A stretch of DNA of 57,423 bases from a virus. Both the position numbers and the translations under genes were made by a program. The notes below the pieces were generated by a model. It did not search any database. It saw nothing but the letters and a program-made list of their open reading frames with translations, and was not told where the DNA came from. Every line of letters starts with the position of its first letter. Positions within the stretch are counted from its first letter, which is position 1. Of this stretch, positions 1 to 57,423 are shown piece by piece. The stretch is from the IMG/VR virus record IMGVR_UViG_3300045988_081621. The stretch is one strand, 5' to 3'.

Positions 1-59
1 TATATTGTAATACATAAAACTATATTTGTCAATAGTTTTTTATAAAAATACATAAAAAA
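1..59 (-). promoter_or_regulatory. Conserved early-promoter cassette, copy 1 (identical to 57365-57423)
   Basis: Minus strand reads TTGACA (27-32), 17-nt spacer, TACAAT (4-9), with an A/T-rich upstream element. The same 59-mer occurs at 49196-49254 and 57365-57423. Transcription would leave the left edge, or enter the right end if the molecule is circular. Confidence 0.6.
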
Positions 60-90
60 TCCTCCTAGTATTTAAACTAAGAGGATTTTT
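53..90 (-). terminator. Rho-independent terminator closing the que/dpdA/clamp operon
   Basis: Arms AAATCCTC (57-64) and GAGGATTT (81-88) pair, with extra inner pairing TAGT/ACTA. On the minus strand the hairpin runs into a T-tract that is also the A-run of the promoter cassette. Confidence 0.6.
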
Positions 91-194
91 CCAGGAGGTA
101 AACGCAATGAACGAAAAGAACGGCTAAGAAACCTATCCTAATCTGTCACAGCTTTATTATAATACAGATTAATAATTTTGTAAAGTATATATGC

Positions 195-1289
195 TTATTC
201 AGATTTATTATCTAATTCTTCATCCTCAAGCAAAGCTATAACCTGTGTTACTTTTCCGCTTTCAATCTTCAAAGCATTTTCGTTTCCATAGCAAATCTTT
301 ACAGTATCGTCTGGATTAGCTTGCAACTGTTCTTTCAGCATTGGAATATCTACACAGCATACAAATGGTTCAAAATCCTTGCTTTCTACATAGTTAATAG
401 TCTCTGTTGAAGCATCCTTTTTACTATGAATATTGATACCCTTTCTTCCGAATGTGAAATATGCTCCATTCTTATCATAAGGCTCAATGAATAATGCAAG
501 TCTATCAAGTACGGATAAAAGTAAATCCTTTGGTACTTTGCAAGAAGATGTAAATGCTTCATCAAGATAAGCGTTTACTTCACTTGCTGGGAAATCTTCA
601 ATTCCTTCCATTAATGCACCATCAATAATAACATCTTCTGTCACAAACTGAATACTCGTTCTTCCTATAAAAACCACAATATCTTCCTTTGTATTTAGTG
701 TTAATAACTGCATCTGCTGAGCAGAAATAAGAATAGGATTTTCACAATCAAACATCTTAAATCCATTGAATGTGATAACATTTGCATCCGTACTAATAAC
801 AGTATCTCCGCAATAGTAACCAGTTAAAGCTGGATTCTCAAGTGTCTTTGCAAGTGCTGATTTATTGATATTATAAGCTTGCATAACACTGGAAAGTTTG
901 GTTGCACACTGTACATTTTTATCGTCCATCATCTTAATATCTGGGAATGAGATAAGTCCTTCCTCGTCTGAAATCAATGGAATCTTATAAGTTCCGTTTG
1001 CTTTTACAAAAAGTACATCATCTTTTACAGATAAGTCAATATCTTCTGAGGTTGTCTTTGCAATCAACTTTCCAAACTTATCGGCATCTACTGTAATGTC
1101 CATATCATCCCCAGCTACTTTGTCAATGATAATACATAATGTATTAGTCATATCTGTTGTAAGCAATCTCAACTTTCCATCTGATAATTTAATTCCAATC
1201 ATGGATGTAATAGGAATAAGATTATTAAATCCTGCTCCTTTGATTGCTTTGTTTACTGCTTCTTTCATTCTGCTTGTTACTACTTTCAT
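195..1289 (-). CDS. dnaN: DNA polymerase sliding clamp (beta-clamp, DnaN-like)
   Basis: 364 aa, the size of a three-domain beta clamp. N-terminal pattern GKLRLLTTDMTNTL resembles the DnaN domain I strand motif. RBS AAAGGAGG lies upstream of the ATG. Clamp-loader genes are present elsewhere in the window. The call rests on remembered family features only. Confidence 0.55.
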   Translation of the reverse strand: MKVVTSRMKEAVNKAIKGAGFNNLIPITSMIGIKLSDGKLRLLTTDMTNTLCIIIDKVAGDDMDITVDADKFGKLIAKTTSEDIDLSVKDDVLFVKANGTYKIPLISDEEGLISFPDIKMMDDKNVQCATKLSSVMQAYNINKSALAKTLENPALTGYYCGDTVISTDANVITFNGFKMFDCENPILISAQQMQLLTLNTKEDIVVFIGRTSIQFVTEDVIIDGALMEGIEDFPASEVNAYLDEAFTSSCKVPKDLLLSVLDRLALFIEPYDKNGAYFTFGRKGINIHSKKDASTETINYVESKDFEPFVCCVDIPMLKEQLQANPDDTVKICYGNENALKIESGKVTQVIALLEDEELDNKSE

Positions 1290-1301
1290 TTTGTTCCTCC
1301 T

Positions 1302-1874
1302 TTAATTTAAGTTCATTAATGAATAAGCTTCTTTTCTTAGTTCAACATTATCATTGAACTCACCTCTTATAGTAGCTGTCCTTGTCTTAGCTCCTCGACT
1401 CTTAATACCTCGTGCAGTCATACAGCTATGTTCTCCTTGTACAACTACTAATACATCATTTGAACCGGTTGCCATCTGTACAATCTCAGCAATATCTGAA
1501 CCTATTCTTTCTTGAAGCTGTAATCGCTTTCCAACCATATCAGCAATACGAGCAAACTTGCTTAAGCCTAATACTTTGCCATTCGGTATATAAGCGATAG
1601 AAACAGTCATGTTATACATAAGAGCTAAATGATGTTCACAATAACTAAATATTGGAATATCCTGTACAACAACTAAATCATTATTATCAGTATCAAAGCA
1701 TTTACAGAATTTATCTGCAATTTCTGCATTGGTATAATTCATACCTTCAAATACTTCTTCATACATCTTTGCCACTCTTTTTGGTGTATCTACAAGACCC
1801 GGTCTATCTGGGTCATCACCTAATGCAATTAATATTTCCTTGATTGCTTTTTCTATTCTGTTCTTATCAATCAT
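1302..1874 (-). CDS. folE: GTP cyclohydrolase I
   Basis: 190 aa with the [12 protein letters not shown] motif (CEHH zinc site) and QGEHSCM. Sits in a que gene cluster. Confidence 0.9.
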
Positions 1875-1876
1875 TC

Positions 1877-2521
1877 TTAAACACCTCTCTCATTTGGATT
1901 CCATATAATCTTATGTAACTGAATCTGAACTTTACAATCATACATCTTATGCTTTAATAGATACTGTACTATTTCTTTAGGTTCAATTTCACCAAATACT
2001 GGGCTAAAATATATCTGTGCTTGTGGATTATATTTCTCAATAACTTGTAATGCTTTATTCAAATCCTCCTGACTGCCTACAACAAATTTAAGCACATCAT
2101 TTGTGGATAATAATCTAAAGTTATGACAATCCATATGATTTTCCATACCACTTGAAGGGCATTTATAGTCCATTGTAAAGAATAAACGTGGACTTGCTGG
2201 AAATTTTCCAATGTACTGTGAGCCATTAGTCTCAATATTTACCCAATAACCTTTTTCTAATAGTATATCAACAAGTTTATTGATACCTGGATGTACAAGA
2301 GGTTCTCCCCCAGTTATTGTTACTGAATGAATACCTCCTCTTTCTACTGCCCCAACAATCTGTGGAATACTCATAATTGAATATCCTTCTCCCTCACACC
2401 CATATCGTGTATCACAGTATGAGCAATTCAAATTGCATCCAAATAATCTTATAAAGGTGGTAGGTAAGCCAGCTCGCTTACCCTCACCATCAATGCTTTT
2501 AAATATTTCTACTACTTTCAT
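1877..2521 (-). CDS. queE: 7-carboxy-7-deazaguanine synthase (radical SAM)
   Basis: 214 aa with the [10 protein letters not shown] radical-SAM CxxxCxxC motif near the N-terminus. Neighbours are queD and folE. Confidence 0.9.
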
Positions 2522-2524
2522 TTT

Positions 2525-2878
2525 TTAATCCTCCACATAAATAGCGATATTGCCTTCGCTCTCTTGAACTTCTACTTTATAACACTGACCAACTTCACAA
2601 ATAGCTGAAACTCTCTTGCATATCCATTTTGCCATATTCTCAGCAGTTGGATTAAGAGGATACACAACATCATTAATACAAGCATGGTCTAACTTATCGT
2701 GTATCTCTTTTTTAATTTTTGTAAAATCTACAATCATTCCATAATCAGTGAGCTTGTCCGATTTACAATAAACAGTAACAATCCAATTATGCCCATGTAA
2801 GTTCTCACACTTGCTGTCATAAGGGAGCTCTAAATGATGAGCCCCTGCAATTTCCATTCTTTTTGATACATAATACAT
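2525..2878 (-). CDS. queD: 6-carboxy-5,6,7,8-tetrahydropterin synthase
   Basis: HGHNW motif and AGAHHL. The start is moved to the ATG at 2878 (MYYVSK...), which has AGGAGG 8 nt upstream. The track ORF extends to 2911 inside queC. Confidence 0.85.
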   Translation of the reverse strand: MYYVSKRMEIAGAHHLELPYDSKCENLHGHNWIVTVYCKSDKLTDYGMIVDFTKIKKEIHDKLDHACINDVVYPLNPTAENMAKWICKRVSAICEVGQCYKVEVQESEGNIAIYVED

Positions 2879-2882
2879 ATCT

Positions 2883-3587
2883 TTAATCCTCCTGATACTC
2901 AATAGGGTCATTTATACCATTAGCTTCAAAAGCATGTCTTCTGTCTATACACGTACCACATTTACCACAAGCCTTCTCACCCCCATGATAACAACTCCAA
3001 GTTAATTCATAAGGTACACCTAAATCTAAACCTGTCTTCACCACACCTGCTTTATTCATATGAATAAAAGGTCTGTTGATATGAATCTTACCATAAGTTC
3101 CAATGTTAATTGCTTTATCCATAGCATCCGCAAATTCTGGAGAACAGTCTGCATAAGCTTCTCCAGCGGCATCATCTGCATGAGCTCCATAGAACACTTC
3201 TACCTCTTCTCCCGGGAAAAGACTATCGGCAAAAGCTGTTGCAATGGATAATAATAATCCATTTCTGAAAGGTACATAAGTACCAACTCTACCCTCTCCA
3301 TTCTGCTTAATCTGGTCTGCATAACTCATATCTAAAATTTCATCTTTAGAACCTTTAATAAGTGAGCAAACTTCTCCAGCATATTTCATTATATTAGATA
3401 TATCTTGTTCAATATGTCTAACACCATAATATTCTGCTATCTTCTTAGCACACTGTAGTTCTTTATCATGCTTCTGACCATAATATAAAGAAGCTGTTAT
3501 AACATTGTCTTTCCCATACTTATTTACTGCTATTGCTACACAAGTTGTTGAATCTACTCCTCCGGAGCTTAATACTAATGCTTTCAT
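2883..3587 (-). CDS. queC: 7-cyano-7-deazaguanine (preQ0) synthase
   Basis: 234 aa with the PP-loop LSSGGVDSTT and the C-terminal zinc cluster CGKCGTCIDR. Confidence 0.9.
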   Translation of the reverse strand: MKALVLSSGGVDSTTCVAIAVNKYGKDNVITASLYYGQKHDKELQCAKKIAEYYGVRHIEQDISNIMKYAGEVCSLIKGSKDEILDMSYADQIKQNGEGRVGTYVPFRNGLLLSIATAFADSLFPGEEVEVFYGAHADDAAGEAYADCSPEFADAMDKAINIGTYGKIHINRPFIHMNKAGVVKTGLDLGVPYELTWSCYHGGEKACGKCGTCIDRRHAFEANGINDPIEYQED

Positions 3588-3588
3588 A

Positions 3589-4077
3589 TTATTTTGTCCT
3601 TTCTAATGATAACTGGTCGAACTGTCTTTTTGTAACCATACACTCATAGCCTGACCCTGGTTTAGCATAATTAGCAAATGGTAATATAGAAATACCACCT
3701 CTAGGTAAGAAATTACCTTTTACTTCAATGTACTTAGGGTCCATTAATTTAATAAGGTCCTTCATAATGATATTAGTACAATCCTCATGGAAATCACCAT
3801 GATTTCTAAAACTAAATAGATAAAGTTTAAGCGATTTGCTTTCTACCATTCTTTTATCAGGAATATAGTTAATTATTATTTCTGCAAAATCAGGTTGTCC
3901 TGTTTTTGGGCATAAGCTTGTAAATTCAGGACATGTAAATGTTACCATATAATCATTATCCTGATGCTTGTTAATAAATGTCTGTAATACAGAAGAGTCA
4001 TAGTCATACTGATAATGTGTATTCTGATTACCTAGTAAACTCACTCCTTCTAATTCTTTTTTGTTTCTTCCTTCCAT
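3589..4077 (-). CDS. queF: NADPH-dependent 7-cyano-7-deazaguanine reductase (preQ0 to preQ1), unimodular type
   Basis: 162 aa with the catalytic Cys context [13 protein letters not shown] and the QueF motif [15 protein letters not shown]. Confidence 0.85.
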
Positions 4078-4157
4078 TTAAGAAGTCCTCCTTTATTTTT
4101 TAATATTTATTATAAAGGAGCAGGATGTCAGGTTATACATAACTGCTCCTTATAACC

Positions 4158-5141
4158 TTAAAATAATGACCTTTTATTATAACTTTGTCCAGTAAACTTA
4201 TAGTTGTCTGCCCATTTTTTTAAATAGATACAATTAGCAAGACTTCTTTCATAAACTTTATTGGAGAGGTCATCAAATTTTACTCCAATCTGTTCTATAT
4301 ATTCTCTTATATACTTTTTGGTAATAGCGTCTTGATTTACAAAATGGTCGGGAGAGTTTGTACGAGTTCCAAACCCTATAAGCGTATAACTCATCTCACC
4401 AGGCACTATATTAGGTTTAGGGATATACACAAATCCATATGCGGCTTTCTTAACCCAACCCGCTGAATCTGCTGACCAAAAAGGATATCTTTCAAGCAAA
4501 TATAATGAAGTCATGCCAAATGCATGTGTCTTGACATTTGGATTACTTGAGCTACCAATAATCTTAAACACTTTGTCCATAAAATCAATTTTTCCATTTA
4601 TATGAGAATCGTTTGCTGGGGATATTCCTATATATTCTATATGGTTACCTTTCGCATCTTTATATTCAAGCATGTTATTAAGCCACTTAAAATCTTCACC
4701 TTGATGAAATATAGGAAGTAACTTATTAACTTCTTTTATATGCTCTCTCATATATAAGTAATTCTCCCAACTTTGTCGAGGAGCTAGTAATACTTGTTGT
4801 CTAGTTTTAGGTTGCTTATATACACCAGGTATCTTATCCACTTGTGCTATTGCATTGCACCTAGTACTAATTGAATTAGCATAAGATATATAGTCATCAA
4901 CATCAATTTCTACACCTCTACTATGAGCCGCCCATGCTCCTGAATCTAAAAATATGTTATCTCTTCTTCTGCTTGATAACCAATTAGATATTGCTTTTCT
5001 GTCAGTTACTTGTGTGAATAACTTAAGTACATTATTGGCATCAAACCAATGTTGTAGATAATTACTAACGCCCCCCGCAAAATATAATCTAAAAGGTTCT
5101 TGACCACTATAGCAAGATTTTATAAATTGGGGATATATCAT
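4158..5141 (-). CDS. dpdA: DpdA-like tRNA-guanine-transglycosylase-fold enzyme, predicted DNA 7-deazaguanine transglycosylase
   Basis: 327 aa with FLDSGAWAAH, resembling the TGT/DpdA catalytic DSG motif. It lies immediately upstream of the complete preQ1 pathway. Overlaps the preceding ORF by ATGA. Confidence 0.65.
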   Translation of the reverse strand: MIYPQFIKSCYSGQEPFRLYFAGGVSNYLQHWFDANNVLKLFTQVTDRKAISNWLSSRRRDNIFLDSGAWAAHSRGVEIDVDDYISYANSISTRCNAIAQVDKIPGVYKQPKTRQQVLLAPRQSWENYLYMREHIKEVNKLLPIFHQGEDFKWLNNMLEYKDAKGNHIEYIGISPANDSHINGKIDFMDKVFKIIGSSSNPNVKTHAFGMTSLYLLERYPFWSADSAGWVKKAAYGFVYIPKPNIVPGEMSYTLIGFGTRTNSPDHFVNQDAITKKYIREYIEQIGVKFDDLSNKVYERSLANCIYLKKWADNYKFTGQSYNKRSLF

Positions 5142-5722
5142 ATCAACGCCTCCTTTTGAAAATCTAAGAGATATCTTATATTCTTAATATAATCACAATC
5201 ATATGATACATGATAACAATTTCCTAACGTATTATTTACAAATTTATGAAATGAAATTCCTTCGGGTAAGTTATCAACTTTTTCTCTCATATATACTGTA
5301 ACCTTTTTAGAAAGAACATCCACCTCAGCCAGTCTCTTTGGCTTTTCACTATTTGTCTTTATTGTGAGATAATTTCTATTTGTCTTATAAGGTACTTGAA
5401 CATACTCAGATAAAGAATCAATAATATGTGAAAGAATTAAGTCAATATTATTCTTTTTATTTTCTGATTTTTCGTTCTTAACAGAATGTCCATCCTCAAA
5501 TGGTGCAATCTTATTAATAACCTCTGGTTTTGATTCTTTAAGTTCTGCAAAATCAACATCACATTTTTTCCACCATCTTTTTATAGTTGATGAACAATAA
5601 GATAATTGCTTACCTTTTTTATCACCATTTAAAAATTCTATTGTATAAGTTTTAAATTTTTCATTAAACTCTAGTAATTTAATTAATGTTGTATTATCTT
5701 TCTTTGATATATAAGTTATCAT
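5138..5722 (-). CDS. Hypothetical protein, first cistron of the deazaguanine operon
   Basis: 194 aa counted from the ATG at 5722, with GGAGG about 10 nt upstream. Its stop overlaps the dpdA start (ATGA). Lys-rich middle region. No motif I recognise. Confidence 0.6.
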   Translation of the reverse strand: MITYISKKDNTTLIKLLEFNEKFKTYTIEFLNGDKKGKQLSYCSSTIKRWWKKCDVDFAELKESKPEVINKIAPFEDGHSVKNEKSENKKNNIDLILSHIIDSLSEYVQVPYKTNRNYLTIKTNSEKPKRLAEVDVLSKKVTVYMREKVDNLPEGISFHKFVNNTLGNCYHVSYDCDYIKNIRYLLDFQKEALI

Positions 5723-5764
5723 AATATGCATACCTCCATTGTTTATGTATCTGTTATCTTTAAC

Positions 5765-5805
5765 ATATTTGTATTGTAATACATAAAAAGGTATTTGTCA
5801 ATAGG
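5765..5805 (-). promoter_or_regulatory. Early-promoter cassette, copy 2 (drives the dpdA/que operon)
   Basis: Minus strand TTGACA (5796-5801), 17 nt, TACAAT (5773-5778). Shares the core attgtaatacataaaa...tttgtcaatag with the other copies. Confidence 0.7.
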
Positions 5806-5819
5806 AATTTCAATTTTTT

Positions 5820-8081
5820 TTAATTTATTTCTACTTCTTCACCATACCAGTTTTTAGTGAAATCCACATCACACCTGAATGGAAGTTTAATTAAATGAGT
5901 TGGGGCTGTTCGCATTAAATAAGAAAGTCTTTCTCCTGCTTCCTTTGCATTTTCAATAGGACATTCACCTATTACCTCATCATGGACTTGTATAAGCAGA
6001 TGGAAATCAAGCTCTTTCATTCTTTCATCATTATTTATTGCAATCATAGCCAGCTTTGTTATATCTGCGGCTGAACCTTGTACTCTTGCATTAACACACT
6101 GCCTTTCTGCCTGTGATATGAATCCACCATTATCTTTAATCTTAATTCCTTGAGATAAAGCACTTTGGATTATGTCATTTTTCTTTTTCCAACCAAAAGC
6201 CTTTTGAAGCTGTTTAGTATAGTTATCCTTTACTTTTTTTGGTACTTCTGTTGATACTTCACTTCCAAATGCTAATGGGTCAAAGTTAGTGACTTTTCCA
6301 CTATAAGTAAACTCATAGGGTTCCAATTGCATATCATGTAAATGTCTTCTTCTACCCCATGCAGTAGTAACATATCCTTCAGTTCTTGCCATTTCTTGTG
6401 AATCTTCAATAAACTTTCCGAGGGCTGGGAATGAAGCTATAACCTTATCATATATGGCTTGAGCTTCCTTAGTAGATACCCCAAGCTGTTCTGCGATTGA
6501 AGGAATCTGTCTACCATACAAAATTCCAAGGACTATGCTCTTAGCCTGACCTCTTCTTTCCTTACCTGCTGGGTTTACTGTTCCATCTTCTCTAAACTCT
6601 TTGCATTCTTCATAAGGCTTATGAAATGCAAGTGCGGCTATTGTAGCATATATATCCTTACCATTTATAAAGGCTTCCTGCATTTTCTTGTCGGCAGATA
6701 GATGAGCTGTAACCATCGGCTCCTGCTGACTGAAATCCGAGCCTATAAGCACATATCCATCTTGAGCTTTGAACATCTGTCTAATCTCTTTATTATGTGA
6801 AGGAATATTCTGGAGGTTTGGGTCCTGTGAACTGAATCTTCCTGTCTTAGCTCCATATTGATTATAACTTGCGTGTACTCTTCCATCTTCCAATGCAATT
6901 TCAGGCATTTTATCAATGTAAGTTCCAAGTAACTTTTCCACATTTCTCATTCCCAAAATAGCTTCACAAAGATTCTTTTCTTTACCTTGTGCAAAGTGCT
7001 TTAGAATATCTTCACCTGTTCCTCTAGGTGCTTTTTTATCCGGACTTTCTAATCCTAAAATATCATAAAACAATATTGCAAGCTGAGTAGGGCTTGATAA
7101 TGATATAGGGTCTGATAACTTATTATTAGGATTTTTCATCTTGTAGTTATCAATTTCATTTTGATACATTGCTATTGCTTCATCAGCTTGCTTTTTTCTT
7201 TCTTCTCTAATAGCATGATATTTTTCATGTAGATTTTTACAAACATCAAAATCCAAACATACCCCTCTATCTTCCATATCTGCTACAACTGAAATCAAAG
7301 GCATTTCAATATTCTTAAATACATTATAAGGTCCAGCTAATACTCGTCTGTTTAATAATGTTTTTTGATACTCGTATAATTCATATGTCTTTATAGGGTC
7401 ACCTGCCGCATATAGATAAGCTGTTGATATTGGAATATTATCGAAAGTAACACCGTTAAACAAAGAATCAAAGGTCAATGATTCTGTATCTTTACTATCA
7501 CAATATTTAAGATGTAAATCTTTCAATCTGTGACTTTCTTCTTCATCTATACAGTATGCCGCTAACATTGTATCCCAATAAGGTTTGAAATCTATTCCAA
7601 GTGTCTTTCTACATACTCGGATATCATATTTTGCATTATGGAATATCCATCTAATATCATTATGAAACTCTTTCATAATCTTTGATACTGTCTGTTCGTC
7701 TAACTGGTCTTTAGTTCTTACACCTGTTATATAAGATTTATGATTGATTGGGATATACGCCGCTTTTTGTCCTGGAGTATAAATACATCCACCAACTATA
7801 TCTACAAGTAACGGGTTTAATCCTGTTGTCTCTGTATCTAATGCACCTTCCCCAACTTGCTTCATTTCTTTCATATATTCATATAGTTGGTCAGGTTCTC
7901 TGATAAGAATATAATCATCTTTATGAATTGCTAATTTTTGATTAGCAATAGCAACTATAGATTGTACTTGAGCGGCTAGATTATTTCCGCCGCTCCTAAT
8001 ACTTGTTCTATTTGTTACTGTTTTGGATTTCTTGATTATATTCTTATCATTGCTTTTTGGTCTTGCAAATGATAATGCCAT
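5820..8081 (-). CDS. polA: Family A DNA polymerase with 3'-5' exonuclease domain
   Basis: 753 aa. Exo I LDTETTGL, motif A SDFSQQEP, motif B RRGQAKSIVLGILYG, motif C LIQVHDE. Confidence 0.9.
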   Translation of the reverse strand: MALSFARPKSNDKNIIKKSKTVTNRTSIRSGGNNLAAQVQSIVAIANQKLAIHKDDYILIREPDQLYEYMKEMKQVGEGALDTETTGLNPLLVDIVGGCIYTPGQKAAYIPINHKSYITGVRTKDQLDEQTVSKIMKEFHNDIRWIFHNAKYDIRVCRKTLGIDFKPYWDTMLAAYCIDEEESHRLKDLHLKYCDSKDTESLTFDSLFNGVTFDNIPISTAYLYAAGDPIKTYELYEYQKTLLNRRVLAGPYNVFKNIEMPLISVVADMEDRGVCLDFDVCKNLHEKYHAIREERKKQADEAIAMYQNEIDNYKMKNPNNKLSDPISLSSPTQLAILFYDILGLESPDKKAPRGTGEDILKHFAQGKEKNLCEAILGMRNVEKLLGTYIDKMPEIALEDGRVHASYNQYGAKTGRFSSQDPNLQNIPSHNKEIRQMFKAQDGYVLIGSDFSQQEPMVTAHLSADKKMQEAFINGKDIYATIAALAFHKPYEECKEFREDGTVNPAGKERRGQAKSIVLGILYGRQIPSIAEQLGVSTKEAQAIYDKVIASFPALGKFIEDSQEMARTEGYVTTAWGRRRHLHDMQLEPYEFTYSGKVTNFDPLAFGSEVSTEVPKKVKDNYTKQLQKAFGWKKKNDIIQSALSQGIKIKDNGGFISQAERQCVNARVQGSAADITKLAMIAINNDERMKELDFHLLIQVHDEVIGECPIENAKEAGERLSYLMRTAPTHLIKLPFRCDVDFTKNWYGEEVEIN

Positions 8082-8093
8082 ATAATTTCTCCT

Positions 8094-8363
8094 CTAGTTT
8101 TTTATACAAAAATTTTCCCACTTCTTATAAGCGTCAACATATGTTTCGTTTTTATCCCCATTATAAGTAATTTCATAATACATGCCATCAGAAACCGTTG
8201 TGCTAACAAGTGCTTTATTATTCTGTAAAATCTTACAACTCCAAACTACAAAGACATCATTCTTTGTGATTTCTGACCTTTTCCCATCGGATTTATCGTG
8301 ATGTTTGTTAAAGTAATCAACTACAATGTCCTTGCATAAATTTAAAAATGTATCATTTCCCAT
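8094..8363 (-). CDS. Hypothetical protein
   Basis: 89-aa ORF tightly packed between polA and the SSB-like gene. Confidence 0.55.
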   Translation of the reverse strand: MGNDTFLNLCKDIVVDYFNKHHDKSDGKRSEITKNDVFVVWSCKILQNNKALVSTTVSDGMYYEITYNGDKNETYVDAYKKWENFCIKN

Positions 8364-8364
8364 T

Positions 8365-9051
8365 TTACATACCTGCCCTTCTGCTTGTTGCTCTGCTTGC
8401 TCCTCTTCTTGATGGAAGTGGTTCAGTGTTTCTGCGTCTTACCTGTGTATTATCTTCCTGATTACTGTCATTATTATCTGTATCTGGAAAACTTCCTGTA
8501 TCAAGATACTCCTGCATTTCGTCAGCTGACTTATCCATAATATATCCGCCTAAAAACTCAGGCTTTTCATACTGCGATACATCAATAGGCTCTTCCGGTG
8601 ATAACTGTATATCATAAGTTGTTTTCTTATCACCTTTTTTACCATTTCTTATAATGTCTACTGGTCTCTCTGTCATATCTCCCCAACGGTTTATAAAATT
8701 CTTAATCTTTGGAATAAATGTCTTTCCACGATTCCAAATCTTAATCTTTCCGTCCTGCTGGTCAACCATTGATAGCATCATAATGACTTTAGTTTTAAGT
8801 CCTGCTTGACAGAATGGACATACATCTAATGGGTCATCATAATTTCTTAGGCAAGAAACTGGTCTTGTCTTAGGATTTCCATTGTCATACTTTCCAACCT
8901 CAACCTCGTGGCAGTTGAATATATCAACATCATCCATATCATGTACAAGTAATTGTACCGTTGCACAATCCCCATCATTTTCAAGCTTTAGAAACTCAGT
9001 GTCTGAACTGTTTCCATACTTGTCTACTTCATCATAGTTAATTCTTCCCAT
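8365..9051 (-). CDS. Putative ssDNA-binding protein (gp32-like zinc motif), tentative
   Basis: 228 aa with an H...C-x10-C-x2-C arrangement (CHEVEV...SCLRNYDDPLDVCPFC) and an acidic then basic C-terminal tail. Lies in the replication module. Function is inferred only. Confidence 0.35.
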   Translation of the reverse strand: MGRINYDEVDKYGNSSDTEFLKLENDGDCATVQLLVHDMDDVDIFNCHEVEVGKYDNGNPKTRPVSCLRNYDDPLDVCPFCQAGLKTKVIMMLSMVDQQDGKIKIWNRGKTFIPKIKNFINRWGDMTERPVDIIRNGKKGDKKTTYDIQLSPEEPIDVSQYEKPEFLGGYIMDKSADEMQEYLDTGSFPDTDNNDSNQEDNTQVRRRNTEPLPSRRGASRATSRRAGM

Positions 9052-9183
9052 ACTTCTTTTTCCTTTCTTAATTGGTGTTAGTTGTTTTAGTTTTTGACAG
9101 TATTCCCAGCTTTATTTCTGTCTATCCCAATGAACGCATTCCATGCATATCCGGTCCTTTTTCTTTCGTCTGCCAGGATATAA

Positions 9184-9255
9184 CAACCCTAGTTGGATTC
9201 GAACCAACAAATGCAGGAGTCAAATTCCTGTGCCTTACCTTTTGGCTATAGGGCT
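9184..9255 (-). tRNA. tRNA-Gln (anticodon UUG)
   Basis: Hand-folded 72-nt cloverleaf. Acceptor AGCCCTA/TAGGGTT, D arm GCC..GGC, anticodon stem CAGGA/TCCTG with loop ATTTGAC, T arm GTTGG-TTCGAAT-CCAAC. Confidence 0.8.
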
Positions 9256-9326
9256 ATAAGAGATGTAAATTATGTGTATATAGCTTATATTCAGTTTCAA
9301 CTCTTGATATACACTACATCTCTAAT

Positions 9327-9427
9327 TGAGATAGATAGGATTCGAACCTATGTCTCTCAGAGTATCGCTTTTAATGCTTACGATTATTCTGCATCTCCGA
9401 GGGTCTTAACCACTTGACTACTATCCC
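9327..9427 (-). tRNA. Atypical 101-nt tRNA-like gene; anticodon arm not assignable
   Basis: Canonical acceptor (GGGATAG/CTATCTC), D arm (GTCAAGTGGTTAAGAC) and T arm (ATAGG-TTCGAAT-CCTAT). The anticodon region is replaced by a 7-bp helix (CTCGGAG/CTCTGAG) enclosing about 32 nt. Confidence 0.45.
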
Positions 9428-9465
9428 ATAATAGTGTTTTATGTGTTATCGCTTCACAGTATCTT

Positions 9466-9621
9466 TTAATACTCTCTTGAAAGAATTACTTCCATCTCTC
9501 TCAAGCTATATACTTTTACCCACATACAATCATTAGTTTTCTTCCAGCCGGTTATATTTAATTTGTGTTCTGTCTCTCTCATCTGGTTCTCATTCATCAT
9601 TTCTAATCTTGTCTGTATCAT
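9466..9621 (-). CDS. Small hypothetical protein (51 aa), first ORF after promoter copy 3
   Basis: ATG at 9621 with AGGAGG upstream. Translates MIQTRLEMMNENQ...SREY. Too short for the ORF track. Confidence 0.45.
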   Translation of the reverse strand: MIQTRLEMMNENQMRETEHKLNITGWKKTNDCMWVKVYSLREMEVILSREY

Positions 9622-9661
9622 ATCTTTGTCCTCCTATTGATTTGTTTTTCTTTATCTTTAT

Positions 9662-9700
9662 ATATATTGTAATACATAAAAATGAATTTGTCAATAGATT
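9662..9700 (-). promoter_or_regulatory. Early-promoter cassette, copy 3
   Basis: Minus strand TTGACA (9689-9694), 17 nt, TACAAT (9666-9671), with A/T-rich upstream sequence. Confidence 0.7.
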
Positions 9701-9711
9701 TTTTAAAAAAA

Positions 9712-10713
9712 TTAAAAAATTATTTTACAATTTAAAAATTCTTCTTGCAAGTCATTTATATCTCGATTATCTGTATATACAAGTTCTTTTATAATTTTTC
9801 CGTGTACATTTTTTCTAAATCTTTCTGTTGCTTTTCTTCCTGCTTCATCTGGGTCAAATGCAAGAATATATTCCCGAACTGGTAACTTATTCAATATTTC
9901 ATATTGCTTTCGATTTCCGGTGCCTATCATAGCCATAGCAGGTTTATTATACTTCCAACAAGTCAAACAATTTAAGAATGACTCAGTGATATAAGCCGTT
10001 CTATACGCTCCAGCTCTAAATTTATCTGCGCAATAGATAGGCTTATCGATGCCTTTGGGAAGTCGGAAGAACTTTCGCTCGACACTTCTTCCAGCAACAA
10101 ATACACATCTTCCTTTAATGTCTCTAACTGGGAATGTAATTTCTTTTCGCTCTCTGTCATAACCTATATCAAACCTTTCTATAATTTCATCAGTCAATCC
10201 TCTTTCAGACATATAAGGATGAATATATCTATACTTGTCTAGTTCTTCTTCTGTAATTTCTCCAGAGTATTGTTCAGACGATTTATCGCCTTGTATATGT
10301 TGTTTAAATCTATGGATATCGTTATTATTCCAAATAGTAATATTATTCCTACCATTAAATCCCTCCATTATATTTGGTCTTGTTTCGATTTCTACTGTAT
10401 TGAATCTTTTTATTAACCATCTTTTTCCAAATTTACCTTCGTCTTGATAGCCATATAATTCGGATATCATTTCTTCTATTGTTCCCACCCAACCGCATGA
10501 GAAACAATGGCATTTATCAATCTCTCCATTCACACCAAAAGATGGTTTTCTTTCTTGTCCGTTCTTGTGGAAAGGACAATTCGTTTGAACATTTTCACCA
10601 TTGTTTCTAAAAATATGAAATCTATCTACCCCATGCTGAGCTAGGTCAAATTTAAGCATATCTAATATTGATTGAGTATCAGATTGGATAATTGTATCTT
10701 GTAGTTTTATCAA
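9712..10713 (-). CDS. dnaG: DNA primase (CHC2 zinc finger plus Toprim)
   Basis: Zinc finger CPFHKNGQERKPSFGV...CHCFSCG. Toprim E (YITESF) and DxD (AFDPDEAG). TTG start with GAGGAGG upstream. Confidence 0.85.
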   Translation of the reverse strand: MIKLQDTIIQSDTQSILDMLKFDLAQHGVDRFHIFRNNGENVQTNCPFHKNGQERKPSFGVNGEIDKCHCFSCGWVGTIEEMISELYGYQDEGKFGKRWLIKRFNTVEIETRPNIMEGFNGRNNITIWNNNDIHRFKQHIQGDKSSEQYSGEITEEELDKYRYIHPYMSERGLTDEIIERFDIGYDRERKEITFPVRDIKGRCVFVAGRSVERKFFRLPKGIDKPIYCADKFRAGAYRTAYITESFLNCLTCWKYNKPAMAMIGTGNRKQYEILNKLPVREYILAFDPDEAGRKATERFRKNVHGKIIKELVYTDNRDINDLQEEFLNCKIIF

Positions 10714-10716
10714 GAT

Positions 10717-11007
10717 TTATGCCTCCTCAAACCCTCCAAATAATTCTTCATACTTTTGTAAGTCATATTCCAGCAATAACTTTTTAACATCTTTCTCAAG
10801 TAATTTAACCCCTTTTGAATAACAACCTGCATAGTATGTTAATAGCCAATTTCCTTTTTTGCTTTTCCACAATTTGACATCATTTCCATAACTTCTCAGT
10901 TGTGTATTTGTTAATGTCAATGTCCATGTGTAAGTATATTCACATTTTTCTGAAATCAATTCCATCTTATCTGTATCATATTTTAAGTTATCAATTACAA
11001 ATATCAT
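10717..11007 (-). CDS. Hypothetical protein
   Basis: 96-aa ORF packed between adjacent cistrons. Confidence 0.55.
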   Translation of the reverse strand: MIFVIDNLKYDTDKMELISEKCEYTYTWTLTLTNTQLRSYGNDVKLWKSKKGNWLLTYYAGCYSKGVKLLEKDVKKLLLEYDLQKYEELFGGFEEA

Positions 11008-11256
11008 TTAATATTCCTCCTTTAACTGTTTTTTAATTGTGTAAATCGCGTCATTGTACCAAGGATATAATCTACCTTTATGTTTATTATCTCTAGTGTC
11101 TTTAATTCTGAATGGGTCTGTACCTAATCCATCTGCACAACCTTCTGATAAATAAACAATACCTTCGCCTGATAATGAACAATGTTTACATCTAAAATGA
11201 ACAATATCTCCTACACTTATTGCAATTCCATTTTTATCATATTTGCCTGTTTTCAT
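11008..11256 (-). CDS. Hypothetical protein
   Basis: 82-aa ORF abutting the dnaB stop. Confidence 0.55.
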   Translation of the reverse strand: MKTGKYDKNGIAISVGDIVHFRCKHCSLSGEGIVYLSEGCADGLGTDPFRIKDTRDNKHKGRLYPWYNDAIYTIKKQLKEEY

Positions 11257-12528
11257 TTAATATTCCTCCTCTTCTTTATCGTGATATCTACGCCTTAAAT
11301 CTTCACTTTTTTCTTCATCTTCTTTTCCTTTTTCGGGATTAGGGATATAGTCAAAAGTACCTCTATCTGTATCCCAAGCATACACCCATTTAATTCCAAC
11401 TTTTGAATTTCTTGCTTTTACATTCTGTATTTGCAAGCCTTCTTCTTTTTGCTGAATTGAAAGAACAATTGAAGCATTATAAGCTATTCCATCGGAATCC
11501 CTTATATTTTCAAGTTGTAAATCTTCATTTATTGTTCCTTCCCTGTTTGACTGCACAACAACTAAAACTGGTATTTTTAAATCAATACTTAGTTGCATTA
11601 AATCTTCGGATATATTCGTCAACTGTGTGGTCTTATTATCTCCTCTTTTTCCTCGTTCATCCTGTAAATAAGAGATACCATCAATTGCAAGTATATCTAA
11701 CTTATTTGATTCACACCAACTTTTTAACTTTGATACAGTTACTTTCTTTTGAAAATCTCTAGGGTGTGCAACATAGAATGGTGTTTCATTATCAACCAAC
11801 TTATTTATATATTTCTCATAACCTTGTACATCTTCCCCACGATATAATGCTTGTGAAGATATATGCTGATGTACTGTATCAAATCTATATCCTGTTTTAT
11901 TTGCCGACATCTCAGGTTCTAAAAGTCCTACTTTTGCATGATATACTTTCCATGCATGTTCTAGCATTTTAATAAGAACCCAAGATTTTCCTTGTCCGGT
12001 TCTTGCAAATAAAACTACAAGTTCCTCACCTTTATGCCATCCACCCAAGTCATTGTCTATCTCTTCAAAACCACTTGCTATAAAGTGAGTATCTTGATTA
12101 TCTTTGGTTTCTTTCCATTCTTCAAGTCTTTCTTTTGCCTGTGATATAATATCAGTACCTTTTACTGCTCCTGCAATCTTTAATTCAGGTATTTTTGCTT
12201 TCAAATAATCTACAGCTTCATAAGCATCTGTCTGTAATAGTTCAGCCATCTTTGTAAGCACTGGAACTGACTGAGAATACAAGTACTCTTCACGGAATGT
12301 ATTAACAAGATATTCAGTGCTTTCTGATACATTGACCACATCAAAATCCTGAAACTTTGCTATAAATGTTTCTAAATCTGGAACATTTCCATATTCCTGT
12401 TTGTGCTCCATTATATAATCATATTCTTCTTGATACTGATTGAAATAATCTCTTGTTATATCATTCAAATCTAAAAGAGATGTATCTTTGTCTTTCAGCA
12501 CTTTATTTATTATTTGCAATTCTACCAT
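11257..12528 (-). CDS. dnaB: Replicative DNA helicase (DnaB family)
   Basis: 423 aa. Walker A FARTGQGKSW and a RecA-like C-terminal domain with an N-terminal helical domain. Confidence 0.85.
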   Translation of the reverse strand: MVELQIINKVLKDKDTSLLDLNDITRDYFNQYQEEYDYIMEHKQEYGNVPDLETFIAKFQDFDVVNVSESTEYLVNTFREEYLYSQSVPVLTKMAELLQTDAYEAVDYLKAKIPELKIAGAVKGTDIISQAKERLEEWKETKDNQDTHFIASGFEEIDNDLGGWHKGEELVVLFARTGQGKSWVLIKMLEHAWKVYHAKVGLLEPEMSANKTGYRFDTVHQHISSQALYRGEDVQGYEKYINKLVDNETPFYVAHPRDFQKKVTVSKLKSWCESNKLDILAIDGISYLQDERGKRGDNKTTQLTNISEDLMQLSIDLKIPVLVVVQSNREGTINEDLQLENIRDSDGIAYNASIVLSIQQKEEGLQIQNVKARNSKVGIKWVYAWDTDRGTFDYIPNPEKGKEDEEKSEDLRRRYHDKEEEEY

Positions 12529-13193
12529 TAATGTACACCTCTTTTATCTTCCTCAATAAATTTGATAGGGATGGAGCAATTATATACCCTGCTTGCTAAT
12601 CTATCACCTAACACGTTTTCGAGCTGTTCTTTATCTTTATTGCTTGTGTATATGTTGCTTTTTCCTGCATTAATTCTATCATCAATATATTGAAATAGAA
12701 TCTGATGCTCATAACCTGATACTGCAAGTTCTCCTATATCATCCCATATAACCAAATCAACTTCACTAATAAGATTGCATAAGTCCTCAAAACCTTTTAC
12801 ATCTTGTGATATTGACCTTTTACAATTATATAAGAACTTAGGTACACTTATGAATAATGCTTTGCAATCTAAACAAGATTTATGCCATATGTTATCAAAA
12901 TAGGAGTACATCAATCTAATCGCCCAGCTTGTTTTTCCATTGCCACAGTTACAAGAATAAATATATAGATTATTTCCACTGTTGATAAAATCTAGGATAT
13001 TATCACTGATGTCTTTAAGCTTCATAAATGACTGGACATCCCCATTATCACAAGCGGTCAAATCTTTGTATTTCCATAAAGATTCAGGCAATTGAGACTG
13101 TCTAAATAGTGCATACATTAATTTATACCTTATGCAGTTTTCAGTGCATTTATTAGTGCATCTCCGTTGATACCAACAATCTTGTATGTTCAT
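12528..13193 (-). CDS. AAA+ helicase-loader-like ATPase (DnaC/IstB-like)
   Basis: Walker A CGNGKTSWAI and Walker B LVIWDDIGE. Cys-rich N-terminus. Immediately upstream of dnaB. Confidence 0.65.
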   Translation of the reverse strand: MNIQDCWYQRRCTNKCTENCIRYKLMYALFRQSQLPESLWKYKDLTACDNGDVQSFMKLKDISDNILDFINSGNNLYIYSCNCGNGKTSWAIRLMYSYFDNIWHKSCLDCKALFISVPKFLYNCKRSISQDVKGFEDLCNLISEVDLVIWDDIGELAVSGYEHQILFQYIDDRINAGKSNIYTSNKDKEQLENVLGDRLASRVYNCSIPIKFIEEDKRGVH

Positions 13194-13525
13194 CTCAACC
13201 CCTCTTTTATCTCTAATCTTTTTTGTGCTTCAATGAGTGCATCCAATGTATCCATGCTCTGTTCTATATGAGACCTCATTTTAGCTATTGTATCGTTTAA
13301 CTCAAAACTGGTTTGAGCTATCCAGTATCCATCATTAGGTGTGCCGCATATTGCATATCCATCATCTCTAAGTCGCTGAATAATATGTCTTACATCTCTT
13401 GTACTGAACCCAGTGTTATTAGATATATCTTTCTGATGTATACCAATAGGTTCATGTGGCAAGCTGTGAAGTACACAATCTTTCATATAAGCTATATTTT
13501 TATCTGATTTTGATATTATATACAT
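13190..13525 (-). CDS. Winged-helix DNA-binding protein
   Basis: 111 aa. The segment QKDISNNTGFSTRDVRHIIQRLRDDGY looks like a wHTH. Confidence 0.4.
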   Translation of the reverse strand: MYIISKSDKNIAYMKDCVLHSLPHEPIGIHQKDISNNTGFSTRDVRHIIQRLRDDGYAICGTPNDGYWIAQTSFELNDTIAKMRSHIEQSMDTLDALIEAQKRLEIKEGLR

Positions 13526-13540
13526 ATAATCTCCTTCCTC

Positions 13541-14353
13541 CTAAAAATGCTTTATGCTCGGGTCATTATTTTTTATCAAGTTACGATAATTTTCTCTGCC
13601 CTCATCTGTTGTGGTGCCATTTAATATTAACTCCTGAGGTAATCGGTTTAATGGGTTTGACTTCACCTTCAACCAATCTGGGTCTATATTCATATATCCG
13701 TTATCAAGAGATAGCTGAATAGCATTTATCTGAGTTTTTGTACTTACTTTTGCTAATCTTGTTAAAATAGCATTTACTTTATCATCTGTAACCATTTTAT
13801 GGTTTTCTAAAAGATTTCTAAAAAATCTACTTAAAAGCTCTATCACTTCATCTTCTAAATCATATTCTAAACATTTCTTTTCTATAGATTCGATTTTAAT
13901 ATCAATCTTAGTTTTCTTTTTAGAATTTTTCTTTATATTATCTTTAATACTTAATTTATTAGTATTTAATTTATTAGTATTTAATTGTACGTGCTTTTCT
14001 ACACGTTGAATTTCTATGGGTAGATTTTCTACACCTTGTTTTTTACCTTCTTGTTTTGGTTTCTCATATATATTGTAAACATATTCAATTCTACCTGATT
14101 CTGTCTTATCAGGCATTATTTTATCAATTTTAACATAACCGAATTGTTGTAACTCTTTCAAAGCTGATTTAATAGCAGTTTCATTTTCTTTGCAAATAGC
14201 AACTAATCCAGCTATTGAGTAATCCCAGTTATCAGGAAGTGAAAGCATTAAAGATAATAGCCCTTTAGCTTTTAATGACATATCCTTTTCTTTAAAATGA
14301 TAATTGCTCATAACTGTATAGTTCTTAGTTTTCTCTACTCTTATAACTGACAT
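13541..14353 (-). CDS. Replication initiator / replisome organiser (N-terminal HTH)
   Basis: N-terminus YTVMSNYHFKEKDMSLKAKGLLSLMLSLPDNWDYSI is typical of phage and plasmid replication-initiator HTH domains. Followed by loader and helicase genes. Confidence 0.6.
   Translation of the reverse strand: MSVIRVEKTKNYTVMSNYHFKEKDMSLKAKGLLSLMLSLPDNWDYSIAGLVAICKENETAIKSALKELQQFGYVKIDKIMPDKTESGRIEYVYNIYEKPKQEGKKQGVENLPIEIQRVEKHVQLNTNKLNTNKLSIKDNIKKNSKKKTKIDIKIESIEKKCLEYDLEDEVIELLSRFFRNLLENHKMVTDDKVNAILTRLAKVSTKTQINAIQLSLDNGYMNIDPDWLKVKSNPLNRLPQELILNGTTTDEGRENYRNLIKNNDPSIKHF
13951..13986. repeat. 15-bp tandem repeat (2.4 copies) inside the initiator gene
   Basis: ttaatttattagtat at 13951-13965 and 13966-13980, then ttaatt. 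Encodes NTNKLNTNKL. Flanked by very A/T-rich sequence. Confidence 0.8.
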
Positions 14354-14369
14354 ATACGATTCTCCTTTT

Positions 14370-14421
14370 TAAAATAAAAATAAGTTATACAAATTGAATG
14401 GCGGTTCAATGTGTATAACTT
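14370..14421 (-). terminator. Intrinsic terminator or attenuator hairpin in the leader of the initiator gene
   Basis: Arms aagttataca (14382-14391) and tgtataactt (14412-14421) with inner pairing ttgaa/ttcaa. On the minus strand it is followed by ATTTTTATTTT, then the RBS AAAAAGGAG. Confidence 0.55.
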
Positions 14422-14506
14422 ATCTAATTACTGATATTAAGTTGTTACAGATATTAAGTCCGCCAACCTAATATCAGCTGTTGCGTGTCTCTCACGCTGT
14501 ACATTT

Positions 14507-14535
14507 ATTATAACATACGAATAAATAAATTACAA
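14507..14535 (-). promoter_or_regulatory. Sigma70-type promoter (not of the repeated family) upstream of the initiator leader
   Basis: Minus strand TTGTAA (14530-14535), 17 nt, TGT-TATAAT (extended -10; TATAAT at 14507-14512). Confidence 0.5.
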
Positions 14536-14538
14536 TAC

Positions 14539-15114
14539 TTAATTGATAGAATTTAATTCCTCAATCTGCTTATCTACTTCACAATTAAGTTTAGCCCATA
14601 ACTGTTCTCTTACATCCTCAATTTTCTGTTTTGTCTGTGATACATCCCACTCTTCCTCAGCTATAAATTTAAAATAGTTATCTCCTTTCTTAACTGTAGC
14701 ACCGGATGTATATCTCATAGATACCACTTTGATGTCATTAGTTGTCTCAACTGCTTTCTTCTCTTCTTTAACTTTAACAGCTTTATCCTCTTTTTTGTTG
14801 ATTGTTTCTTTGTTTTTTGAGACAGATTTTACATTTTTGTTATTAGCTGTATTGTTGTTACTCTTTTCAGTTTTACTTGTTTCTTCGACTGATTTTTCTA
14901 CGTTGTTTGTTGTCTCTTCAACAGATGCATCTTCTGTCTCCTCAACAGGGGGATTCATAACCTCTTCATTAGTATCTGTCTCCTCTTTCCCTGCTTCGTA
15001 GCCTGCACACTCAGTACATGGAATAGAATTGCCATCTACCTCCATTGTACATCCATCACAATTCTTACAATACTCGTCTGTTGGGTCTCCAGCATATTTA
15101 CAAATTTTACTCAT
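14539..15114 (-). CDS. Hypothetical protein with Cys-rich N-terminus and acidic/Lys-rich low-complexity centre
   Basis: 191 aa. Contains CKNCDGC...CTEC. Confidence 0.55.
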   Translation of the reverse strand: MSKICKYAGDPTDEYCKNCDGCTMEVDGNSIPCTECAGYEAGKEETDTNEEVMNPPVEETEDASVEETTNNVEKSVEETSKTEKSNNNTANNKNVKSVSKNKETINKKEDKAVKVKEEKKAVETTNDIKVVSMRYTSGATVKKGDNYFKFIAEEEWDVSQTKQKIEDVREQLWAKLNCEVDKQIEELNSIN

Positions 15115-15116
15115 TC

Positions 15117-15404
15117 TTAATTACCTCCGTGAAATCTCTTTTTGGCTTTTTCTGCCATTTCTTCTCTTTGTTCGTCTGTAAGTTCTTTTTCAATTATAGA
15201 AAGCTTTAATGCTTTAAGTGGTAGTTTAGCTAAAATACTGCCATCATTGTTATAAGTTATAATTTTAGCTTTATCAGGATGTTTCTTGCATAATGACTCA
15301 ATTTTAGTTATGAATTTCTTTTGACTAATTGAGAGTGTAATTGTATCCTCACCTGTTATCCATTCTATGCAATTTTCTCTATAACCATCCATATATATCA
15401 TCAC
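15117..15404 (-). CDS. Hypothetical protein
   Basis: 95-aa track ORF. The true start may be the third ATG (MDGYREN...) at about 15392, judged by RBS spacing. Confidence 0.5.
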   Translation of the reverse strand: MMIYMDGYRENCIEWITGEDTITLSISQKKFITKIESLCKKHPDKAKIITYNNDGSILAKLPLKALKLSIIEKELTDEQREEMAEKAKKRFHGGN

Positions 15405-15799
15405 TCCTTTCGTCTTGTGACTCTTAATGTATAAGATGACTTTGTTATCTTAGCTTTCGCTAGTTTGTTAATATCAAAATCACCATTATATACAAGTTTT
15501 TCCAAAGCATCTTCGTCAATATATTCTTTTTGCTTAATAACAGACGATAACAATGCACCACTGAGATTTTCTTTTATGATTTCAATTGCTAAATCCTCAT
15601 TTAGTGATTCTGTATCGGTTTTTGTCAATGTAGCAGTATATTTCTCTGAATCTGCTGAACTCATATCATGTCCATACATATAGCCCTTAATATTCTTACT
15701 AAGAGCATTATTTACTTTTTTTAGTGCATTTTCTTTATCTTTTGACTCTTTATATTCATCAATGATTTTTGACAAGTCAAATCCATCTCTTCTACTCAT
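15401..15799 (-). CDS. Hypothetical protein
   Basis: 132-aa ORF with overlapping stop and start codons on both sides. Confidence 0.55.
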   Translation of the reverse strand: MSRRDGFDLSKIIDEYKESKDKENALKKVNNALSKNIKGYMYGHDMSSADSEKYTATLTKTDTESLNEDLAIEIIKENLSGALLSSVIKQKEYIDEDALEKLVYNGDFDINKLAKAKITKSSYTLRVTRRKE

Positions 15800-16121
15800 T
15801 TAATGTCTCCTTCTTTTTCTTGTATTGCTTACCTAGCTGTAAAATTTGAGTACCACGTTTTCCCCATTGATACATAGCGTTAAATTCTGCCATACATCCA
15901 CGATATTCAGTTTTTAATAACTGAGAAAATCGTTTTAACTCTTGTACTTGAGCTAATGTAAATAGCATTGTACCTCTGTTATCAATTTCGGGTTTGGGCA
16001 AAACTAAACCTACTGGCTTCTCATAGTATTTTGAATTATACCATTTATACCATCTAATAATGGTCTTTGTAGATACATCAAGTATCTGTGCGGCTCTTGC
16101 TGTTGAAAATTTTTCTGACAT
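15792..16121 (-). CDS. HTH DNA-binding protein (MerR/excisionase-like HTH)
   Basis: Start moved to MSEKFSTARAAQILDVSTKTIIRWYKW with AAGGAGG upstream. The HTH sits at the N-terminus. Confidence 0.5.
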   Translation of the reverse strand: MSEKFSTARAAQILDVSTKTIIRWYKWYNSKYYEKPVGLVLPKPEIDNRGTMLFTLAQVQELKRFSQLLKTEYRGCMAEFNAMYQWGKRGTQILQLGKQYKKKKETLNE

Positions 16122-16125
16122 ATTA

Positions 16126-16326
16126 TCACCTCCTTTTTCCTGCACATATCGTAAGTATAGGCACATCAACTAACTGTGTTCCATTAATACTATCATCATT
16201 ATAATTATACCTCACTAATTGTAGAGCGGCATATGATGTATCAAATATTGTTTTGCAAGCATTTTCACTTACTTTCACATATGCTAATATTTTATGTGAA
16301 TTTTTAAATACTTTGTAAATTTTCAT
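16126..16326 (-). CDS. Small hypothetical protein, first ORF after promoter copy 4
   Basis: Start trimmed to the ATG at 16326 (GGAGG upstream). The track ORF extension to 16398 runs through the promoter. Confidence 0.5.
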   Translation of the reverse strand: MKIYKVFKNSHKILAYVKVSENACKTIFDTSYAALQLVRYNYNDDSINGTQLVDVPILTICAGKRR

Positions 16327-16365
16327 TTTTAATCCTCCAAAAATGATATATATATGTTGCTTTGT

Positions 16366-16412
16366 TAATATTGTAATACATAAAACTATTATTGTCAATA
16401 GTTTTATGTATT
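16366..16412 (-). promoter_or_regulatory. Early-promoter cassette, copy 4 (palindromic subtype)
   Basis: TTGACA (16393-16398), 17 nt, TACAAT (16370-16375). The -35 is bracketed by the inverted repeat tacataaaac / gttttatgta. Confidence 0.7.
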
Positions 16413-16418
16413 TTTTAT

Positions 16419-18134
16419 TTATGATAATAAGAAATTTATATCATCAACTGAAATCTTTCCATCTACTAATGCATCTGCAATTTGTCCTTTCTTTTCAACA
16501 AGTTCCTCAATTCGCTCATCTATGGTATTTTTGCATACAAGAGTAATGATATTAACTGTTCCTTTTGTACCAATTCTATGAGCTCTATCTTCTGCCTGTG
16601 CTTTAAGAGCCATATTCCAAGGTGAATCTAAAAAGATAACATTCTGTGCGGCTGTTAATGTTAATCCGGTTCCCATTGCTCCAATAGTACCAATTATAAC
16701 TCTGCACTTATCATCATTCTGAAATCTATCAACTTCCTTCATTCTTTCATCTGCTTTAGTTGCTCCTGTGATATAAGCTGGATTATAAGATTTCAATTTC
16801 TCTTTTGCAACTTCTGTTATGCTTTCCCAGTTGCTAAAAATAATAGCTTTCTGTCCACTTGCAACAATCTCTTGTACTAATTCAATCATTCTTTCCATTT
16901 TAGCTGATTCTTGAACTGTATTTGATATAATACCAGTCCATCCAGTTGCTTGTCTTAATCTAATCATCATTGAAAGCGGATTGTTTGAAAATTTAATCTT
17001 TTGTAAGTCACTCATAACACCATTATATACTTCTTTATAGATTTGATTTTGCTTAGATGTCATATCAACATATTCAATCTTTCTAATCTTTTCAGGTAAG
17101 TCAAGGACTTCTGTCTTTAATCTTCTAAGCATAATGTTATCCATCATGGTTCTTATTTCTTCAAGATTTTTATAACCTACAACCTGTGAACCACCCCAGC
17201 CACCTAATGTACAGTAATGTTGCTTAAACTGATAAAATGAATGATTCTCATATCCCAACCACTTCATCGGGAAGTATAAATCAAGTGGATTATTCATAAG
17301 TGGTGTTCCACTCATAGCAACCATATATTTAGCTTGTACGTTTATCATTGCACGACTTTGTAAAGAAGTAGGTTCTTTTGACTTGTGGCACTCATCAAAA
17401 GCTATAACTGAAATTGTTCCGTTTTTACATAATTCTTGTAATTTTTCAGCAATCGGAAAATGATATTTGCTTTTGGTTATCTTTTCCGCACCGGCTCTAA
17501 GCGTTTCGATGTTCGTAATAATGTATCTGCAATCTGGAAGATTGTCTAAATCGTCAAGCTTATCTTTTGTACTTCCTTCATAAGCTTTCCCAGTTGTCTT
17601 TCTGAATCTTGTACCAAGTACCCATCCTTTTTCATCTGAATGAATACTAATTTCTGATTGCCAATTATATTTGAGTGAATTGACACCACATACAATAAGT
17701 ACCTTATTTATCTTATCTGTTTTCTCAAGACAACCAACCCAGTTTATTATCTGAAATGTTTTTCCAAGCCCTTGGTCATCACATAACAAGAATTTCTTTT
17801 TATTCAATCCAAATCTTACACCATCAATCTGATGATTAAATGGCTTTGTCTTAAATGTATAATCCTTTGGAATATCAATCTCAAATTCTTGCTTATGCAA
17901 ATCTTCATATATTCCAGATATTTGAATTTCTTGATTTTCAAATTTATTACACAAACGTATTATATTATTGATTGGCATTTCCCAAGTATGATTATCCGGA
18001 TTATAAACTCTTGTTCCCATTTGCTTGATAAAAGAAACAATATCTGGATTATAATCAAAACTTACAAAAGCACTCTTTTTTACTAAAATGTTGTTGGTGA
18101 GCTTCTCAGGCTCTCCTATTTTTATCTTAATCAT
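16419..18134 (-). CDS. SNF2-family helicase/ATPase
   Basis: Motif I DDQGLGKTFQ, motif II FDECHKSK, C-terminal QAEDRAHRIGT. Start trimmed to the ATG at 18134 (MIKIKIG...) with AAAGGAGGAG upstream. Confidence 0.85.
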   Translation of the reverse strand: MIKIKIGEPEKLTNNILVKKSAFVSFDYNPDIVSFIKQMGTRVYNPDNHTWEMPINNIIRLCNKFENQEIQISGIYEDLHKQEFEIDIPKDYTFKTKPFNHQIDGVRFGLNKKKFLLCDDQGLGKTFQIINWVGCLEKTDKINKVLIVCGVNSLKYNWQSEISIHSDEKGWVLGTRFRKTTGKAYEGSTKDKLDDLDNLPDCRYIITNIETLRAGAEKITKSKYHFPIAEKLQELCKNGTISVIAFDECHKSKEPTSLQSRAMINVQAKYMVAMSGTPLMNNPLDLYFPMKWLGYENHSFYQFKQHYCTLGGWGGSQVVGYKNLEEIRTMMDNIMLRRLKTEVLDLPEKIRKIEYVDMTSKQNQIYKEVYNGVMSDLQKIKFSNNPLSMMIRLRQATGWTGIISNTVQESAKMERMIELVQEIVASGQKAIIFSNWESITEVAKEKLKSYNPAYITGATKADERMKEVDRFQNDDKCRVIIGTIGAMGTGLTLTAAQNVIFLDSPWNMALKAQAEDRAHRIGTKGTVNIITLVCKNTIDERIEELVEKKGQIADALVDGKISVDDINFLLS

Positions 18135-18150
18135 TATTATCTCCTCCTTT

Positions 18151-18462
18151 TTAACAAGAACAATGGCATCTAACTTTTTTATAAGATGTATATTTTCTTC
18201 CTTTACATATATCAATATACACATCTAATATAGGATATACGATTTCTCCTTTTGTATTCTCAACTGGTTCAGTACTTTGAAACGTTCTTAAATAAGTTGA
18301 TGTACATTTAGTTTTCATATTGTAATGATGTTTATCTCCCCAAGGTCTGAATGTACAATCGCCTATCTTTATATCATCTAAACTTTCTGCAACTGTCATA
18401 ACTTTATCTAAATGCTTCCACCATTTTTCGATTTCCTGTTGTAATGTGATTGAATGTACCAT
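18151..18462 (-). CDS. Hypothetical protein, first ORF after promoter copy 5
   Basis: 103-aa ORF with a Cys-rich C-terminal end. Confidence 0.5.
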   Translation of the reverse strand: MVHSITLQQEIEKWWKHLDKVMTVAESLDDIKIGDCTFRPWGDKHHYNMKTKCTSTYLRTFQSTEPVENTKGEIVYPILDVYIDICKGRKYTSYKKVRCHCSC

Positions 18463-18490
18463 GTTATTTTTTCCTTTCCTTTAATGTACT

Positions 18491-18535
18491 TATATTGTAA
18501 TACATAAAACTATTATTGTCAATAGTTTTATGTAC
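18491..18535 (-). promoter_or_regulatory. Early-promoter cassette, copy 5 (palindromic subtype)
   Basis: TTGACA (18517-18522), 17 nt, TACAAT (18494-18499). Same tacataaaac / gttttatgta inverted repeat as copy 4. Confidence 0.7.
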
Positions 18536-18542
18536 ACTAAAT

Positions 18543-18574
18543 AAAAAAATAGAGAGGATGTTTGTCCTCTCTAT
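18543..18574 (-). terminator. Rho-independent terminator ending the late transcription unit
   Basis: Arms atagagagga (18549-18558) and tcctctctat (18565-18574), followed on the minus strand by a 7-nt T-run. Confidence 0.75.
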
Positions 18575-18576
18575 TC

Positions 18577-18912
18577 TTATACATTCGCTGTCTGTACTAT
18601 ATCTTCTAAATTAGATAGATACTTAGTGAATACTTCTTTTTCCTCTGCTGTACAAGTATGATATAATTCACTTAACATCTTTCTAATCGTAGACATTAAT
18701 GGTTCAAGATTGCTTATACTTCTATTTTTCATGTAATTAATAAATAAGTCTTGAATATCTGTAATGGCTTCATCCACATTGCTATCTGGAACTAAATCAA
18801 TATTCATTTTATCTATTAATGCAAGAATTATAAAAGCATCAACATCAAAGTGTTTTTTCAGTTCATTTTCTGCAAGCTCTTTTGCTATTGGGATACTCTC
18901 ATTAAATGTCAT
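18577..18912 (-). CDS. Hypothetical protein
   Basis: 111-aa ORF, last gene of the late unit. Confidence 0.55.
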   Translation of the reverse strand: MTFNESIPIAKELAENELKKHFDVDAFIILALIDKMNIDLVPDSNVDEAITDIQDLFINYMKNRSISNLEPLMSTIRKMLSELYHTCTAEEKEVFTKYLSNLEDIVQTANV

Positions 18913-18920
18913 ATGTTCAC

Positions 18921-19214
18921 CTACATTGATAACATCACTTTAATTTTAGCCACCCTGTCTGCATATTTTCGCATACAGTGTTCCCATCTTTCTTCTGTCT
19001 CTTCCGGCATATAAGTATTCTTCATTTCTGCATATATAGATTCTCCCATTTCCTTGAAATTTTGAGCGTGCAGTAATTCTTGATTACTCATATCATGGTA
19101 AAGTTTAGCCCATTGAGGGTTATTAACTTTCAGTTCAATATACTTTTCAGCATATTCCTCTGCACCATCAACTTCATCTTTAATATGGTCGATATATTTA
19201 TTAATTTTTCTCAT
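18921..19214 (-). CDS. Hypothetical protein (helical, acidic)
   Basis: 97-aa ORF. Confidence 0.55.
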   Translation of the reverse strand: MRKINKYIDHIKDEVDGAEEYAEKYIELKVNNPQWAKLYHDMSNQELLHAQNFKEMGESIYAEMKNTYMPEETEERWEHCMRKYADRVAKIKVMLSM

Positions 19215-19220
19215 AACTTA

Positions 19221-19640
19221 TCACTCCTTCTCTACCACAAGTGCAAGGTTCTGAGCGGTTACTACCTGTCCACCAATAACGATGGTAAGATTAGCTGTGT
19301 CACAATCACAATTTAACCTTACAAGAGCTGATATAGGAAGAGTTACAATGTCACCTGCCGCTGTTGCTGTTGCAAGGGCTGTTGCTCCTTGAACTGGTGC
19401 TCCATCTTTAAATAATGTGGCTGTCACATTTCCTGCGGCACTTGCGGCTACCGATACAGAAGCATTTACATCATAATAACCAGCTCCACCTTGACAAGTA
19501 CCGATTGATACACCATTTCCACCAAGTTGGCAATATTTACCATATCGTCTAATTACTGTAGAGGGTACATAAGTACCACCAATACCAATAGATGTTCCTG
19601 TTGTAGTATTGACTACATAAATTCCTGATTTACAACTCAT
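19221..19640 (-). CDS. Gly/Ala/Thr/Val-rich beta-protein, possibly a C1q/TNF-like (BclA C-terminal-like) fold
   Basis: Start trimmed to MSCKSG (AAGGAG upstream). The pattern YYDVNASVSVAASAAGNVTATLFKDGAPVQGAT...IVTLPISALVRL resembles BclA-C/C1q jelly-roll strand patterns from memory only. Confidence 0.35.
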   Translation of the reverse strand: MSCKSGIYVVNTTTGTSIGIGGTYVPSTVIRRYGKYCQLGGNGVSIGTCQGGAGYYDVNASVSVAASAAGNVTATLFKDGAPVQGATALATATAAGDIVTLPISALVRLNCDCDTANLTIVIGGQVVTAQNLALVVEKE

Positions 19641-19658
19641 ATTATTATCTCCTTTCAT

Positions 19659-19691
19659 TAAAAAAGAGGAATACCGACAAGGCATTCCTCT
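19659..19691 (-). terminator. Intrinsic terminator inside the cassette after the lysis genes
   Basis: Arms agaggaat (19665-19672) and attcctct (19684-19691), followed on the minus strand by TTTTTT. Confidence 0.6.
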
Positions 19692-19719
19692 AATATTTCA
19701 AACCTTGTCTAAAAATGAC

Positions 19720-20334
19720 TTAAATGTTACAACCGTTGTTGCAACATGACTGATTCCAGTAAGGGTTCATACCTGCTGTGTATGTTGTCGCATTTGGATA
19801 GCGAACTACGCCACACATAGCGGACTGAAGCTGAAGCTGGTTGACCTGAGCCTGTAAGCTATCAATCTTATTCTGCTGAATAGCATCAAGAACCTTCTGT
19901 GTCTGAGCTGTTGTATTAGCGTTAATAGCCGCAGTGTTAATAGCTCCGTTATAATTAACACCATCAATAGCTCTCTGTGTTGTACAGCAGCAATCAGCAA
20001 CCTGTTGCTGAACTGTATTGAAGTTTCTCAGTGTTTCGTAACCTAAATTACAGATTCCATTCTGTAATCCCTGATAGTCATGCTGAAGGTTATCATTCAA
20101 TCTGCCGACTGAATTTTCCAGATTGTTGAAATTCATGGCATTACAAAGTCCTGCTTCTGTAACTGGTTCTCCATTTACATTTCTGGCTCCTCCAAAGAAA
20201 CCACCTCCACCAATAAGTAAGAGGATTAAAAGTGCGAAAATCCACATTCCGCCACCACCTGCGCCCCCGAACATACCATCTTTGTTGTTGTCAGTAACAG
20301 CGGCAATGTCTGCTAAAGATACTCCATCTGTCAT
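19720..20334 (-). CDS. Membrane-anchored Cys-rich coiled-coil protein, unknown function
   Basis: 204 aa. A TM segment flanked by Gly runs (GGAGGGGMWIFALLILLLIGGGGFFGG). Nine Cys including CCC and a C-terminal SCCNNGCNI. Q/N-rich heptad-like region. Confidence 0.55.
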   Translation of the reverse strand: MTDGVSLADIAAVTDNNKDGMFGGAGGGGMWIFALLILLLIGGGGFFGGARNVNGEPVTEAGLCNAMNFNNLENSVGRLNDNLQHDYQGLQNGICNLGYETLRNFNTVQQQVADCCCTTQRAIDGVNYNGAINTAAINANTTAQTQKVLDAIQQNKIDSLQAQVNQLQLQSAMCGVVRYPNATTYTAGMNPYWNQSCCNNGCNI

Positions 20335-20386
20335 AGTAGTATTCTCCTTCCATTTTTTTAATATTTATATTGATTTTGCAAAATCC

Positions 20387-20599
20387 TTATTTTAATTGAG
20401 ACATAAATTCATCTACATTTATACCTCTTTGCTGACAAATATTTCTAACTGCTTGCTCAGGATTTAATCCTTTTCCACTAAGCATGTTCATTATTCCTTT
20501 GACTTGATTTAGATTATTCATCATTGATTTAGCTTGACTAATTATCTGTGGGCTTATCTGTGAGGTTTGATTTTGACCTTGAAATAGACTGCTTGCCAT
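20387..20599 (-). CDS. Hypothetical Q/N-rich protein
   Basis: 70 aa with AAAGGAG about 10 nt upstream of the ATG. Overlaps the 3' end of the preceding ORF by 62 nt. Confidence 0.45.
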   Translation of the reverse strand: MASSLFQGQNQTSQISPQIISQAKSMMNNLNQVKGIMNMLSGKGLNPEQAVRNICQQRGINVDEFMSQLK

Positions 20600-20930
20600 T
20601 ATTCATCAACTCCTTTTTAAAATCTTCAAATTCCTGTCTGCTTATATAATCACTATTTTGTGATACCTTTGTATTTTCTTTTATTTCTGTAAATGAGAAT
20701 GTTCGTATAGATGGAAAGCCAGCACCATCTGTTGACTTCACATACATTATATCATCATTGGTGTCAAATAATGCCACTGTGCTATTAGCTAACATCTGAT
20801 AAGCTTTAGCTCCATCAATGCCATTAACCCTAATAAGATTCTGTGTGGACATTTGAGGTTGAGTTAATGTTGAAAATTGATTGGGATAGAAATTATTCAT
20901 TCCCATATTATAATTATTATATGGATTCAT
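20538..20930 (-). CDS. Hypothetical protein with N/Q/P-rich N-terminus
   Basis: 130-aa ORF. Confidence 0.5.
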   Translation of the reverse strand: MNPYNNYNMGMNNFYPNQFSTLTQPQMSTQNLIRVNGIDGAKAYQMLANSTVALFDTNDDIMYVKSTDGAGFPSIRTFSFTEIKENTKVSQNSDYISRQEFEDFKKELMNNGKQSISRSKSNLTDKPTDN

Positions 20931-21069
20931 GTGTATCCTCCAAATCTATTAAATTATTTTGCTCTAATATTTTGATGGTTTCCAAAGCAATCTTAACAAT
21001 ATAAGCTGAAGGAATTGTATTTAATTTTTCGTTAGAAACCAAGTTATTAAAAATATCTTCTACTGACAT
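20917..21069 (-). CDS. Small hypothetical protein (50 aa)
   Basis: ATG at 21069 with AAGGAGG upstream. Translates MSVEDIFNNLVS.... Below the ORF-track length cut-off. Confidence 0.4.
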   Translation of the reverse strand: MSVEDIFNNLVSNEKLNTIPSAYIVKIALETIKILEQNNLIDLEDTHESI

Positions 21070-21100
21070 AAATATTTCCTCCTTCTTAACTTTAATATAA

Positions 21101-21139
21101 TAAAAAAGTACACATCTAACAATGTGTTAAATGTGTACT
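21101..21139 (-). terminator. Intrinsic terminator after the sigma-like regulator gene
   Basis: Arms agtacacat (21107-21115) and atgtgtact (21131-21139), followed on the minus strand by TTTTTT. Confidence 0.6.
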
Positions 21140-21149
21140 ATATGTGTTA

Positions 21150-21350
21150 TTATAAGACTTTGAGAATCTTCTTATTAACTTTTCTACTTAACTGTCTAGC
21201 ATAATCATAAGATATATGTAAATCTTCAGCAATTTGTTCTAATGAAATTCCTTTAGCTCTTTCTTCAAACAATTTTATTTCAAGATTTACAAAATTACAA
21301 TTCTGTCTAAAATAGTCAAGTTCTGGCTTGGTAAATTCTGAAATTGTCAT
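21150..21350 (-). CDS. Small sigma-70 region-4-like HTH protein (putative transcription regulator)
   Basis: 66 aa. The segment GISLEQIAEDLHISYDYARQLSRKVNKKILKVL resembles a sigma region 4.2 / LuxR-type HTH. Confidence 0.5.
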   Translation of the reverse strand: MTISEFTKPELDYFRQNCNFVNLEIKLFEERAKGISLEQIAEDLHISYDYARQLSRKVNKKILKVL

Positions 21351-21405
21351 TTATTACCTCTTTGACCTTCTTCTTGAACGAGGTCTGTTGGTACGTTTTA
21401 CTGTT

Positions 21406-21660
21406 CTAGTTTTCGTCACCCTCACTCGTGCCAATATGAACACCTCCACTTTCATTATATACTGCATTTTCATTATCTTCTGATTGTATGTCATAAGACT
21501 CGGAAGTTGATTCTTCACTAGGTAGATTCCATGCATATAGCCATGCAAGATTTGTAGCAAATAGCATTATTAATACAACGATAAATGCAATAAACCATCT
21601 ACGGGCTTGAGTCTTTACTAGATGTAAAAGCTCACTAGCTAAGCTGTCCTTTTCTTCCAT
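21406..21660 (-). CDS. Single-pass membrane protein (lysis-cassette associated)
   Basis: 84 aa with TM WFIAFIVVLIMLFATNLAWLY and an acidic C-terminus. Its ATG overlaps the holin stop. Confidence 0.5.
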   Translation of the reverse strand: MEEKDSLASELLHLVKTQARRWFIAFIVVLIMLFATNLAWLYAWNLPSEESTSESYDIQSEDNENAVYNESGGVHIGTSEGDEN

Positions 21661-21890
21661 TAATTAGTTCCTCCATTCTTCTTATAATTGCTAGTACTAA
21701 TACCAAGAATTGCACCTAAAAAAGTATCAACTGCTGTGATAGTACCAACAATCTGTTCACCAAAAGGTAATCCCCATATGCTTGCAAGTGCAAAGTACAA
21801 AGTACCCAAAGCAGGAAGCAAAATTAATGCTACCCATTTTAACAAGCTATATGTTTTGTCACTCAGTATAAGATTTTTCATTTCACTCAC
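21660..21890 (-). CDS. Holin (Dp-1-type holin family)
   Basis: 76 aa with two TM segments. The pattern LKWVALILLPALGTLYFALASIWGLP matches my memory of that holin family. Adjacent to the endolysin. Confidence 0.65.
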   Translation of the reverse strand: MSEMKNLILSDKTYSLLKWVALILLPALGTLYFALASIWGLPFGEQIVGTITAVDTFLGAILGISTSNYKKNGGTN

Positions 21891-22158
21891 CTTCTTTTTT
21901 CTCTAAATCTTCAATTCGACGTTCACTTACTCTCTCACGAGTGTCCATAACTTTTAGTGTGGCTTCAATGTCATAGACTCGCTCAATTAATGAATTATGC
22001 TTATCTTGTTTCTCTTCTAAATTCTTAATATCTTTCTTTATAAGAGATACTTCATTTTTGACTTCCTCAATCGTGATGCTGTGTTGTTGTTTGGAGGTAT
22101 ATATAGTCCCAAGGAGGGATAAGCCACCGATTATTAATGCTACAATTATTGAAATCAT
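21883..22158 (-). CDS. XhlA-like membrane protein (lysis accessory)
   Basis: 91 aa with an N-terminal TM followed by a charged coiled coil. Sits between the endolysin and the holin. Confidence 0.5.
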   Translation of the reverse strand: MISIIVALIIGGLSLLGTIYTSKQQHSITIEEVKNEVSLIKKDIKNLEEKQDKHNSLIERVYDIEATLKVMDTRERVSERRIEDLEKKEGE

Positions 22159-22168
22159 ATATCACCTG

Positions 22169-22957
22169 CTAACTGACATATCTATGTCCTTGGTAGTATG
22201 CGGCAAGCCATCCGGATGGACATTTAATCCAAACATCATTTCCGATTTTTGTTACCTGCTGACAAGTTACGACTGTGCCTTTGTTTAAGGCTCCATCATG
22301 GTCGTTATCATGTGCTCTACCTCCAGAAGTTAATTCTGAATGTCTTTTAGCTCTATAATTAGTGCCTGCCCCTGTACGAACTTTAAGCTCAACTTGTAAT
22401 GTATAATTGGTACCTACATGATAGTATTCATTACTAACCGCAGGAGTAGGTGGTTTAGGTGCAGGTGTATCTCTGGAATAATCAGAGCTTGTTACTATTA
22501 CAGTATGTCCTTTGGTACAAGTAACAAGTATATCACCTTTATACAGCTTCATTCCGCTTCTATACTGACCAAGATTGTCAAATAGTCCTGTAGCTAATAA
22601 CTTTGATTTCTCATTAGCTGTCGTGAAATTTCCTGGGTCTACATTAGTGGCTTCTTTAACACACTCTCTAGCAAGTGATGAGCAATCACATTCTGTTGGT
22701 GTAGTAGTACCAATGCCATGTGTTACCACACCTAACCGATTGTATTGGTCATATCCTATATTAGGATTACCACAAGCATTATACATTTTTGTTCCAATAG
22801 CATTTGCATGACTTACAGATTTGGGTCTCAACACATTCCAACCTTTTCGATGGATATAGAATCTTTGAGTCGTTACTTCCTGACCTGTCTGGTCACCAGC
22901 TTTTCCACCTGAGTACTTTCCTCTTTCATCATGCCTAGCTGAACCAACTAAAATCAT
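22169..22957 (-). CDS. Endolysin: Cys-peptidase-like peptidoglycan hydrolase domain plus C-terminal SH3b
   Basis: N-terminus GSARHDERGKYSGGKAGDQTGQEV and ECDCSSLAREC. C-terminal SH3-like segment KVRTGAGTNYRAK...VWIKCPSGWL. Next to the holin genes. Confidence 0.7.
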   Translation of the reverse strand: MILVGSARHDERGKYSGGKAGDQTGQEVTTQRFYIHRKGWNVLRPKSVSHANAIGTKMYNACGNPNIGYDQYNRLGVVTHGIGTTTPTECDCSSLARECVKEATNVDPGNFTTANEKSKLLATGLFDNLGQYRSGMKLYKGDILVTCTKGHTVIVTSSDYSRDTPAPKPPTPAVSNEYYHVGTNYTLQVELKVRTGAGTNYRAKRHSELTSGGRAHDNDHDGALNKGTVVTCQQVTKIGNDVWIKCPSGWLAAYYQGHRYVS

Positions 22958-23027
22958 AATTACAATTCTCCTTTCTTTTTATGTATTATAACATTTTTAT
23001 ATTATTTTGTACATACGTTAATTAAGA

Positions 23028-23171
23028 TTAATTGAGAATATAATCATATTCCTCTTGATTTATAGTTCCATTTTTCAATCGCTTATCAATATCTTTCTTT
23101 GTGACTCTCTGAGGGACAGCTTGATATAAGCGTTTCAAACTTTGCACTAAAATTCTATATGTTTTTCCCAT
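23028..23171 (-). CDS. XkdX-like small protein (47 aa)
   Basis: ATG at 23171. C-terminal ...GTINQEEYDYILN resembles the XkdX-family ending found after tail-fibre genes. Confidence 0.4.
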   Translation of the reverse strand: MGKTYRILVQSLKRLYQAVPQRVTKKDIDKRLKNGTINQEEYDYILN

Positions 23172-23225
23172 ATTAAATTATTCCTTACTGCATTAATTGC
23201 ATAGTGTAATTGTCAATAGCTCTCT

Positions 23226-23735
23226 CTAATATCTAAATCTCACAATATTAGTATCATCTGACCAACAGCCAAATGTATCATTATCGCCGTAAGCTTTGAC
23301 ACTTACTGTAGCTCCGTCCATACCATCAGCAAAAAATTCATCTGTATAATTCGTTGCATAAAATGATGTATATGTTACATCAAATTCTTTGTAAGTTCCA
23401 TCTGCTTTTGTGATTCTTACCTTATAAGACGTTGCATTTTCGACTTTCGTCCACTTAACTGCTACGTAACTGTAGTTAAAATACCTTGATGCACTCTTGT
23501 AGTAAGATGCATAATTTACTGTCGGTGTACCGAGGATGCATTTCTCAAGCCAATTTTTTACATAGTTGTCGATTGCATCTTTTAAAGCACCATCAGGTTC
23601 GAAATTGATATCTGGAATCTTCACAGATGGCGGATTAAGTGGTGGTGTGCACGCCGATACCGGCGCCGCATTAAAAACCCCCATTGCAATCACACAAGTC
23701 ATCGCCATTATTGTTTTTTTCATTTTTCTAATCAT
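23226..23735 (-). CDS. Secreted lipoprotein with FN3-like domain
   Basis: Signal peptide ending in the lipobox VSAC. Strand pattern WTKVENATSYKVRITKADGTYKEF resembles FN3. Confidence 0.55.
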   Translation of the reverse strand: MIRKMKKTIMAMTCVIAMGVFNAAPVSACTPPLNPPSVKIPDINFEPDGALKDAIDNYVKNWLEKCILGTPTVNYASYYKSASRYFNYSYVAVKWTKVENATSYKVRITKADGTYKEFDVTYTSFYATNYTDEFFADGMDGATVSVKAYGDNDTFGCWSDDTNIVRFRY

Positions 23736-23753
23736 TATTTTAGCCCTCCTTTA

Positions 23754-23918
23754 TTAATTAGCTTCCGCTTTCGGTTCTTCTTCCTTATTAATATCCATCA
23801 ACTCATTGTACTGTTCCTCTGTGATTCTCCCAACTGCAAAGAAAATATCAATTTTATTCTTTAAATTGTCTGTCAGTCCGTTTCTTTCTTTAAGTTTTAA
23901 TAATGCTCTGTATAACAT
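23754..23918 (-). CDS. XkdX-like small protein (54 aa)
   Basis: ATG at 23918. Contains ...GRITEEQYNELM.... Lies directly after the tail-fibre gene. Confidence 0.4.
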   Translation of the reverse strand: MLYRALLKLKERNGLTDNLKNKIDIFFAVGRITEEQYNELMDINKEEEPKAEAN

Positions 23919-23921
23919 CTT

Positions 23922-25420
23922 CTATACCTCCAATTCTGTAAGTGCTACTGCATACTCTGAATTTACATATGCTTCTGTCGATTGTGTATCCATATCATAT
24001 ATGTAATCTCGGTTGTCATTTAACTGTTGTTTAACATAGTTCCATCCGTTAGCCATGCTAATCGGATAATTAAATACTGTATATCCGTCAAGCTGTTCTG
24101 AATTGACGCTGATGTTTGTTACTGGATAATAGGTTGCAAGTTCTTTTAATGCCTGTATCTGTTCTGATGTTAAAGGCAATTCTTCTTTTAAAACTGGTAA
24201 AAGCACAAATGGCTTATTATTTAAAATCCAATTGTTAAAATCATCTGATGTTATTGTTGTATCTGTGCTAAATGCAAAACCAATGTTAGCTCTAATTCCG
24301 TCAGTATTTGCTGTAAAAGTTCCAATTCTATCTGGCGTATTAGTAACAAAAGCGAAATGACTGCTAATTGAAAAAGCGTTTTTTATAATTTTACTACCAT
24401 CTATCCCTAGTGCTTCATTTGTCCTACCATAAAATCTAAGAACACCTTTATTAATTGCTATTCCCCACTGAGCCTGTTTAAGAAATAATTTTTCTACACA
24501 TTTTACTATTTTGCCATTTTCAACATCCACATAATCCGCAATATACTGCTGTTCGTTGATTGTGACATTACCACCACTTGAGACTGGAATAGCATTTAAT
24601 GTTATTGGCAACTGTATTGATTGCTCTTTGTATGGCTCAAATGGAGTAATTTGTTTACCTATTAAGATTTGTGGCTTCCATGTTTCGTTGTTGAAAGTAT
24701 TTCCTCTTGTAATTTTAATAGATAACTTAAATTCATACCTAGCATCTTGTCTTGTAATTACATAAGGTGTATTGATAGTATTGCTTGCAATTGAAAGGCT
24801 CTTTGTGTTCTCGTTGCTATAATCAACGTAGCATTTGTTTAAATGTTCAGTGCCTCCTATATTATTTGGACAAAATATAATTTCAGTTCCTTCTTTAAGC
24901 ATAGATGGGGTATCTATTGGCAAGTAAATACGTTTATTATCGGTAGATGTTCCGTTTAATTTTTATAACTCCGTTGCTTACAGTAATGGTACATCCAACA
25001 TCTTGATATTCACCATCTCTAATTTTTAAGATATTACTTCCAAGTAGTTTTACTGTTGGATTCACAACGCTCTTAATCTCAACTGGATTTTCTGGTGTTG
25101 GTGTTCCATCCTGTGAGGATTTGCCATATATCATCATATCTTGAATCTTTCCATTGTCAGAATCGGCAAGATGGGTTTCACCTTGATTTGATGCGTAGAA
25201 CTTTGTGATTTTGTTGGATAAATCTTCTTTTAGTGAATTAGTTTTTTTCTTCTAATCCACTCAATCTATCTTCAGTTGTTTCAGGGTCTGTAGTTGAAGC
25301 AAATGTGCTTAATTTTTTAATTTGACTGTCCATCTTATTAAGATTCTCAGCATCAATGGGAGTGGTCTCATTGGGTAAATCTACAAAGTTAATTGGACTA
25401 TAATCATCAACAAAGGCCAT
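23922..25420 (-). pseudogene. Tail fibre / receptor-binding protein split into three reading-frame segments by two +1 frame changes in poly(A) runs
   Basis: Segment 1 is 25420-25238 (MAFVDDYSPINFVDLPNETTPIDAENLNKM..., a typical fibre N-terminus). Segment 2 is open from 25240 to 24937 (..SQDGTPTPENPVEI..). Segment 3 is open from about 24960 to 23922. The junctions fall at A7 (25242-25248) and A5 (24960-24964). Segments 2 and 3 lack a credible RBS. Confidence 0.6.
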
Positions 25421-25423
25421 AAT

Positions 25424-25678
25424 TTATTCCTCCTTATCTTCATCTTCTGCATTATTTTGTGTTTGCTCGTCTTCTGCATTATTTTTTGCTTCTTCAAGTA
25501 CTTTGTTATTGTACTCCTCCAGTTCTTTATTTTTAACTTTTGTTGAAGCATTGGTAACATCATTCATTATGTCTTTCATAATTAATTCAAGTATGCTTGG
25601 ATGTAATTTAGACTCATTTAAGATATTGATTATTTTGTTTCTTGTTTCTTGGATTAATAAGGTTACGGGTTTTTCCAT
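25424..25678 (-). CDS. Hypothetical tail-module protein
   Basis: 84-aa ORF with an acidic C-terminus. Confidence 0.55.
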   Translation of the reverse strand: MEKPVTLLIQETRNKIINILNESKLHPSILELIMKDIMNDVTNASTKVKNKELEEYNNKVLEEAKNNAEDEQTQNNAEDEDKEE

Positions 25679-25712
25679 GTTTAATTTCTCCTTTCATTAA
25701 GTTCTTATTATG

Positions 25713-27863
25713 CTAAGATATATTAACACGCCCTAGTTGTGTTTTATCCACATATACATATAGGCTACTACCATCCCATTGAAATGTAAGCTCGTGTCCC
25801 ATCTGAATCATTGCAGGATATCCGTCACCTCGCCAAACTGACTTTAATATAGTCCGTGATACATTAAAATATGAATTACCATTAACTTGGAATTTTCCAT
25901 TTATATATAAATTATTGTCCAGGCAAGTGGTGTCTTTTCCTGTACTTTGTGCATTCCATACATCTCCATACATTGTCAACCATGCGGTGTTTCTCTCACC
26001 ATCATAGCCTTCAACAGTGGTCGTGGATGCATCTATTCTCATACGCATATAGTTGCTTGAAGGTAATCCAAAGTAGGCTAAAAATTCATCTGGAGAGGAT
26101 GTCATTTCTGCAAAATATTGGTCAGTCCCTACCTCTGTACCTATACCTAAGCTTGTATATAGCTTTAATGTCTGAGCACTACAATCTCCTGTATCAGATG
26201 CATAGAAAAATTGTCCCTGTTTGCTCGCATAGTCTCCACACTGGAATGAACCACTTAGTAAAGCATTTTTAGCTGTTATAGTTCCGTCCTTTGTAATTGT
26301 ACAATTATCAGACCCAAGTGTCAAGCGATTACCAGTTAGATTAATAACATCTGCACTTGCATTAATCATTGATATAATCTGACCATTATCATCTTTATCA
26401 ATTTTAAGTTCCAGGTCTGCTTGCACTTTCTTAATTGTATCATTAGTGACAGCGAATGATTTTGATACATCAAGTTTTATTGAGTCTGTCTTTTGTGCTA
26501 TTTCGGATTTTAATCCTTTAGCATAATCATTTAAAATAGAGGATGTGCCTTCAATAAGACGAGATAACTCATTCGTTTTTCCTTGTAACTTGAGAATGTC
26601 GTGATGTATACCATTAACTTCTGCAAGAGACTGGTCACCTTCCGATATAATGCTATCCATAATCATTTGAATGCCGGTTAATGTTCTTTGTAATACATAA
26701 GACTTATATACGTTATTATTCGTGTCTATTATTCTAATAGTATCACCAGTCTCCACACAAGGGTTACCTTGCAATGTAATGTTTACTGGGTTGAAAATTA
26801 CTTTAGATATCTTAGAAAGAGCATTATTGGCAATAGTCTTTAATTCCTCAGTCCCTGATGAATATGTTAAAAAATTACCTTGAATAATATAAGTTACTCC
26901 AGTATCATCCCCAGCAATATAACCAATATCATCTTCACTTTGACGTATTTGTAATTTTGTAATCTGTTCAAAATTAGTATCTCCTACCTGAAGTGTCTTA
27001 TATTCGCCCATCTCTAATCTACGAGTATCAACATTTCCAGGTTTTCTAGGAAATAATGATTTATTCGGGTATAAAGTCTTGCTTGGGAATAATCCTCTTG
27101 AAAATGGTTTTAGCTCTACATATGTAAATACATCATCTCTGGACATTTTTCCAAAGACTCCATTAATCTCACAGATTGCTTCAAGTACATCTTTAGCAGT
27201 CAAGTCAATATCATCTACTGATTTGGATACTTTCATATCATCATTAACCAATGTGGTTGATTGCTGAGTTAATCCAATATACTTAAAAAATGAGTCTCTA
27301 AAAGCTTTTAGTGTTATAGACTCATACTCAGTTTGATAATAAGTAATGGGTTCAAGTTCCTCATAATACTCTGTTATTTCTTTGCCATCTATACCAGTAT
27401 ATGTCCATTCTTTGGTAACATTTTCGTATCTAATTAAGGGCACTTGCTTGCTAGGAAATAACTTACTATACCAATCACTTACATTCATGGATGATATTGA
27501 GTATAATCTATCATAAGCCGTAATATTTCTATATTTTTTATCGCTTGTCAGTGTATCTTCATCAACTATATATGTACCAATTTTAAATGGTACATCATCT
27601 TTATTAGCTAAAGTTTCGGTAACTTGTAACGTTTGACCTTTCAATGAATTTACTGTATTAGCTATTTTGATTTTCAGACAAGAGGACTCGCATTTACCAA
27701 ATGATAATTTACTGTCGGAGCATAATGACTCCGACAATGAGAAATCACTGGATGTAGATGAAAAATTTTTATTTGTTAGAATAGTTCCATCTGAGCATAC
27801 AATTTTTAATTGCTTATCCACGGATGATTTATCAAATAAATCATAATACTTATAATCTATCAT
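25713..27863 (-). CDS. Tail-associated protein (Tal / baseplate hub-like)
   Basis: 716 aa, the second gene after the tape measure. N-terminal pattern LSESLCSDSKLSFGKCESSCLKIKI is typical of siphophage Tal N-domains as I remember them. Confidence 0.55.
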   Translation of the reverse strand: MIDYKYYDLFDKSSVDKQLKIVCSDGTILTNKNFSSTSSDFSLSESLCSDSKLSFGKCESSCLKIKIANTVNSLKGQTLQVTETLANKDDVPFKIGTYIVDEDTLTSDKKYRNITAYDRLYSISSMNVSDWYSKLFPSKQVPLIRYENVTKEWTYTGIDGKEITEYYEELEPITYYQTEYESITLKAFRDSFFKYIGLTQQSTTLVNDDMKVSKSVDDIDLTAKDVLEAICEINGVFGKMSRDDVFTYVELKPFSRGLFPSKTLYPNKSLFPRKPGNVDTRRLEMGEYKTLQVGDTNFEQITKLQIRQSEDDIGYIAGDDTGVTYIIQGNFLTYSSGTEELKTIANNALSKISKVIFNPVNITLQGNPCVETGDTIRIIDTNNNVYKSYVLQRTLTGIQMIMDSIISEGDQSLAEVNGIHHDILKLQGKTNELSRLIEGTSSILNDYAKGLKSEIAQKTDSIKLDVSKSFAVTNDTIKKVQADLELKIDKDDNGQIISMINASADVINLTGNRLTLGSDNCTITKDGTITAKNALLSGSFQCGDYASKQGQFFYASDTGDCSAQTLKLYTSLGIGTEVGTDQYFAEMTSSPDEFLAYFGLPSSNYMRMRIDASTTTVEGYDGERNTAWLTMYGDVWNAQSTGKDTTCLDNNLYINGKFQVNGNSYFNVSRTILKSVWRGDGYPAMIQMGHELTFQWDGSSLYVYVDKTQLGRVNIS

Positions 27864-27875
27864 ACATCCTCCTTT

Positions 27876-28283
27876 TTAGTAACCTACAAATTCAAATGAT
27901 ACTGTATCATAGTAGACTAAATTTTCTTCAATATCATCTATTGTAAATTCAGTATCAACTTTATATACCTTCTGAGTGATATAATCATTTATTTCTGGTA
28001 CAAATACTTTCATAGTAACATCTTTTTCATTACTATTTTCGTATCTGTCCCGCATTGGTTTCATTATATCTTTTTCAAAAGTTTCATTATCAAGACCATC
28101 TAATATATCAAATGATATAGATAAGGGCATGTGCTCTAAAGCGTTTCTTGTTAATATTCCGTTTGCATTTCTGAAGCTATCTATATCTTGTCCATTCACT
28201 TTCACTTTATATGTTCCATACTCAATGTGCTTGAGAGGAAAAGTAAAAGTACCTATTTTAATCAAATATCCATTATAACTCAT
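27876..28283 (-). CDS. Distal tail protein (Dit)-like
   Basis: 135 aa, immediately downstream of the tape measure. The call is by position. Confidence 0.4.
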   Translation of the reverse strand: MSYNGYLIKIGTFTFPLKHIEYGTYKVKVNGQDIDSFRNANGILTRNALEHMPLSISFDILDGLDNETFEKDIMKPMRDRYENSNEKDVTMKVFVPEINDYITQKVYKVDTEFTIDDIEENLVYYDTVSFEFVGY

Positions 28284-28294
28284 ACTTTCCCTCC

Positions 28295-31200
28295 TTAATA
28301 AGAAAATGCACTTTTACCGGTTTGCTTTATGAATTGTCTATCTTGATTTCTAATAGCTCTAAATACTTCTTTTCCATCAATTTCAATCACTATTGGTGAG
28401 TTATCTGACATATTCATACCCTGCAAAGTCTCTTTTAATGCTTGCTTAATTGTATCCAATGGTGCCTCAATATTAGTTCCATGTTTCTGGTCACCTACAA
28501 CGGATAAGAACGGTTGATTTGCTGGAAGCACCGCTCCGGTTGCAAGTCTAGGCAAGCTAACTCTTGATATAGTACTTAGATTAAATCCTAATGACTTACC
28601 ACCTAATCCAGGAACCCAAGCAGGGATACTAAAATGTAAATGGTTAAGTGCCCTAATCATAGAATTAAAACCTCCAATTATTCCATTAACCATACCTTGT
28701 ATAGCACTTAGAATAAAATTAATATATGACCTAGCCACATTATATATACCTCGCCATATTCCAGAGATAATAGATAGAATACTATTCATTATACGTGCAA
28801 TACCACTCTGCATATAACTAAATCCATTTACTACATATGATTTGAGTGTATTGACAGCTCCTATCACTGTAGATTTAATGCCACTCCACGTATTTGAAAT
28901 GAAACTTCTAATACCTCCAAAAATTGTTGTAATAGCAGTCTTTGCCGCATTGAATCCAGTTTTTATGAACTGAACAATTATTGAAATTGCTCCAGTAAAA
29001 ATTGACTTAATAGTTGACCATATACCTGAGATGAACCCAGTTAATGCATTCCAAATTCCTGTGAATATTTCCTGAACTCCTTGCCATGCTAATGACCAAT
29101 CACCTGTAAATACACCTGTGATAAAATCTATAATTCCACCAAGGGTTTCCATTATGCCTGATAAAATATCAGCTATAGTTCCTATAATTGATGATACATA
29201 TTTTACCAGTGTTTCCAAAATAGGAGTTATAACCGGAACTACATTAGCAACAATCCATGCAATCAATGGTTCAAGTACATTTTTCCATAATTTACTTATT
29301 GCAAGTACTATCTTTCCAACAAGTGCAATTAGATTATTAACAAAAGGTTGGAGATGAGTATTCCACAATGTTTGGACTGCCGTTGCTACTGTTGTTAAAA
29401 ATGGAACTACTTGGCTATTCCATACATCTAAGAGACTGCTTACTAAACTGCTAAATCCATCTGTTATATTTTGAAAAGCTGGCGCTAAATATTCATCATA
29501 TACATTGAAAATCTGTTCAAATGTATTTTTTATTGCACCATGAATTGTATCCATTGCAATAGAGATAGGTTCAAGCAATCCCATTACAGCTTGTTGAATT
29601 TTATCCTTATTATCAATAATAGGTTGAGCAATCAAATTATATAAGTCGGAAGATAATCTTCCAGTTAATTCCATAAAACCTAATGCTAAATCAGCATTAA
29701 TCCCCATGAAATCTCCAGTTATATTTTTAGCTGTATCACTTCTAAATACAGTAAATATCTCTGCTATAGCTGTTGATAAGTTTCCAGTAATTTGAGCTAC
29801 TTTACTTGATATATCAAATAATCCAACTATTCTGTCAGTAATATATCCACTGTCTTTTGATAAAAAGCTATCAACTCCACCAACCAGATTTTCAATTATT
29901 GTTTGACCTATACTAACCATGCTTCCTGCAAGTTGTCCTAAAGCGTATGCAACATTATTAGCCCAGTTATTTGCCGCATTTATAACATTTGGATTGGTAA
30001 AGATATCTTGTAATTGCTTACCAATGCTTGCAAGATGTTTCTGAGTCCTTTTGAGACTGGCATCAAAATCAGTTCCTAATCCATTTTTGAAACCTTTTTT
30101 AAGTAAATCTACAAGCTCTAATAATCGTTTCTTAACACCATCAAAAATTGTATTAATTTTAGAATTTGCTTGGTCTATAACAGAATCTGTGCCTGAGCTA
30201 ATGTCGGGTGTCGCAAGACCACCACCTCCACCAGCACCTCCCGCTCCTGCATCACTATCAGATTGGGAAGACATTGTGTTATTTAATTTATCAAATGAAG
30301 CTAATGATTTTGAAGCTGTCTTAGATGCTTTTTTAGTGGCTGTATCATAATCACCCACTGCTGTGGTAGCATCATCAAAAGCATCTGCTGTGTCTGATAT
30401 AGCTCCGCTAACTTGATTAGCACTTTGAACCTGTATACCAAATACGCTGGATAATACAGACCCTATAGATTTAGCTATAGCAATCATACGACCCATAATC
30501 ATATTAAGTGCTTTAACTAAAGGAGTTAATACAGTGATTATTCCAGTGCCTAATACACCTAAAAATTCTTTCCACTGTTCTTTCAATACTCTTGTCTGAT
30601 TAGCCCATGAATCTTGAGTATCAATGAAGTCATCCCCTATATATCCAAGCTGTTGCATCACATACTGATACCTAAGCATTACTCTCTCAGACTGAGACAT
30701 CTCATTATAGGATTTTGAAATACCTTGAGCTAAAGCAAATTGTTTTAGATTTGCTTCGGTCATAACAACACCATATTGCTTCAAGGTCTCTGTTTCACCT
30801 GTATATATAGATTTTAATGCAATTGCGGCATATTTATTGGAAGTATTAAAGAAAGATGCCATATTAGCACTTAATTTTGTCAAATTTAATGCCATATTCT
30901 TAGCATCTTGTGAGGAGGTTAGCATTGACTTTCCCATTGCCATGAAGGTAGAGCCAGTTTGATAAGCTTCCAATCTTGAAATTCCTAAATTCTTAATGGA
31001 ACTATCTGCAAGCGCATCCATTTCACCTCGCATGTTTCCAAATGCTTTTTGAACCACATTATCAACTTCAGTTAAATCTGATGCCACATCAACAGCTTGT
31101 TGACCAAAATTAATAAGTGCTTTCAAGCTGAATACAAGACCTAATGTGCCAATAATTCCTTTTAATGAACTTTTTAATGAACCTATAGATTTAGTTGCGC

Positions 31201-31342
31201 CGTTCATGCTATTACTTATCTGGTTCATAGCTTTAGTGCCAGTGTTTCCCATTTCTGTAAACTGAGGTTTGAGATTGTTCAATTCTTTTTTTAATCCAGT
31301 AGAATCTAGTCCTGTCTCAATTACAACTTTACCATCTGCCAT
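28295..31342 (-). CDS. Tail tape measure protein
   Basis: 1015 aa, helical, with a hydrophobic repeat-rich C-terminal half and a Gly-rich linker. Position after the tail chaperone genes. Confidence 0.85.
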   Translation of the reverse strand: MADGKVVIETGLDSTGLKKELNNLKPQFTEMGNTGTKAMNQISNSMNGATKSIGSLKSSLKGIIGTLGLVFSLKALINFGQQAVDVASDLTEVDNVVQKAFGNMRGEMDALADSSIKNLGISRLEAYQTGSTFMAMGKSMLTSSQDAKNMALNLTKLSANMASFFNTSNKYAAIALKSIYTGETETLKQYGVVMTEANLKQFALAQGISKSYNEMSQSERVMLRYQYVMQQLGYIGDDFIDTQDSWANQTRVLKEQWKEFLGVLGTGIITVLTPLVKALNMIMGRMIAIAKSIGSVLSSVFGIQVQSANQVSGAISDTADAFDDATTAVGDYDTATKKASKTASKSLASFDKLNNTMSSQSDSDAGAGGAGGGGGLATPDISSGTDSVIDQANSKINTIFDGVKKRLLELVDLLKKGFKNGLGTDFDASLKRTQKHLASIGKQLQDIFTNPNVINAANNWANNVAYALGQLAGSMVSIGQTIIENLVGGVDSFLSKDSGYITDRIVGLFDISSKVAQITGNLSTAIAEIFTVFRSDTAKNITGDFMGINADLALGFMELTGRLSSDLYNLIAQPIIDNKDKIQQAVMGLLEPISIAMDTIHGAIKNTFEQIFNVYDEYLAPAFQNITDGFSSLVSSLLDVWNSQVVPFLTTVATAVQTLWNTHLQPFVNNLIALVGKIVLAISKLWKNVLEPLIAWIVANVVPVITPILETLVKYVSSIIGTIADILSGIMETLGGIIDFITGVFTGDWSLAWQGVQEIFTGIWNALTGFISGIWSTIKSIFTGAISIIVQFIKTGFNAAKTAITTIFGGIRSFISNTWSGIKSTVIGAVNTLKSYVVNGFSYMQSGIARIMNSILSIISGIWRGIYNVARSYINFILSAIQGMVNGIIGGFNSMIRALNHLHFSIPAWVPGLGGKSLGFNLSTISRVSLPRLATGAVLPANQPFLSVVGDQKHGTNIEAPLDTIKQALKETLQGMNMSDNSPIVIEIDGKEVFRAIRNQDRQFIKQTGKSAFSY

Positions 31343-31360
31343 TATATATGCACCTCCTTT

Positions 31361-31927
31361 CTATCCAATTAACGCATCCAAAGCGTCTTTTTCTGCTTGA
31401 CTACGTTTATTTTTATGCTTCTTTAAATCAATGATGTCTTTATTCTCATTATAGAAAGTACGTTCCCACTTCTCTAATTTTTTATGTTTTGCTTTTTTTT
31501 CTCGAATACGAACTACAGTGGAGAACATACCCTCACCAATCTCATTGAATAATCCAATAAATGTCCACCAGTGCATGTACTTAACATCTCTTACTTCATA
31601 TCCAGCAATTTTATTAATAGCGGAAAAAATAATCTGTTCATCCTGTTCCCAATCATATAATTGTGGTCGCATATGCTGATTCTGTGATGATTGTTCTGAT
31701 TGAATCTGTCCTCCATCTAAAAACCATAAAGCTTTTTCATATGCTGTACCGGTTGATTTAGGTATGTTATCCTTAAAAAGAATTGAAAGAACCACCATTA
31801 TTTTTTCCATATCTGTAAGTTCGTCATCCATACATGCCTGCATGATAACTAATATATCTCTATAATCTGTGCGAATTTCATAATCAATATTATCAACTTT
31901 CAATGTTGTTGGTAACTTACCAATCAT
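31361..31927 (-). CDS. Tail assembly protein (Gp15-like)
   Basis: 188 aa between the chaperone and the tape measure. The N-terminus LKVDNIDYEIRTDYRDIL resembles the phage Gp15 family. Confidence 0.5.
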   Translation of the reverse strand: MIGKLPTTLKVDNIDYEIRTDYRDILVIMQACMDDELTDMEKIMVVLSILFKDNIPKSTGTAYEKALWFLDGGQIQSEQSSQNQHMRPQLYDWEQDEQIIFSAINKIAGYEVRDVKYMHWWTFIGLFNEIGEGMFSTVVRIREKKAKHKKLEKWERTFYNENKDIIDLKKHKNKRSQAEKDALDALIG

Positions 31928-31928
31928 A

Positions 31929-32354
31929 TTACTCTACCTGCTTTGTATATTTCTCAATGTGTTTCATACTCTTTTTAAACTCAGCTTCTGTCTCCTTCTT
32001 AATTATTGGCATGAAAGCTAATAAGAATCTTTCAACAAATGTTACACCCTTATATGATGATAAGGCACTCTGATTTCCGAATACAACTTTACTTGCATTT
32101 TCATCATCGAAAAGTGTATTAAGTTCATTCTTAATAAGTTTATCCATCCTGTCGAACTCATTTACTATATTAACCTCATTTTCGTTGATACTTGTAAGGT
32201 CTTTGATATAATCTTTAATGTGTTCTTGCATTGCTTCAGCACGGGGATATAAATTAATATCTGAAGGGTTAAATGATATCTGTCCTCTTACATTTCCATT
32301 CTCATCCTCTATATCGTATGTCTTTAATCCTGTTTCAATTTTAATTCCTGCCAT
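31929..32354 (-). CDS. Tail assembly chaperone
   Basis: 141 aa, acidic, positioned between the major tail protein and the tape measure. Confidence 0.5.
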   Translation of the reverse strand: MAGIKIETGLKTYDIEDENGNVRGQISFNPSDINLYPRAEAMQEHIKDYIKDLTSINENEVNIVNEFDRMDKLIKNELNTLFDDENASKVVFGNQSALSSYKGVTFVERFLLAFMPIIKKETEAEFKKSMKHIEKYTKQVE

Positions 32355-32371
32355 AATTTTTCTCCTTATAT

Positions 32372-32408
32372 AAAAAATAGGATAAGGATAAATTAATACC
32401 CTTATCCT
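32372..32408 (-). terminator. Intrinsic (probably partial) terminator after the major tail protein gene
   Basis: Arms aggataagg (32379-32387) and ccttatcct (32400-32408), followed on the minus strand by a T-run. Confidence 0.6.
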
Positions 32409-32477
32409 TGTATCTAATCAATAATGGTTTTATGTTCATCATCTAATGATTGTGCCTTTATATCGCTAGTCCCCTGA

Positions 32478-32963
32478 CTAGCCTTTTTTGGGTGTAAATG
32501 TAGGTACACCACTAGCAATAGTTACTGTACCTTCTTTTCTATTTCCATCAAAAAGTACATCAAATGGAATTGATACTCCTGATGTATCACCACCATAAGA
32601 TTGTGGCTTCACGATAACATCCTCTACCCATGCCTGATGAGTGGTTTCTGCCGTATCCTTGATAATAACTTCAAGAATCTGAGTTTTACACTTATCGCCT
32701 TTAAGTCGATTCATAGCAATATCCACAAGTTTTTCATAGATGCTATCTTCCGGGTTAGCATAGTATGGGTCAGCTGACATGCTAGGCTCATAACCATTAT
32801 CTTTTACAGTTGTTTCTCCTAAAATATTCTTAGTGGTCTCTGTATCAGGATTTAGTTCTACTGACATATCGTCAATATCTTTTCCGATAAGAAACCATGT
32901 TGCACTGCCTGTTCCAAAAGAACTATCAATGTAATGCATTAATGCTTCTCGTGCTAATTTCAT
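32478..32963 (-). CDS. Major tail protein
   Basis: 161 aa. Position is after the connector genes and before the chaperones, followed by a terminator. Confidence 0.6.
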   Translation of the reverse strand: MKLAREALMHYIDSSFGTGSATWFLIGKDIDDMSVELNPDTETTKNILGETTVKDNGYEPSMSADPYYANPEDSIYEKLVDIAMNRLKGDKCKTQILEVIIKDTAETTHQAWVEDVIVKPQSYGGDTSGVSIPFDVLFDGNRKEGTVTIASGVPTFTPKKG

Positions 32964-32965
32964 TT

Positions 32966-33397
32966 TTATTCCTTCCTTTCTGTATATGTTATTTTTACTT
33001 GAAATTGATATTTAGATAACTGATTGGTTGTATCAACTAATAATGTTGGGGCATTGGTAAGTACTTCTATTTTTTCTATGTCACACTTTTCTCCAAAATC
33101 TGGTCCGGAGTCAATTGATTGGTTATCAATCCATTCGGAAAAATTCTGAACCTCATCTAGTGCTTCCATATTCACATCGCTAGTACCTGAATTATCATAG
33201 CTTGTAATCATGTCTATAGCAAATGCAAGTTCTTTTCGCATTGAACCATCAATAAATTTCTGTACTATACGAACTCCAGGTACACTATTCATTGTTACTG
33301 CACCAACAAACATTGGTGTAGCATTAAAATACATCCAATGTCCTAAAGGCTCATAATTTTCAGTCAACCATTCATTTACTTGCCTGTAAAGATTCAT
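32966..33397 (-). CDS. Tail completion / tail terminator-like protein
   Basis: 143 aa. The call is by position. Confidence 0.4.
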   Translation of the reverse strand: MNLYRQVNEWLTENYEPLGHWMYFNATPMFVGAVTMNSVPGVRIVQKFIDGSMRKELAFAIDMITSYDNSGTSDVNMEALDEVQNFSEWIDNQSIDSGPDFGEKCDIEKIEVLTNAPTLLVDTTNQLSKYQFQVKITYTERKE

Positions 33398-33400
33398 AAT

Positions 33401-33841
33401 TTAAACATTTCTCCTTATATATTCAGATACACTCTGAGCAACGATATTTTTATACATCTCAAAAGCAGGAACTTCCCAATGACTTGTTGCAAGTGGATTT
33501 TGTTCTTTGCTATAATTAAGAGGTATATTTGTTGGAACTTTAGGTACACCAGGTCTACTCCAGAATCCATAATCTTTGTCATAGAAAGCACCTTTGCCTG
33601 TTATAGGGTCAACATATAGTTTTCCTTCCCATTGATAATGAGCATAAGGTGAATTATATGTTACTTTGAATGGGTCTATCGTAATATCACTAGCTAATAT
33701 ACCTTCTTGCATTGGTGTATATTTTGCAAAATATCTTGACCATTCACTAGCCAAGAATTTTCCTATTTTATCAGATTCAGCTAATCTATGAACTGTAGCA
33801 GGCGGGTTATAAAGTTTGATAGTAACCTTAGCATTACTCAT
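33401..33841 (-). CDS. Head-tail joining protein (neck component)
   Basis: 146 aa. The call is by position. Confidence 0.4.
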   Translation of the reverse strand: MSNAKVTIKLYNPPATVHRLAESDKIGKFLASEWSRYFAKYTPMQEGILASDITIDPFKVTYNSPYAHYQWEGKLYVDPITGKGAFYDKDYGFWSRPGVPKVPTNIPLNYSKEQNPLATSHWEVPAFEMYKNIVAQSVSEYIRRNV

Positions 33842-34251
33842 TACACACCACTCACTTTCAATCTAATAGTTGCTCCATATTTTTTAGGAACTTCTATTAT
33901 ACTTCTTACTTCACACACCATGCTTTTATGCTTGTTCTTCAGTTGTATGATGGTATTTGGCAGAAAATCTTCATCTACTTCCTTTAAAAATATATAATCT
34001 CCTTGTGACAAAGTATAATAAGAATCTTTATTTTCAAGATTTTTCCATTCATCATAAGGTCTATACTTTTCATCGAAAGGAATTAAAATGGTGAATGCTT
34101 GACCCATACTAACTTGTGTTCCATTGACATCAGTAACACGCTCAATAGCATATTGGATATTATGTAAGAAGCATTTATACCAAACATCAAGTCCAGTTAT
34201 ACTGTCGCTTTTAGCTAATCTATTAGCTATTGTTATTGTTAGTGCATCCAT
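33841..34251 (-). CDS. Head closure / head-tail adaptor protein
   Basis: 136 aa. The call is by position. Confidence 0.4.
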   Translation of the reverse strand: MDALTITIANRLAKSDSITGLDVWYKCFLHNIQYAIERVTDVNGTQVSMGQAFTILIPFDEKYRPYDEWKNLENKDSYYTLSQGDYIFLKEVDEDFLPNTIIQLKNKHKSMVCEVRSIIEVPKKYGATIRLKVSGV

Positions 34252-34610
34252 TGTTTTCTACCTCGATAAAGTAATTCGGGATACTCCCATAAGTATTCAT
34301 TAACTAACTGAATAATCTGTGTATCTATAACACTTTTTCCTTCATTGTTTGTTGCACTATAACCAAAACTTTCAATCCCATTGGAATAACTAGTTAGATT
34401 CTGTGCTTGGTCTATATTCATCTGCTCCCAGAAATTTGTATTTAATCTAAAACAAAGATTAAATACTGCTTCTGGGATGATGTCTAATTTTCTGATTCTG
34501 CCATTTGTCAGATAATCTAACTTTGCTTCAACTTCAATTTCATGCTGATTAAAGGCGGTTTCATTGAGTGTACCACCTAACTCTTTATATTTGTTATAAT
34601 CAAGATACAT
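34239..34610 (-). CDS. Head-tail connector protein
   Basis: 123 aa. The call is by position. Confidence 0.4.
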   Translation of the reverse strand: MYLDYNKYKELGGTLNETAFNQHEIEVEAKLDYLTNGRIRKLDIIPEAVFNLCFRLNTNFWEQMNIDQAQNLTSYSNGIESFGYSATNNEGKSVIDTQIIQLVNEYLWEYPELLYRGRKQWMH

Positions 34611-34627
34611 TCAATTCCACCGCCTTT

Positions 34628-34828
34628 CTATGCTTCGATTTTAGTAGACTTTCGTCCTCGTTTTGGCTTTATTTCTTTCTGCAAAGTTTCAGTTTCATTC
34701 TTAATTGTTTCATTGTCTATAGTTTTATGTTCTTCAACATATTCAACAGCACCATGATTAAGATGCTGTTGAATAACCATATCATTATCACTATTAAGAA
34801 TTACTCCTGTAGGTAAGAGTAATTGCAT
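34628..34828 (-). CDS. Hypothetical protein
   Basis: 66-aa ORF after the capsid gene. Confidence 0.45.
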   Translation of the reverse strand: MQLLLPTGVILNSDNDMVIQQHLNHGAVEYVEEHKTIDNETIKNETETLQKEIKPKRGRKSTKIEA

Positions 34829-34841
34829 AATTTACACTCCT

Positions 34842-35966
34842 TTATTCCTCGGTGTTAGACTGTACCTGTGTCTTTCCTGCACGTACAACAGTGCTTCCAG
34901 TTGCTTCAATTTCTACAATGGCAATTTCATCATTGTCTGTTGCAGTAATCTCTGCTGTACCATCCCAATCAGTATAATCAGTTACTGTAGCACCAATCTT
35001 TGGTAAATCTACTGTCTTGGCTGTCTTATACTTATAGGTATTAGTACCTGTCTTAGCAGGGCTTACGCTGATTTTAGTTTTTCCATTTGTAGAACCTTTA
35101 GATGATGTTACTACGATAACACCCTTTGGTGCGTAATAGAGAATAGTCTCTGGTGTAACACATTTAGTTCCATAATAGAAGAAAAGCTCAACAGCATATG
35201 CATTAGACATTGGAATCTTCTCTGCTGAATATGGGTTAGACATAATTGGCTGAGCTACTGAACCGTCAACCTGCACGATAAATTCTACATTCTCTGGCAT
35301 ATTGATTGTAGACATGAATCTAACACCATGAAATGTGGTAAACTCCTCTGCCGCTGTATTAACATTGGCGTTATTAACATTCTCATCCAGGTATTTTCTC
35401 ATCTGACTATATACAGCTGGTGTAACCTGAACTGATAACATATTTCTAGGAATACCCTGAATGTAATCATTCTTGAGTGTCTCAAGTGTTACGATTGCTT
35501 CCTCAATAATATCCTGGATAGCTGTTGTTCCTGATGATGGTGTAAACTGTGTACCTGAGTTCACACACTCACGGAAAAACTCCTCATCTAACTCATTAGC
35601 CATCTGCATTGCATGATTGGCACTTCTACGAGTGATGAGACCATCTACACCTAAAAGTGAGATATCTTTCTGCTCAATCTCTTCTACGAACTCCTTATCT
35701 CTATCAATAGGAATTGTTACTGTAGCTCCTTTTACTTTCTCTCCTTCTCCACCTCTACGTGCTGTGCCGTAGTCCTTAGATTTTGCATTTGCAAATCTCT
35801 TTGCTTCTACTGTTCCGGCAGTTGGGTCTCCAGATAAGTCCTGATTCTTAATCTGTCCTGAAATAGTAGATTTCTGTACATTCTCAAGTACTCCGTCATA
35901 TGCTTCATCTAAAAGCATTTTACCTTTTGGGTCAAGTAATACCGATAATGATTCAATTCTTGGCAT
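34842..35966 (-). CDS. Major capsid protein with C-terminal Ig-like domain
   Basis: 374 aa following the scaffold gene. The C-terminal ~90 aa are rich in T/S/K beta-strand pattern (KISVSPAKTGTNTYKYKTAKTV...). Confidence 0.75.
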   Translation of the reverse strand: MPRIESLSVLLDPKGKMLLDEAYDGVLENVQKSTISGQIKNQDLSGDPTAGTVEAKRFANAKSKDYGTARRGGEGEKVKGATVTIPIDRDKEFVEEIEQKDISLLGVDGLITRRSANHAMQMANELDEEFFRECVNSGTQFTPSSGTTAIQDIIEEAIVTLETLKNDYIQGIPRNMLSVQVTPAVYSQMRKYLDENVNNANVNTAAEEFTTFHGVRFMSTINMPENVEFIVQVDGSVAQPIMSNPYSAEKIPMSNAYAVELFFYYGTKCVTPETILYYAPKGVIVVTSSKGSTNGKTKISVSPAKTGTNTYKYKTAKTVDLPKIGATVTDYTDWDGTAEITATDNDEIAIVEIEATGSTVVRAGKTQVQSNTEE

Positions 35967-35987
35967 AAGTTTTCTCCTTCCTTATAA

Positions 35988-36629
35988 CTACCATATAATT
36001 GGTCTTTCTTTTGGTGTTGGTTCAGGCTTTGGGTCTGTGTTATCACTTGGATTTGTTTTACCACTAAAAGATGGTTTTGGTTCATCATTTTTAGGGCTTG
36101 GGTTCTCTGTGATAAATGCCCCAGCATCCTGCTCCTTGTATGCATTTACAAAATCATCAAATCCTAAGATTTTTCCATTTTCCATTGATAACTTTTTAGC
36201 TTTCAAGTCGGACATAAATGCCTTCTTTGCTGAGTTAGAAGAAAATTTAAGTTTAGATGAATTTTCTTTAACAGCAAAGTCATAAGCCTGTTCAGCTAAC
36301 TGATTCTCATAATCTGTCTTAGCAGTGTTATAAGTTGTCTGTAGAGTATTAAAATTAGCTTGTAAGGTGGCTAACTTCTCTGCATCTCCACCAGCCTCCT
36401 TCAGCTGTGTCTGTAAATTAATTAAGTCAGCATCTCTCTGAGCTATATCAGTATCATATTTTGTCTGAATAGTATCTCTCTCTGTCTCTGCTTTGCTTAG
36501 CTTAGTTCGTAAAGTATCAACCTCGCTCACTGTCTTGTAATTCTCCAAAACTTCCTTGTCAAAAGCTTCTTTCTTATCCTCAGGAATTTCAATTCCACAA
36601 GATTTAAGAATTTCGTAAATGTTTTTCAT
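35988..36629 (-). CDS. Scaffolding protein (GP20-like)
   Basis: 213 aa, coiled-coil. Sits between the MuF-like gene and the capsid gene. Confidence 0.7.
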   Translation of the reverse strand: MKNIYEILKSCGIEIPEDKKEAFDKEVLENYKTVSEVDTLRTKLSKAETERDTIQTKYDTDIAQRDADLINLQTQLKEAGGDAEKLATLQANFNTLQTTYNTAKTDYENQLAEQAYDFAVKENSSKLKFSSNSAKKAFMSDLKAKKLSMENGKILGFDDFVNAYKEQDAGAFITENPSPKNDEPKPSFSGKTNPSDNTDPKPEPTPKERPIIW

Positions 36630-36701
36630 GTTTTATTGCTCCTTTTCAACTAAAATAATTGTTATAGACCACTTTCTGGTCTGTGGTTTACTTCATATTG
36701 T

Positions 36702-36730
36702 ATTATACACAAGTTATCAACATTTGTAAA
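36702..36730 (-). promoter_or_regulatory. Sigma70-type promoter inside the head module, upstream of scaffold and capsid genes
   Basis: Minus strand TTTACA (36725-36730), 17 nt, TATAAT (36702-36707). The spacer and flanks are occupied by AGTTATnnACA iterons. Confidence 0.5.
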
Positions 36731-36817
36731 GTAGTTATTAACAAGTTATACACATAGTTATAAACAATTAATCAAACTAAAAAAGTTATCAACAGATTGT
36801 TGATAACTTGTTGATTA
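36703..36817. repeat. Array of eight DnaA-box-like iterons (consensus AGTTAT[A/C/T][A/C]ACA)
   Basis: Copies at 36703-11, 36714-22, 36735-43, 36746-54, 36758-66 and 36786-94 in direct orientation, and at 36798-806 and 36809-17 inverted. Two copies (ttatacaca) fit TTATNCACA exactly. Confidence 0.75.
36777..36809 (-). terminator. Intrinsic terminator after the MuF-like gene, built from two inverted iterons
   Basis: Perfect palindrome aagttatcaaca-gat-tgttgataactt (36783-36809), followed on the minus strand by TTTT. Confidence 0.6.
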
Positions 36818-37981
36818 TATGCTTAATTTAATTGACTTAGGTTTGACTTGCTTTCCTTTATATCCAGGCACATAAGTTCTATCCATTTTAGGAGATAGCC
36901 CAGCTTGTTGTGATATAGAATTATACTGTGACTGTAATTGATTTATATTATTTTTTATCTTCTCAGCCATTTCTGTATCACCCATTGTGTCTGCAAAGAT
37001 ATATTTATCTTTTTGCTTCCTAATTGCTGTCTCCATATTTCGCTGAGCTTGTGTAGCCTGATATTTTGTCATTTCTCTTCCATTAATATTTACCGGTTTT
37101 TCACTATTAGCTTTATACTGTTTAAGCGCCTTATCAGTATAAGTTGGTTTAGATACACCTAGTATTATTGGAAATGTGTAATGCTTACAATTACAAGTAG
37201 ATATATGACGCCTTAATTCTTCATTTCGCAATTCAAATTCTTTTTTGCTGAACTGCTTTCCCTGTATATCTATATGGTCTCTTGCACATAGGGCATGAGC
37301 TGATACTTCTACACCATCTGCACCAAATTCTTCTCCAGCTTTTTCTCTGATGCCATTATTAACTTGCCTAACCCCTTCTAATACATTCATTCTAACCGCA
37401 CTGTCCAATCTTCGTGTGAGCCCACTTGCATATGTTACTTTTAGTCCTTCATCTGCGTATCTCAGATTAGATTGGAGTGTGGAATCTGTTAATTGCTTCC
37501 GTATGATATTATTATAGGAATCTATACCATTTGTCACAGCATCAATAGCCACATCAACGAGGTTTCTATAAGGTTCAAATATAACAGTCGTGTTAGACAT
37601 ATTCATAAATGTGTTATGTGTTAGACTCTGTACACTTCTAATATAATTCATCATGTTTTGATTTTGCTTAAAAGGTACTTGTATTCTATTATGAGCAACA
37701 TATAGTTCATATGCATCTTTATATACGGATAGTCCGCTTAGTTCTAATACTTTATCAAGCTCATCCAATGTCTTTCCGGTTTCCTGTGCTAACAAATATT
37801 CAATGGAGTCAATATTTTGTTGCATCTTAGACATTTGCTGTAATCTAAATAGATTGGAAGGAGATAGTTTTCCTATCTCCTTTATCTGTTTTGCCATGAG
37901 CTTGATATAATGAGTATTTATAGCATCAAATCGAGCTGATACTATATAAGCATAATCTGTTAAATCTGCTTCACTAATCAT
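36815..37981 (-). CDS. Head morphogenesis / minor capsid protein (MuF / SPP1 gp7-like)
   Basis: 388 aa immediately after the portal gene. Contains the CNCKH motif typical of MuF-like proteins. Confidence 0.6.
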   Translation of the reverse strand: MISEADLTDYAYIVSARFDAINTHYIKLMAKQIKEIGKLSPSNLFRLQQMSKMQQNIDSIEYLLAQETGKTLDELDKVLELSGLSVYKDAYELYVAHNRIQVPFKQNQNMMNYIRSVQSLTHNTFMNMSNTTVIFEPYRNLVDVAIDAVTNGIDSYNNIIRKQLTDSTLQSNLRYADEGLKVTYASGLTRRLDSAVRMNVLEGVRQVNNGIREKAGEEFGADGVEVSAHALCARDHIDIQGKQFSKKEFELRNEELRRHISTCNCKHYTFPIILGVSKPTYTDKALKQYKANSEKPVNINGREMTKYQATQAQRNMETAIRKQKDKYIFADTMGDTEMAEKIKNNINQLQSQYNSISQQAGLSPKMDRTYVPGYKGKQVKPKSIKLSI

Positions 37982-39561
37982 TAGCTGTTATCTCCTTCAT
38001 TCTGTGTAGGTTCGTTATTATTATTTTGATTATTCTCTAAAGTAGCTTCAGGTACTTGAGTGAATAAATCATTTAATTGCTGTTGCTGTTGTGCTTGTTG
38101 CATTTTATCTATAGCTAATTGAGCAGTTGTTATAGATTCACCAGTATACCACGCTCTTACTTCTGCTTTGCTTAGAATACCTGCTTGTTCCATTGTTAGT
38201 TTCTGCTCAAGCTCTGTATCTGTATCAGTAAGTATACTATCCTTCCAATCAATTTTGGTCTCATAATCCCCATCTGCGAAAAGCCCATATAAATCAACAA
38301 ATACATTCATAGCACTGACTGTATCTAAGATAGCACTCTCCAATGCTTCCTGCATTGCAGTAACAGTGATGTAAGTTCTTTGCTTCATTAGTTTGATTTC
38401 TGTAGCTGTCTTAGCATCACTATTTGGGTCTGATATAGTACCTCTTGCAAGTCCTATAACATCCTCAATTATACATTTATAATTATTAAGTCCTTGAATA
38501 TAATTATTATCTCTCAAAGATGGAGCCCACTGATTATATGTCTCATCTGAACCTAAATCCAATTTTCTATATAGTCTATTCTTACATTGGTCTAGCTCCA
38601 TTTGTGTGCCATAATAATTAGTGGAATATGTAACAGCAGTAGGGTCTACATCAACTGCAAGCTGTCCACCCTCATATTCCCAGTCAAGTCTTGAAAACTG
38701 ATTATCTGCTCTTTCTATAATTCCTACTGCAGGACTAAATAATGATATACCTAATGGGCTGTCAAAATCTATATTATTTGCAATAGGCACTTTAAAAAAT
38801 CCATATAATGGCTTATCTACGTTTTCAATAGTAACCGGTTCTTGTGAGATTGTAGTCCATCTATCTACATCAGCTAATGGGATTTCCTTACCTAACTCTT
38901 GCTCTTCATTATCATCTGACTGTACCAATTTAGCTTTAAATGCTTTATTTTCAATAACAATCTTATTTTCTGTCTGAGAAAATGTCTGTCTCTCTACCTT
39001 TGTATACACATATTCGCCGGAAACAAATTGGTCATAAAATGCTATATCTGTGATATTTCCATCATCATCAAAAGCTATAGGTAAGAAATCGCCTTGGAAA
39101 CTAAAATCAAAGTAGATTTTATTGTTTGATATATAAGGCTTTATAATCATACCACCTAATGCAAGAGCTTTTTCTACAGCTTGAGGTAATTTTTTAATAA
39201 GCTTCTTTTTATAAGCATCATTTAAAAATTGTGCTCGTGTTGTTATTTCATCAGGTTGATTAGATTTATCCTCGTCTATATCTTCATCCATCCCAGGGTC
39301 AGTTATTCTTGTTTCCAATTCGGATAACATCTGCTGTTGAAAAGAATTACATATCTGCTTAGCTAACCCTAATGAATATATACCTTTATCTTCATCAAGC
39401 CAAGGACTTTGGTCTTTATACATTTGCTTCCATAACGTGAAAGCATCTGACATAGAAATAGATACAGTTGTTTCTTCTATGTCTATTGCTTTAGTGATTG
39501 AAGTGTATCCTAACATCTTGTCGATCGCCTGTTGTATTAATCGCAGTAATTTTTTTATCAT
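37981..39561 (-). CDS. Portal protein
   Basis: 526 aa. Position is after the terminase genes. Q-rich acidic C-terminus. Confidence 0.7.
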   Translation of the reverse strand: MIKKLLRLIQQAIDKMLGYTSITKAIDIEETTVSISMSDAFTLWKQMYKDQSPWLDEDKGIYSLGLAKQICNSFQQQMLSELETRITDPGMDEDIDEDKSNQPDEITTRAQFLNDAYKKKLIKKLPQAVEKALALGGMIIKPYISNNKIYFDFSFQGDFLPIAFDDDGNITDIAFYDQFVSGEYVYTKVERQTFSQTENKIVIENKAFKAKLVQSDDNEEQELGKEIPLADVDRWTTISQEPVTIENVDKPLYGFFKVPIANNIDFDSPLGISLFSPAVGIIERADNQFSRLDWEYEGGQLAVDVDPTAVTYSTNYYGTQMELDQCKNRLYRKLDLGSDETYNQWAPSLRDNNYIQGLNNYKCIIEDVIGLARGTISDPNSDAKTATEIKLMKQRTYITVTAMQEALESAILDTVSAMNVFVDLYGLFADGDYETKIDWKDSILTDTDTELEQKLTMEQAGILSKAEVRAWYTGESITTAQLAIDKMQQAQQQQQLNDLFTQVPEATLENNQNNNNEPTQNEGDNS

Positions 39562-39893
39562 TTTTCTACCTCCTCATTTTTAAATAAGCTTGATAATTTT
39601 GGAAATTGTGATGCTATAAACTCTACAATCGTTTCATTATATGCATAATCAGTTAATCCAGCTTCATAAAAAAATGCATGTACTAATTCATGTCTTAGAA
39701 CTTGTTTATAGTATATGTGCTTATGATTAGTGCAGTCATCACCAGGTAGCATATCTAAAGGATATTTTATTTTAATTACTTTATCAATAAAATTTGTTTC
39801 TCCGTCTAATGATTTTGTTGCTAAATCTGTACTAATCTCCTCACTTGATTCAATTCTATATACTGTGCCTAGTATATCTATTGTCGTTTCCAT
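39558..39893 (-). CDS. Small HExxH metallopeptidase-like protein
   Basis: 111 aa counted from the ATG at 39893 (AAGGAG 7 nt upstream). Contains the motif LRHELVHAFFYEAG. Confidence 0.5.
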   Translation of the reverse strand: METTIDILGTVYRIESSEEISTDLATKSLDGETNFIDKVIKIKYPLDMLPGDDCTNHKHIYYKQVLRHELVHAFFYEAGLTDYAYNETIVEFIASQFPKLSSLFKNEEVEK

Positions 39894-39974
39894 TTTTGTG
39901 CTCCTTTCATATTTAATAATATTCATTATTATAATTATAAATGTTGATAATTAATAACACAATAAAAAATTGTA

Positions 39975-41234
39975 TTATCTGCCTCGTCTCTTCCATACTT
40001 GCTCCATAGCATATCTTGTCATATCTATACTGTGATTATCTTTATCCGGATAATTAGAAGTTGGATTTCCATCTTTATCCAATTCATACTCATACTTCTT
40101 AAATTCCTCAGAAGTGTTAGGACATCGTATAGGGTCTATAACAATCTTAATTAATGACTGTAACCACTTCATTCCATATCTTACGCTATCTGGTCCTTTT
40201 TCTGCCGCTCGTGCATTAATTCCATAGCTTCTATAATCTGCCACTGACTTCTGCTCGGCACTATCACAAGTCACCACATCAAATCTGCCTAAATGGAAAT
40301 CATCTAATAACACTTGAGCAGTATCTTTATTCTTCATCTTGTTAGCTCTAAATTCTTCAAAGATATATAAAGTCATTCTTGCACTATCATAATACATACA
40401 ACCATAATGGAATGGGTCAGGATACCAACCCCAGTCAACACCCCTATATAATTTATCCCATTTAGCAATTTCTTTATCTGTAATTTTTCTAATCTCAAGA
40501 TTATCAAATACCTCAGTTCCGTTTCCGACTGGTATTCCTAAGTACTCATGCTCATATGCTTTGGGATTTACTTGCTTGAGCCATTCAGCATCATCTATAA
40601 ACTGTTGTCCTAGCCATTCAGGTGGGGCTTGTAAATATGTTGTATGAGATACGACAGTATCAGGTCTTAGTTTTTCTTTCTCTATATAATCATTAGCCCA
40701 GTTCTGTCTTGACTTAGGTGGGTTCATAGATTTGAATACTATAAAGTCATTACCACCTCTGATAACAGACTGTTGAACTTTTCTTATTTCTTCTTCGCCT
40801 GCAAACTCATCAAACTCCTCAAACCACAGATAACCTATATATCCAAAAGGCACTTTGATAGATTTAGACTTTGCCGCTTTATCCAATCCCTTAAATATAA
40901 TTCTCTGTCCGGTTCGTAGATATTCCGCTCTCATTGGAGATTTAGTGAGCTTCCAATCACTTGCTACACCTAATTTATCAATAGCCCATTCAATTTGTGC
41001 ATATACAGAAGTCTCTAATGTATCTCCTACTTTTCTATACACGGCAGCATGCTTCGCGGCATTTTCCTTTTTCATCATATTAAAGACTATTTCTATAGAT
41101 ACATCTGAGGACTTCAAAGAACCTCGTCCACCGGTCAAGTCATAATATGTATGTTTATGTTTTTTTATATCATTGTGAATATCATAGAAAGCTGGACCTA
41201 TGCAATTAATAAGTGATGTCTTTTTACTCTTCAT
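39975..41234 (-). CDS. terL: Terminase large subunit
   Basis: 419 aa. Walker A-like GGRGSLKSS, Walker B LWFEEFDEF, nuclease-domain GVDWG. Overlaps terS. Confidence 0.85.
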   Translation of the reverse strand: MKSKKTSLINCIGPAFYDIHNDIKKHKHTYYDLTGGRGSLKSSDVSIEIVFNMMKKENAAKHAAVYRKVGDTLETSVYAQIEWAIDKLGVASDWKLTKSPMRAEYLRTGQRIIFKGLDKAAKSKSIKVPFGYIGYLWFEEFDEFAGEEEIRKVQQSVIRGGNDFIVFKSMNPPKSRQNWANDYIEKEKLRPDTVVSHTTYLQAPPEWLGQQFIDDAEWLKQVNPKAYEHEYLGIPVGNGTEVFDNLEIRKITDKEIAKWDKLYRGVDWGWYPDPFHYGCMYYDSARMTLYIFEEFRANKMKNKDTAQVLLDDFHLGRFDVVTCDSAEQKSVADYRSYGINARAAEKGPDSVRYGMKWLQSLIKIVIDPIRCPNTSEEFKKYEYELDKDGNPTSNYPDKDNHSIDMTRYAMEQVWKRRGR

Positions 41235-41673
41235 TATCTTCCTCTTCTAACTCAACATCATCCGGAATATCATCAACTATAAGCACTCTCGCATCCACAT
41301 TAATATTCTTCGATTGTACATCTAATCTACGTGCCAGCTCAGAGGCGGCTCGTGTTCTATCCTGTACAGATACATCCATATCAAACTGGTCTTTCTGCTC
41401 CCCTCTCATAACAGAAGTAAGATATTCCATAACCTCTTGGAGGTCTGCAATTCTACACGATTGCAACCTTTCATTTATAGCGTTGATGTATCTCCTGACA
41501 TTATTTTGTTTTAACAATCTACATCCATGTGCGGCGGCTGTCTTTACACTATATCCTGCACTTATTGCTGATTGTGTTATATTATTTGTTTTCATATATT
41601 CTTGTACAAATACTATTTGTCTATTGTTTAATAACTTCTTTGCTTCTACTTCTTTATCTGTTTCTTTAGTCAT
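41224..41673 (-). CDS. terS: Terminase small subunit
   Basis: 149 aa. RQIVFVQEYMKTNNITQSAISAGYSVKTAAAHGCRLL matches the Terminase_2-type HTH signature. Confidence 0.8.
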   Translation of the reverse strand: MTKETDKEVEAKKLLNNRQIVFVQEYMKTNNITQSAISAGYSVKTAAAHGCRLLKQNNVRRYINAINERLQSCRIADLQEVMEYLTSVMRGEQKDQFDMDVSVQDRTRAASELARRLDVQSKNINVDARVLIVDDIPDDVELEEEDNEE

Positions 41674-41887
41674 TATCTTTCACCTCATCCCATAGATTTT
41701 TCAATGTTTTTATCACTTTTATTTGTGATGCTGTTTTAATTAATTCTTCTTTTCCCTTTTTTACTTTATACATTTTTATATATCTATTTTGCTCTTGAGA
41801 ATAGAATTGATATGTATTTATACATACTATTATATTCTTTGATTTTAGAGCTGTTTGTAATTTATACATTAACTCCCTAGTATTCAT
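41666..41887 (-). CDS. Hypothetical protein, first gene of the late unit
   Basis: 73-aa ORF with AAGGAGG upstream. Confidence 0.55.
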   Translation of the reverse strand: MNTRELMYKLQTALKSKNIIVCINTYQFYSQEQNRYIKMYKVKKGKEELIKTASQIKVIKTLKNLWDEVKDND

Positions 41888-41971
41888 TATCCCGCCTCCT
41901 TTTTTATGATTTTTAATATATAATGTATTATATTTGTTAATTATTATAATATGTTTTGTTAAGGTTGTAAA

Positions 41972-42005
41972 TAAAAAGTAGGTGGTATATTTCTATACCG
42001 CCTAC
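41972..42005 (-). terminator. Intrinsic terminator separating the early operon from the late unit
   Basis: Arms gtaggtggtata (41978-41989) and tataccgcctac (41994-42005) with one G:U pair, followed on the minus strand by TTTTT. Confidence 0.65.
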
Positions 42006-42064
42006 TTGATGCACTTTGATTTGTAATATGGATTTTATATGTTAAATTAATGGAGAAGTATTAT

Positions 42065-42226
42065 CTAACCATGTTGACCACCCCCTTTATCTAATATATG
42101 CACTCTTGTCTTATCTACAGTCAGCTCAACAAATCCATCTCTTATCTTATACCTAAAAGTACATTTATTGTCCGTCTCTGTATATGCATATACTGTTAAT
42201 GCGATATTATCCAATATAATTTGCAT
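42065..42226 (-). CDS. Small hypothetical protein (53 aa)
   Basis: ATG at 42226 with GGAGG upstream. Translates MQIILDNIALTVYAY.... Confidence 0.4.
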   Translation of the reverse strand: MQIILDNIALTVYAYTETDNKCTFRYKIRDGFVELTVDKTRVHILDKGGGQHG

Positions 42227-42282
42227 ATATGTTACCGCCTCCTTTTTATTTATTATAACACGATAACAAAATATTTTATATA

Positions 42283-42837
42283 CTAATCTATACTGAAATA
42301 ATGATTCTTATAATGGAACTTAGGTGTTCCAAATGAATGATAATGAGACATTCTAAATGCTGTTATCTCATTGTCAAGCTGACTTTCAAGTTCTGTATTT
42401 ATAGCTTTATATGTTTCTTCTGTCGGTGTAACATCATATATTCTTCCATTACTTACCACTTCAAATTGATGTTTCTGCATTATAACATCTTTTACAGTGT
42501 TTGGATATTTATCTGAATCTACTCTATTTAGTATTACATCAACTACATATTGTTTTCCAGTAAATCCTTCTGTTCCAGCTTCCGCCTCCACACATTTTGC
42601 AAATAACTCATATTCATCATTGTCCATCCAATAACTAGGATGAACTTCACAAGATTGAACTATATCTGTATCATTCTCTTCTACGTCCGGTTTAGCTGTT
42701 GCTACTACCGTAACTTGTTTATTAGTCTCATTGTTTTCTGCATATAAATCATCCTGTGCTGATTTTACTGTTGTAATAAAGAGTATCCATACAATTATAA
42801 GAATACTCACACTTATTATATTACGTTTCTTTGTCAT
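42283..42837 (-). CDS. Membrane-anchored cell-wall hydrolase (SleB/CwlJ, Hydrolase_2-like)
   Basis: 184 aa with an N-terminal TM. Contains CVEAEAGTEGFTGKQYVVDVILNRV...TVKDVIMQKHQF, typical of the SleB-type domain. Confidence 0.65.
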   Translation of the reverse strand: MTKKRNIISVSILIIVWILFITTVKSAQDDLYAENNETNKQVTVVATAKPDVEENDTDIVQSCEVHPSYWMDNDEYELFAKCVEAEAGTEGFTGKQYVVDVILNRVDSDKYPNTVKDVIMQKHQFEVVSNGRIYDVTPTEETYKAINTELESQLDNEITAFRMSHYHSFGTPKFHYKNHYFSID

Positions 42838-42979
42838 TATTTTCCTCCCATAATCGTTTATGATTATTTTCTTTTTGCCATTTTCTCCAGCATGTTATTC
42901 CCATACCTCTATTAATAGCTTCTTCTGTTCTTAACTTTCTTCCGCATCTTTTGCAAGATGTTTGCTTTGCTTCATTCAT
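42821..42979 (-). CDS. Small zinc-ribbon protein (DUF6011-like)
   Basis: 52 aa. CKRCGRKLRTEEAINRGMGITC matches the CxxCGR...GxGxxC pattern. Confidence 0.4.
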   Translation of the reverse strand: MNEAKQTSCKRCGRKLRTEEAINRGMGITCWRKWQKENNHKRLWEENNDKET

Positions 42980-43077
42980 TAGATTTCTCCTTATATGGGC
43001 TTGATATACAAGTCAAATAAAATATGCATTTTGAAGTGCAATTATATTCTTTATCATAAGCACACTTACGGTCGGTG

Positions 43078-43266
43078 TTAGATATCGTTCTTGTGTTCAT
43101 ATTTCTCCCTCAACTCTCGTAAATATTCTAATTGTTCCTTATCTTCCTTCTCCCTCTCCTGTTTATTTACCAGAGAAAGTAAAATTAATAAAATAACCAT
43201 CAATGCTGATATTACTAATAGTATCAGTAATAATACTAATATAACTAATATAAACCAGGTATTCAT
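43078..43266 (-). CDS. Small membrane protein
   Basis: 62 aa with a Leu/Ile/Val-rich TM followed by a charged tail. Confidence 0.45.
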   Translation of the reverse strand: MNTWFILVILVLLLILLVISALMVILLILLSLVNKQEREKEDKEQLEYLRELREKYEHKNDI

Positions 43267-43336
43267 TTTTCACCTTCTTTCTTTAGTGTTTTAAGTGTTA
43301 TCGCTTCACATTGTCCACCTTTTAATCTCCTGTTTA

Positions 43337-43510
43337 TTAATATAAACTTACAATACCATCTTCAGAAAGCATTATGCCTAAAGGAATAAGTTTATTATGA
43401 CATTCTTCAAATGTTATATCTTCCATAAATCCTGCCATTAAAATGTTTTTTACTTCACTTGTATATCTCTCACTATTTTTTACTTCTTTTTTAATTTCTG
43501 TTAATTTCAT
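43337..43510 (-). CDS. Small hypothetical protein (57 aa), first ORF after promoter copy 6
   Basis: ATG at 43510 with GAGGT upstream. Translates MKLTEIKKEVKNSERY.... Confidence 0.4.
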   Translation of the reverse strand: MKLTEIKKEVKNSERYTSEVKNILMAGFMEDITFEECHNKLIPLGIMLSEDGIVSLY

Positions 43511-43551
43511 TTTTATTACCTCGTTGTTTTTATGTATTTCTTATTTACAAG

Positions 43552-43610
43552 TATATTGTAATACATAAAACTATATTTGTCAACACTTTTTTATAAAAAT
43601 ACATAAAAAT
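43552..43610 (-). promoter_or_regulatory. Early-promoter cassette, copy 6
   Basis: TTGACA (43578-43583), 17 nt, TACAAT (43555-43560). The leader sequence is shared with copy 7. Confidence 0.7.
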
Positions 43611-44558
43611 TTATTGAGCGAGGCATGATAAAACAGCATATTCAAGAGCTATATCTTCATCTATAGTTCCCATCTTAATCCCGGACTCTATTTCCTGACA
43701 TTTAAGCATATTTCTTTTAACTTCTGCTATACTATATCCTCCTACATTCTTAGTACAGCCATACAACTCTCCTTTTGTCATTCCAGTTCTTTCCATAGCA
43801 CCTTGCTTATTACTTCCTAATCCTTGATATGCTAATAAGTTTCTAAATCCATTATATAAGATTGATACAATCATCATAGCAGGCTCACCTTTTCTTTTAG
43901 CTTCATCAAGTTTCTGTATAGCTGTTTCTATGTACCCACCTAATACTGCATTAGTTAATTCAAAGGTTATATCTCCTATTTCTTTATGAAATAATCCTTG
44001 TTTATCTAGTTGAACAAAACAACTATCAATGGTTAAGTCAGTTCTAACAGACATATACTGCTTGACCTTATCAATTTCCATTAGTATTCTTCCATAATCA
44101 TAATTGCAATATTCAACTAACTTGCTTGAATTTTTCTCACTTAAATCGGGTAAATCTTTAGATATGTATGTTTGTAGCACCTCTTTACTCAAACGTGCAA
44201 ATTCAACTAAATTTTGTTGATTCTTCTTTACAAACGCTGAATGCTTATCTAAGCTATGGTATCTAAGAATGATATAATCTTTAGTTGATGTATTTCGTAC
44301 AGTTTCCCAACTATCCTCAGCCTTTAAAAATGCCATATCATCTTGAACTACATATAATCTAACAGATTTATCAAACCTTTTCTTATTTATATTCTGCATT
44401 ACATATGATACTGAATCTGCACTTATACGTTTAGTATTTGTAACTTCTAATATATGTGTTAGATATATATTTAGAATTGTCTGCTCTTCCCCAAATAATA
44501 TCAAAAAGTGCGGAATATCATTGGATGAGATACGTTTCATTAAATCTACAAGCTCCAT
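43611..44558 (-). CDS. holA: Clamp-loader delta-subunit-like protein
   Basis: 315 aa. The N-terminus HFLILFGEEQTIL resembles HolA. Lies in the same operon as dnaX and the delta-prime-like gene. The call is tentative. Confidence 0.45.
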   Translation of the reverse strand: MELVDLMKRISSNDIPHFLILFGEEQTILNIYLTHILEVTNTKRISADSVSYVMQNINKKRFDKSVRLYVVQDDMAFLKAEDSWETVRNTSTKDYIILRYHSLDKHSAFVKKNQQNLVEFARLSKEVLQTYISKDLPDLSEKNSSKLVEYCNYDYGRILMEIDKVKQYMSVRTDLTIDSCFVQLDKQGLFHKEIGDITFELTNAVLGGYIETAIQKLDEAKRKGEPAMMIVSILYNGFRNLLAYQGLGSNKQGAMERTGMTKGELYGCTKNVGGYSIAEVKRNMLKCQEIESGIKMGTIDEDIALEYAVLSCLAQ

Positions 44559-44767
44559 GTTTTATTTCCTCCTGTTACTCCATAGCATGGGCATGGTGGT
44601 GCTAAAGTGATAGGTACAAAGGTTACAAGATATATAATATGAGTAGGATATTTAGCTTTTAGACAGTTCATTTTCTTTATTGCCATTGATTTATTCTGAT
44701 AAGCCCCACCTCTGGCATTAAAATACATCCGTTCTTCTGTCAGGTCTTTTATAGTATATAATTCCAT
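44546..44767 (-). CDS. Hypothetical protein
   Basis: 73-aa ORF. Confidence 0.5.
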   Translation of the reverse strand: MELYTIKDLTEERMYFNARGGAYQNKSMAIKKMNCLKAKYPTHIIYLVTFVPITLAPPCPCYGVTGGNKTWSL

Positions 44768-45135
44768 TAAAATAGCTTTCCTTTCTTTTTAGGTGTTTGC
44801 TGGGTTACATGAACAGCTTCAGGAAATGAGTTATGATGGATAATATGATAAGTAATATGATATAGATATTCTTTATCATGCTCATTAAGATTATAATACA
44901 AATAAAATCCGGTGCTTCCATCAAAATCATTCCCGAAAGCATATCCATATTCTGTATCTGATATATCCCCATGCTCCTTATGCATACTCACAAGCTGTTT
45001 ACAGTATTTATCAAATAATGAGTCATCTATTAGATTTTGGCTTAACTCATAATAAGCTATAGAAAGTATTATTATTTTTCTTTGTAGAAAATTGATACAA
45101 GTGAGTTTATCCCATCTTCTTGGAAATTTTTGCAT
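44767..45135 (-). CDS. Hypothetical protein
   Basis: Start trimmed to MQKFPRR (GAGGTG upstream). Confidence 0.5.
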   Translation of the reverse strand: MQKFPRRWDKLTCINFLQRKIIILSIAYYELSQNLIDDSLFDKYCKQLVSMHKEHGDISDTEYGYAFGNDFDGSTGFYLYYNLNEHDKEYLYHITYHIIHHNSFPEAVHVTQQTPKKKGKLF

Positions 45136-45370
45136 TTTTAAGCACCTCATCAATATACTTCTGACAAGCTTTTATACAATCTTCTTGAGTTTTAAATTCT
45201 ATTCCATCCCATAAGCTACTGTACATTATATTTCTTTCATCATTGGAATTTAGATGGTAATGCCAAACATCTAAATTTGGTAAATAACTTATAAGACATT
45301 CAAACTTTTTATATTTACCTTTATAAATTTTATTTGTATAATAATTTGGTGTAACATCTTTAAGCCTCAT
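45107..45370 (-). CDS. Hypothetical protein
   Basis: 87-aa ORF with GGAGG upstream. Confidence 0.5.
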   Translation of the reverse strand: MRLKDVTPNYYTNKIYKGKYKKFECLISYLPNLDVWHYHLNSNDERNIMYSSLWDGIEFKTQEDCIKACQKYIDEVLKNAKISKKMG

Positions 45371-46161
45371 TTTTTAATTTCCTCCAACATTCTAATAAGC
45401 ATACCTTCTATACTTGATTTCTTGTTTATTGTATTTCTGGTTAGCTCCTGCTTACATATAAATATAGCTCTTAAGCATTCAAATGACTTATATATAAGTG
45501 CATTTGCCTGTGCATTATACAATCTTTTTTGAAATACTTTAAAAAATAATAAGCAATCAATCTTATCTGTCTCTGTCTGTTTAGCTTTTAACTGTGTACA
45601 AGCTTTCAATAATTTAGCACCACTCTTTTCCCTCAGAGCCTTTAATACATCATCTACACAATCTTCTGTTCTCTGCACTTCTTCATGTGCAACTTGTAGT
45701 TCACCTATATTAGTGCAGTACTCAAGCTTTAATTCATCATCACTAACAGAACGCAATTCCTGTATTGAATAAGGTTCCATTTTAATAACTGTTCCCCTAC
45801 TTCTAATAGTACCTAGCATATTATCAATATTATGAACTGTCATTATAAAATAAGCATTATTAGGTGGTTCCTCCACAACTTTAAGAAGTGCGTTTTTTGC
45901 TTCATTTTTCATATCATCCGCATTCCTAAAAATATAACAAGTTGGTTCTGTAATAGTATAAGCATTTTCTATTGTTTCTCGGACTTCTGCAATACTATTT
46001 CCCATAATTATACCCTTAGCATTTATCATTTTTATAATGATTTTTGCAAGTGTCAATCTTCCACTTCCTTGTGACCCTGATATTATTATGAATCTGGGAA
46101 CTGACTTATTACATCTCCACTGAATAAGAGTTTGAATATTATTTTTCTGCCCAATCATCAT
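45367..46161 (-). CDS. holB: Clamp-loader delta-prime-like AAA+ protein
   Basis: Degenerate P-loop GSQGSGRLT. The segment LLKVVEEPPNNAYFIMTVHNIDNMLGTIRSRG matches the delta-prime/gamma box VII and SRC region. Start trimmed to 46161. Confidence 0.6.
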   Translation of the reverse strand: MMIGQKNNIQTLIQWRCNKSVPRFIIISGSQGSGRLTLAKIIIKMINAKGIIMGNSIAEVRETIENAYTITEPTCYIFRNADDMKNEAKNALLKVVEEPPNNAYFIMTVHNIDNMLGTIRSRGTVIKMEPYSIQELRSVSDDELKLEYCTNIGELQVAHEEVQRTEDCVDDVLKALREKSGAKLLKACTQLKAKQTETDKIDCLLFFKVFQKRLYNAQANALIYKSFECLRAIFICKQELTRNTINKKSSIEGMLIRMLEEIKK

Positions 46162-46360
46162 CCAGCGCCTCCAATTCAAACTCAGATAAAGCATGATATA
46201 AATTGAAATTATAGTTACCTATACTTTTGTTAGGGTCATAATTCTCAAGCAAACAACAATATGGCACATTATCCTCCTCTAAAACTACGACAATATTTCC
46301 AGGTTTAAAATTATTCATACTATCAGCTAATACTCTGCACTTTGTTCCTGCTTTTATCAT
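46139..46360 (-). CDS. Hypothetical protein
   Basis: Start trimmed to MIKAGTK (AAGGAG upstream). Confidence 0.5.
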   Translation of the reverse strand: MIKAGTKCRVLADSMNNFKPGNIVVVLEEDNVPYCCLLENYDPNKSIGNYNFNLYHALSEFELEALDDDWAEK

Positions 46361-46361
46361 A

Positions 46362-47384
46362 TTAACTCTCCTTTCCACAATAAATCAAAATAGATAATTC
46401 TATTAAAGTCTTAGGGTCACTATCCCATTTAATCTGACTATTCAAAGAAACTACAAAGTCCATAACATTAAAAATATTTTCATTGCATAATCCTTCAAGC
46501 TCGGGTTCCATCGAATTTGGCAAGCTAATATATTTGAAGGTTTTGAACATACAATATTTTTCAACTTCCAAAATAAATTTTGCAAATTCCTTCATAAACA
46601 ATTTTACATCTTTTCCACTATTATAAATATCCTCTATAATCTGTACACCAGAAGTTCCATCTTTGTTTACTAGAGCATAAAGCATTTGAATAAATGTATC
46701 ATAATCTTCTGCACCTATAGTTTTTAATACATTTTCCAATGTTAAAACATCTGACAAAGATAAGCACTTATCCATCAATGTGATAGCGTCTCTCATACCC
46801 CCATTTGATACCTTAGCTATATATTCAATGGCGTCAAGGTCATAATGAATATTGGAAACATCGTTCTCCTGTTGAATGATGGAGATTAACCTATCTACAA
46901 TACCTTCATTACTTATCTTCTGAAAGTTGTATCTCTGCACTCTTGAAAGAATTGTTGCAGGTACTTTCTGAGGGTCAGTAGTGCAGAAAATGAAAATAGT
47001 AAATTTTGGTGGTTCTTCAAGTGTCTTGAGTAATGCCTGCCAAGCTCCGTTTGACAATGAATGGCACTCGTCCACTATAAATATTTTATATTCTGCATCA
47101 AGTGGTTTTCGCTTTGCGTCCTCTATAATCTGTCTGATATTATCTACTCCGCTATTGCTTGCGGCATCCACTTCAATAGGATTTCCTTTCCCTGCATTTA
47201 TCATATTAGCAAATATTCTGGCACTTGTAGTTTTACCTGTTCCAGCAGGCCCCGTAAAAAGATAACCATGCTGAAAGGTCTTTGTCTCTAACTGATTCAT
47301 TAATATGTCTTTGATTGCACTCTGCTCAGTCATATCCTCGAATACTTTTGGTCGATATTTTACTGCTAATGCTTCCTTTGCCAT
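46362..47384 (-). CDS. dnaX: DNA polymerase III gamma/tau-like clamp-loader ATPase
   Basis: Walker A GPAGTGKTT, Walker B IVDECH, plus LKTLEEPP and ILSRVQRY. Confidence 0.85.
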   Translation of the reverse strand: MAKEALAVKYRPKVFEDMTEQSAIKDILMNQLETKTFQHGYLFTGPAGTGKTTSARIFANMINAGKGNPIEVDAASNSGVDNIRQIIEDAKRKPLDAEYKIFIVDECHSLSNGAWQALLKTLEEPPKFTIFIFCTTDPQKVPATILSRVQRYNFQKISNEGIVDRLISIIQQENDVSNIHYDLDAIEYIAKVSNGGMRDAITLMDKCLSLSDVLTLENVLKTIGAEDYDTFIQMLYALVNKDGTSGVQIIEDIYNSGKDVKLFMKEFAKFILEVEKYCMFKTFKYISLPNSMEPELEGLCNENIFNVMDFVVSLNSQIKWDSDPKTLIELSILIYCGKES

Positions 47385-47386
47385 TA

Positions 47387-47716
47387 TTATAATTCCTCCT
47401 TGAATTTTAAATATTCTAAAAATTGTCTTTCATTTAATACATACATATCAGTTTTATCATCAGGTGAAAATCTAAAAGCTAATACAGCTTCTTCCTTTCC
47501 CTGTTCAAATGCTTGCTCATTCATTTTTTCAAGCCAGTTTTTCATAATAGTAAAAGATTTTCTTTCTATTGCTGGGGTTTTAGCCTCTATAAAGAATTTA
47601 TCTGTATGTACATCACCTCCGCCGAATTTTGTTCCTCCGGAATTGCTTTGTACTTTACCACCGGTTACTTTTGCTATATGCTGTTCTTGCTTATCTGAAT
47701 AATCTCTAGTTGTCAT
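47387..47716 (-). CDS. PD-(D/E)xK nuclease (Holliday-junction-resolvase-like)
   Basis: 109 aa. GGDVHTDKFFIEAKT supplies D...ExK. Confidence 0.5.
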   Translation of the reverse strand: MTTRDYSDKQEQHIAKVTGGKVQSNSGGTKFGGGDVHTDKFFIEAKTPAIERKSFTIMKNWLEKMNEQAFEQGKEEAVLAFRFSPDDKTDMYVLNERQFLEYLKFKEEL

Positions 47717-47915
47717 CTCGTATTATCGCTCCATTCTCAATTTGTCCTATAGATATCGGTGTATTGGAATCCCACCACCTATTATTGATATGAATTGAAT
47801 TATTTACACAGCCCATAGTCAAATAAAACTCTTTGCTTGTATCGTATTGCTTAGCAATATCTCTTATTTCTTTTACATGCTGTAAAATAAGCATTTCACA
47901 TTCTTCTCTATTCAT
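47706..47915 (-). CDS. Hypothetical protein
   Basis: Start trimmed to MNREECEM, preceded by GAGAGGAAATATAAG, a variant of the conserved initiation region. Confidence 0.45.
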   Translation of the reverse strand: MNREECEMLILQHVKEIRDIAKQYDTSKEFYLTMGCVNNSIHINNRWWDSNTPISIGQIENGAIIRDDN

Positions 47916-47954
47916 CTTATATTTCCTCTCATTCTCAATTTGTTCTAGCACTAT

Positions 47955-48128
47955 TTAGATATTAGAATCACTAGCAGAATTTACTTCAATACGGCTTTGT
48001 GGCAATCTGTCAAACTTTTCCAAGGCATATTTTTCTACTTCTTCTCTTGAAATATCTATACCAAAATTTCTCAATGCTTCTTTAGATGGCGATTGATACT
48101 CTGATAAAGGATTGTCAATATTGAACAT
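47955..48128 (-). CDS. Small hypothetical protein (57 aa)
   Basis: ATG at 48128 preceded by GGAGGAAATATAAA. Confidence 0.4.
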   Translation of the reverse strand: MFNIDNPLSEYQSPSKEALRNFGIDISREEVEKYALEKFDRLPQSRIEVNSASDSNI

Positions 48129-48148
48129 TTTATATTTCCTCCTTTCAT

Positions 48149-48220
48149 TTACTTATAATAGTTCCAAATAACTATACATGCAATAATCAGTAACACAAAC
48201 GAAATAAATAATTGAATCAT
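48149..48220 (-). CDS. Possible 23-aa hydrophobic peptide
   Basis: ATG at 48220 preceded by the same GGAGGAAATATAAA. Translates MIQLFISFVLLIIACIVIWNYYK. Confidence 0.3.
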   Translation of the reverse strand: MIQLFISFVLLIIACIVIWNYYK

Positions 48221-48233
48221 TTTATATTTCCTC

Positions 48234-48425
48234 CTAAAAGTTAAGCTTCTTTCCAAATTGTATTGATTGCAGTGTAGGCTCATTATAATGACACGATACC
48301 TCGGTAACCACTGCAATTACATAATTGTCCTTTATAACATCATCATCCGGGAATGTCTGATTAATAGCCTCAATCAATTCTTTTTTTGTTACTCTTCTTG
48401 TAGAGTTACTTGCAATACTTTCCAT
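48234..48425 (-). CDS. Hypothetical protein
   Basis: 63 aa, preceded by the same GGAGGAAATATAAA initiation region. Confidence 0.5.
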   Translation of the reverse strand: MESIASNSTRRVTKKELIEAINQTFPDDDVIKDNYVIAVVTEVSCHYNEPTLQSIQFGKKLNF

Positions 48426-48426
48426 T

Positions 48427-48963
48427 TTATATTTCCTCCCATTCTTTTATTGCAGATTTAATTACCCAACCCGTCCAACTTATATCATCTATCTGTTCCA
48501 TAATGTGATTTAATTTTTCTTTTGCTTCTTCCTCACTCTCTATTCTTATTAGTCCTACTTTTTCACTACACCCTGGGCCTATTCCATAAAGTTTAGAAAT
48601 CGGATTAGTCAATGTCTTACCACATACAAGACATCTTGATGTAGGTTCTGCTTTGCCTTGTAAATTCATATAATACATTCCCCTTGTTTCTTTTATAACT
48701 TCACCCTGCATGATACAAAGTGGCATTGGCTTGCCATTATTCCATTTATCTTGAAAATCAAAATTTGGTGTAGCAGGTTCTGTCATATATTTCTTAACAG
48801 TGATTTTATATGATTTTCCTACTTCCATCTTTTGAGCTGATGGACATATATAATCTTCTGTATTTATCTCTTTTCTTTTTCCTTCAAGGATAAACTCAAA
48901 TGGTTTACTCTCTTCAAAATCCATTTCACTGTACCTATGAATTTGTTTAAATATTTCTTTCAT
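48427..48963 (-). CDS. Hypothetical protein with DUF6011-like zinc ribbon
   Basis: CLVCGKTLTNPISKLYGIGPGC motif. The start is uncertain: either the ATG at 48963 or the TTG at 48987. Confidence 0.5.
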   Translation of the reverse strand: MKEIFKQIHRYSEMDFEESKPFEFILEGKRKEINTEDYICPSAQKMEVGKSYKITVKKYMTEPATPNFDFQDKWNNGKPMPLCIMQGEVIKETRGMYYMNLQGKAEPTSRCLVCGKTLTNPISKLYGIGPGCSEKVGLIRIESEEEAKEKLNHIMEQIDDISWTGWVIKSAIKEWEEI

Positions 48964-48977
48964 TTCTTTACTCTTTC

Positions 48978-49154
48978 TTAATTCCAATATCTATCTGAAT
49001 CCATCACTTCAAGTGCTTTCTGTAATGAATCTGTTCTTTCCATTGTTCCATTTACATAAATTATAAATGCTCCAAAATCATCTTTCCAAATATAATTGCC
49101 ATTATTATCTTCCCATCTATCGTGTCTTACCTGCTTTAATGTTGTATGTGTCAT
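48978..49154 (-). CDS. Small hypothetical protein (58 aa), first ORF after promoter copy 7
   Basis: ATG at 49154 preceded by CAGGAGGACATAAAA, identical to the initiation region of the ORF at 57314. Confidence 0.45.
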   Translation of the reverse strand: MTHTTLKQVRHDRWEDNNGNYIWKDDFGAFIIYVNGTMERTDSLQKALEVMDSDRYWN

Positions 49155-49195
49155 TTTTATGTCCTCCTGTTTTTTATGTATTTCTTATTTACAAG

Positions 49196-49255
49196 TATAT
49201 TGTAATACATAAAACTATATTTGTCAATAGTTTTTTATAAAAATACATAAAAAAA
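49196..49255 (-). promoter_or_regulatory. Early-promoter cassette, copy 7
   Basis: TTGACA (49222-49227), 17 nt, TACAAT (49199-49204). The 59-mer is identical to 1-59. Confidence 0.75.
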
Positions 49256-49282
49256 GTTACCCACAATTTAATGTGGATAACT
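49249..49282 (-). terminator. Intrinsic terminator of the RecA/ART operon, stem built from DnaA-box sequences
   Basis: Arms agttacccaca (49255-49265) and tgtggataact (49272-49282) with one mismatch, followed on the minus strand by the T-run shared with promoter copy 7. Confidence 0.6.
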
Positions 49283-49291
49283 TGTGGATAA
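49257..49291. promoter_or_regulatory. Cluster of three DnaA-box sequences
   Basis: ttacccaca (49257-49265, one mismatch to TTATCCACA), tgtggataa (49272-49280, perfect reverse) and tgtggataa (49283-49291, perfect, 11 bp from the previous copy). Confidence 0.55.
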
Positions 49292-49299
49292 AAAATAAT

Positions 49300-49788
49300 C
49301 TACTGTTGTTTGATATAAACATATTTTCTTCCATCTCTAACTTCCATGTCCAATACCTTATATTTTCCTCCTGATATATGCTCTTGTTGATTTTCAAAAT
49401 ATTGATTTCTATAATGTTTATTTACTTGTAATGAATTTTTCTTTCCAAGCATTACAAATACAGCAGGCTTATTTCCTCCTAATCCTTCCTCTTCTATAGA
49501 CTCGTTTACAAAAGAACGCCTAGAAGAAAATCCTCTATAATTTCCATTGAATTGGAAAATTTGTCCTTTCTCTAATTTGTCTGCAGTATAATTAGAATCT
49601 TCCACTCGGTATAATTTTTGTTCGGTTGCCTCCATATGGTTTTTCAAATAATCCAGAGCCTTTTTAGACATTGCTTCCGAAGGTGAACCATAACCTCCCC
49701 CAACATACGTCTCTAATTCATTTGCAAACTCAGAAGATGTCATTGCTTTAGATGAACCTTTTCCACTACCTGAGCTTCTTCCACCCAT
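49300..49788 (-). CDS. Small ADP-ribosyltransferase-like protein (R-S-E type), tentative
   Basis: 162 aa. KLYRVED (Arg), YRGFSSRRS (STS-like) and FENQQEHISGG (QxE-like) occur in the expected order and spacing. Gly/Ser-rich N-terminus. Confidence 0.45.
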   Translation of the reverse strand: MGGRSSGSGKGSSKAMTSSEFANELETYVGGGYGSPSEAMSKKALDYLKNHMEATEQKLYRVEDSNYTADKLEKGQIFQFNGNYRGFSSRRSFVNESIEEEGLGGNKPAVFVMLGKKNSLQVNKHYRNQYFENQQEHISGGKYKVLDMEVRDGRKYVYIKQQ

Positions 49789-49814
49789 ATTTAATCAACT
49801 CCTTTCTTTTTATA

Positions 49815-50459
49815 TTATACATTATAATTTACAAAACTACAAGATGTATCTATATATGATTTTAGTTTATCATAACTTTTTTTAGGACATCTCAATAATA
49901 TATGACTAGGTTGCAATCTTTTTTCCATATATTTAGCACAATATATAAAATTATCAAATACCTGTGGATTCTTAATACTCCCCACTGCTGATAGCATAAT
50001 AACACTATCTTTTGGCATTCCATCAAGACACCATTCTAAACTATCCTTTGTTGACCAATTAGGGGATGGAATAACTGTAATTCCTTGCATTTGACACATT
50101 CTGGCAAACCACAAATTCCGATAATGATTAAATCTTTGCAATGGCTCAGGCATATCTGTATAAAGGCTAAAATCTGGCATCACAATTCCTTTATATTCTT
50201 TTAGTACATCAATATACCGTTGAGGATTATTCCATATTCTGTTAAATAAATAATCTTGTATATAAAAATGCACAAAATAATCTTTATCTTGATGGGATAA
50301 GGCATAATTAAAAGGTAACGTTCTTAATCCTCGTCTTGGTATAGATAACGACTTTAAGGGTTCCAATATTGGGAACCCTTTATCTGTAAATTCCATTTCA
50401 AATGGTGTCTTATACCAGTTCAATATATCCTGTCCATTTAGATATGCATTACTCTTCAT
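49815..50459 (-). CDS. DUF4417-like protein
   Basis: 214 aa. HFYIQDYLFNRIWNNPQRY...MPDFSLYTDMPEPLQRFNHYRNLW...GITVIPSPNW matches my memory of the DUF4417 signature. Confidence 0.45.
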   Translation of the reverse strand: MKSNAYLNGQDILNWYKTPFEMEFTDKGFPILEPLKSLSIPRRGLRTLPFNYALSHQDKDYFVHFYIQDYLFNRIWNNPQRYIDVLKEYKGIVMPDFSLYTDMPEPLQRFNHYRNLWFARMCQMQGITVIPSPNWSTKDSLEWCLDGMPKDSVIMLSAVGSIKNPQVFDNFIYCAKYMEKRLQPSHILLRCPKKSYDKLKSYIDTSCSFVNYNV

Positions 50460-51465
50460 TTAGTAATTTCTCCAATTTTGAATAGAAATCTGTATAGTTA
50501 TCATTTTCTTTTAGGTACTCAACTAGCTTTGATTTACCTTGATATTTGCTTAATACTTCGCCTGTTTCAATATCAACTAAAGAGAACCATGCCCCGCCTT
50601 GTACAACTAATCCCATCTTGATAGCTACATCAACTGCATCTGATACATAATCAATTCCTTCAAGATATTTCAGAGTGTAGAAACCTACTTTTCTATCGGG
50701 TCTGCATACTTTAGATTTCACTAATGCTACATTTACTATATTTCCTGCTGGGTTTTCACAAGCTCTTGAAAGATTATTACCTTTTTCATCAATGTAATTT
50801 CCTTTTCTAAATTCAAGACGAGTGCTACAACCATGTCTCCAGCATTTTCCACCTGTAGTAGTAGTTCCACCATAAGGGCTATTCATGTCATCTCTCGCCT
50901 GATTTATGCCAATAAAGCTTGTTTGTGTTCTTGAAAGAAGTGGAGTTATCTTTTTAGTAAATTCCGTGAGTGCCATACTTACTCCGCCATATGTTCTTTC
51001 TCCTATCTGCTTTTCATTTGCTTGCATTGATACCATAGCACCTATTGAATCTAAAATACCTAGGCTTATTTCTCCGCTATCTATTAGTTCTATCGTCATG
51101 TTAAAGACTTCTTCTGCTCCCATACTATCAGGGTCAAGATAGATTATATCGTCACAGTTCAATCCTAACTTTGTTGCCCAACAAGAATCAAAGGTATGTT
51201 CAATATCTACAAATAACACTTTTTTATCTGGAAACATTTTTTGAGCATTTCCAGCTACATCAATAGCAGTGGTAGTCTTTCCGCTTCCATCTGCTCCATA
51301 AAACTCTGCTATTCTCCCAACTGGAATACCCCCATATGTCATATAGTTTAATCTGCATGATGAAAAAGGAATCTTCTGTACTTCCTGAAAATCAACTCCA
51401 AGCTGAATATTTCCTACTTTCATTTTCTTATTTAAGTCTTTTATAATTAAATCAAGATTACTCAT
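50449..51465 (-). CDS. recA: RecA-family recombinase
   Basis: 338 aa. Walker A YGADGSGKTT and a RecA-like core with L2-like QARDDMNSPYGGTTTTGG. Confidence 0.8.
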   Translation of the reverse strand: MSNLDLIIKDLNKKMKVGNIQLGVDFQEVQKIPFSSCRLNYMTYGGIPVGRIAEFYGADGSGKTTTAIDVAGNAQKMFPDKKVLFVDIEHTFDSCWATKLGLNCDDIIYLDPDSMGAEEVFNMTIELIDSGEISLGILDSIGAMVSMQANEKQIGERTYGGVSMALTEFTKKITPLLSRTQTSFIGINQARDDMNSPYGGTTTTGGKCWRHGCSTRLEFRKGNYIDEKGNNLSRACENPAGNIVNVALVKSKVCRPDRKVGFYTLKYLEGIDYVSDAVDVAIKMGLVVQGGAWFSLVDIETGEVLSKYQGKSKLVEYLKENDNYTDFYSKLEKLLNEE

Positions 51466-51587
51466 TGTTCATTCTCCTGTTCTTTTATTAGACAATAATT
51501 GTAAGCCATACAGCCATTACAAGTCTGTCTTTGACACCCTTCCTCTAAATAATCCGCTCCATCTTCCATATATTCCGCTTCGCTCAT
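51462..51587 (-). CDS. Small Cys-containing acidic protein (41 aa)
   Basis: ATG at 51587 with AAAGGAG upstream. The stop overlaps the recA start. Confidence 0.35.
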   Translation of the reverse strand: MSEAEYMEDGADYLEEGCQRQTCNGCMAYNYCLIKEQENEQ

Positions 51588-51607
51588 TCTTCATCACTCC
51601 TTTATTT

Positions 51608-51829
51608 TCATAAATTGTCACGCATTTTTAATTCATTGAGCCATTCAGTTTCATCAATTTCATTCCAATTAACTGCATATTCTTCACCAATTCCAACAGG
51701 AATAAAATTACCTCCTAAATCTTCTGCGACTAAACAGGGCGAATAATACATATCAGAATTTACTTCTCCTAATATGTGCATTTTCTTTCCTGTGCTATGT
51801 TCATAATGTTTGCCAACTTCAAATATCAT
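51608..51829 (-). CDS. Hypothetical protein
   Basis: 73-aa ORF. Confidence 0.5.
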   Translation of the reverse strand: MIFEVGKHYEHSTGKKMHILGEVNSDMYYSPCLVAEDLGGNFIPVGIGEEYAVNWNEIDETEWLNELKMRDNL

Positions 51830-52116
51830 TCTTCATCACTCCAATCCAACCTCTGACCACAACCATTACAATAATCCAGTCGATAGTCGTAAAAGACATC
51901 ACCACAATCTGTTTCTGCGCACTCACCACAGCGGGGACATTTGTAAATCCATTTTCCGTCCCTGACTACTTTCTTCGGCATCTGTTTTTCAAGTGCTTGG
52001 ATTGCCATTCCATAAGCATTTTCAAAAGAACATCCCCATGAAGTATCACATGGAATTGCTTTGCCAAGTTCATTACAATCATATTTTAGCTCTTCAATAG
52101 CTTCATTCTCTGTCAT
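51826..52116 (-). CDS. Hypothetical zinc-ribbon protein
   Basis: 96 aa. Contains CPRCGEC...CNGCG. Confidence 0.5.
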   Translation of the reverse strand: MTENEAIEELKYDCNELGKAIPCDTSWGCSFENAYGMAIQALEKQMPKKVVRDGKWIYKCPRCGECAETDCGDVFYDYRLDYCNGCGQRLDWSDEE

Positions 52117-52117
52117 A

Positions 52118-52222
52118 TTATTTTCCTTTCTTTCCGGTTGTAATTAGTGCAAGTATAACAATTGATATTAGCATACTAAATGCACCTACAATTACACCTA
52201 AAATAAATGGATTAACATACAT
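52118..52222 (-). CDS. Possible 34-aa membrane peptide
   Basis: ATG at 52222 with AAAGGAGG upstream. Translates MYVNPFILGVIVGAFSMLISIVILALITTGKKGK. Confidence 0.3.
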   Translation of the reverse strand: MYVNPFILGVIVGAFSMLISIVILALITTGKKGK

Positions 52223-52243
52223 ACTTCTTTTCCTCCTTTAACT

Positions 52244-52687
52244 TTAATCTCTGTCATTCTCTTCTGTATACTTTTCTAACCAAGGTCTTTCCAAATCGTT
52301 TTGAGTATTTGTTCCTAATAAATCTGAATTGTCAAAGATGTTACCAATAACCTCTACTTCAAAACTGTGAAAGCTCCACAAATTCCACATTGCACCAACT
52401 AAAAATACATCTGATTTAACACAAATCCAAGAGAACCGATAATAGTTATTCTGATAAAAGACTGCGTAAAAATTACCATATATATCTCTAACAATGTCAT
52501 TCTCCCAAATCAGCTTGCCGTTTTTATCTTTCAAGCCTGTGCATTGACAGATTGTGGATTCATCATTTATAAAAGCCATTACATTTTTCTTTATATCTCT
52601 TATATAAAGTCCATCTAACTCTTTTACGATATTTCCTATATGCCATTCATTAAAATGTTTCGCCTTAAATAAATATCTATCTTTCAT
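52244..52687 (-). CDS. YopX-family protein
   Basis: 147 aa. CTGLKDKNGKLIWENDIV and VIGNIFDN are typical of YopX. Confidence 0.7.
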   Translation of the reverse strand: MKDRYLFKAKHFNEWHIGNIVKELDGLYIRDIKKNVMAFINDESTICQCTGLKDKNGKLIWENDIVRDIYGNFYAVFYQNNYYRFSWICVKSDVFLVGAMWNLWSFHSFEVEVIGNIFDNSDLLGTNTQNDLERPWLEKYTEENDRD

Positions 52688-52819
52688 ATCTTTCTAATTC
52701 CTCTAGAATTTTCTCAGCTTTAGCAATATGTTCGTTATTTTTTTCATACAATAAATTTATTATTGAAGAATAAAATTTTACTATTAGAAAATGAAACTGA
52801 AATCTAACTTTATTTATTT

Positions 52820-53044
52820 TTATCCTTTCTTATCTTTTAAATCTGCGCATTGGCAGATTGTGGTTGAATCTACTTCAATAGCATATATTTCAGCAGTCCA
52901 CATATTTTCTTCTATATAATGAGCTCTTAATAAATTTTCATTATCGTTTATTAAGAGTACCCATTTTCCTTCAACTTTAAATGGCACTCCTTGCACCCAT
53001 TCTCCGTTATCAAGTCTTTTTGCCTTGTATAAATATCTGTCCAT
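52820..53044 (-). CDS. Truncated YopX-like paralogue (N-terminal half only)
   Basis: MDRYLYKAKRLDNGEWV...ICQCADLKDKKG then a stop. It aligns with the first half of the neighbouring YopX and lacks the C-terminal half. Confidence 0.5.
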   Translation of the reverse strand: MDRYLYKAKRLDNGEWVQGVPFKVEGKWVLLINDNENLLRAHYIEENMWTAEIYAIEVDSTTICQCADLKDKKG

Positions 53045-53052
53045 ATTTTCTC

Positions 53053-53433
53053 CTATTCTGCTTCTGATTGAAGCCAATTAAGTAAATCGCCGTAACTGTC
53101 GTGTATTTCCTCTTCTTTCTCTGTGTCAAGATTATAAATCGACTTATAAGGCTCTTCATCCTTTTCAAAATCGCACATGTTATGAAGCCAATCTGCCAGC
53201 TCTTCATCCGACATATTCCTTATCCTGTCAGCATTGGTCTGTGTGTCACTTTCCACAATTTCAAAATATTCATCAATGAACTCCAATACAATTTTTAAAT
53301 TGTATGAGCTGTACCCAATGTTGTAGCCATTCTCACCAACATTTCTGTACTGTACGCTATAATAAGGTTTACTATCTATCATTTCCATGATAATAGACAA
53401 GTCGGTTACTCTTTCTTCTTTTACTTTGCTCAT
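53053..53433 (-). CDS. Hypothetical protein
   Basis: Start trimmed to MSKVKEE (GGAGGG upstream). Confidence 0.5.
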   Translation of the reverse strand: MSKVKEERVTDLSIIMEMIDSKPYYSVQYRNVGENGYNIGYSSYNLKIVLEFIDEYFEIVESDTQTNADRIRNMSDEELADWLHNMCDFEKDEEPYKSIYNLDTEKEEEIHDSYGDLLNWLQSEAE

Positions 53434-53636
53434 TCCAATGCCCTCCACATATCATTAGGTTTATTTATATTCCACACACTAGGTATTGTGTCTTTAACTA
53501 GACACAAACCCTTTTCATTTTCAATTTTCCCAAAAGGACAAGTTAGGCAGTCGTTATCCTCGCACACTGTCTTGATTATTTTCAGCGCAGTTAGAATGCT
53601 TTTTGTCTCTACCACTACTCCGTCAACTTCATTCAT
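53430..53636 (-). CDS. Hypothetical protein
   Basis: Start trimmed to MNEVDG. Confidence 0.5.
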   Translation of the reverse strand: MNEVDGVVVETKSILTALKIIKTVCEDNDCLTCPFGKIENEKGLCLVKDTIPSVWNINKPNDMWRALE

Positions 53637-53937
53637 TTTTTCCACCTCTCAATTCTTTCAGTTTTGCTTCTGCTTCTGATTTTGTAAGGAATAATGTTTT
53701 GCCAATTTTGTTTATGTCTGACAACTCAAATGTACACTTATCTATTACACATGGTGTTTCATTTGGAATCCCTAAGATGTAATAAACATCATCTCCTACT
53801 TTACAAGGTAGCTTGATAAGCCTGCTCTGCTTCTCTAAGTCCTCATATTCGGCAAGTTTATCAATTAACTGCTGATTTTTCGTCCGTATACTTTGCCTTT
53901 CGTAACCGTCTTTAGTTTTGATTGTTAATCTCTCCAT
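53629..53937 (-). CDS. Hypothetical protein
   Basis: 102-aa ORF. Confidence 0.5.
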   Translation of the reverse strand: MERLTIKTKDGYERQSIRTKNQQLIDKLAEYEDLEKQSRLIKLPCKVGDDVYYILGIPNETPCVIDKCTFELSDINKIGKTLFLTKSEAEAKLKELRGGKNE

Positions 53938-54329
53938 TACTGCTCCTTATCTGGAAGTTTAGCTAGTTCGCATACTGTACACATCTCACCAGTCCATGAT
54001 GTTTTTCCATGATTCCAAGCGTAAACTCTTCCATTCTCATATCTCGCAAAATGCCTTTTAACCCACTGGTGGATACCATTATACGTTACTAGTATCGGTG
54101 TATCAACTGCAACTTTTGACCAGTCGACGGATAGTTCAACATATTCGCTATTCGCCCATTTTTTTCTTAAGTCTCTACAAAATTTATTGTCATTAAACCT
54201 GAATAAACACTCTTTACATGTTGTTCCATGACACCTCATTGGCTCTGATGTCACTTTATTAACTGCTATTGAATCACCCTTACAAGCAATATCCAGAATC
54301 TGTTCTGCAAATTTCTCTCTATTTGTCAT
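53937..54329 (-). CDS. Hypothetical protein
   Basis: 130-aa ORF. Confidence 0.5.
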   Translation of the reverse strand: MTNREKFAEQILDIACKGDSIAVNKVTSEPMRCHGTTCKECLFRFNDNKFCRDLRKKWANSEYVELSVDWSKVAVDTPILVTYNGIHQWVKRHFARYENGRVYAWNHGKTSWTGEMCTVCELAKLPDKEQ

Positions 54330-54483
54330 AGTCTTTTACTCCTTTCCCATAATCTGGCATGTGTTTAAACCTCTCGTATGCCTTATTATCTCTGTGTTTT
54401 TCCATGTAGGCTTTTTGCCTATTATCGTTTGAATGCTTTATATGAGCATTTTGTGTACTATCATTATCCCATGCATACACCAT
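54322..54483 (-). CDS. Small hypothetical protein (53 aa)
   Basis: ATG at 54483 with GAGGAG upstream. Confidence 0.35.
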
Positions 54484-54497
54484 TTATTTTTCTCCTC

Positions 54498-54662
54498 TTA
54501 TAAATTATCAAATTCATTTTGTAAATATTCTTTCTTTTCATTTATCCAATCACTAAATTCTTGCTTTAATTCTTCTGAAGCAAGAGAAGAAATCGTACAG
54601 TAATTTAAAGCTTTTATATCCTGCATGATTTCTCCAGCTCTTTGATAATGCTCTTGTGTCAT
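54498..54662 (-). CDS. Small hypothetical protein (54 aa)
   Basis: The ATG at 54662 overlaps the upstream stop (ATGA). Confidence 0.35.
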   Translation of the reverse strand: MTQEHYQRAGEIMQDIKALNYCTISSLASEELKQEFSDWINEKKEYLQNEFDNL

Positions 54663-55216
54663 GCTAATTCTCCTTCATTATGATTTATATATCTACTATT
54701 TGATAGTTCCATTTCTGTAATTCTTTTATTCATTACTTTTTTCAAACTATTAAGCATTTCATATCCTGCATCCATTCTCAATTTTACTTTCTTATAAGCT
54801 CTTGAATATATTGCAAGTGTCATTGTTTCTTTCTGACAAGCTAATTCTGCAAGTGCGGTTTTATCTGCTACTGTGCCATTAGCTTCATTTCTATAAAAAG
54901 AATACACTTCCTGTCTTATAGCTTTGCAAGTATCTTCCTTAATGCCTAAATCTTCCTGTGCTGAACCTGTGAAATATAATATATTTGCTAATTCTAATAT
55001 ATGCTTCTCTAATGTATCATCAGTTAAAGAATTATTTTCTGTTAATTCTAATCGTATAACTGACATTTCTACATCAAGTGGCTTGCAATATTTATTTACA
55101 AGCTTATCCGATATTTCTTTGATTGTATCACTTATGCTATCCACTTTTTTCATTATAGATTCAGCAGTTTTTGGTTGTTCGTCATTTACTTTTATTCCTT
55201 CTCTACGACTCGCCAT
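54659..55216 (-). CDS. Hypothetical protein
   Basis: Start trimmed to MASRREG (GGAAGGAG upstream). Confidence 0.5.
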   Translation of the reverse strand: MASRREGIKVNDEQPKTAESIMKKVDSISDTIKEISDKLVNKYCKPLDVEMSVIRLELTENNSLTDDTLEKHILELANILYFTGSAQEDLGIKEDTCKAIRQEVYSFYRNEANGTVADKTALAELACQKETMTLAIYSRAYKKVKLRMDAGYEMLNSLKKVMNKRITEMELSNSRYINHNEGELA

Positions 55217-55667
55217 TATAATGTCTCCTTCCGTACTCTGCAATCAATAACGCCTCCGCCATCCCGTCATTGTCTTTCTTGCATCTGTCGGTGGCTTTTA
55301 AATTCACATTCGGGAATAATCTCTTGCATACTTCGATAGATGTATTTTTATCAGATGTGCAGGAAAATTCTTTCTTCCATTTCTGAGGTGTAACCAATTC
55401 ATAAGGTATGCCGTAGGCTTTCAACACACCCTGTATGAAGCCAAAATTCATACCAAAATTGAATGTGCTGGATACTCCTTGCTTAGGCATTGCATGAACA
55501 TGTTCCAATGTACATTTACAATAATAATTCTTGACTTCATCTAATATATTTATTAATGTAGTTTCATCAAAAACATATGTAGATGCACTAACAAATTGAT
55601 TATTCTTTAGTACCTGTAATACAGCTATCCCACCATTTTTTCCTGGGTCAATTCCTATATATATCAT
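55203..55667 (-). CDS. ruvC: RuvC-like Holliday junction resolvase
   Basis: Start trimmed to MIYIGIDPGKNGGIAVL. Later acidic residues (EHVHAM, DNDGMAEALLIAEYG) fit the RuvC fold. Confidence 0.7.
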   Translation of the reverse strand: MIYIGIDPGKNGGIAVLQVLKNNQFVSASTYVFDETTLINILDEVKNYYCKCTLEHVHAMPKQGVSSTFNFGMNFGFIQGVLKAYGIPYELVTPQKWKKEFSCTSDKNTSIEVCKRLFPNVNLKATDRCKKDNDGMAEALLIAEYGRRHYNGES

Positions 55668-55668
55668 T

Positions 55669-55944
55669 CTATCTCTCCTTATACCATTCAAATACAGCAC
55701 TATAATCACCTTCAAAATATTTATAAACACATTGAGTGCAAATTAGCTTATGTCCATTACATGATACAGAACCTTCTATATTAACTTTTTTACCGCATAA
55801 AACACAAGTATGTCTTATTTGCCCACTATAAGTTATACCATACTGTCCGAATACTCTTACATTTTCTTTATCAGCTTCTTCATTTATTTCTGGCAATTTG
55901 TCAAATAAATCCATAAGAGGAGTGCCATTGAATGTTGTCTTCAT
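55669..55944 (-). CDS. Hypothetical zinc-ribbon protein
   Basis: Start trimmed to MKTTFNG. Contains CVLCGKK...CTQC. Confidence 0.5.
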   Translation of the reverse strand: MKTTFNGTPLMDLFDKLPEINEEADKENVRVFGQYGITYSGQIRHTCVLCGKKVNIEGSVSCNGHKLICTQCVYKYFEGDYSAVFEWYKER

Positions 55945-55946
55945 TT

Positions 55947-56744
55947 TTATCCCACCTTTCTGCATATTCCTTTATAAGGGCAATATTTACAATTCTTTGT
56001 ATCTTCTGTTCGTGGGGGTGCTATCATTCTTTCCACATAACCTTCACATTCACTTATATAGTTCACAAGCCAGTTTTTCATATCCTGAGTTACTTCAAAC
56101 ACTTCCGGTACTTCAAGCGTACAGATATCTCTGTTTTCATACATTACAAAAGCTTTATCTAAATCAAGCACAGTACAATAACAGATTACTTGATTGTGAT
56201 GCTGTTCCAAACAGTGGTCATTCAACTGATTATACTTGAAAGAAACAACATTCTTGAACTCCCAAAGAAAATCCTCATTTGTAGATATCCTTCTTATAAT
56301 TCCATCGCATCTAAAAGATAAGTTTAATGTAGTATCTATAAGATGTGTTTCTGCTCCTTGCTTTCCTTTCACTATCAAGGATTTACATTTGCCAAACTTC
56401 TGTTTTTCTTTAACATATTCAGCAACATCAAGATATTTCCAATCGTATCCCATTTTCTGTAAATTCAACAATGCATTTTGTAATGCTTCATGTCTTGCAG
56501 TTCCTGTATCTGCCATTCCTGTTGAATTATATTCTACCACTTCTGGGTCTTGTGGTGCTTTCGTTCTTGTAAAATACATATTTCTCATACAGTGAAGAGA
56601 AGATGGTTTATAATAATTACTTCCAGTTCTTCTTCCTTCTTGTTCAGTTCTTTCAATACAACTCATAACATCCGCCAGAAACTTCTTATTTGCAGGAAGT
56701 TGTGGCTGATTGTTATTGATTAAATTTAATAATCGTCTGCTCAT
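55947..56744 (-). CDS. PD-(D/E)xK exonuclease with Cas4-like four-Cys cluster
   Basis: 265 aa. One N-terminal Cys (SSLHCMR), C-terminal CKYCPYKGIC, and a D...EFK nuclease core. Confidence 0.6.
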   Translation of the reverse strand: MSRRLLNLINNNQPQLPANKKFLADVMSCIERTEQEGRRTGSNYYKPSSLHCMRNMYFTRTKAPQDPEVVEYNSTGMADTGTARHEALQNALLNLQKMGYDWKYLDVAEYVKEKQKFGKCKSLIVKGKQGAETHLIDTTLNLSFRCDGIIRRISTNEDFLWEFKNVVSFKYNQLNDHCLEQHHNQVICYCTVLDLDKAFVMYENRDICTLEVPEVFEVTQDMKNWLVNYISECEGYVERMIAPPRTEDTKNCKYCPYKGICRKVG

Positions 56745-56757
56745 TTATTCCTCCTTA

Positions 56758-56925
56758 TTATTCAAATTGCTGTTCAAATATCTCTCCATCTTTAGATACT
56801 TTTATTTCCTTTATACAATGACCTTCACCATCTAATATATAAGTGACTGTATACAGAAACTTATTCATATAGTCTACTCTTTTTACTATTATATTCTTAT
56901 CTGCATAAATAAGTGAAATGTTCAT
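56758..56925 (-). CDS. Small hypothetical protein (55 aa)
   Basis: ATG at 56925 with GGAGAC upstream. Confidence 0.35.
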   Translation of the reverse strand: MNISLIYADKNIIVKRVDYMNKFLYTVTYILDGEGHCIKEIKVSKDGEIFEQQFE

Positions 56926-56950
56926 GTTTTTTAGTCTCCTTCCACAATAC

Positions 56951-57088
56951 TTTAATACTTATCACAAATCTCAATATTAGATTTATCACTTAATGTGTCT
57001 ACGAAAAATTCACATTCCATATGACTTTCATTTTCAAATAATATCCCTGCTGTATCATTTTTCTTATTCATTCTAACTACCATTAGCA
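56951..57088 (-). CDS. Small hypothetical protein (45 aa)
   Basis: ATG at 57088 with GGAGGAAC upstream. Confidence 0.35.
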
Positions 57089-57122
57089 TATTTTGTTCCT
57101 CCTTATATATTTATCACAAATC

Positions 57123-57314
57123 TTATGCTTCAGACACCCAACGCTCTACCTGCTCAAGGTTGCACTCGATATAAGAATCACATACATCACGAAAAACTGC
57201 GATTTTTTCAGTTTTTCCACCCCATGTATGAGTTTTAAATTTTACGAACCAAGCACTACGACTAGCCCATCCACACCAATATTTCTTTCCAACAACTAAT
57301 TCATTTGCTTTCAT
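57123..57314 (-). CDS. Hypothetical protein, first ORF after promoter copy 8
   Basis: 63 aa, preceded by CAGGAGGACATAAAA. Confidence 0.55.
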   Translation of the reverse strand: MKANELVVGKKYWCGWASRSAWFVKFKTHTWGGKTEKIAVFRDVCDSYIECNLEQVERWVSEA

Positions 57315-57364
57315 TTTTATGTCCTCCTGTTTTTTATGTATTTTGTTCTTTGTTTTATTATGTT

Positions 57365-57423
57365 TATATTGTAATACATAAAACTATATTTGTCAATAGT
57401 TTTTTATAAAAATACATAAAAAA
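57365..57423 (-). promoter_or_regulatory. Early-promoter cassette, copy 8 (identical to 1-59)
   Basis: TTGACA (57391-57396), 17 nt, TACAAT (57368-57373). Confidence 0.75.

Follow-up and report, generated by a model that had tools for sequence, protein, structure and literature searches.

Organization of the locus

The window analyzed here is the whole stretch of virus DNA, 57,423 nucleotides (~57.4 kb), and represents a complete phage genome. On its minus strand, a sigma-70-type promoter with a perfect TTGACA-N17-TACAAT (5773-5801) is followed in order by an orphan ORF and the genes for DpdA, QueF, QueC, QueD, QueE, FolE and a DnaN-like sliding clamp. The promoter is one of about eight genome copies with near-identical spacers, against a chance expectation of 1.0 match. 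A sequence-only reading of this DNA had described this promoter copy and seven cistrons, and we recovered all seven ORFs together with every motif quoted for them. The unit extends to an eighth cistron, as the clamp gene (195-1289, minus strand) starts 12 nt after folE and a strong intrinsic terminator with a 16-bp stem and T run (54-91, minus strand) closes the unit. The cistrons overlap or abut between this single promoter and single terminator. The gene for a family-A DNA polymerase, PolA (5820-8081, minus strand), lies immediately upstream.

A complete route from GTP to preQ1

All five biosynthetic enzymes, each encoded on the minus strand, exceed curated NCBIfam or Pfam HMM cut-offs far beyond chance, which bears out the identities first proposed for them. 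These are FolE, a GTP cyclohydrolase I (1302-1874; Pfam 4.6e-64; NF006826 242.7 bits, cut-off 162); QueE, a radical-SAM 7-carboxy-7-deazaguanine synthase of the Clostridial type (1877-2521; TIGR03963 275.6, cut-off 260.1); QueD, a 6-carboxytetrahydropterin synthase (2525-2878; TIGR03367 89.9, cut-off 89.25); QueC, a 7-cyano-7-deazaguanine (preQ0) synthase (2883-3587; TIGR00364 164.1, cut-off 150.3); and QueF, a unimodular NADPH-dependent preQ0 reductase (3589-4077; TIGR03139 174, cut-off 86.9). The start of QueD is most likely at 2878, giving a protein of 117 aa like its relatives, rather than at 2911, the end of the longest ORF. Its CxxxHGH signature rules out an identity as DpdL and marks the gene as queD. 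By homology, FolE, QueD, QueE and QueC would convert GTP to preQ0, which QueF would reduce to preQ1. With all five enzymes and DpdA present, the prediction of dPreQ1 in the genomic DNA is supported.

A DpdA-type transglycosylase on a TGT fold

The second cistron encodes a 327-aa DpdA-type 7-deazaguanine DNA transglycosylase with a TGT-fold TIM barrel (4158-5141, minus strand). Sequence-level searches of Pfam, NCBIfam and the PDB returned no match, the TGT models of Pfam and NCBIfam included, and the assignment is therefore built on PHROG and BLAST matches and on the fold. In a profile search the protein matches phrog_887 at 2.1e-43, and it is 43% identical to Dp-1 gp7 over 95% of its length and 42% identical to the Flasso protein. 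When the AF2 model (pLDDT 90.8) was used for a fold search of the PDB, each of the top 50 matches was a tRNA-guanine transglycosylase at probability 1.0. Residues D66, D102, H146 and D225 are invariant across 49 homologues and are spaced as D95, D130, H181 and D256 of the bacterial enzyme bDpdA, with D66 and D225 still invariant once E. coli TGT joins the alignment. A TGT-like double displacement, with D225 as nucleophile and D66 as general acid/base, would be the probable means by which DpdA swaps guanine of phage DNA for a 7-deazaguanine base.

While tRNA TGT is the best structural match and the DSGG catalytic aspartate and a nucleophile motif are conserved, sequence identity is only 10-14%, the zinc subdomain is missing and the presumed substrate is DNA. 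The bacterial Dpd system, which pairs DpdA with the ParB-like ATPase DpdB, likewise replaces guanine in DNA by means of a TGT-fold transglycosylase with three catalytic aspartates. However, bDpdA needs DpdB and ATP, carries a CxCx2Cx22H zinc site, inserts no base other than preQ0 and belongs to a restriction-modification island, whereas the phage enzyme lacks the zinc site known from TGT and bDpdA and is encoded without DpdB.

The TGT fold and a database label of 'queuine tRNA-ribosyltransferase' could be taken to mean that these genes serve tRNA queuosine metabolism, raising the supply of Q-tRNA with which phage genes are translated and leaving the DNA unmodified. We consider this improbable in the extreme. 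The product of 4158-5141 falls among phage DpdA proteins rather than with tRNA TGT, so that its reading as part of a DNA-modification module holds; deletion of dpdA in the phage CAjan abolishes DNA modification (Hutinet et al. 2019). The failure to match TGT models argues in the same direction, as do the sole tRNA in the window, Gln(UUG), which lies outside the Q-family, the absence of QueA, QueG and QueH from such phages (Hutinet 2019), and a C-terminal tag common to this enzyme and DNA methyltransferases.

The predicted base and the orphan first cistron

The closest cultured relative of the module is that of the pneumococcal Streptococcus phage Dp-1, whose gp1-gp7 are QueF, QueC, QueD, QueE, FolE, QueT and DpdA, and the enzyme set and predicted product are alike. 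In Dp-1 DNA, dPreQ1 was measured at 3389 per 10^6 nt, or ~1.7% of G, with no dG+ (Hutinet et al. 2019), in agreement with what the sequence-only reading had stated of that phage. Dp-1 also has a DnaN-like clamp just downstream, a clamp loader (the subunit encoded here at 46368-47369, minus strand, is 47% identical to Dp-1 gp17), UvsX and Cas4. The two differ in that the gene order is reversed, with DpdA first here and last in Dp-1, and in that the present unit has no QueT transporter, begins with the orphan cistron and has the clamp co-transcribed directly after FolE. No similarity to Dp-1 was detectable at the DNA level.

For the base itself, dPreQ0, dPreQ1 and a derivative are all conceivable. 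It is unlikely, in our assessment, that the DNA is modified but ends with a base other than dPreQ1, whether dPreQ0 (if QueF were inactive or DpdA preQ0-specific), dG+ (if QueF had QueF-L amidinotransferase activity) or a base processed further by the product of the orphan cistron. Such outcomes are suggested by the difficulty of distinguishing QueF from QueF-L by sequence and by uncertainty over whether the base is reduced while free or once in DNA (Hutinet 2019), as well as by repeated shifts in DpdA substrate specificity, the co-transcription of an uncharacterized protein and the addition of GNAT, ArcS-like or DpdM-like enzymes in related loci. In favor of dPreQ1, the QueF score above was obtained on a preQ1-synthase equivalog, and the protein retains the catalytic Cys56 and the NADPH-binding QueF motif E79-Y86 (ESKSLKLY) and is 64% identical to QueF of Dp-1.

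The orphan protein (194 aa; 5138-5722, minus strand) also offers little for a further derivative. Its assumed start at 5722, from which it reads MITYISKK, is most likely right, as homologues use this start too. The protein has three parts, namely an SH3-like domain at the N-terminus (1-55), a Lys-rich linker that is disordered (56-88) and an alpha/beta domain at the C-terminus (89-194), in which we found neither the CxxxCxxCC motif of DpdM nor a methylase, formylase or acetylase domain. The ORF also accompanies methylases in loci without DpdA and is therefore not DpdA-specific; it is tied to the slot between PolA and the clamp. Its description as an unexplored feature is thus correct as regards novelty but not as a peculiarity of DpdA loci.

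A C-terminal LF tail and the sliding clamp

DpdA ends in a predicted disordered segment with the sequence KRSLF (4161-4175, minus strand), a candidate sliding-clamp-binding motif. Terminal LF with basic residues at -4/-5, [KR][KR]xLF, occurs in 107 of 118 DpdA homologues, and the only other real ORF in this genome with a basic-LF tail encodes a DNA-ligase Ia-like protein (PF22745; 44767-45150, minus strand; tail KKKGKLF). Across 80 viral loci that encode a clamp, LF leads all C-terminal dipeptides: it ends 123 of 1947 ORFs, where composition predicts 6.6, but 1 of 554 ORFs on the opposite strand. The loci are, however, phylogenetically related, and these raw counts overstate their independence.

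It is quite possible, at somewhat under even odds, that the tail is something other than a clamp-binding motif: it may have a DpdA-intrinsic role, act as a degradation or packaging signal, or dock on SSB, the clamp loader or a helicase, with clamp adjacency reflecting only placement among replication genes. Tails of the type found here are basic, and in most of them the Gln that is canonical in the C-terminal beta-clamp motif QL(S/D)LF is missing, as it is in KRSLF itself. Moreover, nearly all loci compared carry both tail and clamp, and the co-occurrence is phylogenetically confounded because both are inherited together in related phages. On the other hand, LF tails are present on about 14 unrelated DNA-acting families, among them DpdA, N6/N4, C5 and other methylases, ArcS-like, DpdM-like, ligase-Ia-like, HNH and primase proteins, and the tail is therefore not DpdA-intrinsic. 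Many tails do conform to Q-x-x-L-F, including those of Dp-1 (QRRLF), Flasso (QGKLF), phiSM (QVNLF) and Iggy and CAjan (QELF), while the clamp-less Bipper-type DpdA also lacks the tail.

The polymerase, a canonical clamp client, provides a further indication. PolA has a conserved LF-type motif at its extreme N-terminus (MALSF, 8067-8081), and PolA N-termini read MALSF, MxQKGLF or similar. The same pattern recurs in the independent DpdA1 clade of Queuovirinae and relatives (9g, CAjan, Iggy), where DpdA tails read [VI]QELF, polymerase N-termini read GLFW, and in 72 of 80 loci a processivity factor of a clamp family with no detectable sequence similarity is encoded directly downstream of dpdA. These DpdA proteins are homologous to that in the window (28-32% identity) and their genes are co-located with a preQ0 pathway, but the hosts are Proteobacteria and the products are dPreQ0 or dG+ because QueF is absent there.

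On balance, we lean slightly towards recruitment of DpdA to newly replicated phage DNA through docking of its tail on the DnaN-like clamp, the co-transcribed last cistron; such docking, together with co-transcription, would account for the repeated pairing of dpdA with clamp genes. Clamp-bound DNA-modifying enzymes that couple modification to replication have precedents in T4 alpha-glucosyltransferase, which binds the gp45 clamp, and eukaryotic DNMT1, which binds PCNA. These differ in chemistry and clamp type, the DpdA interaction is proposed from motifs and synteny, and in T4 the level of modification was found to be determined mainly by factors other than the clamp interaction. Taken together, the locus is best explained, with a probability of about 0.8, as a functional Dp-1-type 7-deazaguanine DNA-modification module, with clamp recruitment as an added and less certain step, that would yield DNA containing dPreQ1 and resistant to host restriction. 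Base swapping is a known anti-restriction strategy and the evidence supports the module as a newly found member of a known system; what the tails add is the suggestion that modification is tethered to the clamp and hence tied to DNA replication.

A variable island between PolA and the clamp

The configuration as a whole had been regarded as unexplored, a claim that our comparison does not support. The clamp gene adjoins dpdA in Dp-1, MS1, Flasso, CAjan, Iggy, RHEph06, phiSM and ZHS. The near-absence of GATC is real (1 observed, 167 expected) but not unique, being common to Dp-1, Flasso and relatives without DpdA. In close relatives (93-97% DNA identity), a 2.8-kb in-frame deletion removes DpdA, QueF and QueC and leaves QueE and FolE orphaned, indicating that phages can do without the module in some settings, and in other relatives the slot is empty. 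The PolA-clamp interval is a swappable DNA-modification island with natural deletion variants. These variants might suggest that the module is a decaying remnant in this genome too, which is very unlikely given that all eight tightly packed ORFs are intact with catalytic motifs conserved and that promoter and terminator are preserved. The 80-nt spacer between DpdA and QueF contains a stable hairpin (4109-4156, minus strand; dG -22.9 kcal/mol, z -3.1) that shows no match to any known riboswitch and that is kept at the cassette boundary in L008 and L009.

Operon architecture and preQ1 synthesis genes

The first and last 59 bases of the window (1-59 and 57365-57423) form an exact direct repeat, as is typical of circular or terminally redundant assemblies, indicating that the window is a complete genome of approximately 57,364 bp. 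Its G+C content is 33%, coding sequence occupies 94% of its length, and every gene lies on the minus strand; the host is probably a member of the Firmicutes. The operon begins at a perfect TTGACA-N17-TACAAT promoter (5773-5801, minus strand), and both this promoter and all of the minus-strand ORFs that the sequence-only reading had placed behind it were recovered. The first cistron is an orphan ORF (5138-5722), for which the start at 5722 offers better Shine-Dalgarno spacing and is also the start used in homologues. An ATGA overlap leads into the 327-residue DpdA (4158-5141), followed after an 80-nt spacer by QueF (3589-4077), QueC (2883-3587), QueD (2525-2878, likely start at 2878), QueE (1877-2521), and FolE (1302-1874), such that dpdA shares one operon with the preQ0 synthesis genes FolE, QueD, QueE, and QueC. 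A DnaN-like sliding clamp (195-1289) starts 12 nt after FolE and precedes a strong terminator (54-91), while the clamp loader is encoded elsewhere on the same minus strand (46368-47369). No cultured-phage DNA relative of window 1-8100 was found by megablast.

The promoter belongs to a family of approximately eight copies with nearly identical spacers (4-32, 5773-5801, 9666-9694, 16370-16398, 18494-18522, 43555-43583, 49199-49227, and 57368-57396), against a chance expectation of one match. The 29-nt sequence, TTGACAAATATAGTTTTATGTATTACAAT, is almost invariant, and conservation of the spacer suggests a phage-specific regulatory element that extends past the sigma-70 hexamers.

The identities claimed for the five synthesis enzymes were confirmed, with Pfam E-values from 1e-30 to 1e-64 and scores above every curated NCBIfam cut-off: FolE (NF006826, 242.7 versus 162), QueE (TIGR03963, 275.6 versus 260.1), QueC (TIGR00364, 164.1 versus 150.3), QueF (TIGR03139, 174 bits versus an equivalog cut-off of 86.9), and, marginally, QueD (TIGR03367, 89.9 versus 89.25). 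QueD also carries CENLHGH, matching the CxxxHGH signature that distinguishes QueD from the DpdL decarboxylase (LxxxHRHxF). QueF is of the unimodular type and is 64% identical to QueF of the Streptococcus phage Dp-1. The QueF motif is E(S/L)K(S/A)hK(L/Y)(Y/F/W), as reportedly defined by Van Lanen et al. (2005); the catalytic cysteine C56 and E79-SKSLKLY are invariant across the QueF proteins of the window, Dp-1, and the Bacillus phage Flasso.

The DpdA-QueF spacer contains a stable hairpin (4109-4156, minus strand; dG -22.9 kcal/mol, z -3.1) that is nearly identical in two related loci (L008 and L009) although the upstream gene there differs, and it marks a cassette boundary. Its 3' arm could pair alternatively with the QueF Shine-Dalgarno sequence. 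A preQ1 riboswitch of classes I-III was considered for this spacer and rejected, as no Rfam match at E <= 1 was obtained across 1-6000 and the element is a plain stable hairpin.

The DpdA homologue has a predicted TGT-like fold

The DpdA-like transglycosylase proposed for 4158-5141 is well supported. The protein matches phrog_887 at 2.1e-43 and is 43% identical to Dp-1 gp7, the DpdA of that phage, over 95% of its length (E 7e-73). Identity to the Flasso protein is 42%, and identities to the DpdA proteins of CAjan, 9g, and Iggy, which form an independent clade, range from 28-32% (CAjan, 32%, E 1e-18). Pfam, NCBIfam, and PDB yielded no sequence matches, and combined sequence and profile searches of PDB returned only a non-significant match (E 0.2) between residues 69-125 (approximately 4767-4937) and the anti-CRISPR AcrIC9 (PDB 8hjj, 8g9t), a likeness that is probably due to chance. 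The fold assignment therefore rests on a fold search. An AlphaFold2 model built from 49 homologues (pLDDT 90.8, pTM 0.88) was compared with PDB using Foldseek, and all of the top 50 hits were TGT structures (probability 1.0, TM 0.47-0.56), identifying the predicted fold as a TGT-like TIM barrel.

All 49 homologues keep D66 (in LDSGAW), D102, H146, and D225, which are spaced like D95, D130, H181, and D256 of the crystallized bacterial DpdA. Adding E. coli TGT to the alignment leaves D66 and D225 invariant, with D66 aligned to TGT D89 and D225 located inside the DMFDC nucleophile motif; an hhalign comparison between the DpdA profile and E. coli TGT covered the DSGG motif only, and the full residue mapping was taken from the multiple alignment. 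By alignment, the predicted active-site aspartates (general acid/base, base recognition, and nucleophile) and histidine are thus all present. The structural zinc site CxCx2Cx22H, which is kept in bacterial DpdA and TGT, has no counterpart, as no cysteine motif occurs in the window protein. Since the site is also missing from the DpdA proteins of Dp-1, Flasso, CAjan, Iggy, RHEph06, and ZHS, its absence is a feature of the phage clade.

Predicted dPreQ1 modification of phage DNA

The measured chemistry of the closest cultured module guides the functional prediction. Hutinet et al. (2019) reported 3389 dPreQ1 per 10^6 nucleotides in Dp-1 DNA (approximately 1.7% of G) with no dG+, bearing out the mention of dPreQ1 in this phage by the sequence-only reading, and showed that both modification and restriction resistance of CAjan require dpdA. 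The window and Dp-1 have in common QueF, QueC, QueD, QueE, FolE, DpdA, the clamp, the clamp loader, UvsX, Cas4, and a ligase-like protein. Accordingly, the best-supported reading is that GTP would be converted to preQ0 and then preQ1, which DpdA would insert into phage DNA; homology to the Dp-1 module supports, as a prediction, the earlier proposal of dPreQ1 or a derivative in this genome.

A tRNA-directed role for the module, in place of DNA modification, is unlikely. The sequence-only reading had allowed that the 4158-5141 product might fall with the tRNA-modifying TGTs or another TIM-barrel family, yet it groups inside the DpdA clade and outside TGT; the sole phage tRNA gene is tRNA-Gln(UUG) (9183-9256, minus strand); and DpdA ends in a tag that it has in common with DNA methylases. 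The operon is accordingly a new metagenomic example of the known Dp-1-type dPreQ1 DNA modification and enlarges what is still a short list of phages with this predicted base.

The configuration had also been regarded as unexplored, on the basis of its first cistron, the adjacent clamp gene, and the near-absence of GATC. Two of these elements are traits shared across the lineage. The genomes of Dp-1, Flasso, CAjan, Iggy, RHEph06, phiSM, and ZHS all encode a clamp or processivity factor only a few genes away from dpdA. GATC occurs once in the window (at 39523) against 167 expected, and GGCC three times against 27; GATC is likewise missing from Dp-1 (0 versus 26) and Flasso (0 versus 41) and is avoided in relatives that lack DpdA, but not in one related contig, L010 (17 versus 36). 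Avoidance of GATC as a trait of the window configuration is thus ruled out, and it is instead a trait of the lineage, acting in parallel with base modification and independently of it. The first cistron is indeed unusual but is not specific to DpdA.

The orphan first cistron belongs to a variable slot

In its model, the orphan ORF product has an SH3-like domain at the N-terminus and an alpha/beta domain at the C-terminus, joined by a disordered lysine-rich linker. It has no sequence matches in Pfam, NCBIfam, PHROG, or PDB, no cysteine motif, and no significant match among PDB folds. Significant BFVD matches were confined to uncharacterized or DUF5655 proteins, with a faint resemblance to the MotA C-domain in the same fold search, and when 1.84 billion representatives were searched exhaustively with a profile, just 79 clusters were recovered and no known domain occurred in any of them. 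Assignment as DpdM, DpdN, or DpdL, enzymes that tailor dPreQ1 or CDG, was rejected, as the protein matched no DUF3109/YkgJ CxxxCxxCC motif, formyltransferase domain, or QueD-like T-fold.

The two domains are shuffled among relatives, and the ORF adjoins DpdA in most layouts, with five DpdA-adjacent layouts seen. However, the ORF is present in 22 loci, and in 8 of these its companion is a DNA methylase or nothing, with DpdA absent. These loci rule out a DpdA-specific accessory and indicate that the ORF belongs to the interval between PolA and the clamp rather than to DpdA. A DNA-binding or regulatory role would be purely a guess.

The PolA-clamp interval is a hypervariable modification island

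We compared this interval (window 195-8081; related loci L012-L091) across 80 viral contigs selected through their clamp, with clamp identities of 29-99%, and found it to be hypervariable. The cargo is a Dp-1-like preQ0 set with a Vut_1/QueT transporter and DpdA in 15 loci, DpdA and the transporter only in 6, DpdA with QueD, QueE, and FolE but without QueC in 5, a methylase only in approximately 10, and nothing in 4, with further variants carrying GNAT or ArcS-like genes. The exact window layout was seen once (L012), and QueF is present in just 4 of the 80 loci. A DpdA allele only 67% identical occupies another position in backbones that are 92-96% identical.

Three contigs of approximately 53 kb with 93-97% identity to the window are natural deletion variants (L003 10001-10372, L004 3499-3870, and L005 3521-3892, corresponding to window 2736-5537). 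Each has lost 2.8 kb in frame across a 25-nt microhomology (VDFTK[IV]K), so that the N-terminus of the orphan ORF is joined to the C-terminus of QueD; DpdA, QueF, and QueC are gone, and QueE and FolE remain as orphans. Natural comparators therefore exist in near-isogenic relatives with the module deleted, the DpdA allele swapped, or the module replaced by a precursor transporter, ArcS-like, GNAT, or DNA methylase genes.

In three loci (L008 8557-8997, L009 4216-4656, and L013), a GNAT acetyltransferase lies directly upstream of DpdA and QueF is also encoded. Such phages may carry N-acetyl-dPreQ1, a modification outside the eight known deazaguanine derivatives.

A terminal LF motif and the proposed docking of modification enzymes on the phage clamp

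The window DpdA ends in NKRSLF-COOH, and a [KR][KR]xLF-COOH tail is found in 107 of 118 DpdA homologues (43-97% identity). Residues 313-327 are modeled without secondary structure, with pLDDT near 51 in the last block. Just one other real ORF in the window has a basic-LF ending, and its product is DNA-ligase-Ia-like. On the coding strand of the 80 clamp contigs, LF is the commonest C-terminal dipeptide (123 of 1947 ORFs, compared with 6.6 expected from composition and 1 of 554 on the opposite strand), and the proteins bearing it fall into approximately 14 unrelated families, nearly all DNA-acting. These include DpdA, N6/N4 methylases, C5 methylases, other SAM methyltransferases, ArcS-like DUF5591 proteins, a CxxCxxCC (DpdM-family) protein, ligase-Ia-like proteins, DUF6884 proteins, an HNH endonuclease, and primase. 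Family-A polymerases are canonical clamp clients, and here they carry an LF motif at the very start of the protein, which reads MALSF in the window, MxQKGLF among members of the Dp-1-like clade, and MSGLF, MPLF, or MADLF elsewhere.

A comparable pattern occurs in the CAjan-type clade, where DpdA ends in [VI]QELF, LF falls within the last five residues of approximately 73 of 76 proteins, and, of the 64 ORFs with an LF ending in 80 loci, 62 encode DpdA. A processivity factor without detectable sequence similarity to the window clamp is encoded in 72 of these loci, in 39 of which it starts no more than 9 nt from the dpdA stop, and the polymerases begin with GLFW. Bipper-type mycobacteriophages have neither a nearby clamp nor the tail; three loci of this type were the only clamp-less DpdA loci retrieved, too few for a two-by-two test of tail against clamp.

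The published bacterial clamp-binding consensus is QL(S/D)LF, and many of the tails fit the similar Q-x-x-L-F; the canonical glutamine is present in many relatives, though absent from the window protein. These motifs and the synteny, in loci that share descent and are not phylogenetically independent, lead us to propose, at slightly better than even odds (roughly 0.55), that DpdA rides on the phage clamp, as would the other enzymes that bear the tag (methyltransferases, ArcS-like, DpdM-like, and ligase-like proteins). Docking on the phage-encoded clamp through the terminal LF, which takes the form [KR][KR]xLF or QELF at the C-terminus and (Q)xGLF or ALSF where the polymerase begins, would direct base exchange after replication to newly made phage DNA at the fork. 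The PolA-clamp interval would then be an island in which anti-restriction modification cassettes, tethered to the clamp, are readily swapped.

A precedent exists in the T4 alpha-glucosyltransferase, which binds gp45, but its chemistry differs from that of DpdA and the extent of modification there is not set mainly by this interaction. No paper linking DpdA to a clamp came up in a full-text search, the three principal deazaguanine papers make no mention of a clamp, processivity factor, or replisome, and the predicted gp7-gp10 pair is absent from the published Dp-1 phage-host interactome. If true, clamp docking would account for the widespread dpdA-clamp synteny and allow DpdA to tell phage from host DNA without a DpdB-like partner, in a group of phages whose reported deazaguanine levels span 0.1% to 100% of G. 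The tail, the matching polymerase motif, and the swappable island make the targeting of phage DpdA directly testable, with replication-coupled modification as the candidate answer, and the tail would offer a simple sequence signature for new DNA-modifying enzymes in clamp-encoding phages, such as the DUF6884 proteins.

Those proteins (PF21818) carry the basic-LF tail at 14 loci (L017 429-845, L084 4558-4998, L049 8612-9115, and approximately 11 others) and show faint YaaA-like similarity; flagged by the tail, they are probable DNA-acting clamp clients. Two clamp-encoding contigs (L040 4957-5733 and L047 4959-5735) encode a 258-residue CxxCxxCC protein (PF03692, YkgJ/DpdM-family) ending in RRLF, a candidate dPreQ1 methylase with the same docking tag. 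In the Cellulophaga phage phiSM (L095 2466-4303), DpdA lacks the tail, while DpdM, its validated partner, and an overlapping ParB-like gene both end in VNLF, and a processivity-factor gene lies 2 kb downstream. L010 (3520-6388) encodes two DpdA paralogues (285 and 364 residues) followed by an ArcS-like DUF5591 protein, all three with basic-LF endings, in a cassette that also includes a dCMP deaminase. In the transporter-type relative L006, a PAPS-reductase-like protein and an N6/N4 DNA methylase (3202-3792 and 13822-14736) both have basic-LF endings, and a DUF4406 protein and an SNF2-like helicase are encoded between DpdA and the clamp.
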